53,979 nt of DNA. It comes from a virus. Its lineage: Duplodnaviria; Caudoviricetes. The position numbers and the translations under genes are program-made. The notes beneath the pieces were generated by a model. It did not search any database, was not told where the DNA came from, and worked only from the letters and a program-made list of their open reading frames with translations. The stretch is from the IMG/VR virus record IMGVR_UViG_3300032053_000102, positions 1-53,979 of that record; one strand, 5' to 3'. Positions 1 to 53,979 of the stretch are shown here, one piece after another (position 1 is the stretch's first letter; each line of letters begins with the position of its first letter).

Positions 1-561
1 AGCGAAGAAGAAAAAAATGAATTGCAAAAGAATATTGATGATTTACGATCTTCTCTTTCGACTAAGGAAGAAGTCGCCGCGAAAGAGAAAAAAGCGATGG
101 AGCAACAATATGCCAAAGAACTAGAAGTAAAAGGTAAGGAAGCTGAAACATGGCGAACACGATTTACGACTTCAACAATCGAACGTGCATTGATTGATGC
201 TGCGGTAGAACAGAAGGCTGTTAGACCACAACAACTTGTTGATTTATTATCAGGAAAAACACGTTTGGTTGAACAAGTGGCAGATGGAAAATCAACTGGG
301 GAATTCGTCCCTCAAGTTAAATTTGAGGGTAAAGATAAAGACGGAAAGGCTATATTATTAGACCTTCCTGTCAAGGATGCATTGAAACAGATGAAAGAAG
401 ATGCCGATTCTTACGGAAATCTATTCCTTTCTGACGCGACTGGAGGCACAGGACAAACCCCGACTCCAGGGGGTAATAGAGGCACTGTCAATTTATTGGA
501 TACAGCGACGTACATTGCCCAACGTAAAAAAGGATTGAAACTAGAGCAAGTCAGAGGATGA
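1..561 (+). CDS. capsid scaffolding protein (5'-truncated)
   Basis: Frame is open from base 1; coiled-coil N-part and a G/T/P-rich linker near the C-terminus; directly upstream of the capsid gene. Confidence 0.7.
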   Translation, partial: SEEEKNELQKNIDDLRSSLSTKEEVAAKEKKAMEQQYAKELEVKGKEAETWRTRFTTSTIERALIDAAVEQKAVRPQQLVDLLSGKTRLVEQVADGKSTGEFVPQVKFEGKDKDGKAILLDLPVKDALKQMKEDADSYGNLFLSDATGGTGQTPTPGGNRGTVNLLDTATYIAQRKKGLKLEQVRG

Positions 562-565
562 AAAG

Positions 566-1942
566 ATGAAGTTCCAAACGTTCTACGCAAATAGCATTGA
601 TGCCCTTATTCCTGAAATTTGGGCAAATGAATCATTATTGATTCTTGAGGAAGAGATGGTTATGGGTAATTTGGTTCTCCATGATTTTAGTGATGAAGTT
701 GCTAATTTTGGTGAGACAGTTCATACTCGTAAGCCTGGTGAATTTGTTGCTGTTCGCAAGACTAATGCTGACAGTGTTACGAATCAGGATGTTGATGCGA
801 CCGATGTTGAAGTCGTGTTGAATCAGCATGTGCATGTTAGCTTTATTATCAAAGACGGTGAACAATCCAAGGCATTTAAGGATTTGGTGCAACTTTACTT
901 GGCACCTGCTATGCAGGCTAATGCCCGTATGTTGGATCAGGCACTTGCTGGCCAAGTGATGAGGTTCCTTGCTAATACTTGCGGTGCATTAAGTGGTTTA
1001 ACGAACAGCAATGCTCATGATTATTTGATTGATGCCCATGATCTACTGAATCAGAATAAAGCATACACGGAAGGACGTAACTTAGTCTTGACTTCTGCTT
1101 CTGAAGCTCAAATGCTCAAGACTGATCTATTCATTTCTGCTGAGCGAGTTGGTGATGGTGGTCGTGCGTTGCGTGAGGCTTCGCTCGGTCGTAAATTTGG
1201 TTTCAATTGTTTCATGGATTTGAATACTCCTTCGTGCAGCGGTGCAATGACTACAACGACCACGACTAAGTTGGCAACAGTCAAGGGTGCTACTGCTCCT
1301 GGTGATTGCTTGACGGCTGCGGTCGGTGTCGGTACTTATATTACGATTGCTGGTGATATGACCCCGTTGCGTAGCACAACGAATACCACGACTCTAGTTC
1401 CCACGCGAGCAATTCGCGAGGCGACAGCGAGTGGTGCAGTTGTAACCAAGTATCCTACGGCGGCAGTTGATTTGACTGCTAATTACGTTTCGGGTTGGGT
1501 CAAGGCTGTCCATATTGATGGTGGTGCTGTCCCGCATGTTGGACAACTTGTATCTTTTAATGCTGGTGACGGTGCTACTGGTACTGTGCGTACCCCCGAG
1601 TACGTTATTATTCAGGTTGATAATACTGCTGCTTCTGATTATGACATTACATTGGATCGTCCTCTTGAGACTGCTTTAGCAAATGATGATCTTGTTTGTC
1701 TTGGTCCCAATGGTAGTTTCAATTTTGCTTTCCACCGTAATGCTTTGGCTCTTGTTAATCGTCCGTTAGCTCTGCCGATTCCAGGTGCAGGTGCTAAGGC
1801 TGCCGTCGCTGTTTACAATGGTATGGCAATGCGTGTTGTCATGCAGTATGTAAGCGAACTGCAAGGCCATCGTGTTACGATTGATAGTTTGTTCGGTGTC
1901 AAAGAACTTGATACCGCCCTCGGTGCTGTCCTCTTAGGTTAA
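566..1942 (+). CDS. major capsid protein (HK97 fold, P22-coat-like) with Thr/Ala/Gly-rich insertion
   Basis: N-terminal 'LIPEIWA', 'GETVHTRKP', and C-terminal 'AFHRNALAL...DSLFGVKELD' pattern; follows the scaffold and is followed by a terminator. Confidence 0.85.
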   Translation: MKFQTFYANSIDALIPEIWANESLLILEEEMVMGNLVLHDFSDEVANFGETVHTRKPGEFVAVRKTNADSVTNQDVDATDVEVVLNQHVHVSFIIKDGEQSKAFKDLVQLYLAPAMQANARMLDQALAGQVMRFLANTCGALSGLTNSNAHDYLIDAHDLLNQNKAYTEGRNLVLTSASEAQMLKTDLFISAERVGDGGRALREASLGRKFGFNCFMDLNTPSCSGAMTTTTTTKLATVKGATAPGDCLTAAVGVGTYITIAGDMTPLRSTTNTTTLVPTRAIREATASGAVVTKYPTAAVDLTANYVSGWVKAVHIDGGAVPHVGQLVSFNAGDGATGTVRTPEYVIIQVDNTAASDYDITLDRPLETALANDDLVCLGPNGSFNFAFHRNALALVNRPLALPIPGAGAKAAVAVYNGMAMRVVMQYVSELQGHRVTIDSLFGVKELDTALGAVLLG

Positions 1943-1950
1943 GGAACACG

Positions 1951-1982
1951 GTGCGGGTGATCGCAAGATCACCCGCACTTTT
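1951..1982 (+). terminator. intrinsic terminator after the capsid gene
   Basis: 12-bp stem GTGCGGGTGATC/GATCACCCGCAC, GCAA loop, then TTTT. Confidence 0.8.
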
Positions 1983-1988
1983 CCTACT

Positions 1989-2243
1989 ATGGACAACTGC
2001 AAAGACTCACAACGTGAATTCTGTGACTACAGATTTAGTAGTCAAGATAGAAAATTAGATAATTTAGATAAAAAATTAGATACGTTGATTGATGTAATCA
2101 AAGGTAATGGTAAATTAGGAATGGTTCTTAGAGTAGATAGATTGGAACAAGCACGCAAGCGACAAGTTAAATTGATCTGGGTAATTATAAGTGGTATTTT
2201 TGCATTACTTTGCAACACAGCAGCCGGACTATTAGGATTCTAA
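1989..2243 (+). CDS. small coiled-coil protein with C-terminal TM helix (possibly holin-like)
   Basis: LDNLDKKLDTL heptads and hydrophobic LIWVIISGIFALLC segment. Confidence 0.45.
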   Translation: MDNCKDSQREFCDYRFSSQDRKLDNLDKKLDTLIDVIKGNGKLGMVLRVDRLEQARKRQVKLIWVIISGIFALLCNTAAGLLGF

Positions 2244-2244
2244 A

Positions 2245-2649
2245 ATGGGAAGAACCTCAAGACTCATGTATAGATTATGGCGCTCTTGGGGTGTTCCTGT
2301 CGCCCTATATCGCGTAACAGATAGTGTAGTTGATCGTAAAACAGGAAAAATAGAATTAGTTACAGAAAAAATTAAAATTAGACATGGTGTGAAAACACCA
2401 GTTGATGAAAAATACTTTAAGGGAGTAAAGATTGGTGATATAGGACTAATCGTTGCATTGAATGAAACACCAGGACGAGAAGACTATTTTGTGATTGATG
2501 GATTTAGATATAGCGTGGTTTCGCATCAAACAGTTGACGAAGGTATCTACTTCCATTTACGCAAAGTACAAAAACAAATACCTCATCAAGAGTTGGAAGG
2601 TGTAAGGAAAGATCATTTAGAATTAGGAGACAATAATGCCAGTAATTGA
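2245..2649 (+). CDS. putative head-tail joining/closure protein
   Basis: Size, position and beta-rich 'DYFVIDGFRYSVV' pattern. Confidence 0.5.
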   Translation: MGRTSRLMYRLWRSWGVPVALYRVTDSVVDRKTGKIELVTEKIKIRHGVKTPVDEKYFKGVKIGDIGLIVALNETPGREDYFVIDGFRYSVVSHQTVDEGIYFHLRKVQKQIPHQELEGVRKDHLELGDNNASN

Positions 2650-3178
2650 CCTGAAAAAGGCCACAATACATATAATAGATGGCGTGGACAATGAAATTGA
2701 AATACGCATTGGTGAAGGTAATTTAATTTGGAAAGAAACTAGAAACAGGCAATATATCTTAGATCGTGGTAGATTATATGCTGTCAGGGAAAGTGATGAG
2801 ACAGCAATTGATGTATCTTTCGCATTTACTTGGGATTGGTTGCGTTCGGATGATTCTGTTACAATAGAGGAAGCACTCAAACAAGTAGGTGCTGCTGAAC
2901 ATTGGGTTACATCTGGTTCAGACATTTGTGAACCATATGCTGTCGATATTCAAATTGAAAATAATAATGGATGCGATGAAATTTTAGATGAAAGGATTAC
3001 ATTATCAGAATTTCGGTACGAGAGTCTTGACCATGACCTTAAAGCCGGTACAGTTTCAGTCAACGGTAAGTGCAATAGAGTTGCACCTACAGTTGTGCGA
3101 ATAGAGTTAAGTTTGTGGGATGTATTTAGTTGGAGCGAATGGGATGTATTTAGTTGGGAAGGATGGGACGAACTATGA
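2636..3178 (+). CDS. tail tube protein paralog with Trp-rich C-terminal extension
   Basis: Colinear with 3630..4112 (shared MPVIDLK, GEGN, NRQYILDRG, CEPYAVDI, EFRYESLDHDLK). Confidence 0.7.
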   Translation: MPVIDLKKATIHIIDGVDNEIEIRIGEGNLIWKETRNRQYILDRGRLYAVRESDETAIDVSFAFTWDWLRSDDSVTIEEALKQVGAAEHWVTSGSDICEPYAVDIQIENNNGCDEILDERITLSEFRYESLDHDLKAGTVSVNGKCNRVAPTVVRIELSLWDVFSWSEWDVFSWEGWDEL

Positions 3179-3630
3179 ATCAGAATTGGAATAGATGGAT
3201 TGAAGCTTCATGCACAGATTATTTTGAAACCAATAAAGGTGAGTATAATTTTTGTACCGAAGGTGATCGTGTAGACAAGAACAAATTTGATTTATGGTGC
3301 GACTTTTATTTCATTGGGCCAAAAATCCAAGAATTAAGTCGCAACTTTTATCGTCTTGATTGCACAATCCAACTGGTATTAACTGAAGTACCGAATGATC
3401 AAGACGCATATAGATTACAGCAAATGGTTGGATATTTTGCTGCACTTTACGGCATGATTCCAGTGTATAGGTATGGATTAACAGCAGATGATATGGAGAA
3501 TGATCAAACACTATTAGGTTGCTTGCAGCTTAATGGTCCAGTTGATACGAATGTTGTAGGTGAAGAAACTAAATTGATGCAAGCGACAGTTCGTGCGGAT
3601 TTCCGAATGTACCTTGAAGGAGACGACTAA
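3175..3630 (+). CDS. putative tail terminator protein
   Basis: ATG 3175 overlaps the previous stop (ATGA); about 150 aa, immediately before the tail tube gene. Confidence 0.5.
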   Translation: MNQNWNRWIEASCTDYFETNKGEYNFCTEGDRVDKNKFDLWCDFYFIGPKIQELSRNFYRLDCTIQLVLTEVPNDQDAYRLQQMVGYFAALYGMIPVYRYGLTADDMENDQTLLGCLQLNGPVDTNVVGEETKLMQATVRADFRMYLEGDD

Positions 3631-4112
3631 TGCCTGTAATTGACCTCAAAAATACTACGATTAAGATTCAAGATGGTGATAGTAATGAGATTGAAGTACG
3701 TGTTGGTGAAGGTAATATTACTTGGAAAGAAACCAAGAATCGGCAATATATTTTGGATCGTGGTGAACTTGATGCGGTGCGTGACGGTGATGAAGCACCT
3801 GTTGATTTGACACTGGCTTTCACATGGGAATGGCTCAGGTCCAATGGAGCTGAGGCTGTTACGGTGGAAGAGGCACTCAAGAAGGAAGGTGCTGCATCAG
3901 CATGGGAAACTTCTGGTGCTGATGCTTGTGAACCATATGCAGTCGATATTATTGTTGAAAATGAAGGTGGTTGTGGTGCTGTTCTTGATGAATTGATTAC
4001 TTTTTCTGAATTTCGTTACGAAAGTCTTGACCATGATCTTAAATCTGGGACTGTTACAGTCAGCGGTAAGTGTAATGAAGTTGCACCGACTATCATTCGG
4101 ACTGCTTTATAA
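3630..4112 (+). CDS. major tail tube protein
   Basis: Acidic, beta-rich, 160 aa; strong SD (AAGGAG); precedes the chaperone and tape measure. Confidence 0.7.
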   Translation: MPVIDLKNTTIKIQDGDSNEIEVRVGEGNITWKETKNRQYILDRGELDAVRDGDEAPVDLTLAFTWEWLRSNGAEAVTVEEALKKEGAASAWETSGADACEPYAVDIIVENEGGCGAVLDELITFSEFRYESLDHDLKSGTVTVSGKCNEVAPTIIRTAL

Positions 4113-4133
4113 CCTAACACCAGGAGCACTTCT

Positions 4134-4604
4134 ATGAAAATCGGCGGAAAAGCGTTATCGGCTCCCAAGCCAGAGATTATAGTTATCCCTCGTGATGAGG
4201 ATGCAATCGTATTCCATGCACAGGCGATACTAGATGATTCTGAATTTGATAATCTTTGTCCAACACCTTTACCACCTATTATTACGAAGAGGGGTGGCTC
4301 GCAATTTAAGGATGTGGAGGATCGTAAGTTTCTTGATAAATTAGCCCAACATTCACGTAAACGGTTTGCTTGGTTGATCCTCAAATCATTATCAGCAACT
4401 CCGGGTCTTGAATGGGAGAAGGTTGATCTCAAGAATCCAGATACTTGGTTACTTTATGACGAAGAATTAAAGGCAACTGGATTCGTTCAGGCTGAAATAA
4501 ATCGGATTATTCAAGGTGTTATGGATGCTAATGCAATGAATGATGAAAAGGTCAAACAGGCAAAGGACCGTTTTTTACTTTCGCAAGCGGGGGAGTTGCC
4601 CTAA
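4134..4604 (+). CDS. tail assembly chaperone (gpG-like)
   Basis: Lies between tube and tape measure; in-frame slippery heptamer T TTT TTA at 4571-4577. Confidence 0.75.
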   Translation: MKIGGKALSAPKPEIIVIPRDEDAIVFHAQAILDDSEFDNLCPTPLPPIITKRGGSQFKDVEDRKFLDKLAQHSRKRFAWLILKSLSATPGLEWEKVDLKNPDTWLLYDEELKATGFVQAEINRIIQGVMDANAMNDEKVKQAKDRFLLSQAGELP

Positions 4605-4783
4605 AACTCCCTCCGGGGAGAACAGTTGACTATCAAATCTGGCACGCTTGCGAGCGTTTTAATATATTACCGCCAGAAGTTAAAAATAAATGGGACGAGA
4701 ATGATTGGTGGACACAATTGTGTTTACTTGAATATGACTTTGGGAGAACGACCGAGGACGTGAAAATGCAGGGCTTGCTATGA
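4571..4783 (+). CDS. -1 frameshift extension of the chaperone (gpGT-like); not in ORF track
   Basis: -1 frame open from the slippery site (..FTFASGGVALKLPPGRTVDYQIWHACERF..MQGLL) to TGA 4781-4783, overlapping the next ATG. Confidence 0.75.
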   Translation, partial: FFTFASGGVALKLPPGRTVDYQIWHACERFNILPPEVKNKWDENDWWTQLCLLEYDFGRTTEDVKMQGLL

Positions 4784-5340
4784 TAACCGTAAAAAGTGGC
4801 CTCAAGAAGATGAAGTTCAATAGTATCAAATTGCAAAAGGACATGGCAATTACTTTAGAACAAATCTTCACTGAGGCCATACATGCCTTTATGGTTGAGT
4901 TAATAAATCATGTTCCAGTACAAACTGGCATGGCCCGTGCTTCTATTCAACCACTTGCTGAGTGGTTGTCACGTCAAGTTGGCAGAAAATTTCTAAAGGG
5001 CGTTGGACCGGTGACGGTTCCAATTGATCCTAAGCGAACTGGACCCTGGGCTCGTCAGAGACGAGCCAAGGGTCCCTCTTTAGGTAAGCAAGAGCCATTC
5101 CTTAGTAAACAGGGTAGTAATCAATATCTCCAGAATCTTGTATTTACGTGGGATACAAAAGTTCCACATTGGTCTTATTTGGAAGATGATTCGCATCCCA
5201 AAGTAAAGAGTGCCCCGTGGCACGCTACTGAATACGCTAGTAATGATTTCTGGACTATAATTTCTAATGCAATAACATATCGGATGCCACAATTGGCAAA
5301 TTATATTATACTCTCAGAAAGGACCGTGGAATATGAGTGA
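4780..5340 (+). CDS. HK97 gp10-like tail completion/neck protein
   Basis: 'VPVQTGMARASI' matches the PVdTG.lr.Si motif; basic protein. Confidence 0.55.
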   Translation: MITVKSGLKKMKFNSIKLQKDMAITLEQIFTEAIHAFMVELINHVPVQTGMARASIQPLAEWLSRQVGRKFLKGVGPVTVPIDPKRTGPWARQRRAKGPSLGKQEPFLSKQGSNQYLQNLVFTWDTKVPHWSYLEDDSHPKVKSAPWHATEYASNDFWTIISNAITYRMPQLANYIILSERTVEYE

Positions 5341-8300
5341 ACAACGACAAGTAATGGTTTGGGATGTTGGTCAACCTGTACGAGCTATGAATTCAGTGAC
5401 AAGGTCACTAGAAAAAGTTAATAGTACACTTGACGCATCAACAAAATATTATAAAACAGTTGATGAAAAAGGTAAGACATTAGTTGTTACATGGGAAAAA
5501 CAATTAGATATTGGTACAAAATTAACTGGCACATTGAGACTTCAAGGTGCTGTATGGCACAAGGTTGGAGAATCTGTAGAATATACGACTAAAGCTGTCG
5601 ATAAATTAACTGCAGCAGAATTGCGGCATATGAAGGTTGTTGATTCAGTTAATGCCAAACGAGAAGCAGCTCGTTTTAGAAAATTACCAGCAGCTCAACA
5701 AAAATCTTACGTTGATCCTTTTAGTCTTAATGCTGATATTGAAGGGGAGCGACTACAATCTTTAAATCAATCACTTGCTAAAGACAAACGAAATTATGGT
5801 GTTGGATCAATCTTTGAGGAGGCAAAGGCACATGAAAAAACCGCAACGAGAATTGCTAAGGCTTCTACTGATAAGGCCGATGCCTATGTAAAAAATAATG
5901 AACGTATTGCATTATCTTGGCAGGGTATAATACGAATCATTGAAGCTCAATTATTATTTCGTGTAATTGCACAAGTTGTGCAGCAATTAAGTGAAGCAAC
6001 TAGAACTGCTGAACAGTTCAGCATTAGATTAGCTGAAATTCAAACTATTAGTCAAAAAGCGGGAACTAGTAATAAGCAATTAAGTAATGAAATATATGAA
6101 TTGTCTAATGCTTTCGGTTTGCCTGTTCTACAGGTAGCTGAAGGTTATTATCAAGCAATTAGTAATCAGACTGTTACTGCGGCTAATGCTACTGCCTTTA
6201 TGCGTGAAGAAGCTAAATTGGCAACAGTTGCTGTATCAACACTTGATGAAGCAGTTAATTCTACTACATCTATACTTAATGCTTTTGGGATGAATATATC
6301 AGAGGCTGCTAGAGTTAATGCAATATTATTTAAGGGTGTTGATTTAGGTCGTATGCGCCTTGATGAATTAGCTAATTCATTAGGTCGTGTATCTCTATTT
6401 TCTAAGCAATTAGGTATTACTTTTGAAGAACAGACTGCTGTATTAACTACCTTGACGGTTAAAGGTATTCAACTTCATGTTGCTGAAACTTTATTAGCAA
6501 ACGTCCAAAAGCATTTGATGCAACCTACTAAAGAGATGAATGCACTCTTTAGGGAATGGGGTGTTACTTCTGGTAAAGTTGCCATTGATACATTTGGTTT
6601 TATTGGTGTCTTAAGAAAGATGGCAAAGGCAGCAGAAGAATCTGGTGATGCTGCATCATATATGGCAGGTTTGTGGCAAGATATACGTGCAACAGTTGGT
6701 GGTATCGGTTTGACACAGTCGCTTGATACATTTGAAACACATATAGCAAAGATGCTAACTGAAGCATCAGGAGAATACGAAAAGGCAGTTGATATTGTTA
6801 TGTCTGCACCTGGTAAGAAGATGCAGATAGAACTTGCAAAAATGAAGAATTATTTCACTAAAGAGTGGGGTGATTCAATATTAAAATTCTTGATTGGTTT
6901 GGCTGATAGATTCGGTGGTCTTGATAAAGCTGCTGCGACATTGATGAATCGTGTATTACCATTTTTAGCGACTTTAATTGCTATCAAGGGTGTTATTCCT
7001 GGTACAGTCGCTGGTTTTAATTTCATGCGTCTTGCTTTGAATACTCTTAGTGTTTCAGTAGGTATTGTTGATAAAGGAACCAAGGCACTTACACTTTCTA
7101 CAACTGCATTGGCATCAGCCCAGACATTTGGTCTATCAATAGCTATCTATGCTCTTGTCGAAGCGTGGCAATATGCTTCAAAAGCAGAAGAACGCTATCT
7201 TGAAGGATTAAAAAAGGTTATTGATTCGAATAATGAAATTTTAGATAAGGCTGCTGAGGAAGAAACTAAGAAGTTAAGTGAAACGAATAAAAAATGGGAT
7301 GATGCTTTCAAAGAAAGATATAGAATTTTTCATCTTTTTATTGCAGCTATCCGACAAGTAAATACTCGAATGATTGATGAATTAACAGAAAGTATGAAAC
7401 AATATACTAAAGTCATTAATGCTGAATATAAGATTTTGATTGATGGTCTTGAAGCAGGTATCAAAAAGATTAAAGATCAAGCTAGTGCTGCAAAGGCAGA
7501 AGCTGAAAAAGCACAAGCATTTTTAGATAGATTAAAACAGAGAGGTGATGAATTTGCTTTTGAAGCAAGACTAAAAGGTAAAACACCTGAAGAACAACAA
7601 ACGATATTATTAGACGAGGCTAAGAGACAAAGACTTGTTGGTTTGGGTGCTAAAGATACAAAGAGTGCAGAACATGCATGGAATAAATTTGAAAAGATAA
7701 TGGCCAGGTACCACGATGTATCATTAAAGATGATAGAGGATGAAGCGAGTGAGAATGTAAGAGTTCAAGTAACAGAAGAAAAGAATTTAGAAAGATCATT
7801 AAATAAAAAGAAAAAAGCACAAGAGGCTTATTTTAATAGTGTTCAACGTATTCGTAGGCGTACTTTTGGTTCGCGTTATCAACAACGTATTGGACGCAAT
7901 CAGCAACGTATGGCAGACGCTGCAATACGTTATCAGCAACGTATGGCAGACGCTGGAGTCGAGGGTGTTGATCCTACACGCAAGCAATTGGTTAATGAAG
8001 AATTCCAACGTCTCCAGAAAAAGGAAGAGTCTGCTAAAAAAGTACAATTAATCGAACTTGCCACAGAACAAACACGATTAGAATTTGAAAAGAAATCAGA
8101 AGAAAGACTGAAAGCAAAGAGAAAAGAAGAAGAGGAAGAAGGCAAAAAAGCATTAGCACGAGAAATGTATTTAATTCGATTCAAAGAAAAGATGAAAGAA
8201 TTAGAAGCATATAAATTTGATCCTAAGAAGGGCGGTAAATCAGTAGAAGCAGAACAACTGATTAATGAGGCAAAATGGGCAGCTATTCTTGCTGGTGTTG

Positions 8301-9400
8301 AAAAAGAACAGTTGAATACATATTTTGGGCAAATTGAAGCCAGGCAAAAAGTATTGCGAACATTAGAAGGTCAACAACTAATTTCAGAAAATTTATTAAA
8401 ACTTCAAAAAGTAGCAAATGATAATGAAAAAGAACAAATAGCAAATAAAGACGCATTAGCTAAGGCAACAGGAGAGAGAAATGCTGCTGAGCTTGATTAT
8501 AAAAAAGTATGGTTTGATAATTTACTACTAATTGATGCAGAAATAAGCAAACGAAAGTCTACAGCTTTTGGTTGGGCTGAATTGGGGAATAAGAAAGAAT
8601 ATGAACGATTCCAAGATTTACAAGAAATCCAAAAATTATTAACTATACTTGAGTATACGGATCAAACAGACGAATCAAATAAAACTCCTTATTTTTATCA
8701 AAGGAAAATAGAATCATTACAAATGCTTAGCAAAATGATGAAAGAGGCTAGTCTATATGGGAAAGGAATGAGCATTTTGACTGATAAGAATACATATACA
8801 GATCAAGCAGTGATAATAGAAAATATGACTAAATCAACTGAGAAATTAGCAAAAGCAAAAAAAGAATTTAATGAAGTAGAAAGCAAAAAAGGTCAGTTAG
8901 AGGAAGATTTAGCAGCACTTGATGCTGCATTGGCATTAATTCCACCAGAATATCGTGCTCAAATTGAAGCAATGAAAGAAGCTGCTAAAGCAGAAGTCGA
9001 TACAATCCAGACACGAAGAGATGCAATAAGATTATTAGCAATAGATTTAGTTCGGTTGGCTGAGTTGTATCCGACAATCTTCCAGACTCCAATCAAACCG
9101 AATCCTGTAGGACAGAATCAAGCAACTGGTGGTTTTGTTCGTAGATTTGCATCAGGTGGTCCAGTTGGGACAGATACTATACCTGCATGGCTATCACCGG
9201 GTGAATATATCTGGAACGCACGTACAACGAGACAATACTATCCTTTAATCAATGCTCTAAATCGTTCAACTGGAAATACAACAAATGTGGGAGATATTAA
9301 CGTCACAGTCAAGGGTGGTGATACATCACAAATGACTGTTCGTAATATTGGGCAGGCTTTGAGGCGTGAAATTCGGCGTGGAACTGTCAAACTGAATTAG
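5333..9400 (+). CDS. tape measure protein
   Basis: 1355 aa, helical, Ala/Lys/Glu-rich; TP901-like core, central hydrophobic segment, C-terminal 'GTDTIPAWLSPGEY' motif. Confidence 0.9.
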   Translation: MSEQRQVMVWDVGQPVRAMNSVTRSLEKVNSTLDASTKYYKTVDEKGKTLVVTWEKQLDIGTKLTGTLRLQGAVWHKVGESVEYTTKAVDKLTAAELRHMKVVDSVNAKREAARFRKLPAAQQKSYVDPFSLNADIEGERLQSLNQSLAKDKRNYGVGSIFEEAKAHEKTATRIAKASTDKADAYVKNNERIALSWQGIIRIIEAQLLFRVIAQVVQQLSEATRTAEQFSIRLAEIQTISQKAGTSNKQLSNEIYELSNAFGLPVLQVAEGYYQAISNQTVTAANATAFMREEAKLATVAVSTLDEAVNSTTSILNAFGMNISEAARVNAILFKGVDLGRMRLDELANSLGRVSLFSKQLGITFEEQTAVLTTLTVKGIQLHVAETLLANVQKHLMQPTKEMNALFREWGVTSGKVAIDTFGFIGVLRKMAKAAEESGDAASYMAGLWQDIRATVGGIGLTQSLDTFETHIAKMLTEASGEYEKAVDIVMSAPGKKMQIELAKMKNYFTKEWGDSILKFLIGLADRFGGLDKAAATLMNRVLPFLATLIAIKGVIPGTVAGFNFMRLALNTLSVSVGIVDKGTKALTLSTTALASAQTFGLSIAIYALVEAWQYASKAEERYLEGLKKVIDSNNEILDKAAEEETKKLSETNKKWDDAFKERYRIFHLFIAAIRQVNTRMIDELTESMKQYTKVINAEYKILIDGLEAGIKKIKDQASAAKAEAEKAQAFLDRLKQRGDEFAFEARLKGKTPEEQQTILLDEAKRQRLVGLGAKDTKSAEHAWNKFEKIMARYHDVSLKMIEDEASENVRVQVTEEKNLERSLNKKKKAQEAYFNSVQRIRRRTFGSRYQQRIGRNQQRMADAAIRYQQRMADAGVEGVDPTRKQLVNEEFQRLQKKEESAKKVQLIELATEQTRLEFEKKSEERLKAKRKEEEEEGKKALAREMYLIRFKEKMKELEAYKFDPKKGGKSVEAEQLINEAKWAAILAGVEKEQLNTYFGQIEARQKVLRTLEGQQLISENLLKLQKVANDNEKEQIANKDALAKATGERNAAELDYKKVWFDNLLLIDAEISKRKSTAFGWAELGNKKEYERFQDLQEIQKLLTILEYTDQTDESNKTPYFYQRKIESLQMLSKMMKEASLYGKGMSILTDKNTYTDQAVIIENMTKSTEKLAKAKKEFNEVESKKGQLEEDLAALDAALALIPPEYRAQIEAMKEAAKAEVDTIQTRRDAIRLLAIDLVRLAELYPTIFQTPIKPNPVGQNQATGGFVRRFASGGPVGTDTIPAWLSPGEYIWNARTTRQYYPLINALNRSTGNTTNVGDINVTVKGGDTSQMTVRNIGQALRREIRRGTVKLN

Positions 9401-9409
9401 GAGTCAGAA

Positions 9410-9904
9410 ATGGAAAATTTGCAATTAAAAGGTATAATCAAGGTAGAATTGATACGAGATGGTAAAGTTATTAAATCAATGGAATCAAAGAATCTTTTTA
9501 CTATATTAGGTCGTAATCATATACTTGATGTTGTGTTTGGTAATAGTTCTCCTGTTACTCAAGTAAACCCTTGGTATATTGGTCTCATTGATAATGATCC
9601 AGTTCCTACGCCTCATCCTGCTGATACGTTGGCATCTCATACAGGTTGGGATGAGGCAACTGGATATACTGGTAATCGGAAGGCGTGGCCAGACGCCAAT
9701 GCAGATGACGGTACAAAGGAATCATCTAGTGTTGCTACATTCGCAATGACTGATACTGCAGAAATCTATGGTATTTTTATCTGTGCGGCAGCGAGTGGTA
9801 CATCTGGTGTATTGATGTCAGAAGGTGCCTTCACTGATCCTATTGCTGTAGTCAATGGGGACGATTTTAAGGTTAGTTACACTATTATAGCTACCTCAGC
9901 ATAA
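9410..9904 (+). CDS. virion structural protein (tail-associated)
   Basis: 'NLFTILGRNHILD..WYIGL..' and 'VVNGDDFKVSY' pattern typical of small tail/fibre-module proteins. Confidence 0.5.
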   Translation: MENLQLKGIIKVELIRDGKVIKSMESKNLFTILGRNHILDVVFGNSSPVTQVNPWYIGLIDNDPVPTPHPADTLASHTGWDEATGYTGNRKAWPDANADDGTKESSSVATFAMTDTAEIYGIFICAAASGTSGVLMSEGAFTDPIAVVNGDDFKVSYTIIATSA

Positions 9905-9915
9905 GGAGACATCAA

Positions 9916-10320
9916 ATGTATGCCTGGGAGAGTGAGTTAGGTACATTATCAGGATTATCAGATCAAGCGGCATCTGATGCGATAAATGATATGACTATAG
10001 TAGTGCCAATTGTGCCTAGATATAAGATTAAGAGTTATCTCTATAGTCAAGGTTGTTATGCCAAGATGCTAGAATCTTTGGATTCGGCTGATGTACCAAC
10101 TAAAGGTTTGATTCAAACAGTTTTAGCTTTTTTGATTGATCCTGATTTCGAGAATCTTGATTTGTCACTTCCCGATGTTAGAATTATACTTAATTCATTA
10201 AAAACAGCAGGTATTTTGACAGAAAAGCAACATACTGATATATTTATGATGCAGACGACACAACTAAAATACATGCCAAGAGCTACTGATCATCAAGTTG
10301 CAGAAGTAAGGAGTAAATAA
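9916..10320 (+). CDS. hypothetical protein (tail module)
   Basis: ORF with SD AAGGAG, coupled to the next gene. Confidence 0.5.
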   Translation: MYAWESELGTLSGLSDQAASDAINDMTIVVPIVPRYKIKSYLYSQGCYAKMLESLDSADVPTKGLIQTVLAFLIDPDFENLDLSLPDVRIILNSLKTAGILTEKQHTDIFMMQTTQLKYMPRATDHQVAEVRSK

Positions 10321-10826
10321 TGAGTACACAAGCAGTTTATGAAAAACGCGGTACTTCTATTGTATTTAAAGATACAGCTGGTGATAAATTAATTGATTTA
10401 TCAGGATTAGCTCAAGTTGCAGGTCGATTATCTGCATTTTATGACCGTGGTGCTAATGCTGCACCTGCTGAGTATGAAGTCCGTGCATATTGTAAGTGGG
10501 AAGCAACAGTCACACTTAATGAGATGATGCATGTCTATTTATGTCAATCTGATGGTACTCATACTGATGCTGGTCTTACTTTCCATGAAACTAATGATGC
10601 TGCATTAACACTAGCACAATGCAGTAACCTCAAATTTGTTGGTGTTGTTAATGCTGATACAGCAGATACAAATGAACATGGTTCTACATTTATAGTCAAG
10701 ATAACAAGTCGGTATTTTGCTATTGGTATTTATAACGATTCCGCTGCCAAGGACTTATTAGATTCAGCTGGTGCTTCAGCAATTGTAGTTACACCAATCT
10801 ACTTTGATATACAAGCTTTGGCATAA
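10320..10826 (+). CDS. putative virion protein
   Basis: Beta-rich ORF in the tail operon with SD and TAATG coupling. Confidence 0.45.
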   Translation: MSTQAVYEKRGTSIVFKDTAGDKLIDLSGLAQVAGRLSAFYDRGANAAPAEYEVRAYCKWEATVTLNEMMHVYLCQSDGTHTDAGLTFHETNDAALTLAQCSNLKFVGVVNADTADTNEHGSTFIVKITSRYFAIGIYNDSAAKDLLDSAGASAIVVTPIYFDIQALA

Positions 10827-10828
10827 CC

Positions 10829-12604
10829 ATGAGCAAATATAGTTCTATTACTGAAAGACCACCCGAGTTTGACTTGAATTTAGATTGTAATTTTGTTAGG
10901 GGTCTTGCATTTGCAGGTTTGGGTAGATTCTCTAAAACACTTAGATTTCACGATTCCTCGCCCTATGGCAATCACGGCACGCTGACCAATATGGCCGTGC
11001 CTGCAACGGCCACGAGCGGTTGGGCGTGGGACAACTACTTGAGAAGATGGACGTGCAGGTTCGATGGCAGTAATGAGATTCGCAGTGTTATCCCTATTCG
11101 TAATTATCCTACTAATTCTAATAGTCCTGGTACGTTTGTTGCTTTAATCAAACCCACAAGTATTACAGGTAGTCAAGGATTGTTGAGTCGTGGTGAAGTG
11201 GTTGATAATAATTATACGCAGACATTTGGTTTGTTCGGCAATAAAGTGTCCGTTGGTTATGATGGCTACCTTACTGCAATAACTTCTGCTACATCAGTAG
11301 TTGTAGATGAGTGGGCGGTTATAGGGGTTATTGTTGATGCAACTAATGTTGTTTTCTGCGTTAATCGTACACTAGAATCTGCTAAAGCACATGGTTTAGG
11401 TGCGGGAGTAATCACAGCTACTAATCCAGCATGGCAATTAGGAAAATCCTCTAGGATTAACGATTCCATTCATTACCATTATTCGGGGTTAATTTCGGAT
11501 TGCTTCTATTGGCCGTTTGCTACGAGTCCAGGTTTTCTGCTAAGTGCTTGCTCCGCGCTTGCCGACCCGTCGGATGTGATGCTGTCGGGGCTGATCAAGC
11601 CACCGAGGCGAATATTTTTTGAAGTTCCATTTATACGCCGAACAGTTATTGCACCAACTGTAATAAATAGATTGAATCTAGGTGGTCCGGGAACAAGTAT
11701 CTTGCCAAAAATGCAAGATGGATTAGGATTAGATACTATAGTAAAAGGTATATTACCAAAGAGACTAGATTCATTAGAATTAGATGGAAGAATCATAAGT
11801 CCAATACATCATAGAACTATTGATGCATTGACTCTCACAGAGACAATAAGACCTAGTACTCAGATCAATGAACAGTATGCTAGTTTTGAACTCTCAGAAA
11901 CTATTGATACTTCTGAATCAGTATTGGCAAATCCAGAGACAAGAGTTGATGAGTTAATATTAGAAGAAGTAATTAGTTATAATCGTAATGCAACACGATT
12001 GATCACAGAATCTTTGGTACTTGTAGATTATCTATTTGGTTATATCGAATTAGATGGTAATATTATTATTCGATTCTTCGATTGGAATCATTTCAGTTGG
12101 GATGATTGGGATACTTTTGATTGGGATGATTGGAACAGTGATGATGAGTATACTGTTAAACGCGAACATATATACGCACCAATACTATCAGAAGGTTCTC
12201 GGTTTATACGAACATATTATGGATTAACATCAACTGGTGAAATTACATTAAGTTATGGTCCTTTGTCGGTGACTCTTAGAGCACCTACATTTAATAATAC
12301 ACAGTCTTTGAATCAAACACGCATACAGCGAGAATCTATTAATGGTAAAATGAAAATATATCGAGACCCTATTTGGCCTCAGATTGAAACTTTTAGTTGG
12401 AGTTTTGAGGGTTTAACCGAAGAACAAAAAGATGAGTTTCTTGATTTCATATACTCAACCTTGGGTCTTGAAGTCAATATCCTTGATTATGAAGGTCGCG
12501 ATTGGATAGGTGTTATCTCGAATCCACAAGTAGAAACTAGCGAAGAATTACGAGAATGTGGATATAAAGTCAACTTAGAATTTGAAGGAGAAATAAATGA
12601 TTGA
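10829..12604 (+). CDS. tail protein: N-terminal LamG/concanavalin-like domain, acidic spacer, Trp-rich motif, C-terminal distal-tail-like domain
   Basis: 'DSSPYGNHGTLTN', 'FDGS' and 'YSGLISD' LamG-type motifs; C-terminal 'FSWSFEGLTEEQKDEFLDF'. Confidence 0.6.
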   Translation: MSKYSSITERPPEFDLNLDCNFVRGLAFAGLGRFSKTLRFHDSSPYGNHGTLTNMAVPATATSGWAWDNYLRRWTCRFDGSNEIRSVIPIRNYPTNSNSPGTFVALIKPTSITGSQGLLSRGEVVDNNYTQTFGLFGNKVSVGYDGYLTAITSATSVVVDEWAVIGVIVDATNVVFCVNRTLESAKAHGLGAGVITATNPAWQLGKSSRINDSIHYHYSGLISDCFYWPFATSPGFLLSACSALADPSDVMLSGLIKPPRRIFFEVPFIRRTVIAPTVINRLNLGGPGTSILPKMQDGLGLDTIVKGILPKRLDSLELDGRIISPIHHRTIDALTLTETIRPSTQINEQYASFELSETIDTSESVLANPETRVDELILEEVISYNRNATRLITESLVLVDYLFGYIELDGNIIIRFFDWNHFSWDDWDTFDWDDWNSDDEYTVKREHIYAPILSEGSRFIRTYYGLTSTGEITLSYGPLSVTLRAPTFNNTQSLNQTRIQRESINGKMKIYRDPIWPQIETFSWSFEGLTEEQKDEFLDFIYSTLGLEVNILDYEGRDWIGVISNPQVETSEELRECGYKVNLEFEGEIND

Positions 12605-12971
12605 ATTAAAAGCGATAGATTGCATTTGTGTTTTACCAAACCCGCAATGGGGTGATGTACAACATTTAGATGCATCGGTTCTAATTAAGCGATCAATGAA
12701 TGGTGTACGATATACTTATGTTCAAAGAAAAGAACAGAGGCAGACATTTATTTATAATATGGTCGTTTTAAGGTTAAAGGCACTTGAATTTCTTGATTTT
12801 GTGCGTACTTATGGTGGAGAAGAAATAATAGTAGTGGATCATAAGGGTCGAGAAATTAAGGGCTATATTACTACGAATCCAAACACTTTGACTATGACCA
12901 ATAGATCAATTGCAGCAGGTAGCGTGGAGCAAGTGTCATTCAATTTTGAAGTCCAGGGGATTGTCCAATGA
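12597..12971 (+). CDS. distal tail-like protein
   Basis: Resembles the C-terminal domain of the preceding gene (RSMNG vs RESING; EFLDF; DHKGR vs DYEGR; FNFE vs LEFE). Confidence 0.5.
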   Translation: MIELKAIDCICVLPNPQWGDVQHLDASVLIKRSMNGVRYTYVQRKEQRQTFIYNMVVLRLKALEFLDFVRTYGGEEIIVVDHKGREIKGYITTNPNTLTMTNRSIAAGSVEQVSFNFEVQGIVQ

Positions 12972-15880
12972 GAGCATTAACACTTACCGCACAAGCACAA
13001 ATTGCACAAAGATTAGGTAATGAAGCAAATATCTATATTACGGTCACTTGGCCAAATCAGACACCTGTTGTATATCAAGCTGATCGTATCTTGCAAATAA
13101 GTGCAGTTAATTCGATTGCTGCACAAGATGGTAGAGCAAGTCAGAGTGTAAGTATAACATTGGATGATATAGAGGGTGATTTTAAATCTAAAATTGATTC
13201 TTTTGATGTACATAATATACCCTGCAGTATCTATCAGACCGTCGAAAGTGAATCATTCTTACTATTTAAAGGTTGCATCTATACACCATTAACTTGGAGC
13301 GAGGGTGATAGAACAGTTACATTTGATGTAACGACAAGATTAGTAGATAAAGAGGCAGGATATACTGATATTTATAATCAAGATTGGCCGTTGTGTTTTG
13401 GAAGTGTTAGATATGTACCAGCGGCTAAAATTAAATCTGCTAAGACTGCTAAGTTGGATGATATACTCTGTGTCCCTGATTTCAGTATCGAATATAAAAA
13501 GAGTTTGTTAAAGAAAGCATTTCAAGATCAACAAATGATCGCTAATTTCTATCGTTTGATTGTAACAGGTTCTAATGCTCTTGCACCACCTGTTACAACT
13601 CTAATCCTCATCTATTGTGATCTAATTCGAGTACATAGACAATTGATGGCAGAAGTTGATGCAATAGCAAGAGAAATTGATAAACAGAATGAAATTATTG
13701 CTAAAGTAGAAGCAGGTGAAGGCGGGAATGGAGTTAGAATAGACAGAGCAAATAATGAAATTGAAAGATTAGAGAAACGTAGAGAAAAGATACTAGGTTC
13801 AGAGAAGAGTGAAGAACAACTAAAAACAGAAGCTATGGCTCGTTTGATCCGAGGGGAAGGACCAGAAGAACAAGAAATTCCAGAATTAAATTTCATTGGA
13901 ATAATGAAGTTAGAGTGCGAAAGATTGATTGCTTTAGCCTATGAACGATATTTGATTAAGAAACAAGCAAATGCAAAAGTTGTTGCTTGCCACACTCAGA
14001 TGAAACAAATTGCAGATAAATACAAGCAATTCGAAGTCGAACAATGCGAACAAAATAAATGTGCCAAGAGACGGGTGCATTTAATAATGAATGAAGATAT
14101 TCCTTTGACTGGTACTAGATTTAATATTGGTGGTTTGCTTTGGACCGGAACTATTGACGGCGAATACCTTGATTTAAATCAACCAATTGCTTTATACAAA
14201 GATGTAGGTGTTACTCGTTGGTCTAAACCAGCAGAAGAATGTGAGAGTAGTGGTTGGTCTAATTTCTGGATTGATGATGCAACAAAACGATTAAGTGGTA
14301 TGTACTGTTTGGTCAAGAGTTATCGTGATGGATCGAAACATATCATTAAAGTAGGGGAACAAGATGGTACAAAATGCACCTATGATTTAATAGCATATAG
14401 TTCAAGTGGTAGTGGAGGTAACTTAATACAGACCCCAATACCATTTACTAATTATAATGTACCATTTGGACCTTCTCCAGGTGTAAATGTACTAATTCCA
14501 GGCACTTATAGTAATTCTCCTGAGATTAGATTAAGTGCTGCTATAATGAGTCGATTGAATTATGTTCCTCTTAGTCCAGAAGAATTCTTAGCTCTTGCAT
14601 ATTTACAGCAAATTGAACCACAAGATCATTCAAACGATGTTGTAGCAATCCAGTTGCCAGAACCTACGGATATTTATACAATACTTGGGTGGGAAGTGTC
14701 AGAGATTTTAGAAGTGGCAGCTATACCACTAGCTTCCTGGTTTGATGGGACAATTAATGTAGCAGAGATACCTGATAAATTATTTTGGCAAGTTCCGCAA
14801 GGTGAAACAGTCTGTCAGGAAGATTCATTTCACGAAGTCTATGTTGCAAATATATTACCATCGAAGATTAAGTCAATTAAGGCATACTATACACATGATA
14901 ATCTAAGAGTCTTAACAGAAGTTCCTGATGTCTACTATAGTACAAATGAAAATGAAGATGTAGGACCATTTAATGTAACATCTATTCGTTTTAAGACACC
15001 ATTAAATATGATTGGTAGTGGACAATGGGATGATACGATCTATGTCACATTAGTTTCATCCGTGGGACTAAATGTTGTTGATATACTCGAATATTTGATT
15101 TCTACATACACAGACAAGACTTATGATCCTGTATCCTTTGATGCTGTTGAAATTCTACAAAAGAATTATCCGGCTGATTTCGCTTTACTTAGTCCCAAGA
15201 ATATTTTCACTTTATTATCAGAGATTGCATGGCAAGCACGTTGTGCTATTTATGAAATTGATGATGTCTATTACTTAAAATATCTATCGCGTTGTATCGC
15301 TGAAGATAAAACTGATGTGGTGATCACAGAATCCGATATTGAACTTTCTACGTTAGAATTAACATGTAGTTCGACAGAAGATGTAATTACTAAATTGGTT
15401 GCTATATGGAAACCTGACTATCTTGATACTACTAAAGAACATTATCTTACATTGAAATTTAATACAAATATCTTCGGTGAGAATGAAGAAAAATTTGATT
15501 TCTTCATCTACAAACATGAGGCATTGGTACAAAAATCAGCTACATTCTGGCTAATACGACTAGCAAATGTCTGGAAAGAAATATCATTTGGTACTTTTCT
15601 AACACATAGCGAGTTAGAAATTTATGATATAGTTACTTTCACATCCGATCATCTTTCTACTTCGTCTGTATCGGCAGAAATTAAAGAAATTAGTTACGAC
15701 CAAGAGTCAAAGACAATAAGATTAAAACTGTGGTTGCCTGTTCGTTTTGGAGAAATGACAGCATATCCATTAGCTTGGCCTGCTGCAATTGATGAAAATA
15801 CTCTATTTCCAACTGTAATTGACATAGAAAAAAATTATGTTCCTATAACACAGACAGTATTGGAGGTACAAGGTCAATGA
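12968..15880 (+). CDS. tail tip / baseplate hub protein
   Basis: 970 aa; 'WPLCFGSVRYVPA' and 'NVVDILEYLI' tip-protein patterns; internal coiled coil. Confidence 0.6.
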   Translation: MRALTLTAQAQIAQRLGNEANIYITVTWPNQTPVVYQADRILQISAVNSIAAQDGRASQSVSITLDDIEGDFKSKIDSFDVHNIPCSIYQTVESESFLLFKGCIYTPLTWSEGDRTVTFDVTTRLVDKEAGYTDIYNQDWPLCFGSVRYVPAAKIKSAKTAKLDDILCVPDFSIEYKKSLLKKAFQDQQMIANFYRLIVTGSNALAPPVTTLILIYCDLIRVHRQLMAEVDAIAREIDKQNEIIAKVEAGEGGNGVRIDRANNEIERLEKRREKILGSEKSEEQLKTEAMARLIRGEGPEEQEIPELNFIGIMKLECERLIALAYERYLIKKQANAKVVACHTQMKQIADKYKQFEVEQCEQNKCAKRRVHLIMNEDIPLTGTRFNIGGLLWTGTIDGEYLDLNQPIALYKDVGVTRWSKPAEECESSGWSNFWIDDATKRLSGMYCLVKSYRDGSKHIIKVGEQDGTKCTYDLIAYSSSGSGGNLIQTPIPFTNYNVPFGPSPGVNVLIPGTYSNSPEIRLSAAIMSRLNYVPLSPEEFLALAYLQQIEPQDHSNDVVAIQLPEPTDIYTILGWEVSEILEVAAIPLASWFDGTINVAEIPDKLFWQVPQGETVCQEDSFHEVYVANILPSKIKSIKAYYTHDNLRVLTEVPDVYYSTNENEDVGPFNVTSIRFKTPLNMIGSGQWDDTIYVTLVSSVGLNVVDILEYLISTYTDKTYDPVSFDAVEILQKNYPADFALLSPKNIFTLLSEIAWQARCAIYEIDDVYYLKYLSRCIAEDKTDVVITESDIELSTLELTCSSTEDVITKLVAIWKPDYLDTTKEHYLTLKFNTNIFGENEEKFDFFIYKHEALVQKSATFWLIRLANVWKEISFGTFLTHSELEIYDIVTFTSDHLSTSSVSAEIKEISYDQESKTIRLKLWLPVRFGEMTAYPLAWPAAIDENTLFPTVIDIEKNYVPITQTVLEVQGQ

Positions 15881-16923
15881 GTTATGATACAACACCTAGT
15901 GATGTGGGTGATACAAAACCAGTAGATGCGACTGCAACATTGGAACAATCATTGCAGGAATATTATAAAAGTAAAAATATATCATTACCTAAATTAGATG
16001 ATTTTGATCCTCAATTAGAAGTAAAACCTCCTGCTATTATAGAACGCGAAGTATTGCCGGGTCTTATTATTAAAATACAATCACAAGAGAATACGACAAT
16101 AACAGTAAAAGTATTATTACAAGATGGTCGTGTTGTGACTGCATATTTATATGCAATATTAGAGGGACAAACTATAAAAAAGAATGACCCTTGTATTATT
16201 GTACGCGGTAAAACAGATAATGAATGGTATTGTTTCGCTCAAAAATATGAAGAGACTAAAAGATTAGAACTATATCAACTTGTTGATCTTCCGATTCTTG
16301 ATGGTACAGGCGAGACAAGAAACTGGTGGTGTCATGGTAAAAAATTGATATATGATAGTGAAACTGAAGAATGGGATGCGGAAGATGAAGCAATCAGATT
16401 ACAATTCCCTATGTGGTGGAGTCCTGATGTAGGACCAGGGATTGTTGGTGCTAGAGTATGGGTTTGGGGATCAAAATATATCATTACGCATCCGGAAGGC
16501 TTGTGGCGATTTGAATTGAAAGGAGAATTGGTAACTAGCGAAAGTGCAGAAGCTTATTTAGTAAAACCTGATGGTACAACTGATGAAACAGTTACATTCA
16601 CTGTATATGATTTATTGGGTAATTATGAAGGGGTTATTGGCGATAAAGGTTATTGCAAATACTTAACGGATAGTCAGAAATTTGAAGTCATAAGTATAAA
16701 ATCACTTGGTGTTGATGGCGGTAATTGTTGGGTTGGATTAAATAATGATTATGAGTTAATTCATTTAACACCTATGTCTAGTTCTACTCCAGCAAACTGT
16801 GTGACTATACATGAGGTGTTTTCTCCTTGTGGTCTCTATTTTGATGATGCTGGCCACTTAATAGGCTATCTTGATTACGCAAGTAATTGGGTTAGTCCTT
16901 GGGGTATAGTTGATCCACGATGA
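15877..16923 (+). CDS. putative tail fibre/spike or tip accessory protein
   Basis: Acidic beta-rich ORF coupled to the hub gene. Confidence 0.4.
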   Translation: MSYDTTPSDVGDTKPVDATATLEQSLQEYYKSKNISLPKLDDFDPQLEVKPPAIIEREVLPGLIIKIQSQENTTITVKVLLQDGRVVTAYLYAILEGQTIKKNDPCIIVRGKTDNEWYCFAQKYEETKRLELYQLVDLPILDGTGETRNWWCHGKKLIYDSETEEWDAEDEAIRLQFPMWWSPDVGPGIVGARVWVWGSKYIITHPEGLWRFELKGELVTSESAEAYLVKPDGTTDETVTFTVYDLLGNYEGVIGDKGYCKYLTDSQKFEVISIKSLGVDGGNCWVGLNNDYELIHLTPMSSSTPANCVTIHEVFSPCGLYFDDAGHLIGYLDYASNWVSPWGIVDPR

Positions 16924-17492
16924 ACTTCAAAGAAATACAAGTAGTGGTTATGTCATCAGGAGCACCTGTAAATAGATTACTCGGTTTATGGTTGATGAAA
17001 CATCAATTGGATTATTGTTATGGATCACCTGAAAATTTAGCTGGTGTTGATGTAGCACGTAATCAAACTATAACTCGATTTTTAAGAGAAGATGTACCAA
17101 AAGGTAAAAAGTATTTATTGGGTTTTGACCATGACATGATTCCTCTTGAGTCAACACGACATATTTTGACGGAACCCGGTGAATTGATTTATTGTGGTTA
17201 TGCCGGACGACATGGAAGTAAAGGACATTATGGTAATGATGATTTTGGCATGTCTTGTTTCCGAACGTCAGTCGATGTGTTAGTCAGGATGCAATATCCT
17301 TGGTGCCAGAATACTATGTTAAATGGTGCAAAAATAAATTGTGAATGTAATTTTTTTCATCAAAAAGTATTAGGCTTGGGAATCAAACCTAAAATGGTTG
17401 GGATTATTGGACACGAACAAACTTGTATTTTGATTCCAAGCAAAACAGAATTAGGTTGGTCTCTACTTTGGTCAGAGGATATAAAATTATGA
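16920..17492 (+). CDS. GT-A fold glycosyltransferase-like protein
   Basis: 'VDVARN...YLLGFDHDM' (ARN plus DxD), 'FGMSCF', terminal 'IIGH'. Confidence 0.6.
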   Translation: MNFKEIQVVVMSSGAPVNRLLGLWLMKHQLDYCYGSPENLAGVDVARNQTITRFLREDVPKGKKYLLGFDHDMIPLESTRHILTEPGELIYCGYAGRHGSKGHYGNDDFGMSCFRTSVDVLVRMQYPWCQNTMLNGAKINCECNFFHQKVLGLGIKPKMVGIIGHEQTCILIPSKTELGWSLLWSEDIKL

Positions 17493-17755
17493 ATCAATCA
17501 CTTCCATTCAAAATAGTTAGATTTACTGCTGCATTGGCAAAATTTATAATTAAAGGTAAAGGTAAGTTCTTATCAGAAAGTAAAATGCAAGTAAGATTAG
17601 AAATATGTAAAATTTGTGCAAATTTCACAGGTAATTATTGTAAAGCATGTGGATGCAAATGTGGTAATAAAAGGAAATTTATGAATAAGTTAGTATATCC
17701 TACTGAAGATTGCCCCGAAGGGAGATGGTCAAGTGAACTACCTACGCGCGCGTAA
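17489..17755 (+). CDS. Cys-rich zinc-binding protein (DUF6171-like)
   Basis: RLEICKIC...CKACGC...K...CPEGRW; ATG 17489 coupled to the previous stop. Confidence 0.6.
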   Translation: MNQSLPFKIVRFTAALAKFIIKGKGKFLSESKMQVRLEICKICANFTGNYCKACGCKCGNKRKFMNKLVYPTEDCPEGRWSSELPTRA

Positions 17756-18311
17756 TCATATAAAAACTGGAGATTTGTTGTGTTGTGCTGGTCCTTGGAA
17801 TTTTTCCAGACTTATTAGATTAGTTACAAAAAGTGATATTAGTCATGTGGGATTGGCTTGTTGGATACAATTTAATACAGGGCAGAAACGACTTTGCATG
17901 TTTGAAGCGGTTGAAGGGAGTGATGTCAGAATTGTACCATTACATCATTATTTGAAAACTGTATTTTGGCCAAATAGTGGCAAGATGTGGTGGCAACCAT
18001 TGCAAAATGAAACAATCAATGGTTCAGGGTTAATGGATTATTGTCTGCAACAATGGGGACAAGGATATGTTGGTTCTTATCAATTTATCGTAGGTATGCT
18101 TCCTTTATTGCAACGAATCCGTAAATGGATTGGTAAGCCAATGGATATAGATAAAAATAGATTCCATTGTTCTGAGCTTGTTACTACAGCTCTGATACAA
18201 CAAGGTTATCAACACACTAAGGAACCTGTATTTACAACTCCAGGTGAAGTTAGTAAATTTGGATGTTGGGGAAGTCGAGTATTATTGGAGAACAATGATG
18301 AAATGGACTAA
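17733..18311 (+). CDS. permuted papain-like NlpC/P60 (YiiX/YebB-like) hydrolase
   Basis: 'KTGDLL', His in 'SHVG' precedes Cys in 'FHCSELV', and 'TPGEV'. Confidence 0.8.
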   Translation: MNYLRARNHIKTGDLLCCAGPWNFSRLIRLVTKSDISHVGLACWIQFNTGQKRLCMFEAVEGSDVRIVPLHHYLKTVFWPNSGKMWWQPLQNETINGSGLMDYCLQQWGQGYVGSYQFIVGMLPLLQRIRKWIGKPMDIDKNRFHCSELVTTALIQQGYQHTKEPVFTTPGEVSKFGCWGSRVLLENNDEMD

Positions 18312-19545
18312 GGAAGATATAGAAAAATTAAAAGAGTTACGCAATCAAAAAACTGAAACTAAAATAATAGCATCGGTGTTAAATAGGACAGTGTGTAGTG
18401 TAAATAGTAAATTAAAAAAACTTGGATTAATGAATTCTGATGTAGGTAAATCAACTGAAAAGTTTGATCCAACAGACGCAAGAGTTAGAGCACTCGAATC
18501 AAAGGTCAAAGCACAAAGTAATGAATTAGTAAATCAAAAATTAGAACTTAATTTTTATCGCGAACGTGCAGCATTATTTGACGCTATCTCAGAAACAATT
18601 GGACAAGAAATCAAACCGTATAAAGCATTGCCAAGGACATTACCTATTGATTCTAAGAAACAAAAGCATGTAGAAGATGTAGTAATGCATCAGAGTGATG
18701 AACACATGGCTGATGTAGTTGATCCTAAATCTGTTCAAGGACTAGAAAATTACAATTTTTCTGTGGCTTGTTGCCGTGCAGAAAAATATGTAAATACAGT
18801 ATTAGAAATAACACAAAAGACACTAACTGGTTATAGATTTCCAAATCTCTGGATTCTTAGATATGGCGATCATTCAAGTGGTGAGATTCATAATGCTGTA
18901 TTACAAAGTGAATTCAAAAATCAATTCAAGAATTCGTTTGCAATAGCACAAGTCCATGCTTTAATGGTACGTGATTTGGCACCATATTTTGAAAATGTAT
19001 TTGTAATTTGCTTATCAGGTAATCATGGACGACGTAGTAAAAAGAAAGATTATAACAATCCACATGATAATTGGGATTACGCAATCAATAAGATGGCTGC
19101 AATGCTCAATAGAGATATATCTAATGTATCATATTTAATCCCAAATGCTTTTAGTACAGTGTTGAACATACAAGGTTTCAATTTTGCAATTGAACATGGT
19201 GATGATGTTAAATTATGGAATTCAATACCATATTATGGATTGGAACGAAAAACACGCAGACTACTAGCATTGAATTCGACACGCGGGACTAAGATTGATT
19301 ATTTTGTTTTCGGTCATTTTCACCAACTAAGTGCTTTAAATCAACTTGGATCAGTTGAAACAATGATTAATGGAACATGGAAAGCGACTGATCCTTTTAC
19401 TTTGGGCTCTTTAAGTGGTTATGTGGAACCAAGTCAATGGTTACATGGTGTACATCCAGAACACGGTATCACATGGAGATTTAGAATCAAACTGAAAGAT
19501 GAGAATGAGTTGCGGGGTCCACAGAGATACAAAGTGGAGGTCTGA
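18295..19545 (+). CDS. calcineurin-like metallophosphoesterase with N-terminal HTH and coiled coil
   Basis: SDEH, GD, GNHG, HGD and GHFH motifs; N-terminal 'WTKEDIEKLKEL..IASVLNRT'. Confidence 0.8.
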   Translation: MMKWTKEDIEKLKELRNQKTETKIIASVLNRTVCSVNSKLKKLGLMNSDVGKSTEKFDPTDARVRALESKVKAQSNELVNQKLELNFYRERAALFDAISETIGQEIKPYKALPRTLPIDSKKQKHVEDVVMHQSDEHMADVVDPKSVQGLENYNFSVACCRAEKYVNTVLEITQKTLTGYRFPNLWILRYGDHSSGEIHNAVLQSEFKNQFKNSFAIAQVHALMVRDLAPYFENVFVICLSGNHGRRSKKKDYNNPHDNWDYAINKMAAMLNRDISNVSYLIPNAFSTVLNIQGFNFAIEHGDDVKLWNSIPYYGLERKTRRLLALNSTRGTKIDYFVFGHFHQLSALNQLGSVETMINGTWKATDPFTLGSLSGYVEPSQWLHGVHPEHGITWRFRIKLKDENELRGPQRYKVEV

Positions 19546-19658
19546 TGCCATTTCGATCAGAAAAGCAACGCCGTTATCTTTGGGTCAAACACCCTATCAT
19601 CGCAAAGAAGTGGACGAAGAAATATGGTTCTAAAATCAGGAAGAAACGTAAGAAATAA
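19545..19658 (+). CDS. 37-aa basic peptide MPFRSEKQRRYLWVKHPIIAKKWTKKYGSKIRKKRKK; not in ORF track
   Basis: SD GGAGG, TGATG coupling; resembles a recurrent small phage 'MPFKSxxQRR' family (recollection). Confidence 0.7.
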   Translation: MPFRSEKQRRYLWVKHPIIAKKWTKKYGSKIRKKRKK

Positions 19659-19697
19659 AAAAGGCCAGGTATCCATTTTGGGATACCTGGCCTTTTT
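19658..19697. terminator. bidirectional intrinsic terminator
   Basis: AAAAAGGCCAGGTATCC/GGATACCTGGCCTTTTT inverted repeat between convergent operons. Confidence 0.9.
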
Positions 19698-19706
19698 GCA
19701 TTTAGC

Positions 19707-20324
19707 CTATTGAATATTGAACCACTCAGGTGCATGTTGTATGATTTTTACTCCTGCTGTAGAGAAAAGCCAACGTGACCGTTCGTGATAATCTGGAACA
19801 TCAAGACAATAGACTCGAACAATTCCAGCTTGGATGATTGCATCGGCACATTGTAAACAGGGAACTCCGCACCAGCAGAACATATAGCAACCATAACAAT
19901 TTTGTGCTGCATTGGTAATGGCATGTCGTTCTGCATGACCACAGGAGCAAAGTTCAGATCGTTGTCCTGATTTTGCACCTACTATGCGTCTTGGACATAT
20001 AGATTTACCTTGATACTTTAGAATAAATAATTCACATAAAGAACTATCACTTACACCAGTTTGTAATTCTTTAGTTGATAACAATGATAATTTAAGACTT
20101 GATTTTTCATCATCAGTTAATTGTGGCCAGAAGTATTCTCTCAAAAATTCCAGTGATTCGGGATGTGGTGTACCTGATGGTGGTCCATTATAACCTGTAC
20201 CAATAATTCGATTTGCCATAGGTTCAACAATGATAGCACCAATATGTCGTGAATGGCAAGGATTTTGATCTTCTCCAATTAACCTTGCAACTCGCATCCA
20301 TTTTTTAACGAATTTATCTTTCAT
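19707..20324 (-). CDS. dCMP deaminase
   Basis: 'TGYNG', 'HAE', 'PCLQC'; probable start MKDKF at 20324 overlapping the upstream stop. Confidence 0.85.
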   Translation of the reverse strand: MKDKFVKKWMRVARLIGEDQNPCHSRHIGAIIVEPMANRIIGTGYNGPPSGTPHPESLEFLREYFWPQLTDDEKSSLKLSLLSTKELQTGVSDSSLCELFILKYQGKSICPRRIVGAKSGQRSELCSCGHAERHAITNAAQNCYGCYMFCWCGVPCLQCADAIIQAGIVRVYCLDVPDYHERSRWLFSTAGVKIIQHAPEWFNIQ

Positions 20325-20932
20325 AGAATTCCAATTCTCATTCTGAGCATCTCTCGGTAACAGGCAGCAGTTAAAGCACAATCGTAGACTGCATCGTGAC
20401 AAAAATCAGCTTCAAATGGAACTTTTAAGCAACGAGCTACATATTGTAGATTTACTTTTGGGAATGGATACTGTTCTGTTTCAACGTCAGCTTTGTCATC
20501 CCAAAAGAGGGCACAACACATAGTATCACGATAGCGACCGTCGAAGTGATAATTGAAATTTTCAAAACCAAGCCACTCTGTAATAAAGGCACTATCAAAA
20601 GCCCAATTATGAGCTAGAGGCATGATACGTTTGCCTTCGGGCAAATGTAATTGTAAAAACCATTCGTTAAAGAGATCGGCCGCGACGTAAGGATCAATAC
20701 CAGTTAGAACAAGATTAGCTAATTTTAATTTATTGATATGCAAAGCATCTATATCTATATCTTCTAATCTAGCAGGTGCTATCTTTAAATCAAAGGGGTG
20801 TAATACTTTTGATGGTTTGCAATCCGAATCGAGTGGCATTACACAAATTTGAATGATGTCGTGTATACCAACTCTCAATCCTGTAGTTTCAACATCAACT
20901 GCACAGAGTAGGTGGCCGTTTAAATGCCTCAT
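20321..20932 (-). CDS. DEDDh 3'-5' exonuclease (DnaQ/RNase T-like)
   Basis: 'VDVETTGL', 'AHNWAFD', 'HDAVYD'. Confidence 0.85.
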   Translation of the reverse strand: MRHLNGHLLCAVDVETTGLRVGIHDIIQICVMPLDSDCKPSKVLHPFDLKIAPARLEDIDIDALHINKLKLANLVLTGIDPYVAADLFNEWFLQLHLPEGKRIMPLAHNWAFDSAFITEWLGFENFNYHFDGRYRDTMCCALFWDDKADVETEQYPFPKVNLQYVARCLKVPFEADFCHDAVYDCALTAACYREMLRMRIGIL

Positions 20933-21816
20933 GATTTAGATTCCTTAATCCAAAGACACTCTGTAGTTCGATGTTGTTGGCATAATACATCTTCAAATCC
21001 TTTATCTTTATGATGATTCTCAGATGTAAAAGCTTGAACTCTGGTTGATGTCCAGGATTCCCATTCATAACGCTGATCCCAAGGAAATGATTCATATAGA
21101 GTAGAAGGGAAACCAGAAAGTGCAACAAAACCAGATAAACCGAAGATTGCTGTTAATAGATTCTTATGATCTTGTTCATTGAATGTATGTGCATAGGAAC
21201 CATGATCAGTGTGCATATATGGTGGATCACAGTAAAATACTGCATCAGAATCATCAAAGTCACGAAAACATTGTGTCCAATCAAGATTCTCTACTATAAT
21301 GTGCTTAAAGCGTTCATGTACAGGCCAAAAAGATTGTAATGTACTTGTGATATTGGGACTAAATGCTGCTTTGGTTGCTCTCGCAAATGCATCACCTTTA
21401 TTGATAACTGAAACATCTATCATGTAAAACCAGCGTGCTGCACGTTCCACATCATCTTGGCAATTAGGCCAAGTTTCTTTGCACCAAAGAAATTCTTCCC
21501 TTGAATGAACGGTAAGTTGCAGACGTTCGATAAGTCTAGCAACTAATGTCGGATCTCTTAATACACGATAGAAAGCAACAACACCCGAATAACGATCATT
21601 ATAGACTTCAAGAGGTGAAGGTTGACGATTGATTGTAACAACACCGGACCCACCAAAGACATCAATCCATTTTTTACGATACGGTAAATGTGGTAGTATT
21701 TCTGAAAGTGATCTACTCTTTCCGCCGGGATAACCAAATGGTGCTCGTTGATAAGTATTTCGTTTTTCTGTTGCGTCATTCAAACTATTGAACATAGCCA
21801 AGAGATCAGAACTCAT
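20929..21816 (-). CDS. D12-class (Dam-like) N6-adenine DNA methyltransferase
   Basis: 'YPGGKS', 'DVFGGSG', 'YND', 'YCDPPY'. Confidence 0.9.
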   Translation of the reverse strand: MSSDLLAMFNSLNDATEKRNTYQRAPFGYPGGKSRSLSEILPHLPYRKKWIDVFGGSGVVTINRQPSPLEVYNDRYSGVVAFYRVLRDPTLVARLIERLQLTVHSREEFLWCKETWPNCQDDVERAARWFYMIDVSVINKGDAFARATKAAFSPNITSTLQSFWPVHERFKHIIVENLDWTQCFRDFDDSDAVFYCDPPYMHTDHGSYAHTFNEQDHKNLLTAIFGLSGFVALSGFPSTLYESFPWDQRYEWESWTSTRVQAFTSENHHKDKGFEDVLCQQHRTTECLWIKESKS

Positions 21817-22224
21817 TTATTTACCTCTCACAAGTAAGGCACCTAGATTCGTTGGCTCTAAAAATGGTGGTATATCATACAAACTCTCCGGTAACAAACC
21901 TTCTTCAATCCTTTTAATCGTATCTAAGCAACATAATAGATTCCAACATGCCGCTTCAAGATGTGGTTCATCCCGCATACCCATTAAAAATTGACAAATA
22001 TGTCGGAGACCAGAGTCTATGAAACTATGCAATGGAATACCTTTTTCCCAATTACGATCTTCATATTTTCTAGCACCTTCTTCAAAGTGTCTTGATAATG
22101 CAATCAAAGCACGACATGGTAATAAATCCATGCGACCTTTATCTAATTGAATATCACGTTGACCACCGGTTTCAAATACTCGTCTTTCACCCGAATCCTT
22201 GATTTCTGGCTTTAGCATTATCAT
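21817..22224 (-). CDS. DUF5664 (dATP/dGTP diphosphohydrolase N-terminal-like) protein
   Basis: 'KGRMDLLP...GARKYEDRNWEKGIP...RH...PHLEAACWN'. Confidence 0.8.
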   Translation of the reverse strand: MIMLKPEIKDSGERRVFETGGQRDIQLDKGRMDLLPCRALIALSRHFEEGARKYEDRNWEKGIPLHSFIDSGLRHICQFLMGMRDEPHLEAACWNLLCCLDTIKRIEEGLLPESLYDIPPFLEPTNLGALLVRGK

Positions 22225-22480
22225 AGGCTTCCGTTACTTCTTGTGTGGTATGACCTGTACGATGTACGATATACGCAAGGACGGTAAAAGCATCTAAATC
22301 AGGATTCTCTTTTAATTGATGTGTTACCATCGAGTAAATTATATTTTCAAATTCCTCAATAGTCATTTTTACTTTCTTATATTGATAATATCCGCATTTT
22401 CTACATTTAGCGACTACACTAGGATCATCACTTCTAATTTGATGTAATGTCGGTTGGTTGCATTGTGGACATTTAGCCAT
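22187..22480 (-). CDS. zinc-ribbon hypothetical protein
   Basis: CPQC...CRKCG. Confidence 0.55.
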   Translation of the reverse strand: MAKCPQCNQPTLHQIRSDDPSVVAKCRKCGYYQYKKVKMTIEEFENIIYSMVTHQLKENPDLDAFTVLAYIVHRTGHTTQEVTEAYDNAKARNQGFG

Positions 22481-22697
22481 TATTACATACCACTGAATCT
22501 ATTACTTTACCATTTTCAATCAATTCTACTTTATATTGAGTCTGTAAGTTTGACCTATCGAAGAACAAATTGGGATCGTCACGTATAGAATCTAAGTCAA
22601 CTAATAATATGGCATGTGGATCATTAACAGGATAATTTTCAGGATTAATTTCGGTCTCAAATGTCTGTATACGAGTGTATCTAAATCTCATGAACAA
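22473..22697 (-). CDS. hypothetical protein
   Basis: Fills the operon and overlaps both neighbours. Confidence 0.5.
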   Translation of the reverse strand: MFMRFRYTRIQTFETEINPENYPVNDPHAILLVDLDSIRDDPNLFFDRSNLQTQYKVELIENGKVIDSVVCNNG

Positions 22698-25362
22698 GTT
22701 TGTCTCCTTTTAGTATGAGTTTGGTTTTGCTTGATGATTCATCTACGAAACTTATGTTACCAAACATCCATTGTGCATTGTGTAGACTTCTACCTTTTGG
22801 GAACTTAGTTGGCATAGATCGACCTACTTTAATTTTACTCCAATCATAACGATCATTAGGTTCCAACCATTTAACAAACTCGTCATAAAAATCAGAAAAA
22901 TAGATGCTTTCACCTTCTACATAGAAACATTTTTCAGTAATAAATGTTTCCAATAGTGTTTGATTAGCTTGAGTTGCACTTGTCTTGTCAGAAGTTTCTA
23001 AAACTGGTACATTGAGACGATCATTTGATTTTGGTAATTCTAATCTAAGAATCTCCGCCAAAAAATCAGGTGCTTCTTTTTCGAGAAGGGCAAAGATTTC
23101 TCGTTTGGGTATTTGTTCTTTTAATTCATCAACAAATACCATAGTTATTCTTGTATCACCTGGAAACACTGGACAAGCTGATCTATCATTGGCACTTTGG
23201 CACCAATGACTTGTGTTATTAACTGAATAAAGATTAAGGAATAATTTACGAATAGGCAATTGTATAGATGTCACCCAATCTTTGATTCGATTGTATGCTT
23301 GTTTGTTATGCTTGAGATCGGTTTCTTCGACAATACAAAGTATTGCATTTTCGAGTTCTGCGTTGAAACCAGAATTACTGGTTAATGCGTGATCTGCTCT
23401 GACACAACCATTAGTGACTAAGAGACTAAGTGCTTCGTGAAAAATTGATTTACCACTTCCTTGTGGACCGTAAAGGAACAAGTAAGGAAGTGGCTCATTA
23501 GGATGTTGGAATAATGAAGCGATCCAACATTTAAGATAATCGGCACCAGTAGTTAATCCATTAAGTTGTGCCCATTTATTTTCTGCAATTGATTGATCAA
23601 GAGAAGTACCAATATGATTCAAAATCTTTAGCCATGTTGGATAACTTAATGTATCTTTTGATGTATTAGGTACAAATCTAAATTGTGATGTATTTCTGTT
23701 CCATTGACGATTACCTGGGTACTCTGGTTGAAAGGGTTTATTAACCAACTTCCAAGGTTTGAAAACACAACCACCAATTATTGCTTTGATTTCTCCTGTT
23801 TTAATGCCCAATGATTCTAAAGCTGTTTTTACATGGGTCAATGGTTCATCGTGCCATGCTTCATCAGATTTGATTACCCATCCGCAATCGGTATCATCAT
23901 TTGCGATTAGATGGCGAATTAAATCATCGTAACTATCAACATCGGGTTCTGCCGTTGCAGTTTTTTGCGTATTCAAGATTCTACGCCATTTATTTCCAGT
24001 AACAGGCAACCATTCTTTTAAATCATCTTGTGAGTCGTGTGGTTCACGCTCTAATTCAACTATAAGACGTTTTCCGTCTTTATGTTGTTTTATGATCGTC
24101 TTACGACCTTGGTACTTTGCCGGAACATTGATGTCTGCACCAAGAGAAAGAACTGCGGCTTGTGCCTCACTAGCATAGCGAAATACAAATTTACAACCAT
24201 CATCCTCAAGACCTTCATTTGCTCTAGCTGCGATGCGTAAATCAGGTTCTTGATTCAAGTAACAACGAGTCCAACCATTATTATCCTGGTCCCAAGAATT
24301 ATCTTCTGTGATTCCTGGTGTAAATCGTCTTACAACCCAAGCACCACGTCTAAGAGGAAACATATACGAATTGTAATCACTTCCATGCTCTCTACCAGTT
24401 GATACTGTCTTAAAGATGCCACGCATACCCAATGATTCGTGTGCTTGCATCAAATCCCAAGTATGTGTTACAAGCATATAATGATCTTGCGACCACCAGA
24501 ATGATGCACCGGAATCATCTAAGAATTTGATGAGTGCTTGATGTTCAGCATCTAATTTAACTCGCGTTCTTTGTCCGGCTATTTCTTCAAATTTCAACTC
24601 TTTTGATTCTTCAATAAATGATGGCAGAATCTTCCTTCTTTTACCAGAAATCACAGAGATATGATCTCGCCAATTTACAGGTACTTCATTTAACAGAGTG
24701 CCTGATTTAATGATCTCTAATCCATTAGTCCCAGACATCTTACGATGCCATACCCACATATTGCCGCCGCAAACATCAACACGACTAGCAAAGTCAAAAT
24801 TGGCAGTAGCAGCCATAAAACCAAGAATAGAACGAGCAAGAGCAGCATGTTCATTATGATTAATGGTATGCACAGGATCAAGTAAAACGTAAAAGTGCAA
24901 ACCTTTGCCACTTGTCGAACGACGTATCGTAATCCACGGTATAGAAAATGCAGCATCTTGAATCTCCTCTAATTGTTCTTTTGTTAATTTATTTGGATTC
25001 TTATCTGAGTGACCAGTTATTGCATCAAAATCAAAAGCTACCCATTTTGATACCTTATTCTTCCAATCCCAACCTGTCATACCTATACCTTCGGCATGAC
25101 CGGAAAGATCAAATGATATAACACGATCTTCATATTCTGGATTACTATTTGCATGATAAGGTATGCGAAATGATTTCCAAATCTGAATACCATCCGTCCA
25201 ACCGTGCCATTGTCGGCCATGATAATCACCCTCGATACGCTCACCATTATCTTGTGCAACATTAACCTGACATTCCATTTCTAAATTATACAATGATGCT
25301 AAATCAGGTAGTGTCTTAGCATTGAGAAATGATTTAATAGCCTGTGTTTTTGTTACATCAAT
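22681..25362 (-). CDS. primase-helicase (AEP-like N-terminus, SF3/D5-type ATPase); start probably ATT 25362, alternatively TTG 25293
   Basis: 'FDFD' and 'STSGKGLHFY' AEP motifs; Walker A GPQGSGKS, Walker B 'CIVEE', 'GDTRI'. Confidence 0.8.
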   Translation of the reverse strand: MDVTKTQAIKSFLNAKTLPDLASLYNLEMECQVNVAQDNGERIEGDYHGRQWHGWTDGIQIWKSFRIPYHANSNPEYEDRVISFDLSGHAEGIGMTGWDWKNKVSKWVAFDFDAITGHSDKNPNKLTKEQLEEIQDAAFSIPWITIRRSTSGKGLHFYVLLDPVHTINHNEHAALARSILGFMAATANFDFASRVDVCGGNMWVWHRKMSGTNGLEIIKSGTLLNEVPVNWRDHISVISGKRRKILPSFIEESKELKFEEIAGQRTRVKLDAEHQALIKFLDDSGASFWWSQDHYMLVTHTWDLMQAHESLGMRGIFKTVSTGREHGSDYNSYMFPLRRGAWVVRRFTPGITEDNSWDQDNNGWTRCYLNQEPDLRIAARANEGLEDDGCKFVFRYASEAQAAVLSLGADINVPAKYQGRKTIIKQHKDGKRLIVELEREPHDSQDDLKEWLPVTGNKWRRILNTQKTATAEPDVDSYDDLIRHLIANDDTDCGWVIKSDEAWHDEPLTHVKTALESLGIKTGEIKAIIGGCVFKPWKLVNKPFQPEYPGNRQWNRNTSQFRFVPNTSKDTLSYPTWLKILNHIGTSLDQSIAENKWAQLNGLTTGADYLKCWIASLFQHPNEPLPYLFLYGPQGSGKSIFHEALSLLVTNGCVRADHALTSNSGFNAELENAILCIVEETDLKHNKQAYNRIKDWVTSIQLPIRKLFLNLYSVNNTSHWCQSANDRSACPVFPGDTRITMVFVDELKEQIPKREIFALLEKEAPDFLAEILRLELPKSNDRLNVPVLETSDKTSATQANQTLLETFITEKCFYVEGESIYFSDFYDEFVKWLEPNDRYDWSKIKVGRSMPTKFPKGRSLHNAQWMFGNISFVDESSSKTKLILKGDKLVHEI

Positions 25363-25371
25363 CTGTCAGTT

Positions 25372-25731
25372 CTCCTTTTGATGTGACATCAATCGTGTCT
25401 CAAATCAAATCATTTTTGGGAAATAATAAATAGCTCAATTCCCGTCTATTATGTTGCCATTGTCCATTATTTTGTAATTACGGGTTTCCTGGTTTCACTG
25501 CTCTCCCTATTCCCTCTATATATACACTACTACTACTACTACTACTACATTAGGAGATATTACACCAAACAGTAAGTAGAGATTCCAGTTCTCAAATCAA
25601 ATCAATTTCAGAGATCAATGGGTGCAAAATAATCGGGAATGACAACATACTATAGCCTACAGGGAACCTCTTATTGCATCTAAAATTGATTTGATTCGAG
25701 GTTCTGATTTCACATCACCGTTACAGGAGTC
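25372..25731. promoter_or_regulatory. divergent promoter/operator region with an inverted duplicated module
   Basis: CAAAATAAT-N4-AATGRCAACATAMTA at 25625-25652 (+) and 25474-25447 (-); AATCAAATCAWTT boxes; SDs at both ends. Confidence 0.7.
25526..25548 (+). repeat. (ACT)7 microsatellite in a G-free tract
   Basis: Direct reading of the sequence. Confidence 0.95.
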
Positions 25732-25737
25732 ATCCGA

Positions 25738-26721
25738 ATGACCGAGATTGTGCCTGAAGATCGTGTTCCTTTTGTTGTTGGTGTCATCAATATCGCTTTG
25801 ATTCGTGAATCAGAAGTTGCATTACGAGCTGTTAATCGTACATCTGAAAAATATTTGATGTTAGTGGAATCAATCCGCCGTCAAGGTGTTTTGAATCCTG
25901 TCGTTGTTCGCGAGGTTAAAGACCCCAGTAGTGGCAAGATTGTCTACGGATTGGTTGATGGTTTGCATAGATTCACGGCTGCCAAGGATGCTGGCTTGCT
26001 TGAGATTCCCGCCCGTGTTACAACTCTTGATGATCGTGAATTACTTGAAGCTCAAATCATTGCGAACATCCATAAGATTGAAACGAAACCAGTCGAGTAC
26101 ACCAAGCAGATGATGCGTATTCTTGCCGGTAATCCTCTTATGACCAAGCGTGAGTTAGCTGGTCGCTTGGCTCAAACTGAACCTTGGATTAGTCAGCGGT
26201 TGAATCTGTTGAAACTTGATCCGAAAATCCAAGAGTTGGTTGATGCAGAGAAGGTTGTTCTCTCTAATGCGTATGCTTTGGCGAAGTTGCCACTTGAGGA
26301 ACAAATTGATTTTGTTGATCGTGCCATGACGGACACCCCGCAGGTGTTTGTTCCTTCCATCTATAATCGTGTCAAGGAGATTAAGGACGCGAAGTCGAAG
26401 GGTAAGGACGCTTCTCCGGCTGAGTTCACGCCGACGATTCATTTGCAGAAGTTAAGTGATGTCAAGAAGATGTATGAGACTCCTGGTGAGATGCCAGGAA
26501 TGATTTGCAAGGCGCAAAATGCCAGCACAAATATTGAAGGTTTCATGGCCGCCATCACTTGGTGCTTGCATCTGGATGATCTGAGCATCAGGAGTGCAAA
26601 GGTTGATTATGAGGCACGCAAGACAAAGCGTGAGGAGGAAGTTGCTCGTCGAAAGGCTGAACGTGAGGAGAAAAAGCGTAACGAAGCGGCTGCTAAGGCT
26701 GCTGACATTTCTCAACTCTAA
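25738..26721 (+). CDS. parB: ParB/Spo0J-like protein (ParBc + HTH + coiled coil)
   Basis: 'SIRRQGVLNPVVV', 'DGLHRFTA', 'ANIHK', HTH 'KRELAGRLAQTEPWISQRLNLLKL'. Confidence 0.85.
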   Translation: MTEIVPEDRVPFVVGVINIALIRESEVALRAVNRTSEKYLMLVESIRRQGVLNPVVVREVKDPSSGKIVYGLVDGLHRFTAAKDAGLLEIPARVTTLDDRELLEAQIIANIHKIETKPVEYTKQMMRILAGNPLMTKRELAGRLAQTEPWISQRLNLLKLDPKIQELVDAEKVVLSNAYALAKLPLEEQIDFVDRAMTDTPQVFVPSIYNRVKEIKDAKSKGKDASPAEFTPTIHLQKLSDVKKMYETPGEMPGMICKAQNASTNIEGFMAAITWCLHLDDLSIRSAKVDYEARKTKREEEVARRKAEREEKKRNEAAAKAADISQL

Positions 26722-26731
26722 GAGGTAACAT

Positions 26732-27385
26732 TTGAGTAACGAACTAGCAACACTTCAAGAACTTCCATTAGTTGAAGGTAAATACTCAACACCACAAGCA
26801 CTTACGACACTTACAAGTGCAGCATACTTGCCGCGTATCCAAGTGATGGGTGGCAATAATGATATTGTAAAAGAAGGTAAGTTTCCCATTGGTCATTTTG
26901 CTTTGGTCACTGGCAAGTCAATGGATGATTTGACAGCAGAATTTAATGCTGTCATTTTGTCATGGCGTCCGAAAGCCATGCAGTTCCAACCAGATGTTGT
27001 ATCATACTATGATCCAAATTCCGAAGGATTCAAAAAGCTTCAAGAACGGGCTGATAGTGAACCTCAATCAGGTTGTGGTTATGGACCAGAGTATCTACTT
27101 TGGTTGCCTGATTATGAGAAGTTTGCAACTTTATTTTGTTCAAACAAGACAACTCGTAATGAAGCTCCAAATATTCATACATTCATGCGTAAAGCGTGTA
27201 CTTTTATAATTGAATTAATCAAGAGTAAAAAATATACGTGGCATGGCTTGCGTGTTGGTAAGTGTGATTTGGAAGTCAAGTTATCCCCTCAGGAAGTAAT
27301 GATGGGAATTGTCGATAAATTTAATAGTCCTCCTGAAACTGAAACTGAAATCGTAGAACCAGAATCAGAATCACGGGAGCGTTGA
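26732..27385 (+). CDS. probable ssDNA-binding protein
   Basis: 'LPRIQVM..GHF' pattern, aromatic beta-rich core, acidic tail; replication context. Confidence 0.45.
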   Translation: MSNELATLQELPLVEGKYSTPQALTTLTSAAYLPRIQVMGGNNDIVKEGKFPIGHFALVTGKSMDDLTAEFNAVILSWRPKAMQFQPDVVSYYDPNSEGFKKLQERADSEPQSGCGYGPEYLLWLPDYEKFATLFCSNKTTRNEAPNIHTFMRKACTFIIELIKSKKYTWHGLRVGKCDLEVKLSPQEVMMGIVDKFNSPPETETEIVEPESESRER

Positions 27386-27395
27386 ACTAAGCCAC

Positions 27396-27480
27396 TGGTG
27401 TATTGGCCTCAAAGGGTAAGAATATAAAGCCCTAATACACCACCGCCGGCAGACCGGGAATAATAGTCTGCCATCTTTTA
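27396..27480 (+). other. structured intergenic element (two stems; the second is terminator-like)
   Basis: TGGTGTATTG/TAATACACCA stem; GGCAGAC/GTCTGCC stem followed by ATCTTTT. Confidence 0.55.
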
Positions 27481-27498
27481 ACACAAAGGAGAGTGAAC

Positions 27499-27572
<74 letters not shown>

Positions 27573-27576
<4 letters not shown>

Positions 27577-28250
27577 TTATAGGTATTATCCATGTTTCTC
27601 GTCAACCTGATTACATAGGATTAAGTATCTCTAATTTATTGGAAGAGTTCCCAGGAGTCGAGATTCATGTTTTTGCAGAACCAGGAGGCGAATGGTTTGC
27701 AGGAATGAGTAAAGTAGTGGTCCATAAGAATGAAGTACTTTATGGTCCACTATTTAATTGGTTGCATGGTTTGGAAACACTATCTCGCACATCAACGGAA
27801 GATTGGATATTGATGTGCGAAGATGATATTCAATGGGGTAAAGATCAAGGTAAAATATTCCATGATTATTTGAAAGGATGTTCAAATCAAATAGGTATGG
27901 TTTCAGGTTATTGTTCAAAACCAAATGCCAATCCTAAAAAATTAGGTTTTGCAAATGCAAAGATTTCACCTTACGGTTGGTGTGGTGCTTTAGCAATAGC
28001 AATACCTAGACATTTAGTACCTATGATTCTTGCAAGTAAATTTATAATTGCAGAATGGAAAGGCAAACATCTTGATTATGTAGTAGGTAAAACCGTTCGA
28101 TGGATGGGTAAGGATATTATTGTGCATACACCTACATTAGTATATCATTTAGGTGCAACTACAAGTACACTACTACCATCAGGACACAAGAATCTTTTTG
28201 GCTATGTGAGACAGGCGTATGATAATCCCAATCAGTTACCCGGTCTTTAA
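27573..28250 (+). CDS. GT-A fold glycosyltransferase
   Basis: 'WILMCEDDI', 'GALAIAI', 'HLD', 'PTLVYHLG' (GT2/GT25-like pattern). Confidence 0.7.
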
Positions 28251-28716
28251 CGAAGCGGGGATTGTTAAAGTAGCCAAAGAGACTTTGGATAAGAGTATTA
28301 GTAGTACATTTGATGGACAGATCAAACCACTTGTATTACTATCTCGTTTTTTTAATGGTGATAATGAACTGCAAGGAGTAAGAGAAGCCGGAGCATTATT
28401 GCGACATTTATTTTATGGTTTTTTTATTATAGATACAAGCGATACAATAACAAAATTGATTGCAGAATCCAGTTGTTCTTTCAAAGTGATGGATACAATA
28501 CGAGTTGATATGCAAGTATTACTGATCACTGGCACAATGCAACAATGGTGTGAAAGTCTAATAAATTGTCTTAGTCCTTCTGTATCGTATGAAGTTAGAG
28601 TTGTAATGAATGAAATTATGAATTATTTTGATTCAATAGGATTGCAACATATCTTTGCTTATTATAGGAGACGGAAACTAACTGACACAACCTATGTACT
28701 AGAGGACAAACGATGA
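28219..28716 (+). CDS. degenerate ThyX-like protein
   Basis: Colinear resemblance to 34504..35175 ('LLITGTMQQW' vs 'IVVTANLREW'); lacks RHRx7S. Confidence 0.4.
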   Translation: MIIPISYPVFNEAGIVKVAKETLDKSISSTFDGQIKPLVLLSRFFNGDNELQGVREAGALLRHLFYGFFIIDTSDTITKLIAESSCSFKVMDTIRVDMQVLLITGTMQQWCESLINCLSPSVSYEVRVVMNEIMNYFDSIGLQHIFAYYRRRKLTDTTYVLEDKR

Positions 28717-28928
28717 AGATTCTGATTGTGACTTTTGCTTTGATTCTTTGTTCCACCATTTGCGACGCCCGCCCTATTCGTCGAACCGTGACTATTACAC
28801 GGACACCTTGTGCCAATGGTGTGTGTAATTTGGGTCGCAAGGTCGAGAAGAAGGTTGAAATCAAACGTCCGAATACAACGATTGAGAAGAAGATTACTGT
28901 AGATATTGAGGCACCGAAGCCTCTATGA
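28713..28928 (+). CDS. small exported protein
   Basis: Signal-peptide-like MKILIVTFALILCSTICDA; CANGVC motif. Confidence 0.6.
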   Translation: MKILIVTFALILCSTICDARPIRRTVTITRTPCANGVCNLGRKVEKKVEIKRPNTTIEKKITVDIEAPKPL

Positions 28929-29302
28929 ATTCAATCTTTTTAATCTTGATTCTTGTTTCTGCACAACCTGATTTATATCCTTGTGAGAAAGATATATTTG
29001 AAAGGGTCAACGCAGAACGAATAAGTAGAAAATTAATGCCATTGGTATTAGATCAAAGTCTCTTGCTTTCTGCTAGGAGTCATTGTACTTGGATGGTGAC
29101 ATCAAGACGAATGGTGCATTCTGGCGGACCAGTAGCCGAAAATATTGCTATGGGTTATCCAAATTCCGAACAGGCAATGCTCGGATGGATGCGTTCATCA
29201 GGCCATAGGGCGAACATATTGAATCCAAGATACAGGAGTATTGGTATTGCGGGATTTATGTCGTCCAATGGCACTTGCTACTGGTGTCAACAATTTAAGT
29301 GA
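28925..29302 (+). CDS. CAP/SCP domain protein with signal peptide
   Basis: 'VNAER', 'ARSH', 'AENIA', 'WMRSSGHRANIL', 'YWCQQF'. Confidence 0.9.
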   Translation: MNSIFLILILVSAQPDLYPCEKDIFERVNAERISRKLMPLVLDQSLLLSARSHCTWMVTSRRMVHSGGPVAENIAMGYPNSEQAMLGWMRSSGHRANILNPRYRSIGIAGFMSSNGTCYWCQQFK

Positions 29303-29308
29303 ATCCAT

Positions 29309-29343
29309 GCCTCTCGTAACTTGGAGTTACGAGAGGCTTTCTT
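29309..29343 (+). terminator. intrinsic terminator
   Basis: 12-bp stem GCCTCTCGTAAC/GTTACGAGAGGC plus TTTCTT. Confidence 0.8.
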
Positions 29344-29360
29344 CGTGTCAAAGGAGAAAA

Positions 29361-29516
29361 ATGAACCTAAAAATCACAATTCGATTGAACAATATGCGGG
29401 ATGATACGGATGTTTGTGTTGTTAATTACATATTGAAACAACAGATTATGGAACATCTTGATTTAGAACAACATCCACAAGATATGCGTATTCATGTACA
29501 GGAGATTGAAGAATGA
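29361..29516 (+). CDS. small hypothetical protein
   Basis: SD AAGGAG before ATG 29361; coupled to the GT2 gene. Confidence 0.55.
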   Translation: MNLKITIRLNNMRDDTDVCVVNYILKQQIMEHLDLEQHPQDMRIHVQEIEE

Positions 29517-30229
29517 TCTCAATATGTATTGCAGTCAGAAATCAAGGTCACTTGATTGATAAGACATTAGATTCCATATTCAGACAGTATTTGCCAAATC
29601 TAGAGGTAATAGTAACAGATGATGGCAGTACAGATAATACTGCTGAGGTAGTTAAATCATATCCAGTACAATATTTGTATCTCGATAATGATGAATATCA
29701 TAATGGTGTCTTTGCCAAGAATTCTAGTCTCAAACATGCACATGGTGATATTATCATTCAACAAAGTGCTGATGTAATACATACATACCTCAATACAATA
29801 CAGCAATTAGTACATGCACTCAGACCAGGAAACATTACTCTTGCCACAATTTATAATTCTAAAGATGGCAAGAGAGATGAATTTCAATATACTGGACCAA
29901 AGAATTGTAGACCTTTCTTTTTTCTGGGTGCATGTTGGCGTTCTGATATTTGTACCATAGGTGGTTATGATCCTGATTTTGGCCATGTATGTTGGTTTGA
30001 TGATAATTGGCACGCAGACTGCTTGATTAATACTTGTGGCATTAAACCGATATATTTAGATGTAATTGGATTACATCAAGATCATTCACGTCCAAAATAT
30101 GATACTGAACAAGCTAGAAAAATCTATAATCAAAAGAAATACGATGCAATACAAGGTAAGATACCGTATATTTCATCGACTGGTCCTTGGCCTTATGAAC
30201 AAGGAGTTTCAGTATGCGAATTGCAATAG
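29513..30229 (+). CDS. glycosyltransferase family 2
   Basis: 'ISICIAVRN', 'VIVTDDGSTDNT', 'IGGYD', 'FDD'. Confidence 0.9.
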   Translation: MISICIAVRNQGHLIDKTLDSIFRQYLPNLEVIVTDDGSTDNTAEVVKSYPVQYLYLDNDEYHNGVFAKNSSLKHAHGDIIIQQSADVIHTYLNTIQQLVHALRPGNITLATIYNSKDGKRDEFQYTGPKNCRPFFFLGACWRSDICTIGGYDPDFGHVCWFDDNWHADCLINTCGIKPIYLDVIGLHQDHSRPKYDTEQARKIYNQKKYDAIQGKIPYISSTGPWPYEQGVSVCELQ

Positions 30230-30972
30230 TTACATTGGGCATAGGTGATTATTGGAAAGCATGTAGAACATTATTTTATAGTTTGGAAAAATATGGTATG
30301 CTGCCAGATACAGTAGAAAGAATTATGTTATATGATTCTATTAAGCCCCCTGAAGGATTAGATTTTGCACGACCCGTACAAATTATGGAACATTATACTG
30401 ATCTACCTTGTATAAAACGATTTATCAATTCATTCAAACGTATTTTTGCATTTACATTGCCCTATGATCGTATAATCTATTTAGATGCTGACATGCTTTG
30501 TATTGGGGATGCATCATTATTGTGGTCCGAAAAAATTGGTAAGTTGCCATTTTATGCTTGTCGAGATACGGCAGCATTCAAATATTATCCCGATAAATTA
30601 GCAGCGGGAGCAATCGACCCACAATTAGTTTTTAATGGTGGACTTGAAATTTATCATCCTGGCCTATTGCCAGAGTTCCATGATGATTTATTGCTTAGAT
30701 TAAGATCGGGTACTCTTAGTATGTATGATGGTGCAGACCAAGGTGCTTTGAATTCATATTTTCAATTTAAGAATATTGAAGTTGGATTATTACCTCAAGG
30801 CTTAAATTACATACTTGATCCTTTTTGCCCTAAATTACCAGAATGGGAACAAAGAATAATTCATTTCACGAACTCAGGAGCTAATCCATTTAAGTCACCG
30901 GGACGCAATGATCCAGAGACGAGGAAATATTATGAACTTTGGGAAGAGGCATGGAAGGAATGTGTCAAATGA
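30214..30972 (+). CDS. glycosyltransferase family 8
   Basis: 'YDRIIYLDADML', 'FNGG', 'DQGALN', 'IIHF'. Confidence 0.9.
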   Translation: MRIAIVTLGIGDYWKACRTLFYSLEKYGMLPDTVERIMLYDSIKPPEGLDFARPVQIMEHYTDLPCIKRFINSFKRIFAFTLPYDRIIYLDADMLCIGDASLLWSEKIGKLPFYACRDTAAFKYYPDKLAAGAIDPQLVFNGGLEIYHPGLLPEFHDDLLLRLRSGTLSMYDGADQGALNSYFQFKNIEVGLLPQGLNYILDPFCPKLPEWEQRIIHFTNSGANPFKSPGRNDPETRKYYELWEEAWKECVK

Positions 30973-31883
30973 TTGAAGTACCAGAAATTTTCAGATCACC
31001 TACGACTTGGGAATACCCTAAGTATAATCCAGTAACCTTTGAAGAATATTTTTGCAAATACTATGACTACAATGATATAGATACAGAACGTGAATACTTA
31101 CCAATATTTTGGTCTTGTTTTTATTATCAACGACGATATAGAAGTAAAGGAACTTTGGATTTACAAAAGTTTCTCAATTCGTTAGATAGAAAGAAAAAAT
31201 ATTTTACGGTTGTTGTCTATGATGGCGGTATCCATGAATCAGTTGCACATTTAGATTTAAAGGTTTTTAGTGCAGTTGGTGATTCTTTATCTGTACCGAA
31301 AGGTTATAAAGGTACATTAGGTGATGTTGCAATCCCAATTATTTGTCGTCCAGCACCAAATATACAGAGAAATCGAGAACGTGATATATTAGCGGGATTC
31401 ATTGGTGCTAAAACACATTCTATACGTGAAATATTATGGGATACATTAGGAGGGAAACCAGGATTTGTATTAGGTCAATCACCTGTTTATGCTTGTACTG
31501 CTTTTCAACCAGAAGATTGGGCAAGAGTTAATTATGAACGATTTAAGGATTTGATGGAACGTAGTATCTTTGCACTTTGTCCGCGCGGTAGTTCTACAAC
31601 ATCATTTCGTGTTTGTGAAAGTTTGCAATATGGTTGTGTGCCTGTTTATATTAGTGATAAATTCTGGTATCCTTGGTCTAATCCTAAAGATGAAAATGAT
31701 CATGGCGTCTTTGATGATATTGGTCTTACTTGTTTGCCAGAAAATATTAAAGATTTGCCATCACGCTTAGAATCAATGCCACAAGAAATAATCAAAATCT
31801 ATTTAGATAATGGACAACAGATATATGAAAAATACTTTAGTTTTGAGGGTTGTGCAGACCGTATTGTGGAGCAAGCAGTATGA
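30969..31883 (+). CDS. exostosin-like glycosyltransferase (GT47)
   Basis: 'SIFALCPRG...SFRVCESLQYGCVPVYISD'. Confidence 0.85.
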   Translation: MIEVPEIFRSPTTWEYPKYNPVTFEEYFCKYYDYNDIDTEREYLPIFWSCFYYQRRYRSKGTLDLQKFLNSLDRKKKYFTVVVYDGGIHESVAHLDLKVFSAVGDSLSVPKGYKGTLGDVAIPIICRPAPNIQRNRERDILAGFIGAKTHSIREILWDTLGGKPGFVLGQSPVYACTAFQPEDWARVNYERFKDLMERSIFALCPRGSSTTSFRVCESLQYGCVPVYISDKFWYPWSNPKDENDHGVFDDIGLTCLPENIKDLPSRLESMPQEIIKIYLDNGQQIYEKYFSFEGCADRIVEQAV

Positions 31884-32539
31884 TACACATGACAATTTGG
31901 GTAACATCAAGATGTAATTTACGTTGCCCAAAATGTAATCAACAGAATTTACTTGGCGATTATGATATGCCGAAAGAAGAATTTTTAGATTTCGTTTTAT
32001 CAAGTCGAAGTCGTAAAATACATTATGATACAATAGAATTAACTGGTGGCGAACCAACACTTTGGCCTCATTTTAAATCAGCATTACAACTATTACAGTC
32101 TACGAGTATAGCTGATTGGAACACATTTGTGACTAATGGTCGTGATGCAGTTCATGTAGCGAGTATAGCAAAGACATTTGCACCTGTATATGGTGTATCT
32201 GCTACACAAGCAACTAAAATGCAGTTAGATATACATAGAACAATTAATCCAGAAATTTTTATAAATGAATCGCCGCATAGATGGACTCCAGAATGTGAAC
32301 TACCAAATACACATCCTACTGTTTGTATTATAGAAAATAATAGACAAGGAAGAAAAGTTCTACCTTTGGGTTATTATAACAGGAGGATATACCATTGCTG
32401 TGTAGCTAGAGTATTAAGTGGTGATGAACACTCAGTACCATTTGAATCTGATTTCATATCATACTATAATCAGAAACCAAGAGACCAAGAAATGTGTGGA
32501 CGTTGTCTCTGTAATTTTTTAGTTTGGGATCAAGTATGA
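31880..32539 (+). CDS. radical SAM protein with C-terminal Cys cluster (twitch/SPASM-like)
   Basis: CNLRCPKC, TGGEPTL, VTNG; later 'YHCC' and 'CGRC'. Confidence 0.85.
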   Translation: MIHMTIWVTSRCNLRCPKCNQQNLLGDYDMPKEEFLDFVLSSRSRKIHYDTIELTGGEPTLWPHFKSALQLLQSTSIADWNTFVTNGRDAVHVASIAKTFAPVYGVSATQATKMQLDIHRTINPEIFINESPHRWTPECELPNTHPTVCIIENNRQGRKVLPLGYYNRRIYHCCVARVLSGDEHSVPFESDFISYYNQKPRDQEMCGRCLCNFLVWDQV

Positions 32540-32549
32540 AACAAAAAAC

Positions 32550-34517
32550 ATGATGGAAAAAGTCAAACTACGAAGTGGCAATCTAAGAGTACCAGTTGAT
32601 CTAGAATACTCGGGTTCACGCATCTTTCTTCATTTTAATTACTCTAAAGGACTGATCGATGAAATCAAGACAGCATTTGAGGGTCGTAAGTGGCATGGTT
32701 ATGATGAACCGCCACGGAAGATTTGGTCAGTCCCAATTACACCAAGGAACTTGTTTCAGTTAGAGTATTTAAAAGGTAATAATCCGTATGTTAGATGGGA
32801 AATTGATTTAACAGAATCAGAGGAAAAGGTGTGTGAGTATTGTAGTAAATGGGAACGTCCATTGTATAATCATCAGATTGAATCAGTTGCTCATGGTCTT
32901 ATAACTCATTATTTTATCTGGGCGGAGGAGATGGGACTTGGTAAGACATTAGCAGCCATCGTATTGATGGAAATGTCAGGATTACATGATTGGATGTGGG
33001 TTGGTCCCAAATCTGCTTTGCGTGCTGTAATACTCGATATGCGTAAGTGGCGAGCACAAATAGTACCTAAATTTTATACATACGAGGGTTTGAAGAAAGT
33101 AGTAAAAGAGTGGAAAGCAGGAGAACCTGCACCAGATGGCATTATATTTGATGAAGCGTCCAAATTAAAAACACCAACAGCACAGAGAACTGTCGCTGCG
33201 AAACATATTGCTGATAGTATTAGGAAGGATCACGAAACTGGGTTCGTTGGATTGATGTCTGGAACTCCAGCACCTAAATCACCGGCTGATTGGTGGTCTT
33301 TATGTGAAATTGCTGCTCCAGGATTCTTACGGGAACGTGATATATTTACTTTCCGTAATAGATTGGGAGTGATTGAGCAACGTGAACAAATAGCTGGTGG
33401 GGGTATGTATCCGCATCTAGTTGCTTGGCGTGATTCAGAAGATAGATGTGGAATCTGTGGGCAAGAAAAGAATCATGTAAATCATGCCTATAATTTTGAT
33501 AAGCCAGAAGTTGTACATACTTTTGTGCCAGGAATCAATGAAGTAGCTAAATTACATAGACGTATGCAAGGATTAGTGCTAGTTAAATTCAAGAAGGATT
33601 GCCTCGATTTACCAGAAAAGATTTATGAAATTGTACGAGTCGAACCAAGTCCAGATACATTGCGTGCAGCTAGTCTTATTGTAAAGACCAGTAGGCGTGC
33701 AATAGAAGCTCTAACCAGATTGAGGGAACTAAGTGATGGCTTCCAATACCAAGAAATCCAAGAAGGCGAAGAAATCTGCCCGTTGTGCAAAGGCACAAGA
33801 CGATGCACCGAATGGTACGATACCGAATTTCCCAACTTGCCCGCCGATCCCGACCTCATCCAACAGGGAATTCGTTTCGAGTACAATGATGACTATGAAA
33901 AAATCGGTGAGCATCCATGTACCTACTCCTCTCGGGACGTTGAGTGTACAAATTGTGGAGGAGCCGGTGTTGTACCAAAGTATTTGCGAAGTGTAATAGA
34001 AGTACCCTGTCCCAAAGATGAAGTAGTAAAGGAGCAACTAGACTTACATGATGATGTCGGACGACTTAATATCTACGCCGGTTTCACGGGTAGTGTTGAT
34101 CGTGTCTGTAGTATTGTTCGTAATTTTGGTTGGGGTTTTATTCGTGCGGACGGCCGGGGATGGTTAGGTATTACTAATAAAGGTGAAGCATTACCTAACG
34201 ATAAGTTATTAGATATTTACGCCGAAGGCGTCAATGATTATGATCGTCTTGCTTTTATCGGGCAGCCTGGTGCAGCAGGTATGGGTTTGACCCTAACAGC
34301 TTCACCAACTACATTATTCTTTTCAAATGATTTTAATGGTGAATCACGGATTCAAGCAGAAGATCGTGGACACCGTATTGGTATGGATAAAGAAAGAGGA
34401 GGAAGGATCGTTGATATAATTCATTTACCAACTGATGAATTTGTATTAGCAAACTTGCAGAAGAAAAAGGACTTGCAAACTATGTCCATGACTGGAGTTC
34501 AACATGTTTTTGATTAA
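32550..34517 (+). CDS. SNF2-like SF2 helicase with Zn-finger insertions
   Basis: EMGLGKT, FDEAS, SGTP, GMGLTLT, QAEDRGHRIG. Confidence 0.9.
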   Translation: MMEKVKLRSGNLRVPVDLEYSGSRIFLHFNYSKGLIDEIKTAFEGRKWHGYDEPPRKIWSVPITPRNLFQLEYLKGNNPYVRWEIDLTESEEKVCEYCSKWERPLYNHQIESVAHGLITHYFIWAEEMGLGKTLAAIVLMEMSGLHDWMWVGPKSALRAVILDMRKWRAQIVPKFYTYEGLKKVVKEWKAGEPAPDGIIFDEASKLKTPTAQRTVAAKHIADSIRKDHETGFVGLMSGTPAPKSPADWWSLCEIAAPGFLRERDIFTFRNRLGVIEQREQIAGGGMYPHLVAWRDSEDRCGICGQEKNHVNHAYNFDKPEVVHTFVPGINEVAKLHRRMQGLVLVKFKKDCLDLPEKIYEIVRVEPSPDTLRAASLIVKTSRRAIEALTRLRELSDGFQYQEIQEGEEICPLCKGTRRCTEWYDTEFPNLPADPDLIQQGIRFEYNDDYEKIGEHPCTYSSRDVECTNCGGAGVVPKYLRSVIEVPCPKDEVVKEQLDLHDDVGRLNIYAGFTGSVDRVCSIVRNFGWGFIRADGRGWLGITNKGEALPNDKLLDIYAEGVNDYDRLAFIGQPGAAGMGLTLTASPTTLFFSNDFNGESRIQAEDRGHRIGMDKERGGRIVDIIHLPTDEFVLANLQKKKDLQTMSMTGVQHVFD

Positions 34518-35175
34518 GCCAAGCTACAAGATAGAATCACCTATAAGCAGGAAATTAGTATTGGATGCTATTATGCAGGCCGGAGCCACTTGTTATAAAT
34601 CAGAACCAAAGGATGCTAGTGCTTTTGTAAAAAAGATAATGAAACTAGGACATGAATCAGTAATTGAACACTCTAGCATTAGTGTGAGATTCATAATTGA
34701 TCGTGGTGTTTCACATGAATTAGTACGTCATAGATTATGTAGTTTTTCACAAGAGAGTACGAGATACTGCTCGTACAAAGATCAAGTTACCTTTATCATA
34801 CCACCTTGGATCAACCTGCCAGAAGGTGAATGTGATTTTCTAGTGCAAGAAGGTAGATTATATTATGGCGCTAATAGAATTGGCATCGTACCATTAGATA
34901 CTGCCATCTATACTTGGCTTTTAGCAATTTCCAGAAGTTCTGATTCGTACCATACTCTTTTGGAACATGGTTGGACTCCACAACAAGCACGTTCTGTGCT
35001 ACCTAATAGTCTTAAAACTGAAATCGTAGTGACAGCCAATCTACGCGAGTGGCGTCATATATTGAAACTTCGTACATCGAAACAAGCACATCCTCAGATG
35101 CAAGAAATTATGATTCCTTTGTCTCAAGAACTACACACTCAACTACCGGAAGTATTTGATGCATATTCTCCTTGA
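34504..35175 (+). CDS. thyX: FAD-dependent thymidylate synthase
   Basis: 'GHESVIEH', 'RHRLCSFSQESTRY', 'ARSVLP', 'NLREW'. Confidence 0.95.
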   Translation: MFLIKPSYKIESPISRKLVLDAIMQAGATCYKSEPKDASAFVKKIMKLGHESVIEHSSISVRFIIDRGVSHELVRHRLCSFSQESTRYCSYKDQVTFIIPPWINLPEGECDFLVQEGRLYYGANRIGIVPLDTAIYTWLLAISRSSDSYHTLLEHGWTPQQARSVLPNSLKTEIVVTANLREWRHILKLRTSKQAHPQMQEIMIPLSQELHTQLPEVFDAYSP

Positions 35176-35701
35176 TATGGATGGTGTTTTGACTAATTTT
35201 CATTTAGCTGCTCTGCGTACTTTTAATGCAGAAAGGCTTCTTGAATCTTGGCCTATTGGTGAATGGTCGATTCCAAAGGTACTTGGTATATCAGAAGATG
35301 ATTTCTGGGGTGTAATTAATCAAGTTCCTGATTTCTGGTTTCGTATTGAACCATATCCTTGGTTGCATGAACTAATAGATTTGACCCAATCAATAGGTGA
35401 TTATACTATATCTACATCTCCTTCATTTGATCCTGATTGTGCGGCACAAAAAATTCGATGGTTACAAAAGCATATTGATACTAAATTTCATAATTATATG
35501 ATTGGTCATCAAAAGTATTTGATGGCGAATAAAAATACAGTATTGATTGATGATAATGAGAATAATGTAGAACAATTTCAATTAGCTGGTGGTCATAAGA
35601 TTTTATTTCCGATGCGAACTAATAAAAATTATTGGTTGATTGGTCAGAAATTCGAATATTTGAAACAAACACTGGAAAGGATTCACAAATGCTCGTTTTA
35701 A
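35159..35701 (+). CDS. HAD 5'(3')-deoxyribonucleotidase (NT5C-like)
   Basis: 'LLDMDGVL', 'TSP', 'K..WL', 'LIDDN'. Confidence 0.85.
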   Translation: MHILLDMDGVLTNFHLAALRTFNAERLLESWPIGEWSIPKVLGISEDDFWGVINQVPDFWFRIEPYPWLHELIDLTQSIGDYTISTSPSFDPDCAAQKIRWLQKHIDTKFHNYMIGHQKYLMANKNTVLIDDNENNVEQFQLAGGHKILFPMRTNKNYWLIGQKFEYLKQTLERIHKCSF

Positions 35702-35850
35702 CACGCAAAGAGAACCAAAAGATATACATCAATGGTGAAGAAATAGTTATAACTATTTGCAGGATAATATCAGATAAAGTTAGGATCGGAATTGATGCAC
35801 CTAAAAACATAACCATTGAACGCGAGGAACTCCGTGCAAGATCAAAATGA
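35689..35850 (+). CDS. csrA: carbon storage regulator CsrA/RsmA
   Basis: MLVLTRK...VRIGIDAPKNITIEREEL; true start ATG 35689. Confidence 0.92.
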   Translation: MLVLTRKENQKIYINGEEIVITICRIISDKVRIGIDAPKNITIEREELRARSK

Positions 35851-37588
35851 ACAAGTTCATTATTTATCGGTAAATAAGATATTTGCCAACCCAATCTTCA
35901 ATTGTTTTAGTGGTGATGTCAAATTTATTACATCGTCTGGGGCAAAAACATTCAAAGAAATGGAAGGGCATCAAGTTTTTGTCTTAAATATTGATGGTAA
36001 TTGGGAATCGGCAATCGTTAAGAGCTATGGCAAGCAACAATTACAAAAAATAACATTCAGACCTAGATATTGTAATGGTACTAAAATCCCATCAAAAGTA
36101 GAATACACTACGTTAGCAACAATGAATCATCGTTGGATTCTTGCAGACCAATCTGAAACAACAGATTTAGAAGTTGGTTGCAATATACGAATTATTAGAA
36201 ATCGAGTTAATGTAGGTCGTGATAGTGATTATTTTGATGGTTTCGCACATGGATTAATTTTTGGTGACGGTTCTGCTGAAACAAAACAAGGTGGAAGATT
36301 TAGAATTAGATTATGTAAGGATGAAAATAATCATTTAGCTAATTTGTTGATTGATTCTTCATTTTTTAATACAATCTATCGGCCTAAGTCTTGTGGTGGT
36401 GATTTCTTGGTTATGCTAGAATCATTGGAGGATGATTTAAAAGCATTACCTGAAAATAAATCATGGATGTATTTGAATGGATTTATTGAAGGTTGGCTCG
36501 AAGCGGATAGTCGTATTACTTATGGTTCGTATGAATTATATTCTATAAATAAAAAAGCAATTGATTGGATTATAGATAATTGTGCAATAGCCGGGTATGC
36601 CGTAACAGGTATCCATCTTAATACCAAACCTTCTAATTTTGGACCAAGAAAACCGCTGCATAGTGTGCTTTTGAATCCAGAATCAATAATTTATCAAGTA
36701 GTAAATATTGAAGTCACAGATCAAATTGAAACCGTGTATTGTGTAGAGACAGAATCATCTGGTACTTTTACTTTGGCTGGTGGATTACTTACTGGAAATT
36801 GTAGGGGAAATATCAGTCCTTTAGATGTAGTTGACCTTGCCAAGAGTATTGAGAAATCGGGATTGTTACAACCTATTATTGTACGTCCACGTCTTGAATC
36901 AACGCCTTCTGGTTTTGATTATGAAGTTGTTGCTGGTCACCGTAGGCATAAAGCTTGTCAAGTAAATAATATGGAAATGGTATCTTGTTTGATAAAATTA
37001 AATATAAATGATTTTGAAGCACGAACGATCAATGCTGTTGAAAATATCAAACGTAAAGCTCTTAACATGTTACAAGAAGCTAATACTGTACGTCATTATT
37101 ATGAAGCTGGTTGGAATAGAAGTGATATTGCAAAGGAACTTGATGTTTCTCCTGGTTGGGTACAAGTTCGTTGTATGATTTTAGAATTACCTCTTGATAT
37201 TCAAGAAGCTATTGCAGCAGGAATCTTTACTCAAACTCAAATCCGCGATTTACATGGTTTGAAGAATAAAGATCATCAGTATCTTGCCGCACGTAAGATT
37301 AAAGAGGCAAGAGAACGTGGCGATCATTTAACTGTAGAATCAAAGTTACGAGTCGCTAAGAATCCTAATGCCAAACGTGCTAGAAAACGTAATGAGTTGT
37401 TCTTAATGCAAGACGAGATTTATAAAGCTATTGGTAATAATCTTGCAACTAGAGCATTGGGATGGGCTGCTGGAGAAGTTTCAGATATGGATTTCTATTG
37501 TTCACTCAAAGAGTATTGTGATGATCACGATATGCCCTATTCCATTCCTGAATTTGATTTTGACAAAGAATTGCAAATTAGCACCTAA
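35834..37588 (+). CDS. parB: second ParB/Spo0J-like protein, intein-containing
   Basis: After splicing reads 'NPIFN-CRG..LAKSIEKSGLLQPIIV..AGHRRH..VENIKR' plus HTH; probable GTG start 35834 after GAGGA. Confidence 0.85.
   Translation: MQDQNEQVHYLSVNKIFANPIFNCFSGDVKFITSSGAKTFKEMEGHQVFVLNIDGNWESAIVKSYGKQQLQKITFRPRYCNGTKIPSKVEYTTLATMNHRWILADQSETTDLEVGCNIRIIRNRVNVGRDSDYFDGFAHGLIFGDGSAETKQGGRFRIRLCKDENNHLANLLIDSSFFNTIYRPKSCGGDFLVMLESLEDDLKALPENKSWMYLNGFIEGWLEADSRITYGSYELYSINKKAIDWIIDNCAIAGYAVTGIHLNTKPSNFGPRKPLHSVLLNPESIIYQVVNIEVTDQIETVYCVETESSGTFTLAGGLLTGNCRGNISPLDVVDLAKSIEKSGLLQPIIVRPRLESTPSGFDYEVVAGHRRHKACQVNNMEMVSCLIKLNINDFEARTINAVENIKRKALNMLQEANTVRHYYEAGWNRSDIAKELDVSPGWVQVRCMILELPLDIQEAIAAGIFTQTQIRDLHGLKNKDHQYLAARKIKEARERGDHLTVESKLRVAKNPNAKRARKRNELFLMQDEIYKAIGNNLATRALGWAAGEVSDMDFYCSLKEYCDDHDMPYSIPEFDFDKELQIST
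35903..36799 (+). mobile_element. intein (299 aa) with LAGLIDADG homing endonuclease
   Basis: Block A CFSGD, block B TMNHRW, endonuclease blocks HGLIFGDGS and EGWLEADS, block F VYCVET, end TGN followed by Cys+1. Confidence 0.9.
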
Positions 37589-37597
37589 GGAGGTTTC

Positions 37598-37930
37598 ATG
37601 TTGACATTGGAGCAAGTCAAAAGAGCAAGGGAATTACTTGGTACTGGATTAAGTCATAGGGAAATTGCTATAAGAATAGGCATCTCACGCCAAAGTATAG
37701 CTCAGATAGTGAAAGGTTTGATGCCTTGTGAATTAGCAAAAGATGTAGAGCCAGGTAATTGTGAATTATGCGGTAAAGAATTGCCTTGCATTACTTGTGC
37801 GAAAGAATTGGCACAAAAGAATCCAAATAGAGGTGAATTACCGGAAGATGAAGTAGAAATAATCCTTGGGGGTACAAATTTAATGAATAAATATTACACT
37901 ATAGGTGGAAGAGATGCCAGAGTCTATTAG
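37598..37930 (+). CDS. HTH plus Zn-finger protein
   Basis: 'LSHREIAIRIGISRQSIAQI'; CELCG..PCITC; SD AAGGAGG. Confidence 0.7.
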   Translation: MLTLEQVKRARELLGTGLSHREIAIRIGISRQSIAQIVKGLMPCELAKDVEPGNCELCGKELPCITCAKELAQKNPNRGELPEDEVEIILGGTNLMNKYYTIGGRDARVY

Positions 37931-37961
37931 TCCAATACCTTAGCTGATTGGAGACAATAAA

Positions 37962-40292
37962 ATGATATACCTTGACACAGAAACAGTAGGTCTCTGCGGA
38001 CCAGCAGTTTTGATACAATGGGCTAAAGATGATGGCCCTGTATCATTGCATTCTGTTTGGACATCATCTATTGCTGATACTCTAGTATTGATTGAAGAGT
38101 TCTGTAAAAACACGATTGTTGGCTTTAATCTTGCATTTGATTGGTTTCATCTTTGTCAATTATACACAACATTATTGTTACTTGCAGATAAAGTAGGTTA
38201 TGATGCAATACCAGCAGATCATATCGAACTATATGCTTCTTTGGAACCGGAAGCACGCGATGGTCCTTGTTTGAAACCTGTTTCTGCTTGTGACTTAATG
38301 TTACATGCGAGAAAAGGTCCATATCAATCGACAATGAATCGTAAGGATGTGAGAATCAAACGAGTACCATCTATTCTAGCTGGTCCCTTGGCCGCTGAAT
38401 TAGAAAAACGGATAAAATTAAAAGATATTTATTTTGCACGACGTAAAGATAAAAATGCACCTAAATGGACTGTTGAACAGTCCGGTGATTTTGCTGATCT
38501 AGTTCTTAAATTCAAACCATCATCTGCTCTAAAAACCTTAGCTGTTGATGCATTAGGGTTGGATCCGGAGAATGTATTATTATACAAATATGTAGAAGTT
38601 GACCCGCGATTCCGACCAATGGAACTCGGTTGGGCACCTTTTGCTCTCGCAGTCTCTAATCCAGAGAAAAACTGGCAAGCGACATTTACAACTGGGAAGG
38701 AAAAGCGTTCTGGTTATGCTTGGCCAGGTGTAATAGGGATGCATATTACACACTGGGGTTATAATACATTAGCCAGGGAATATGCTGAACGTGACGTTAC
38801 CCTCACACGCGATTTGTATAAGCATTTTGGGTCGCCTGAACCTGGTGATGATGATTCCTTACTTGCATGTATGGTAGGTGTGGTACGTTGGAGGGGATAC
38901 AAAATTGATGAATTAGGGATTCGAAAGCTGAGAATAAAAGCAGTAGAAAAATCTAATGCAGCACCAAAGGCACCAGCAAAAGTAAAAGAATTTGTATTTA
39001 CATTATTATCGAAAACAGAGCGTGTTGGACTGATTAAAGAGGATGGCAAAGAATCAACTGGGCGTGTTGTATTAGAAGAAATAGCTCGTTGGACAGATCA
39101 CCCTGCAGCCGAAGCTGCCACAAAATGCCTAGAAGCTCGTAAAGCCACAAAGGAAATAGAACTATATGACAAACTGCTCCAAGCAGGACGTTTTCATGCT
39201 TCTTTTAAGGTTATTGGAACTTTATCAACAAGAATGTCAGGGACTGATGGACTCAATCCACAGGGCATCAAACATGACAAATATGTTCGGTCCCAATTCC
39301 CCCTTGCTTTTGAACCACTTGAACTCTGTGGAGGGGACTTTAGCGGATTTGAGGTCTCAATTGCAGACGCTGTCTACAATGATCCAGAACTCAGAAAACA
39401 ACTCTGTACCTGTAGTAAATGTGGATACATCTGTACTTTAGATGAGTATGCGTCCTCCGACGATTGCGTAAAATGTAACGCTAAAGATTCCAGATATAAA
39501 ATTCATGGATTATTTGGCGAAGCATTACACCCTGAATTATCGTATGATCAAATTTTAAGAACTAAAGGTACAGCAAATGATCTTTATGATAAAGGTAAAA
39601 AGGGTGTCTTTGCCGAATTTTACGGCGGAAATTATAATACACTTGTGAATCGCGGATTAGTTGAAACTGAAGAACAGGCAAGAGAAGCCGAAGAACGATT
39701 CATGAGTAGGTTCAAAGGCGCCGATGAATTCAGAGCAAAAATCAATGATCAATTCTGTAGTATGAGGCAGCCTAAAGGTATTGGAACGAAGGTCGAGTGG
39801 CATGAACCTTGTGACTACATAGAGACAGTGTTAGGATTTAGAAGATATTTTACATTGGAAAATTCTATTTGTAAAGCATTATTCACTCTAGCTAATAAGC
39901 CACCACCACAATGGAAAGGTTTGAAGATCAAATGCGTAAGACGAGATCGTGAGCAAATGGTAGGTGGTGCTTTGATGTCTGCACTTTATGCAGCAGCTTT
40001 TAATATTCAGTCAAAGAATCTACGTGCAGCAGCAAATCACGTCATCCAATCGACTGGTGCGTCGATAACAAAGAAATTGCAAACTAGATTATGGAAACTA
40101 CAACCTAGTGGTATTGGGGACTGGATAATACAGCCCATGAATATACATGACGAGATCATGTGTCCGTGCTTGCCAAGTATAAAACAGCAGATCAACACTA
40201 TAGTCAAAGAATTGGTAACAGATATGCGACCAATTATACCTTTGATCAAAATAGATTGGTCTGAACACATGAAAACTTGGGCTGAGAAATGA
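37962..40292 (+). CDS. polA: family A DNA polymerase (3'-5' exonuclease + polymerase)
   Basis: 'YLDTET', 'GFNLAFD', motif A DFSGFE, motif B K..VF...YG, 'NHVIQSTGA', motif C IHDE. Confidence 0.9.
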   Translation: MIYLDTETVGLCGPAVLIQWAKDDGPVSLHSVWTSSIADTLVLIEEFCKNTIVGFNLAFDWFHLCQLYTTLLLLADKVGYDAIPADHIELYASLEPEARDGPCLKPVSACDLMLHARKGPYQSTMNRKDVRIKRVPSILAGPLAAELEKRIKLKDIYFARRKDKNAPKWTVEQSGDFADLVLKFKPSSALKTLAVDALGLDPENVLLYKYVEVDPRFRPMELGWAPFALAVSNPEKNWQATFTTGKEKRSGYAWPGVIGMHITHWGYNTLAREYAERDVTLTRDLYKHFGSPEPGDDDSLLACMVGVVRWRGYKIDELGIRKLRIKAVEKSNAAPKAPAKVKEFVFTLLSKTERVGLIKEDGKESTGRVVLEEIARWTDHPAAEAATKCLEARKATKEIELYDKLLQAGRFHASFKVIGTLSTRMSGTDGLNPQGIKHDKYVRSQFPLAFEPLELCGGDFSGFEVSIADAVYNDPELRKQLCTCSKCGYICTLDEYASSDDCVKCNAKDSRYKIHGLFGEALHPELSYDQILRTKGTANDLYDKGKKGVFAEFYGGNYNTLVNRGLVETEEQAREAEERFMSRFKGADEFRAKINDQFCSMRQPKGIGTKVEWHEPCDYIETVLGFRRYFTLENSICKALFTLANKPPPQWKGLKIKCVRRDREQMVGGALMSALYAAAFNIQSKNLRAAANHVIQSTGASITKKLQTRLWKLQPSGIGDWIIQPMNIHDEIMCPCLPSIKQQINTIVKELVTDMRPIIPLIKIDWSEHMKTWAEK

Positions 40293-40648
40293 TAAAAGAG
40301 ATCAGAAATGCGACGTCTTTTATAACTAACGATGCCAGAGCGATACAACGATACATAGATAGCGATGATTTTGAAGAATTAACTAATGTAAGTGATTTAA
40401 TAGATGAATTGTATGTTGCATTAAATAAGATCACTTTTGCTGAAGTCAAGAAGTTGATCTATATGATGCAAAATATAAATTATGAATTTCTTTCATTACG
40501 TCGATTGCGATTACTTGCTAAATCACTAGGTATAAAATACTATTCTATGAAAACCAAAGACGAACTTCTAACCGACATAGGAGGAGTCTATGAAAAGTAT
40601 CATACCATTTCAAAGAGAAAGGAGGTAATAGATGCTCGACCAGATTAA
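40289..40648 (+). CDS. protein with C-terminal Rho_N-like helical domain
   Basis: 'LSLRRLRLLAKSLGIKYYSMKTKDELL'. Confidence 0.6.
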   Translation: MIKEIRNATSFITNDARAIQRYIDSDDFEELTNVSDLIDELYVALNKITFAEVKKLIYMMQNINYEFLSLRRLRLLAKSLGIKYYSMKTKDELLTDIGGVYEKYHTISKRKEVIDARPD

Positions 40649-41054
40649 AGAGATACATGATGAAATTATTGCATTATTGGTAAGGATGAAGAAACCAATA
40701 CTTGGTATGAATAGATTAATCAGTAATCTTGAAAAGAAATCAAAAGAAGAAGTAGAAAGACTATTTAATTTTTTCGATTCATTATACAAGAATGAATTCA
40801 AACGATTAAAAGATGTCTGGACACTACCGCATATCAACGATGATATGTGGCATGGGTATAGAATGTTGAGAATTAGAGATTTACCCGAGCAAAAATCACT
40901 GCATGATGCTTGGGAAGCTTACCATGATCGAGTAGCCGCTTTCAAAAAGGAACGTAAAAGTGAAAGTCAACATCAAACAGATTCGCAAAGAATTCGCAAA
41001 CAGTCTCTCCGTCGTCGGCGTACAGAGGCTAAAGCTAGTCGCCGAAGCAGATAA
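40632..41054 (+). CDS. hypothetical protein
   Basis: SD AGGAGG; lies in the operon. Confidence 0.55.
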   Translation: MLDQIKEIHDEIIALLVRMKKPILGMNRLISNLEKKSKEEVERLFNFFDSLYKNEFKRLKDVWTLPHINDDMWHGYRMLRIRDLPEQKSLHDAWEAYHDRVAAFKKERKSESQHQTDSQRIRKQSLRRRRTEAKASRRSR

Positions 41055-41175
41055 TTTTGATTATTTTATCGCTAGAGCCAAAGAGGCTTTGACAATGGAA
41101 GAAGATATTGATTTAGCTATCCTCTTACTTATGTTAGCTAAAATCAAAAATGAATCCACTGAAGATAAAAGCTAA
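40960..41175 (+). CDS. hypothetical protein
   Basis: GTG start after AAGGA; bridges to VRR-NUC. Confidence 0.45.
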   Translation: MKVNIKQIRKEFANSLSVVGVQRLKLVAEADNFDYFIARAKEALTMEEDIDLAILLLMLAKIKNESTEDKS

Positions 41176-41488
41176 AACTGGACCAGAACGTAAAATACAA
41201 GATGCTATAATTGATTTCTTGCTTATAAGAGGCTGGTACGTCCTCCAAACTCATGGATCGATGTATCAATCTGGATTCCCTGATCTCTATGCAACACACT
41301 CCAAGTACGGGGCACGTTGGATTGAGGTTAAGAATCCTTTGGCTTATCATTTTACACCGGCTCAACTAGAGTGTTTTCCAAAAATGTCAGCTAATGGAAC
41401 TCGAATCTGGATACTAACAGCAGCAACCGAATCAGAATACCAAAAACTGTTTGGTCCAGCAAACTGGTACACTTACTTAAAACTATGA
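41150..41488 (+). CDS. VRR-NUC nuclease (resolvase-like)
   Basis: 'E..IQ', 'GFPDL', 'WIEVK', 'TPAQ'. Confidence 0.85.
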   Translation: MNPLKIKAKTGPERKIQDAIIDFLLIRGWYVLQTHGSMYQSGFPDLYATHSKYGARWIEVKNPLAYHFTPAQLECFPKMSANGTRIWILTAATESEYQKLFGPANWYTYLKL

Positions 41489-41495
41489 GGAACCA

Positions 41496-41612
41496 ATGAG
41501 AATCTTGATTCTTTGCTTAGTTCTTGGGTTCTTGGGTTGTGAAGTCAAGAAACCAAAACCAATTCCAAAGAAACCAGTACCTTGTGATCAAAAGGAATGT
41601 CCATGCAGGTAG
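41496..41612 (+). CDS. 38-aa predicted lipoprotein; not in ORF track
   Basis: MRILILCLVLGFLG-CEVKKPKPIPKKPVPCDQKECPCR; SD GAGGA; lipobox-like FLGC. Confidence 0.6.
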   Translation: MRILILCLVLGFLGCEVKKPKPIPKKPVPCDQKECPCR

Positions 41613-43570
41613 ATAATGTGTATCTGGAACCTAGATTCAAACTTGATACTGGTACTATAATCCTGTTAAGAACTATGATACCGCAATTTGGTTATAGTAA
41701 ATTTGGAGAATTCATTTTCTATAGTCATTATAGCCGACAAATAGATGGGAGGCAGGAATCTTGGGTTGATGTCGTAATCCGTGTAATAGAAGGTACATTC
41801 TCTATACGCAAAGATTGGTATAATAGGAATCATATTGCATGGGATGAATTATCTTGGCAGCGTTATGCTAGAGATATGGCAATTAGTATGTTTCGTATGG
41901 AGTGGTTGCCACCCGGTCGTGGTTTGTGGGCGATGGGCACCCCGTTAATAATGAAACGTGGTTCTATGGCTTTATTCAATTGCGCCTTTACTTCCATCGG
42001 ATCAGATTGGATAGATGATCTTTGTTGGTTAATGGATTCTCTGATGCATGGCGTAGGTGTAGGTTTTGAACCAATTAGACAAAACCTGGAACTTTTTTCA
42101 CCAGTGAGTGAAGTTGAATATGTAATACCTGATACTCGGGAAGGTTGGGTTGATTCAATACGAGTATTATTGAATGCTTTCGCACAACCTAATGGCATGT
42201 TGCCAGTTTTCGATTATGACTTTCTAAGACCAGAAGGCTCGAAATTAGTTACATTTGGTGGTACATCATCTGGACCACAACCGCTTAAAGATTTACATGA
42301 AGATATAGTAGAACTTTGTTATTCGTATTTGGAACAAGGTGATCCAATCGAATTCAAAACTGATCTTGCAAATCTAATTGGAGTATGTGTTGTCACAGGC
42401 AATGTGCGACGTAGTGCTGAATTAGCATTATGTAGCGTCTCTGATCCTATATTCTTCGACCTCAAAGATTATTCAAAACATCCTCGTCGTAAAAAATGGG
42501 GTTGGATGAGTAACAATTCTGTAAAATTAGAAACAAGCGAGGACTTTGGATTGCTTAGTTTGCTTGTACATCATAATATAGAAAGTCATGATATTGGTTT
42601 TGTTAATATGATCAATTTGAAAACAGGTCGTATAGGTAAGCGTGATAAATTAAAAGAAGATCAAGCAACAGGTTTGAATCCTTGTGGGGAGATTCCTCTT
42701 GAATCACGCGAAGTCTGTAACGTAGCAGAGACACTACCTACACGCTGTTATAATCATGAAGCTTGGCTTAATGCTTGTGAATATGCCTCATTTTATACCA
42801 GTACAGTAAATCTATTGGCTACACATCAACCGAGCACCAATGCGGTTATATTAAGAAATCGTAGGATTGGAGTATCTATAGTTGATTTCAGTGGCTGGAA
42901 ACATCAAGTAGGTGTAACTAGACTAACCAGATACTTGAGAGAAGGATACAATCGGATACGTCAAGTTAATAAATTACTTGCACAAGAGGCAGGGATTCCT
43001 GAATCAATTCGAGTGACAACTGTAAAGCCAGGAGGAACTGTGCCTAAAATGGCAGGTCGTCAGGCTGGTATGTCACATCCTAATTTCACATATATGATAC
43101 GAAGAGTAAGGATTCAAGTTAATACTGAATTAGAAAGAATACTAAAAGAAGCAAAGATACCAAATGAACCTGATTACTACTCGAAACAAACAACTGTATT
43201 TGAATTCCCTATATTCTCAGGTCATGTAAAACCTGCTGATCAAATTAGTATTTGGGAACAAGCTATGAATTTGATTCTTTTACAACGCGAATGGGCTGAT
43301 AATGCCATTTCCAATACATTACTTTTTAGCGATAATGAGGTTGATGAATTAGAAGCTGTACTTGGTGCTATTGCACCATTAACTAAATCTGTAAGCCTGA
43401 TGCGACATACAAAAGAAGGAATCTATAGACAGATGCCAGAAGAACATTTAACAAAAGAACAATATGAAACAAGATGCACAGCGATTAAAGAAATAGATTG
43501 GAGCCGATACCGTGGTGATGGACAAGATGAGAAATTTTGTACATCAGACAGATGTGAGGTACTAGCATGA
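41597..43570 (+). CDS. nrdJ: class II (B12-dependent) ribonucleotide reductase, RTPR type
   Basis: 'PPGRGLW', 'FNCAF', 'GNVRRSA', 'NPCGEIPL', 'VKPGGT', C-terminal CTSDRC; no beta-subunit gene. Confidence 0.92.
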   Translation: MSMQVDNVYLEPRFKLDTGTIILLRTMIPQFGYSKFGEFIFYSHYSRQIDGRQESWVDVVIRVIEGTFSIRKDWYNRNHIAWDELSWQRYARDMAISMFRMEWLPPGRGLWAMGTPLIMKRGSMALFNCAFTSIGSDWIDDLCWLMDSLMHGVGVGFEPIRQNLELFSPVSEVEYVIPDTREGWVDSIRVLLNAFAQPNGMLPVFDYDFLRPEGSKLVTFGGTSSGPQPLKDLHEDIVELCYSYLEQGDPIEFKTDLANLIGVCVVTGNVRRSAELALCSVSDPIFFDLKDYSKHPRRKKWGWMSNNSVKLETSEDFGLLSLLVHHNIESHDIGFVNMINLKTGRIGKRDKLKEDQATGLNPCGEIPLESREVCNVAETLPTRCYNHEAWLNACEYASFYTSTVNLLATHQPSTNAVILRNRRIGVSIVDFSGWKHQVGVTRLTRYLREGYNRIRQVNKLLAQEAGIPESIRVTTVKPGGTVPKMAGRQAGMSHPNFTYMIRRVRIQVNTELERILKEAKIPNEPDYYSKQTTVFEFPIFSGHVKPADQISIWEQAMNLILLQREWADNAISNTLLFSDNEVDELEAVLGAIAPLTKSVSLMRHTKEGIYRQMPEEHLTKEQYETRCTAIKEIDWSRYRGDGQDEKFCTSDRCEVLA

Positions 43571-43935
43571 ATCTACTTATTGTTGACACATTTGATTTGT
43601 ACCATCACTCAAATAAACGCAAAATTGATTATGTAACTACATTTGAAGGTTCATTTGGAAAAAAAATTGCATACGTATCTGATCATAAAAATAATGAAAT
43701 TTTCTGCAAGTATCTACAGCACGCCGGATTCCACGTAAAAATAAGTAATGATCCAATAATTGAAATTGTAATTCTAGCTATGTTGGCTGATACGGTTACG
43801 ATTGGTGGTTGTGATGATAGATTATTGCCATTGGTTCAAGTATTAAGAAGCAGAATAACAATAATTGGATTCAAAGTACCACTGATCTTTGGCAACTACT
43901 GCGAAATCAAGGAGTTAGAAGGTGACAAAGAATAA
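43567..43935 (+). CDS. degenerate NYN/LabA-like protein
   Basis: 'DTVTIGGCDDRLLPLVQVLR..ITIIGF' resembles the SGDgDF.P motif. Confidence 0.4.
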   Translation: MNLLIVDTFDLYHHSNKRKIDYVTTFEGSFGKKIAYVSDHKNNEIFCKYLQHAGFHVKISNDPIIEIVILAMLADTVTIGGCDDRLLPLVQVLRSRITIIGFKVPLIFGNYCEIKELEGDKE

Positions 43936-44131
43936 AGAAAACGAGAGAGAAGAAGAGATTAGAATATCTGAATATCAGAAAGGTATGATTGCGGCATACA
44001 ATTCATTATTAGTCAAAATCACTACTCGTATGGCTCAGGTATTCTTAAATGGTAATGATTTTGAAGCTATTGTCTTACGCAATATCTCTAGGTTAATTAA
44101 CAAGGAGAAAGAACAACATGAAACCGCGTGA
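43922..44131 (+). CDS. hypothetical protein
   Basis: Overlapping operon gene. Confidence 0.45.
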   Translation: MTKNKENEREEEIRISEYQKGMIAAYNSLLVKITTRMAQVFLNGNDFEAIVLRNISRLINKEKEQHETA

Positions 44132-44300
44132 AGTTAATTTCTGGTATTTTGTTGTAAGACTCTTGCCAAAGAAATTGATTTATTTCTGTACTGCTTGGCT
44201 CATAGGACAAGTGACTACTGGTAAGTATTCAAGAACTGAAGTGCTAAGAATAACTGCATTAGAAGCACTCCGTCGGTATGGGGATGATAATGGGATTTAA
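44118..44300 (+). CDS. hypothetical protein
   Basis: SD AAGGAG; overlapping operon gene. Confidence 0.5.
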   Translation: MKPREVNFWYFVVRLLPKKLIYFCTAWLIGQVTTGKYSRTEVLRITALEALRRYGDDNGI

Positions 44301-44811
44301 GATGCAATATCAACCTGATGTATGGTCGTGTGTGGCAACGGCATTTTCCATGTGCTTTGATGTTCCCGTCCGTAAATTGATAGGTATGGTGGGACATGAT
44401 GGTTCTGAGATTCTTTGGCCAAGAATCCCAGAGCCACATAATAGACGCGGATTCCATTTGCAAGAAATGGTTGATGTTGGTTTTCTACTTGGATTTGCAG
44501 TATTGATTATCGAATCGGAAATAACATTATATAGTAATGACCCAATAGATATAAGAAATGTGAAGTCAAGATTAAGCATCTCTGATTATCTGGAAAAATG
44601 TGAAGGCGTGATTTTAGGTGTCTGGCCTAATGGGTTACGTCATGCTGTAGCATACTCTAGGGGTGTGTGTTTCGATCCTTCAGGTGACATATATGAACTC
44701 ACGGATGATGTCACGATCAGAGTTTTCTGTCCTGTCTTGAAATCAAATCATTTCTCCATCGTAAAAGATTCTTTGCGAATTGGGGTTGACGGGGTTTCGG
44801 AGAAAATGTAA
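44278..44811 (+). CDS. C39-like papain-fold peptidase
   Basis: Q-x4-SC-(VATAFSM), 'HAVAY', 'FDP'. Confidence 0.55.
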   Translation: MGMIMGFKMQYQPDVWSCVATAFSMCFDVPVRKLIGMVGHDGSEILWPRIPEPHNRRGFHLQEMVDVGFLLGFAVLIIESEITLYSNDPIDIRNVKSRLSISDYLEKCEGVILGVWPNGLRHAVAYSRGVCFDPSGDIYELTDDVTIRVFCPVLKSNHFSIVKDSLRIGVDGVSEKM

Positions 44812-44814
44812 AAT
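44786..44814 (+). promoter_or_regulatory. sigma70-type promoter for the sigma-factor/early operon
   Basis: TTGACG-N17-TAAAAT, flanked by AATCAAATCATTT boxes. Confidence 0.7.
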
Positions 44815-44903
44815 ACATTTTGCCGAGAGAAGATAGCGAGGAACCCTGGAATCAAATCATTTCTAGAAATCAACATGATTTCTACATCAAACACAGGAGA
44901 GCC

Positions 44904-45512
44904 ATGTATATAAAATGCGATGCTCGAATCGACTTCAAGCATCACAGATTACCGCCACCTATCACGGCTGATAGACTACAAGAATGTATGAAAAGGATCG
45001 AAGAATCAAAAGATGAGATCATTGAAGGTCATTTACGACTTGCCATGAATCTAGTATCGAAGTTTGCAAAGTGCAAGGAATCAAATGATTTAGTCGGTGT
45101 TGCTTTCCTAGCCTTAGTCGAAGCAGTTAATAGACTGAAGCCAAACATGAACGCCGGGGCATACATCAATAAGTCTATCACTTGGGCCTTACGGAAACAT
45201 AGGTTTGACAACCATGCACTTCATGCGTCAGTCAGTACATATTATCGGCATGGCCCAAAGAGTCGAGACGCAATATCAATACATCAAAATGAGTATGAGA
45301 TTGCGATAGTTGGGCGTGAGAGTGTTGGATATGAGTTATTTGACATCTTAGGGCATATCGCTGCTACGCCATTGGAAAAAGAGATACTAGAACTACGAAG
45401 TCTTGGATACTGTGATCGTGATGTTGCAACACAGTTAGGATACAGTACATCACGAATCGCACAGATAAGACAAATGTTGTATGCACGTTTCCTTTTGAAA
45501 TGGGATGTCTAA
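44904..45512 (+). CDS. sigma70-family RNA polymerase sigma factor (regions 2 and 4)
   Basis: 'HLRLAMNLVSKF..DLVGVAFLALVEAVNR..AYI'; C-terminal HTH 'DVATQLGYSTSRIAQI'; SD AGGAG before ATG 44904. Confidence 0.8.
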   Translation: MYIKCDARIDFKHHRLPPPITADRLQECMKRIEESKDEIIEGHLRLAMNLVSKFAKCKESNDLVGVAFLALVEAVNRLKPNMNAGAYINKSITWALRKHRFDNHALHASVSTYYRHGPKSRDAISIHQNEYEIAIVGRESVGYELFDILGHIAATPLEKEILELRSLGYCDRDVATQLGYSTSRIAQIRQMLYARFLLKWDV

Positions 45513-45847
45513 TCATGATTGACTATACGGAAGAAACAGCTAAGTATGAGAAATACTTGGCGGATCAAGATGCTTATTTAACCGCATTAGAAGCAGTTGA
45601 AGTAACCGAAAGGGTAGAGGTTGCTAAAACTGTAAGGGTTCGAGTGAGTCAATACATTTGCAAGATGTGTTTTGTTGATATTGGGTATGATGATCATGGT
45701 ACATGCCGTCGATGTCGGGCCAAGTTGGGACGACAAGCAGCGTTGAAAACAGCTCAACTAGCTTTAATTCGGTTTGGGATGAAAACAACTGGATCAAAAG
45801 AAGTTGATAACGCGATCAGAAGAAATGTTGGTGGTTTTCACTATTAA
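45500..45847 (+). CDS. Zn-finger hypothetical protein
   Basis: CKMC...CRRC. Confidence 0.5.
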   Translation: MGCLIMIDYTEETAKYEKYLADQDAYLTALEAVEVTERVEVAKTVRVRVSQYICKMCFVDIGYDDHGTCRRCRAKLGRQAALKTAQLALIRFGMKTTGSKEVDNAIRRNVGGFHY

Positions 45848-45861
45848 AGGAGGACTGAAAC

Positions 45862-46061
45862 ATGGCGTATGTTGATCCAGACTACAAAAGTAAAAAAGAG
45901 TTCAAGGGAGCTGTGATGGCAGGTGTTAAGCACAAACCGTATAACCCAAGTGACATATTTGCTGAACCACAGTGATAGAGGGTCCACATTACCCGAAACC
46001 ACATAGATGGTATGCTCAAGTGCGTGTCGAAAATGGAATTGTAACTAAGGTCCTTGGTTAG
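45862..46061 (+). pseudogene. frameshifted small phage protein gene
   Basis: SD AGGAGG; MAYVDPDYKSKKEFK..EPQ* (stop 45973-45975) continues in the -1 frame as VIEGPHYPKPHRWYAQV..KVLG*. Confidence 0.6.
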
Positions 46062-46071
46062 GAGAAAGAAC

Positions 46072-46602
46072 ATGAAGCTCAAAGACATTTTGCCTCTTGA
46101 AATTGATGCCAAGGCGCTGGCTAAAGAGACTGGTTTGTCTTCACGACAAATCAGGAAACTACGTGCAGGGGGCAGAGAGGTACCTAATCATGATTTTAGT
46201 CCTGAACAAGTGACTAAAATGCTTGAAACTAAAAAGAATCGTACTGCACAAAGTGATGCACGCGATGCATGGTATTTAGCAGAAAAGAAACTGCTAGATA
46301 CATTAAGAGAATTGGATCATCAAGCTCAAGCAGCAATGATTTTAGGACATGACCATCCTAAAGAATTACATGAGTTGCTTACTCAGTTCGATGTAGAAAT
46401 CCAAGAAGCTTTGAAGATGAGAGGTGCGGCAACACGCGAAGCACACAAGCTTGGCGTAAAGGCCATCTGGCTTGCAGATGTTAAGGCCATAGACAAGTTG
46501 TTGATGGCACACAACCGAAGGTTACAAGATGTTACCAACGCATTAGAGAAACCTTCGGAATCAATGCGGCGTCGTATCATTACCAAATTGGCTGTTACTT
46601 AA
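46072..46602 (+). CDS. hypothetical protein with N-terminal HTH
   Basis: 'AKALAKETGLSSRQIRKLR'; SD AGGAG. Confidence 0.55.
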   Translation: MKLKDILPLEIDAKALAKETGLSSRQIRKLRAGGREVPNHDFSPEQVTKMLETKKNRTAQSDARDAWYLAEKKLLDTLRELDHQAQAAMILGHDHPKELHELLTQFDVEIQEALKMRGAATREAHKLGVKAIWLADVKAIDKLLMAHNRRLQDVTNALEKPSESMRRRIITKLAVT

Positions 46603-46609
46603 GGAGAAA

Positions 46610-46816
46610 ATGATGGGAAAAGGATGTCTCAGGTGTGGAAAAGAATTCAAATCACTCAGTCTATTCAATCGGTTATGTCCTCAATGTAATCGAGCGAATC
46701 TGGGCTTGTCTAAGTTTGAACAGACCACGCCGTATAAGTCTGACTTGATAATACCAGTGAACCCTGATGCTGGTCGCTTTAGACGACGATCACTGAAACC
46801 TATAGGTCTAAGATAA
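46610..46816 (+). CDS. small Zn-finger protein
   Basis: CLRCGKEFKS....NRLCPQC; SD AAGGAG. Confidence 0.65.
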   Translation: MMGKGCLRCGKEFKSLSLFNRLCPQCNRANLGLSKFEQTTPYKSDLIIPVNPDAGRFRRRSLKPIGLR

Positions 46817-46828
46817 GGAGGAAGAATC

Positions 46829-47137
46829 ATGATACAAAAAGCTAGTCTCATAACTGTGCAGACACTCAAAAAGTCACATGCATCTCAAATTAGAATTGCA
46901 CCCGATGGGACTGAATTATTCCTCAAGATATATGGGGAATTGGTGCTAGGGCAAATTAGACCCATTGGTTGGGTGTCTGGCGAAATGCTTGATGGCATAC
47001 CCGATATGCGGGAAGCCTGGCTTGTTGAGTACATGGACAATCTGTATTGGGTGCAAGCACCTAATAACCGGCTAGGACATGGACGCGAATGGATGCGAGA
47101 ATCTTGGATCGTTAACTTACCCCAAATCTTTATTTAA
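46829..47137 (+). CDS. hypothetical protein
   Basis: SD AAGGAGG. Confidence 0.55.
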   Translation: MIQKASLITVQTLKKSHASQIRIAPDGTELFLKIYGELVLGQIRPIGWVSGEMLDGIPDMREAWLVEYMDNLYWVQAPNNRLGHGREWMRESWIVNLPQIFI

Positions 47138-47147
47138 GGAGAAAACA

Positions 47148-47333
47148 ATGACGTACCGTACATTAATGATCGAACTTGCCAAACTCACTGATCATCAACT
47201 TGACCTAGAAGTGATAGTTGAAGGTGGTGCGTGGGGCTGTGAAGCAGATGAATGGGAACTTTGTGAACTCGGAATTTGTGGCCCTGACCATGCAACATTA
47301 TGTGATGGACAACCAACAATCATCATTGTATAG
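47148..47333 (+). CDS. hypothetical protein
   Basis: SD AAGGAG before MTYRTL. Confidence 0.55.
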   Translation: MTYRTLMIELAKLTDHQLDLEVIVEGGAWGCEADEWELCELGICGPDHATLCDGQPTIIIV

Positions 47334-47344
47334 GAGGACTTAGC

Positions 47345-47515
47345 ATGTATGAAATTGCAGTACCTGTAACTGGTTGGATAATCTATCAAGTTGAAGCCAA
47401 GAATGAAGAAGATGCAAAGGGGCAATTGAAAAAGTTTCCTTGCTCTTTTGTCTCGGCTGAATACGACGTAGATCGTGACATGGACCCTTCAAAATGGGAG
47501 GTACAAAAAATATGA
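47345..47515 (+). CDS. 56-aa protein, paralog of the next gene; not in ORF track
   Basis: MYEIAVPVTGWIIYQVEAKNEEDA..SKWEVQKI; SD AGGAGG; ATGA coupling. Confidence 0.7.
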   Translation: MYEIAVPVTGWIIYQVEAKNEEDAKGQLKKFPCSFVSAEYDVDRDMDPSKWEVQKI

Positions 47516-47691
47516 CTTTTACAATTGATGTTCCTATTGCCTCTGGTTACTTGAGTCATAAAGTGGAAGCCGAATCAAAAGAAGAAGCTATAGAAAAACT
47601 TCTTGCTTATGAACCCGTTTTTGAAGAACCAGAGTATTCAGTTGTCCTTGATCTTGACACTAACAAATGGGAGGTATCTTCTGATGAGTGA
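47512..47691 (+). CDS. small 'VEAxxxEEA' protein
   Basis: MTFTIDVPIASG..KVEAESKEEA..NKWEV. Confidence 0.65.
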   Translation: MTFTIDVPIASGYLSHKVEAESKEEAIEKLLAYEPVFEEPEYSVVLDLDTNKWEVSSDE

Positions 47692-48121
47692 CAAAATGCG
47701 ATGGCGATATGGTGATACAAACCCGGTGGTGGCGGCAGTAAACGCTGACATAGTGATTGAGATTGGCGATCTGGTATGGCAGGACATTAATAATGCCAAA
47801 TCGGCTTCTTTCTGTTCCAGTCAAGCAGCGTTTTGTAACAATTTCTTGGGTGTGGCCATGCAGCGAAGTCGCTATGGTGAAACCACACCGATTCGTGTAG
47901 CCACTACCGGCGTGTTCGAGTTCGACTGCCCGCTGGTCGCATGCGAATTGGGCGACCTGACTGGTCCGGACCATGTCAACAATGTCCTGATGAATCAGCA
48001 AGTAATGATGGTCACTGCACCCTGGTACGCAATTGGCCGCGTGGCCAAACGTCAACCAGAAGTTGTTCGTAGTGTATTGGTTGACATCCGTTCCACACTT
48101 ATGACAGGAGGTATAAGATGA
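47684..48121 (+). CDS. DUF2190/capsid-cement-like protein, GC-rich
   Basis: MSDKMRWRYGDTNPV..IEIGDLV..FLGVA..IRVATTGVFEF; SD GGAGG; visibly more GC-rich than its flanks. Confidence 0.55.
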   Translation: MSDKMRWRYGDTNPVVAAVNADIVIEIGDLVWQDINNAKSASFCSSQAAFCNNFLGVAMQRSRYGETTPIRVATTGVFEFDCPLVACELGDLTGPDHVNNVLMNQQVMMVTAPWYAIGRVAKRQPEVVRSVLVDIRSTLMTGGIR

Positions 48122-48287
48122 TAGATATGATTGCAGTTTGTGATCGTGACGACAATACAGGCTTTTGTAAAGCCTGTGGCAAAGAAGTATCAGGTGTAGA
48201 ACCTGATGCACGTAACTATGAATGTGATGCTTGCGGTAAGCATCAAGTGTTTGGGCTGCGGAACTTTTGATAGAAGGAGTTTCATAA
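48118..48287 (+). pseudogene. Zn-ribbon gene with a probable 1-nt deletion near the 3' end
   Basis: GFCKACG..GVEPDARNYECDACG..VFG then stop 48268-48270; adding one G at 48253-48255 gives FGAAELLIEGVS* coupled (TAATG) to the next gene. Confidence 0.55.
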
Positions 48288-48829
48288 TGCAAATGCAAAT
48301 TGAAGAGTTTGCTTGTTCTGAGATGGCTGATGCCACAGAAGAACAAAATCAAGAAGTTCTCGAATTAGTCGAAAAACTTGGATTGGATGGTCAATCCAAG
48401 TTGAAGACTGGAATCATGCCTTATCCTGAAGTGACAGGAGAGCAAAAGTTTGTTCTTGATGTCTTAACTCCAACTCGCGTAAACGTGAAGCAGTATTCCA
48501 GGACTGCTATCCCGCTTCGTGTTCTGCAAATTGCAGCACACGCAACTGAAATTGGATTTTTTGAGGAAATCCAAGTGTGGGACACAAAGGGTGTGGAGAA
48601 AGACCCCGTCCTTGTTGGTAAGAAAAGTTACACTTACTACTTACTAGCACGTTGGGGTGAACATCTTGACAACTGGACCATGATGGCCATGAAAGCGACT
48701 AAGATGGCAAAAATGGAAATGATCGGAAAGCTCAACACTTTACGTTCCGATCTTGATACCCGACTTGCACGTCTTGGTTCTGACACATTTTGTCAAGAGG
48801 ATTTGACTAAGACAGGGTTCTATGTGTAA
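48287..48829 (+). CDS. conserved hypothetical phage protein
   Basis: SD AAGGAG; 'IPLRVLQ', 'KDPVLVG', 'YLLARWG'. Confidence 0.65.
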   Translation: MQMQIEEFACSEMADATEEQNQEVLELVEKLGLDGQSKLKTGIMPYPEVTGEQKFVLDVLTPTRVNVKQYSRTAIPLRVLQIAAHATEIGFFEEIQVWDTKGVEKDPVLVGKKSYTYYLLARWGEHLDNWTMMAMKATKMAKMEMIGKLNTLRSDLDTRLARLGSDTFCQEDLTKTGFYV

Positions 48830-48838
48830 GAAGTGGTT

Positions 48839-48888
48839 TCCTTGGGATCACAAGGAGATCAAAGCAGGTTCGAGTCCCGCCCAAGGAA
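48839..48888 (+). ncRNA. armless tRNA-like element (acceptor stem + T-arm + one short hairpin)
   Basis: TCCTTGG/CCAAGGA 7-bp stem, discriminator A, T-arm GCAGG-TTCGAGT-CCCGC, inner GATC-ACAAGGA-GATC. Confidence 0.6.
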
Positions 48889-48890
48889 CT

Positions 48891-48968
48891 AGAGTATGTA
48901 GAATAGGTTTGACAATGGCCGAACACATATTTGGCATGGGGATGACAAATATGCTTTCTACATACTCT
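48891..48968 (+). ncRNA. candidate structured RNA, copy 1 (three-way junction)
   Basis: 13-bp closing stem AGAGTATGTAGAA/TTCTACATACTCT; inner hairpin CATATTTG/CAAATATG. Confidence 0.55.
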
Positions 48969-48974
48969 TTAATT

Positions 48975-49051
48975 ATATGTAGGATAGTGGACTGAAGACC
49001 ACGACAAGTAGTTTCTAAATTTTGCCTCCCTAGAGACTATTTCCTACATAT
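48975..49051 (+). ncRNA. candidate structured RNA, copy 2 (three-way junction)
   Basis: 10-bp closing stem ATATGTAGGA/TCCTACATAT; inner GTGG/CCAC and TAGTTTCTA/TAGAGACTA hairpins. Confidence 0.55.
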
Positions 49052-49054
49052 TAA

Positions 49055-49138
49055 GCCCAGGTGATGGAATTGGTATTCATATCGGATTTAAAATCCGAGG
49101 TCCATTTGGACATGCGGGTTCGAGTCCCGCCCTGGGTA
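49055..49138 (+). tRNA. tRNA-Leu(TAA), long variable arm, CCA not encoded
   Basis: GCCCAGG/CCTGGGT acceptor, TCGGA-TTTAAAA-TCCGA anticodon arm, GCGGG-TTCGAGT-CCCGC T-arm. Confidence 0.92.
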
Positions 49139-49151
49139 CTGAAAGGAAGGT

Positions 49152-49340
49152 ATGACAAACATAGTAAAATTTTTGATGGACAAAGGTATGAAACTAATTG
49201 ACATTGAATCATTTTTAGACGAAAAGGAGAACATTATGGGTCTTGAAGTTATGCAAGAAGCTATAAAATTAATGGAAGCAGAAGGTATGAAACCATCTAC
49301 ACTTTCTTTCATGGGCAAGAGTCAAGATATTAAATCCTGA
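49152..49340 (+). CDS. hypothetical protein
   Basis: ORF directly after the tRNA. Confidence 0.45.
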   Translation: MTNIVKFLMDKGMKLIDIESFLDEKENIMGLEVMQEAIKLMEAEGMKPSTLSFMGKSQDIKS

Positions 49341-49461
49341 TTATCATGGTAAATTGGGCAAAGTGCTTCATACGGAAATTAACATGTTTGGCCTTCCACT
49401 GGTTGTTGAGAAGGGTAGGGACATTTGTTTCTATCCCTCGGAATTAGCAGAGGAGAATTAA

Positions 49462-49668
49462 ATGAACAAAGCCAAGATGATTCGAGAAACATTCGATCAA
49501 CTTGGCTGGGATACAAAAACGAAAGATATTAAGGAAACACTAAAACAGAAAGGAGTTGACACTACATCCCAGCAAGTATCGAATATACGGGCAGAATGCA
49601 AGGTGATTACAATTAAAATAAACCGAAGAATGGAGGTACGAATCTATGCAACTAGGGATAATTTATAG
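49462..49668 (+). CDS. hypothetical, possible DNA-binding protein
   Basis: SD GAGGAG; basic and helical. Confidence 0.5.
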   Translation: MNKAKMIRETFDQLGWDTKTKDIKETLKQKGVDTTSQQVSNIRAECKVITIKINRRMEVRIYATRDNL

Positions 49669-49967
49669 TCAGCATGTGAAAATCCTGGACCCCCCATTTT
49701 GATCTAGAGATCAAGGATTCAGGTGGCAAGATGTGAAGATCACTTGTCCTATGTGTTTGAAAATCGGCAAAAATACCTTTAACGGAGGATTTGCTATATG
49801 AGCTTAAAAGAAAGCATCAAGTTACTATGGAGAAATGGTGGGATAATTAAATTCTTTTGTCCCTTGCAAAAGATAGATGGACAATGGATGATTATGCTGC
49901 CATATTTTCGGTGGTATAATGAAACTTGGCATTTTTCAATGAGGTCTATTAACAGGAGAAAATAGAT

Positions 49968-50882
49968 ATGAGAGAATTTGTAATGCTTGCAAAAGTGTAT
50001 GAAAATCAAGATGTCCGGGGCTGGTACATGAGTGAAAAGATGGATGGTATGCGTGCCTGGTGGGATGGGGGTATCACACGCGGACGTGATACACGCGAGA
50101 TACCTTGGGCAAATAATCAGAAATCAAGTGGAATATCTACGGGTCTCTGGTCTAGATATGGGAAGGTAATACATGCACCTTTTGAATGGGTGGATCAGTT
50201 GCCAAAGATACCACTAGATGGTGAACTCTGGCTGGGACGTGGTAATTTCCAAGAGACCATGAGTGTGTGCCGCCAAAAGGTGGGAGACGCAAGATGGAAG
50301 AGCGTGAAGTACAAGGTGTTTGATCTACCGTCATATGACGTTGTGTTTATGACGGGTGACATACGGAATCCAAATATAAGTATTAAGTTGGATACTTGCC
50401 TTGATTTCATTGGTAGGGACAAGATCAAGGCACCTTTGCCTTTTTATCTTGTTGTTGATATGTTTGGTAGTGTGACTTGGCCCGACAACTGTGAACCGGT
50501 GACTCAGTATAAGATTTCTGATGTTTCCGATCTAACTGATTACTTGGAAGTAGTGGTCAAACTAGGTGGTGAAGGTTTGATGATCAGACATCCTGGTTCT
50601 TATTGGGTGCCTTCACGTTCTCAGTTCCTACTCAAATACAAACCCTATATCGACGATATGGGATTGGTGGTCGGTTGGGAGCCTGGCAAGGGGAAATACG
50701 AAGGCATGGTAGGTTCCCTAGTGATAGAGTGGTGTGGTCGTCGATTCCAGCTCTCTGGATTCTCGGATCAAGAAAGAAAGATTGGACACTTTAAGATTGG
50801 CGAAAGAGTAGAGTTTCGCTATCGAGAATTATCTGATGGTGGACTACCCAAAGAAGCAAGGTATCAAAGGAGGGAAACATGA
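49968..50882 (+). CDS. ATP-dependent DNA ligase
   Basis: SEKMDG, LDGELW, VFD, EGLMIR, LLKYK, OB-fold tail. Confidence 0.92.
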   Translation: MREFVMLAKVYENQDVRGWYMSEKMDGMRAWWDGGITRGRDTREIPWANNQKSSGISTGLWSRYGKVIHAPFEWVDQLPKIPLDGELWLGRGNFQETMSVCRQKVGDARWKSVKYKVFDLPSYDVVFMTGDIRNPNISIKLDTCLDFIGRDKIKAPLPFYLVVDMFGSVTWPDNCEPVTQYKISDVSDLTDYLEVVVKLGGEGLMIRHPGSYWVPSRSQFLLKYKPYIDDMGLVVGWEPGKGKYEGMVGSLVIEWCGRRFQLSGFSDQERKIGHFKIGERVEFRYRELSDGGLPKEARYQRRET

Positions 50883-51325
50883 AATTAGTAAGTCTTACAG
50901 GTGTTTTGCTTTTTGAAGATGATTCTTCAACAATCCTGGAAACTTTGCATTTTGCAATGAAAGGAGGAGCCGACCTACAGGGAGCCGACCTACTGGAAAC
51001 TAACCTACTGGGAGCCAACCTACTGGGAGCCGACCTACGAGGAGCCAACCTACTGGAAACTAACCTACGAGGAGCCAAAGATGGTGATAAAGAAATCCTG
51101 AATATAATACAATGTTCAGGTATTGGAAGTAGAAGAAGAATGACAACTGCTGTGATCTTAAAGGATGAGATCAAAATATATTGTAGTTGTTTCACTGGGA
51201 GCATAACAGAGTTTGATGATCGGATCAAAGTAGTATATGCTAATAGTCCTAAGCATTTGATGGAATACCAAGCTACGATTGCTTGGATTCTAGCAAATGC
51301 TGAAATAGAAAGGAGGGAAGCATGA
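50879..51325 (+). CDS. pentapeptide-repeat protein
   Basis: About seven (A/T)(D/N)L repeats encoded by 15-nt tandem repeats at about 50966-51078. Confidence 0.85.
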   Translation: MKLVSLTGVLLFEDDSSTILETLHFAMKGGADLQGADLLETNLLGANLLGADLRGANLLETNLRGAKDGDKEILNIIQCSGIGSRRRMTTAVILKDEIKIYCSCFTGSITEFDDRIKVVYANSPKHLMEYQATIAWILANAEIERREA

Positions 51326-51637
51326 ACATTATTGTGGATAGAAAGGACTTGGCTTTTGGAGAAGATTACAGGATCAAAGAATCCTGGACCAAAAATTTGG
51401 AACCCTAGAATAAGGAGGTACATGCTATGCAAGTGATTTTGATGCAAGTGATTTTGATGCTTGGTGCTGTCACTGATTTTCAGGTGGAACCAATAAAATT
51501 GAATGGAATCATTCAATTTAGTTACGTGGTGCAGGTCGATGAACTTACAAAGAATGACGCATACTAAAACGGTTACATTGAAACAAGCTCTTGTGTTTAA
51601 GTGGAAAATTCATCAAATAAAGAAGGAGGGTGAATAA

Positions 51638-51868
51638 ATGGACGTAGTAGTGACTAAAGCGACTGAAGCACCTGATGCCTTGCCTTTTAGCGACCTGGAT
51701 GTGGGTGCCATATTCCGGTTGGATACTGGGAAAGCGGTGTATATGAAGGTGCGACTACGGCATGAAGAAGGGTACAAGATGGTGGAATTGATGACTGGTC
51801 ATGCGTATCCACCATCTAGATCGTTGTGTTTGGAACTAGAGGCAGAAGTAAGAGTTAAGGACTGGTGA
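51638..51868 (+). CDS. hypothetical protein
   Basis: SD AAGGAGG; 'FSDLDVGAIF'. Confidence 0.6.
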   Translation: MDVVVTKATEAPDALPFSDLDVGAIFRLDTGKAVYMKVRLRHEEGYKMVELMTGHAYPPSRSLCLELEAEVRVKDW

Positions 51869-51893
51869 TTTAAAACCAGGAAAAGGAGACTGA

Positions 51894-52805
51894 ATGATCA
51901 AGTATCTTAGTCCAACAAGTCTGCAAGCCTGGCGTAAAGATAAAACTGAGTTTTATCTCAGGTATTTAGCGGAGGATAGAGTACCACGTTTCCCACAAAC
52001 CAAACACATGGCTGTTGGTTCAGCTTTTGATGCTTATGTCAAAAGCGAGTTGGGAAGAATGATTGGAGTTGAGGTGGATTTTGAAGAATTATTTGAGAAA
52101 CAAGTGGAATCGGAGAATAGGGAAATAGCGAGAATTGATGGGAAGATCGTAATGGAAAGGTATAAGGGCCTCGGGTGCCTTGCTGATTTAGTAACAATGA
52201 TTCAAGGATGTGCTCGATTTGAATTTACTGTAATGACAGAAGCAAAAGGGAAGGAGGTAGGGGAAGATGGAGGTCTTACTTTACTTGGCAGACCAGACGC
52301 TTACTTCACTGATCGTTATGGCAATGATATTATACTTGATTGGAAAGTTAATGGCTTTTATAGTAAGAGCCGTTTATCGCCAATGAAGGGGTATATGAAG
52401 TTGAGACCTGGTGGGGAATGTCACCGGGATGCGATAGTAATGGATCATCGGGGAGTGCAATGCAATATAAGTTACGGGTTAGAAGTATGTAACGAGGTTT
52501 GGGCGTTACAACTTGCTACATACTCTTGGCTGACTGGTCAGCAGATTGGTTCCGATTTTATCGCGGCCATTGATCAAATTGTTGGCCCTGACTTGCGAGT
52601 GGCAGAGTATCGTGGAGTAATAGGAGCAGAGTATCAATGGAAGTTGTATGAAGAATATACAGAATTGTGGGAGATTGTGAAATCAGGTTGGATATTTCGT
52701 GAGATGTCGGAGGGTTCATCGAGGGAGAGGCAAGAGATTTTAGACAAACAAGCACAAGGATTACGGGAAGGAGGCGAATGGTTTTCGAGTGTCACACGCG
52801 GTTGA
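51894..52805 (+). CDS. PD-(D/E)XK (RecB-like) exonuclease
   Basis: 'YLSPTSL', 'GSAFD', 'GRPD', 'ILDWK', 'QLATY'. Confidence 0.8.
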   Translation: MIKYLSPTSLQAWRKDKTEFYLRYLAEDRVPRFPQTKHMAVGSAFDAYVKSELGRMIGVEVDFEELFEKQVESENREIARIDGKIVMERYKGLGCLADLVTMIQGCARFEFTVMTEAKGKEVGEDGGLTLLGRPDAYFTDRYGNDIILDWKVNGFYSKSRLSPMKGYMKLRPGGECHRDAIVMDHRGVQCNISYGLEVCNEVWALQLATYSWLTGQQIGSDFIAAIDQIVGPDLRVAEYRGVIGAEYQWKLYEEYTELWEIVKSGWIFREMSEGSSRERQEILDKQAQGLREGGEWFSSVTRG

Positions 52806-52863
52806 CTGGATTCCTGGCCAGATTCAGTTGATCTTTTAATCACGGCTTAATAAGGAGACGACA

Positions 52864-53118
52864 ATGACGAGTGTTGATCTATTGAGACAGATCGAAAGAT
52901 TTGTAGGTAAGGTTAATGAGGACGATCTGGAAGATATGGTTTTCAAGATCCGAACGACTCTTGGTGTACAGGAAGTTGATTGTGTTGTCGGTGATTGTGA
53001 CATTACTTTCTCAGATTATGATGATGCTACGATCACAGTAGAATTGGATGATATTGTTGGTGCTCGTTGGGTTGCGTCCGGTACGATTAGCGATGGTACT
53101 TTGGGTGGAACTTACTAA
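52864..53118 (+). CDS. acidic hypothetical protein
   Basis: SD AAGGAG. Confidence 0.55.
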   Translation: MTSVDLLRQIERFVGKVNEDDLEDMVFKIRTTLGVQEVDCVVGDCDITFSDYDDATITVELDDIVGARWVASGTISDGTLGGTY

Positions 53119-53124
53119 GGAGAA

Positions 53125-53352
53125 ATGATGGCTAAGCCACGCTTTCATGTTTCATCTTTTAACAATACAGTCACAGTGCAAATGAATGAAGATTTTGCCT
53201 GTGAGTTATTTGATTTAATTAGGATGAAGCCAGGTATAAGTCCTACTTTATTTGCTTTGAGTGAGAAAATCGAGAATCAATTTTACTTCATGGGGAAATT
53301 GACAAAGCGGCCTGATAGAATACCCCTGGAGTCGGAGGAATCGGTGGCATAA
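53125..53352 (+). CDS. hypothetical protein
   Basis: SD AAGGAG; last gene before the terminator. Confidence 0.55.
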   Translation: MMAKPRFHVSSFNNTVTVQMNEDFACELFDLIRMKPGISPTLFALSEKIENQFYFMGKLTKRPDRIPLESEESVA

Positions 53353-53356
53353 GTGT

Positions 53357-53397
53357 AGACCAGCACACCTTTTTGGTGTGCTGGTCTTTTTCTTTTT
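53357..53397 (+). terminator. intrinsic terminator
   Basis: 13-bp stem AGACCAGCACACC/GGTGTGCTGGTCT plus T tract. Confidence 0.9.
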
Positions 53398-53705
53398 AGA
53401 TCAAATCTGGTCTAGGCTAGGAAGCGTAATAGGGCGACGGGGAGAGGATGGTCCAGATATAGCTGAGTGCCTAGAATCGGCTCCAGTGACGATGCTATGG
53501 GCCTAGAATCGGGTACAGTGGGCTTTGGGTCTAATGGGCTTTGGGTTACTGGACTTACTAACTAAGACCCTATTCTATACTCTACTATTCTCTCTCTCTC
53601 TCTCTCTCTCTCTAATATAGTATATAAGGAACTTAGGAAGTAGTTATTGACACACCTAAACGGGTGGTCTGTAGTCAAATTGACTATAGACCAGATTTGA
53701 TCTAA
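53396..53705. repeat. perfect 19-bp inverted repeat pair
   Basis: TTAGATCAAATCTGGTCTA (53396-53414) and TAGACCAGATTTGATCTAA (53687-53705). Confidence 0.9.
53589..53612 (+). repeat. (TC)12 microsatellite
   Basis: Direct reading of the sequence. Confidence 0.95.
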
Positions 53706-53836
53706 TAAATAATTGGGGTATTGTTGATCAACAATAAGGTGTACAATAAGGTGTAGTCAATTTGACTACAGGTGTATGATAAGGTGTAGTCAATTTGACT
53801 ACAGGTGTATGATAAGGTGTAGTCAATTTGACTACA
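53670..53836. repeat. four 19-bp palindromes TGTAGTCAAWTTGACTAYA, three at a 33-bp period
   Basis: Copies start at 53670, 53752, 53785 and 53818. Confidence 0.92.
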
Positions 53837-53863
53837 GTCTTAATACACCTGTAGTCAACAGGT

Positions 53864-53979
53864 TTCGTGCTTCGTGCTTTGTGCTTCGTGCTTCGTGCTT
53901 CGTGCTTCGTGCTTCGTGCTTCGTGCTTCGTGCTTCGTGCTTCGTGCTTCGTGCTTCGTGCTTCGTGCTTCGTGCTTCG
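53864..53979 (+). repeat. (TTCGTGC)n heptamer tandem array running off the window end
   Basis: About 16 copies, one variant TTTGTGC. Confidence 0.95.

What the first reader, a model, noticed from the sequence alone, without database searches (positions are those of the whole stretch)
48839..48891. Armless mini-tRNA carrying a GGA-loop hairpin in a CsrA-encoding phage
Seen: a 50-nt element with exact tRNA top-half geometry: 7-bp acceptor, discriminator A, then CTA, and a T-arm one base different from the neighbouring tRNA-Leu. The D, anticodon and variable arms are replaced by one hairpin, GATC-ACAAGGA-GATC. The 5' TCCTTG can pair with either CAAGGA copy (48851-56 or 48882-87), giving two exclusive folds that expose or hide a GGA loop. 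Known: CsrA binds ANGGA in hairpin loops, and RNase P, RNase Z and CCA enzymes recognise the acceptor plus T-arm. Inference: a tRNA-processed CsrA decoy/switch, a processing signal that releases the downstream RNAs, or a decoy for anticodon nucleases. A decayed tRNA is the null hypothesis.
Basis: partly seen in the sequence, partly recalled or inferred. Interest (0 to 1): 0.72.

Follow-up and report, generated by a model that had tools for sequence, protein, structure and literature searches.

The report
Truncated tRNA-Asn remnant in phage
A 50-base stretch in an uncultured sediment phage is what is left of an asparagine tRNA gene that has lost its anticodon, most likely an ordinary relic rather than a new kind of regulatory RNA.

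Summary
Window 48839-48888 has a perfect 7-bp acceptor stem, a canonical T-loop, discriminator A and no anticodon arm. It lies 167 nt upstream of the window's only real tRNA, Leu-TAA.

It is a tRNA derivative, but of tRNA-Asn, not of the neighbouring tRNA-Leu. All 54 of 54 cellular tRNAs fetched with this acceptor stem and T-loop are tRNA-Asn(GTT). The top half matches two of them at 30 of 32 bases, against 25 of 32 for tRNA-Leu. One internal deletion plus a few point changes would account for it: an A:C mismatch in the T-stem, G73 to A, and U8 to G.

In any precursor context an 11-bp hairpin (48834-48861) wins (pair probability about 0.99). The tRNA-like fold is at 0.01 or less.

The CsrA gene is real, but the motif ACARGGA is not enriched in the window. 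No relative close enough to test covariation could be fetched.

One hint points the other way. A 124-nt contig from another sediment run matches 48830-48890 without gaps, with 4 mismatches, while its flanks do not match.

Best reading: a relic (0.55). Main rival: a retained RNase P/Z-type processing site ahead of two strongly structured ~80-nt RNAs (0.25). The CsrA decoy reading gets about 0.04.

The parts
48206..48829 (+). Upstream ORF of unknown function. Its stop codon TAA is at 48827-48829.
   Evidence: ORF list. No Pfam or PHROG match. Eight homologues found, at 33-100% identity.
48834..48861 (+). Competing 11-bp hairpin, UGGUUUCCUUG / CAAGGAGAUCA, with loop GGAUCA. It uses the 5' acceptor strand.
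   Evidence: It is the MFE element in every precursor context. Pair probability is 0.97-1.0 (0.75-0.87 for the outermost pair). Energy is -15.1 kcal/mol.
48839..48845 (+). 5' strand of the acceptor stem, TCCTTGG.
   Evidence: Sequence. Identical to the 5' acceptor strand of 54 of 54 tRNA-Asn(GTT) genes fetched by pattern.
48846..48860 (+). Inner hairpin GATC-ACAAGGA-GATC. The bases GATCACAA align to positions 8-15 of a phage tRNA-Asn.
   Evidence: Sequence. MAFFT alignment against L044. Pair probability 0.18 in the isolated element and 0.0 in the precursor.
48864..48880 (+). T-arm GCAGG-TTCGAGT-CCCGC, with an A:C mismatch at 48866/48878.
   Evidence: Rfam alignment. 16 of 17 identical to the T-arms of tRNA-Asn in L052 and L076 and of the neighbouring tRNA-Leu.
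48881..48888 (+). 3' strand of the acceptor stem, CCAAGGA, plus discriminator A. No CCA is encoded; CTA follows.
   Evidence: Sequence. All 54 tRNA-Asn genes have discriminator G.
48891..48968 (+). Structured RNA 1: a 13-bp closing stem around two inner hairpins.
   Evidence: Fold of 48889-48972: -28.6 kcal/mol, z = -5.66, 0 of 200 shuffles fold as well. Perfect 13-nt inverted repeat (pair I3).
48975..49051 (+). Structured RNA 2. Same architecture as RNA 1 and shares the stem motif TATGTAGRATAG.
   Evidence: Fold of 48970-49054: -24.4 kcal/mol, z = -5.30, 0 of 200 shuffles fold as well. Repeats D5 and I7. The exact motif occurs only at these two places in the window.
49055..49139 (+). Bona fide tRNA-Leu(TAA), the only tRNA called in the window.
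   Evidence: ARAGORN. Rfam RF00005 at 55.9 bits.
35689..35850 (+). Phage CsrA homologue, 53 aa, 13 kb upstream of the element.
   Evidence: Pfam PF02599, 67.6 bits, E = 9.3e-19.

Best explanation
The element is the remnant of a tRNA-Asn(GUU) gene. It once belonged to a small phage tRNA/ncRNA cluster.

An internal deletion removed roughly positions 16 to the low 40s: most of the D-arm, the whole anticodon arm and part of the variable region. The first 15 bases, the T-arm and the 3' acceptor strand were left. A few point changes followed: T63 to C (giving the A:C mismatch), G73 to A, and U8 to G.

It cannot decode. It is probably transcribed as part of the long + strand transcript; no promoter-like site was found nearby. 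In that precursor it folds almost entirely into the 11-bp hairpin 48834-48861. The tRNA-like conformer is therefore rare, and any RNase P or RNase Z cut there would be incidental.

Shown: tRNA-Asn ancestry, absence of an anticodon arm, and dominance of the competing fold. Inferred: the deletion history, transcription and lack of a selected function.
For: 1. tRNA-Asn ancestry. All 54 of 54 genome loci matching TCCTTGG...GGTTCGAGTCC...CCAAGGA at full tRNA spacing are tRNA-Asn(GTT). The element's 5' acceptor strand plus its last 25 nt are 30 of 32 identical to the tRNA-Asn of L052 and L076, against 25 of 32 for the neighbouring tRNA-Leu. Of those 32 positions, 25 were fixed by the search pattern. 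Of the 7 free positions, 5 match.

2. One deletion is enough. MAFFT places the first 15 bases on positions 1-15 of a phage tRNA-Asn (L044) with 13 of 15 identical, then one gap.

3. Signs of decay. There is an A:C mismatch in the T-stem. The discriminator is A where 54 of 54 tRNA-Asn have G. The element scores below Rfam's gathering score, 15.5 against 29. ARAGORN does not call it in bacterial or default mitochondrial mode.

4. Folding. The acceptor pairs have probability 0.00-0.03 in every context that includes the 5' leader, against 0.97-1.0 for the inner ten pairs of the hairpin. The element's z-score is only -1.3 to -1.8.

5. Aberrant tRNA-like genes occur in other phage contigs. ARAGORN did not of 21 IMG/VR loci that share the acceptor core. 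One of them, L030, has the same TCCTTGG acceptor and an anticodon arm cut down to 4 bp plus 3 nt.

6. The region is plastic. Only 1 of 25 loci with a homologue of the upstream gene has a tRNA downstream of it. In most, the next ORF follows closely. In L002 and L010 a ligase-like ORF comes right after the gene; I recognised it by eye from its motif.
Against: 1. All 7 acceptor pairs, 4 of 5 T-stem pairs and the full T-loop consensus are intact.

2. In run X4, a 124-nt contig matches 48830-48890 without gaps and with 4 mismatches, while 27 and 36 nt on its two sides do not fit at 80% likeness (record 22). If it comes from a diverged relative, the truncated form is older than the split and better kept than its flanks. 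I could not see the contig's letters. Its depth is 2.5, and its mismatches were not listed in the table of differences.

3. An 11-bp hairpin lying exactly on the element is unlikely by chance. I estimate about 0.014. This rests on a mean of 13.45 stem registers per 54 kb in 20 Markov shuffles, against 36 registers (20 distinct hairpins) observed. The estimate is my own arithmetic and was made after seeing the hairpin.

4. The loop ACAAGGA matches the invariant ACA and GGA of the CsrA SELEX consensus, and the phage encodes a CsrA.

5. The element sits directly ahead of two RNAs that look selected for structure.

6. Once the leader is removed, the 50-mer closes its acceptor stem with probability about 1.0.
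Confidence: 0.55

Rival explanations
1. The element is a retained tRNA-like processing site.

The acceptor/T-arm minihelix would be kept so that RNase P cuts at 48838/48839 and a 3' tRNA-processing enzyme cuts after A48888. This would detach the upstream mRNA and define the 5' end of the structured RNAs at 48891-49051. Their 3' end would be set by RNase P cutting at the 5' end of tRNA-Leu.

The 11-bp hairpin would mask the site. A ribosome terminating at TAA 48827-29 could open it.
For: - The layout is ORF, then mini element, then two RNAs with z = -5.7 and -5.3, then tRNA-Leu. No promoter-like or terminator-like site was found on the + strand between 48000 and 49870.
- Both acceptor-stem strands and the T-loop are intact. 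Base -1 is U.
- Once the leader is removed, the acceptor stem closes with probability about 1.0.
- The X4 contig keeps 48830-48890 without gaps.
- RNase P is known to process non-tRNA substrates. These include phage M3 RNA, the P1/P7 C4 antisense RNA precursor and polycistronic mRNAs (PMC11143913, passages read).
- L030 has a similar layout: a reduced tRNA-Asn-like element, about 190 nt of spacer, then tRNA-Arg.
Against: - The tRNA-like fold has probability 0.03 or less in the precursor.
- The T-stem has a mismatch.
- No CCA is encoded.
- U-1 can pair with A73 and G48846 with C48880, giving a 9-bp helix. That could shift or blunt the cleavage.
- No homologue was found in which to test conservation.
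- tRNA-Leu alone already supplies an RNase P site.
Confidence: 0.25
2. The element is a CsrA decoy or switch. The ACAAGGA loop would bind the phage or host CsrA, and the two folds would expose or hide the GGA.
For: - The phage encodes a CsrA.
- The loop matches ACA-R-GGA, the invariant core of the SELEX consensus, which is preferred in hairpin loops (PMC4347634, passages read).
- A second CAAGGA lies 31 nt downstream.
Against: - ACARGGA is not enriched: 16 matches against 13.2 +/- 3.7 expected.
- Only 7 of the 12 consensus positions match.
- The displaying hairpin has probability 0.0-0.18.
- In each fold one of the two CAAGGA copies is buried in a helix.
- No CsrB- or Rsm-type family matches the window.
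- CACAA in this stretch is what a phage tRNA-Asn D-arm already carries (L044).
- The CsrA gene is 13 kb away.
Confidence: 0.04
3. The functional unit is the 11-bp hairpin 48834-48861, and the tRNA likeness is only its evolutionary raw material. The hairpin lies 5 nt after the stop codon. It could protect the 3' end of the upstream mRNA or serve as a double-strand RNase site.
For: - It is the dominant structure in every precursor context.
- Both of its non-Watson-Crick pairs are G:U on the + strand RNA.
- The block matched by the X4 contig starts at 48830, so it includes the leader strand.
Against: - Hairpins of this size are not rare: 20 distinct ones on the + strand of the window.
- No U-tract follows it, and the terminator scan did not pick it up.
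- There is no comparative support.
Confidence: 0.08
4. The element is a remnant of an attachment site, or a decoy for a factor that binds the acceptor end or elbow of tRNA, such as a tRNA-targeting defence nuclease.
For: - The T-arm plus 3' acceptor strand is the part of a tRNA gene that integrating phages typically carry. This is my recollection, not a result.
- A nuclease that cuts tRNA 3' tails has been reported (PMC12851939; I saw only the search listing and the start of the abstract).
Against: - No tyrosine or serine recombinase is found in the record, although it is only 57% complete.
- An att core would not need the 5' acceptor strand.
- None of the 54 cellular tRNA-Asn genes carries the element's exact 20-nt 3' segment.
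- With no anticodon loop it cannot be a decoy for anticodon nucleases.
- No CCA tail is encoded.
Confidence: 0.04

Closest known systems
tRNA-Asn(GUU) genes of bacteria and phages
   Same: The acceptor stem TCCTTGG/CCAAGGA and the T-loop GGTTCGAGTCC are identical. The top half is 30 of 32 identical to L052 and L076. Bases 1-15 are 13 of 15 identical to the phage tRNA-Asn of L044.
   Different: There is no anticodon arm and no canonical D-arm. The discriminator is A, not G. The T-stem has an A:C mismatch. The element is 50 nt long rather than 75-76.
Aberrant or truncated tRNA-like genes in phage contigs (here L030 and L028)
   Same: L030 has the same TCCTTGG/CCAAGGA acceptor followed by N-CTA. 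It lies after an ORF and about 190 nt upstream of a normal tRNA. ARAGORN does not call it. Its best matches are tRNA-Asn genes of cultured phages.
   Different: L030 keeps a D-arm and a 4-bp stub of the anticodon stem. Its phage showed no sign of being related and has no CsrA. No homologue of either element was found.
Non-tRNA substrates of bacterial RNase P (P1/P7 C4 antisense RNA precursor, phage M3 RNA, polycistronic mRNAs)
   Same: A phage-borne or operon-internal structure that mimics the acceptor/T-arm stack and could direct RNase P cleavage (PMC11143913, passages read).
   Different: Cleavage has not been tested here. The tRNA-like fold is a minor conformer. There is no sequence homology.
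tRNA-like plus hairpin units (TMERs) of murine gammaherpesvirus 68
   Same: A viral tRNA-like element followed by stem-loop RNAs that tRNase Z releases (PMC3534370, passage read). The layout here is the same: a tRNA-like element followed by two hairpin RNAs.
   Different: That system is eukaryotic, driven by RNA polymerase III, and yields microRNAs. Here the host is bacterial, nothing about processing is known, and the hairpins are Y-shaped RNAs of about 78 nt.
CsrB/RsmZ-type CsrA sponge RNAs
   Same: One ACA-R-GGA motif that could sit in a hairpin loop.
   Different: Sponge RNAs carry many GGA hairpins (my recollection). Here only one GGA can be exposed at a time, no Rfam family matches and the motif is not enriched.
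Armless mitochondrial tRNAs, and the tRNA-like domains of tmRNA and YrlA (all recalled, not tested against literature here)
   Same: Shortened tRNA shapes that keep the acceptor stem.
   Different: Armless mitochondrial tRNAs keep the anticodon arm and lose the D or T arms, which is the opposite of this element. ARAGORN finds no tmRNA and Rfam finds no YrlA or tmRNA match.

Membership tests
tRNA (Rfam RF00005, canonical cloverleaf) | 7-bp acceptor stem directly abutting a 5-bp T-stem with a T-loop | tested here: met
   7 of 7 acceptor pairs, 4 of 5 T-stem pairs and loop TTCGAGT.
tRNA (Rfam RF00005, canonical cloverleaf) | Anticodon arm: 5-bp stem and 7-nt loop with U33 | tested here: not met
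   Only 18 nt lie between the acceptor and the T-arm. The one hairpin has a 4-bp stem and C at the position of U33. The Rfam alignment skips the D and anticodon arms.
tRNA (Rfam RF00005, canonical cloverleaf) | Score at or above the family threshold, or detection by a tRNA finder | tested here: not met
   15.5 bits against a gathering score of 29. ARAGORN finds nothing in bacterial mode, even with lowered thresholds, or in default mitochondrial mode. Only the lowered-threshold mitochondrial mode gives a 74-nt call in a different register.
tRNA-Asn lineage (descent, not function) | Acceptor stem specific to this isotype | tested here: met
   54 of 54 genome tRNAs with this acceptor and T-loop are tRNA-Asn(GTT). 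The only full-size viral hit that begins with T is also Asn (L044).
tRNA-Asn lineage (descent, not function) | Discriminator G73 and anticodon GUU | tested here: not met
   The discriminator is A against G in 54 of 54. The anticodon is absent.
CsrA-binding sponge or decoy RNA | Several GGA motifs displayed in hairpin loops | tested here: not met
   There is one candidate loop, with pair probability 0.0-0.18. The second CAAGGA is in the acceptor helix. The motif is not enriched. No CsrB or Rsm family matches.
CsrA-binding sponge or decoy RNA | Binding by CsrA | not testable with these tools
   Needs a gel-shift assay with the protein encoded at 35689-35850.
RNase P substrate (tRNA-like processing site) | Coaxial acceptor/T stack of about 12 bp with a T-loop | tested here: inconclusive
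   The sequence allows 11 of 12 pairs. The fold is populated at 0.03 or less in the precursor and about 1.0 for the acceptor stem after the leader is removed.
RNase P substrate (tRNA-like processing site) | Cleavage at the 5' end of the acceptor stem | not testable with these tools
   No RNA run holding the stretch was listed. Needs an in vitro assay.
Phage attachment site in a tRNA gene | An integrase in the phage, and identity to the 3' end of a host tRNA | tested here: not met
   No PF00589 or PF00239 match in the 57%-complete record. The exact 20-nt 3' segment is absent from the 54 cellular tRNA-Asn loci.

The most novel reading that the evidence does not exclude
The element is a selected, anticodon-less mimic of tRNA-Asn.

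It would act as a maskable punctuation mark. When the 11-bp hairpin is opened, for instance by a ribosome terminating at the stop codon 5 nt upstream, the acceptor/T-arm minihelix forms. RNase P and a 3' tRNA-processing enzyme then cut. This releases two Y-shaped phage RNAs of about 78 nt from the mRNA.

That would be a bacterial-virus counterpart of the tRNA-like plus hairpin units of a herpesvirus, with translation-coupled control added.
Probability: 0.12. Interest if true: 0.7.

Novelty: new member of a known kind. Interest (0 to 1): 0.27.

Why it matters
If it is a relic, it matters little. It shows that phage tRNA clusters leave short remnants that tRNA finders miss, and that an isotype-specific acceptor stem can reveal their ancestry.

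If the element is kept by selection, it would be a compact tRNA-mimic processing signal in a phage. It would also draw attention to the two strongly structured RNAs next to it, which match no known family and are the more unusual objects at this locus.

Tried and rejected
**Searches for relatives**
- The upstream ORF as a single-protein query against IMG/VR gave nothing.
- The DNA ligase as a single-protein query against IMG/VR gave nothing.
- An alignment-based scan of IMG/VR gave 6 loci. All relatives were at or below 47% identity.
- I scanned 25 of these 26 loci for tRNAs, leaving out L009 because it is the same contig as L002. 23 have no tRNA. L020 has two tRNAs upstream of the gene. Only L013 has one downstream.
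- The closer homologues P0002 (72%), P0003 (67%) and P0004 (56%) are known only as proteins.

**Exact or gapped DNA patterns taken from the element**
- IMG/VR gave no match of mini size.
- GTDB genomes gave 0 matches at reduced spacing.
- A pattern taken from L030's element found only L030 itself.

**BLAST against cultured phages**
- The 701-nt query matched only over tRNA-Leu, in 19 records.
- The 66-nt query gave 15 records, none covering more than 32% of the query.

**Other attempts**
- A homologue search with the 57-aa ORF that overlaps the element found only the ORF itself. It is therefore probably not a gene and gives no view of relatives.
- Sequencing runs: 7 holders were listed and no RNA holder was listed.
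- Contigs of 4 runs were laid on the region. They are fragmentary, and no differences were listed inside 48830-48890.
- GATC is not avoided in the window, 219 sites against about 210 expected, so the GATC pair is unremarkable.
- The frame stays open for 20 codons after TAA, up to TAG at 48890-92. By my arithmetic the chance of that is about 0.38, so I give it no weight.
- CsrA was not found in the records of L030, L044 or L002. L013 and L020 are not held and were not searched.
- Literature searches for a phage-borne, anticodon-less or minihelix tRNA-like element listed no such description. I read listings and abstract starts only, apart from the passages cited elsewhere in this report.

Full report
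**What is there**

The window is one IMG/VR virus record of 53,979 bp, estimated 57% complete. Nearly all genes near the finding are on the + strand.

An ORF of unknown function ends with TAA at 48827-29. The next ORF, at 49152, has a good ribosome-binding site. Between them lie 322 nt of non-coding sequence.

The first element in that stretch is the one reported:
- TCCTTGG (48839-45) pairs perfectly with CCAAGGA (48881-87). A48888 follows, then CTA.
- The T-arm GCAGG-TTCGAGT-CCCGC (48864-80) abuts the 3' acceptor strand, as in a tRNA.
- The 18 nt in between are GATC-ACAAGGA-GATC-AAA.

The repeat finder shows the inverted repeat is 9 bp perfect, 48838-46 against 48880-88. It also reports a 27-nt direct repeat with the 3' end of the neighbouring tRNA-Leu at 85% identity.

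ARAGORN and Rfam, at its gathering scores, find only one tRNA in the window: Leu(TAA) at 49055-49139. In Rfam's permissive mode the tRNA model aligns 48839-48888 end to end through the acceptor and T-arm and skips the D and anticodon arms. The score is 15.5 bits against a gathering score of 29, with one T-stem pair flagged as non-standard.

The "one base different" in the T-arm is what creates an A:C mismatch.

**Where it came from**

I searched public collections for the acceptor core plus the T-loop.
- IMG/VR gave 21 loci, all at full tRNA spacing except one. ARAGORN of the 21 as ordinary tRNAs of several isotypes.
- With T as the first base, GTDB species genomes gave 0 matches at reduced spacing.
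- At full spacing they gave 54 loci. All 54 are tRNA-Asn(GTT), and all have discriminator G.

The element's 5' acceptor strand plus its last 25 nt are 30 of 32 identical to the tRNA-Asn of L052 and L076. The two differences are the T-to-C change that makes the A:C mismatch and G73-to-A. The neighbouring tRNA-Leu matches at 25 of 32. The pattern fixed 25 of those 32 positions, so the free evidence is 5 of 7 positions plus the isotype specificity of the acceptor stem.

MAFFT puts the element's first 15 bases on positions 1-15 of a phage tRNA-Asn (L044) with 13 of 15 identical, followed by a single long gap. A single internal deletion from the D-loop to about the variable region, plus three point changes, would therefore account for the element. 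The ten bases on the 3' side of the junction are not recognisably tRNA-Asn.

The GATC/GATC hairpin can also be read as a shifted D-arm. I could not decide between the two readings.

**Folding**

In isolation the 50-mer closes its acceptor stem with probability about 1.0. The inner hairpin and the T-arm reach only 0.15-0.19, and the fold is not unusual: z = -1.8, with 7 of 200 shuffles folding as well.

When the natural 5' leader is included, an 11-bp hairpin takes over. It runs from 48834 to 48861, pairing UGGUUUCCUUG with CAAGGAGAUCA.
- Hairpin pair probability is 0.97-1.0 for its inner ten pairs (0.75-0.87 for the outermost) against 0.00-0.03 for the acceptor stem, in contexts of 66, 81 and 451 nt.
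- Evaluated energies are -15.1 kcal/mol for the tRNA-like fold, -15.1 for the hairpin alone and -17.9 for the hairpin plus T-arm.

Hairpins this long are not rare. I counted 36 stem registers, or 20 distinct hairpins, on the + strand. Twenty Markov shuffles gave a mean of 13.45 registers. By my arithmetic, the chance that one lands on a given 50-nt element is about 0.014. That is suggestive, but the test was made after the fact.

**The CsrA idea**

The ORF at 35689-35850 is a CsrA (Pfam, 67.6 bits). The loop ACAAGGA matches the invariant ACA and GGA of the SELEX consensus RUACARGGAUGU, which is preferred in hairpin loops (PMC4347634, passages read).

Against the idea:
- ACARGGA occurs 16 times in the window, with 13.2 +/- 3.7 expected.
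- The displaying hairpin is hardly populated.
- Only one of the two CAAGGA copies is free in either fold.
- No Csr/Rsm RNA family matches.
- CACAA is already part of a phage tRNA-Asn D-arm.

With no anticodon loop, an anticodon-nuclease decoy is not tenable either.

**Comparative evidence, and its limits**

The upstream protein has eight homologues. Only relatives at or below 47% identity could be fetched: 6 viral and 20 metagenome loci.
- Of the 25 loci scanned, 23 have no tRNA, and only L013 has one downstream of the gene.
- In most loci the next ORF follows closely. In L002 and L010 a ligase-like ORF follows directly; I recognised it by eye.
- So 48830-49967 looks like a plastic insert.
- Four exact or gapped patterns from the element found no mini-sized homologue in IMG/VR.
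- BLAST against cultured phages found nothing beyond T-arm matches.

The one glimpse of a relative comes from laid contigs. Run X2 carries an identical copy spanning 48832-48983. Run X4 has a 124-nt contig at depth 2.5 that matches 48830-48890 without gaps and with 4 mismatches, while both of its flanks fail to fit at 80% likeness. If it is an orthologue from a diverged phage, the truncated form is shared and is better conserved than its surroundings. That counts against a pure relic. I could not see the contig's letters, and its differences were not listed, so I treat it as a lead only.

**A second example**

L030, from a phage with no evident relation to this one, carries the same TCCTTGG/CCAAGGA acceptor followed by G-CTA. 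It has a D-arm and an anticodon arm reduced to 4 bp plus a 3-nt loop. It sits after an ORF and about 190 nt upstream of tRNA-Arg(CCT).

Its best matches are tRNA-Asn genes of cultured phages. That phage has no CsrA, and the element has no homologue in IMG/VR.

Reduced forms of this tRNA-Asn class thus appeared in viral contigs (L030 and this window) and not in 185,579 species genomes. This fits either faster decay in phages or a phage-specific use.

**Neighbours**

Two RNAs lie between the element and tRNA-Leu, at 48891-48968 and 48975-49051. Each has a long closing stem (13 and 10 perfect base pairs) around two inner hairpins, and they share the stem motif TATGTAGRATAG.
- Their folds give z = -5.66 and -5.30, with 0 of 200 shuffles folding as well.
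- They match no Rfam family at a meaningful score.
- They have no further copy in the window.
- No promoter-like or terminator-like site lies on the + strand between 48000 and 49870, so the cluster is probably co-transcribed with the upstream genes.

This layout gives the processing-signal idea its plausibility. RNase P is known to cut phage M3 RNA, the P1/P7 C4 RNA precursor and polycistronic mRNAs (PMC11143913, passages read). A mouse herpesvirus releases hairpin RNAs from tRNA-like leaders with tRNase Z (PMC3534370, passage read).

**Verdict**

| Reading | Probability |
|---|---|
| Truncated tRNA-Asn gene, a relic with at most incidental processing | 0.55 |
| Retained RNase P/Z-type processing site for the adjacent structured RNAs | 0.25 |
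| The 11-bp hairpin is the functional unit | 0.08 |
| CsrA decoy or switch | 0.04 |
| Attachment-site remnant or other decoy | 0.04 |

The element is real and tRNA-derived. The headline interpretation gets no positive support.

It is a new member of a known kind (tRNA-derived remnants and tRNA-like elements in phage genomes), of modest interest unless the closer relatives show that it is conserved. I did not see any supplementary files of the cited papers, and none of my claims depends on them.

Noticed in passing
window 48891-48968 and 48975-49051 (+): Two adjacent Y-shaped RNAs of about 78 nt, with long closing stems (13 and 10 perfect base pairs) and the shared motif TATGTAGRATAG. Their folds give z = -5.66 and -5.30. 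They match no Rfam family, have no other copy in the window and have no match in cultured phages. They look more clearly selected for structure than the reported element.
   Followed up: partly
L030 2528-2598 (-): A reduced tRNA-Asn-like element with the same acceptor stem as the finding. It has a D-arm and an anticodon arm cut down to 4 bp plus a 3-nt loop. It lies about 190 nt upstream of tRNA-Arg(CCT), and ARAGORN does not call it.
   Followed up: partly
L028 130-207 (+): A 78-nt tRNA-like sequence ending in CCA. It has an Arg(TCT)-like anticodon arm, no evident D-arm and a long extra region. It lies next to tRNA-Ile(TAT), and ARAGORN does not call it.
   Followed up: no
L018 3649-3742 (+): A 94-nt sequence with a perfect 7-bp acceptor-like stem and a canonical T-arm (GTGGG-TTCAAAT-CCCGC). 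Neither ARAGORN nor Rfam's tRNA model calls it.
   Followed up: partly
L019 and L020, directly after the homologue of the upstream gene: A long tandem array of the 8-nt unit AACTAAGC fills the space between the gene and the next ORF.
   Followed up: no
window 53737-53979: Tandem repeats at the end of the record: a 33-nt unit in 3.1 copies and a 7-nt unit (TTCGTGC) in 16.6 copies, running off the end.
   Followed up: no
window 48830-48892 (+): The frame of the upstream ORF stays open for 20 codons after its TAA stop and ends at a TAG just past the element. This is probably chance.
   Followed up: partly
window 48830-49967 compared with L002 and L010: In two distant relatives a ligase-like ORF follows the homologue of the upstream gene directly. 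I recognised it by eye from its motif. In this window, 1.1 kb carrying the RNA cluster and small ORFs lies between that gene and the ligase.
   Followed up: partly
window 44820-45512 and 50879-51325 (+): A weak match to sigma-70 region 2, below Pfam's cut-off, and a pentapeptide-repeat protein flank the region.
   Followed up: no
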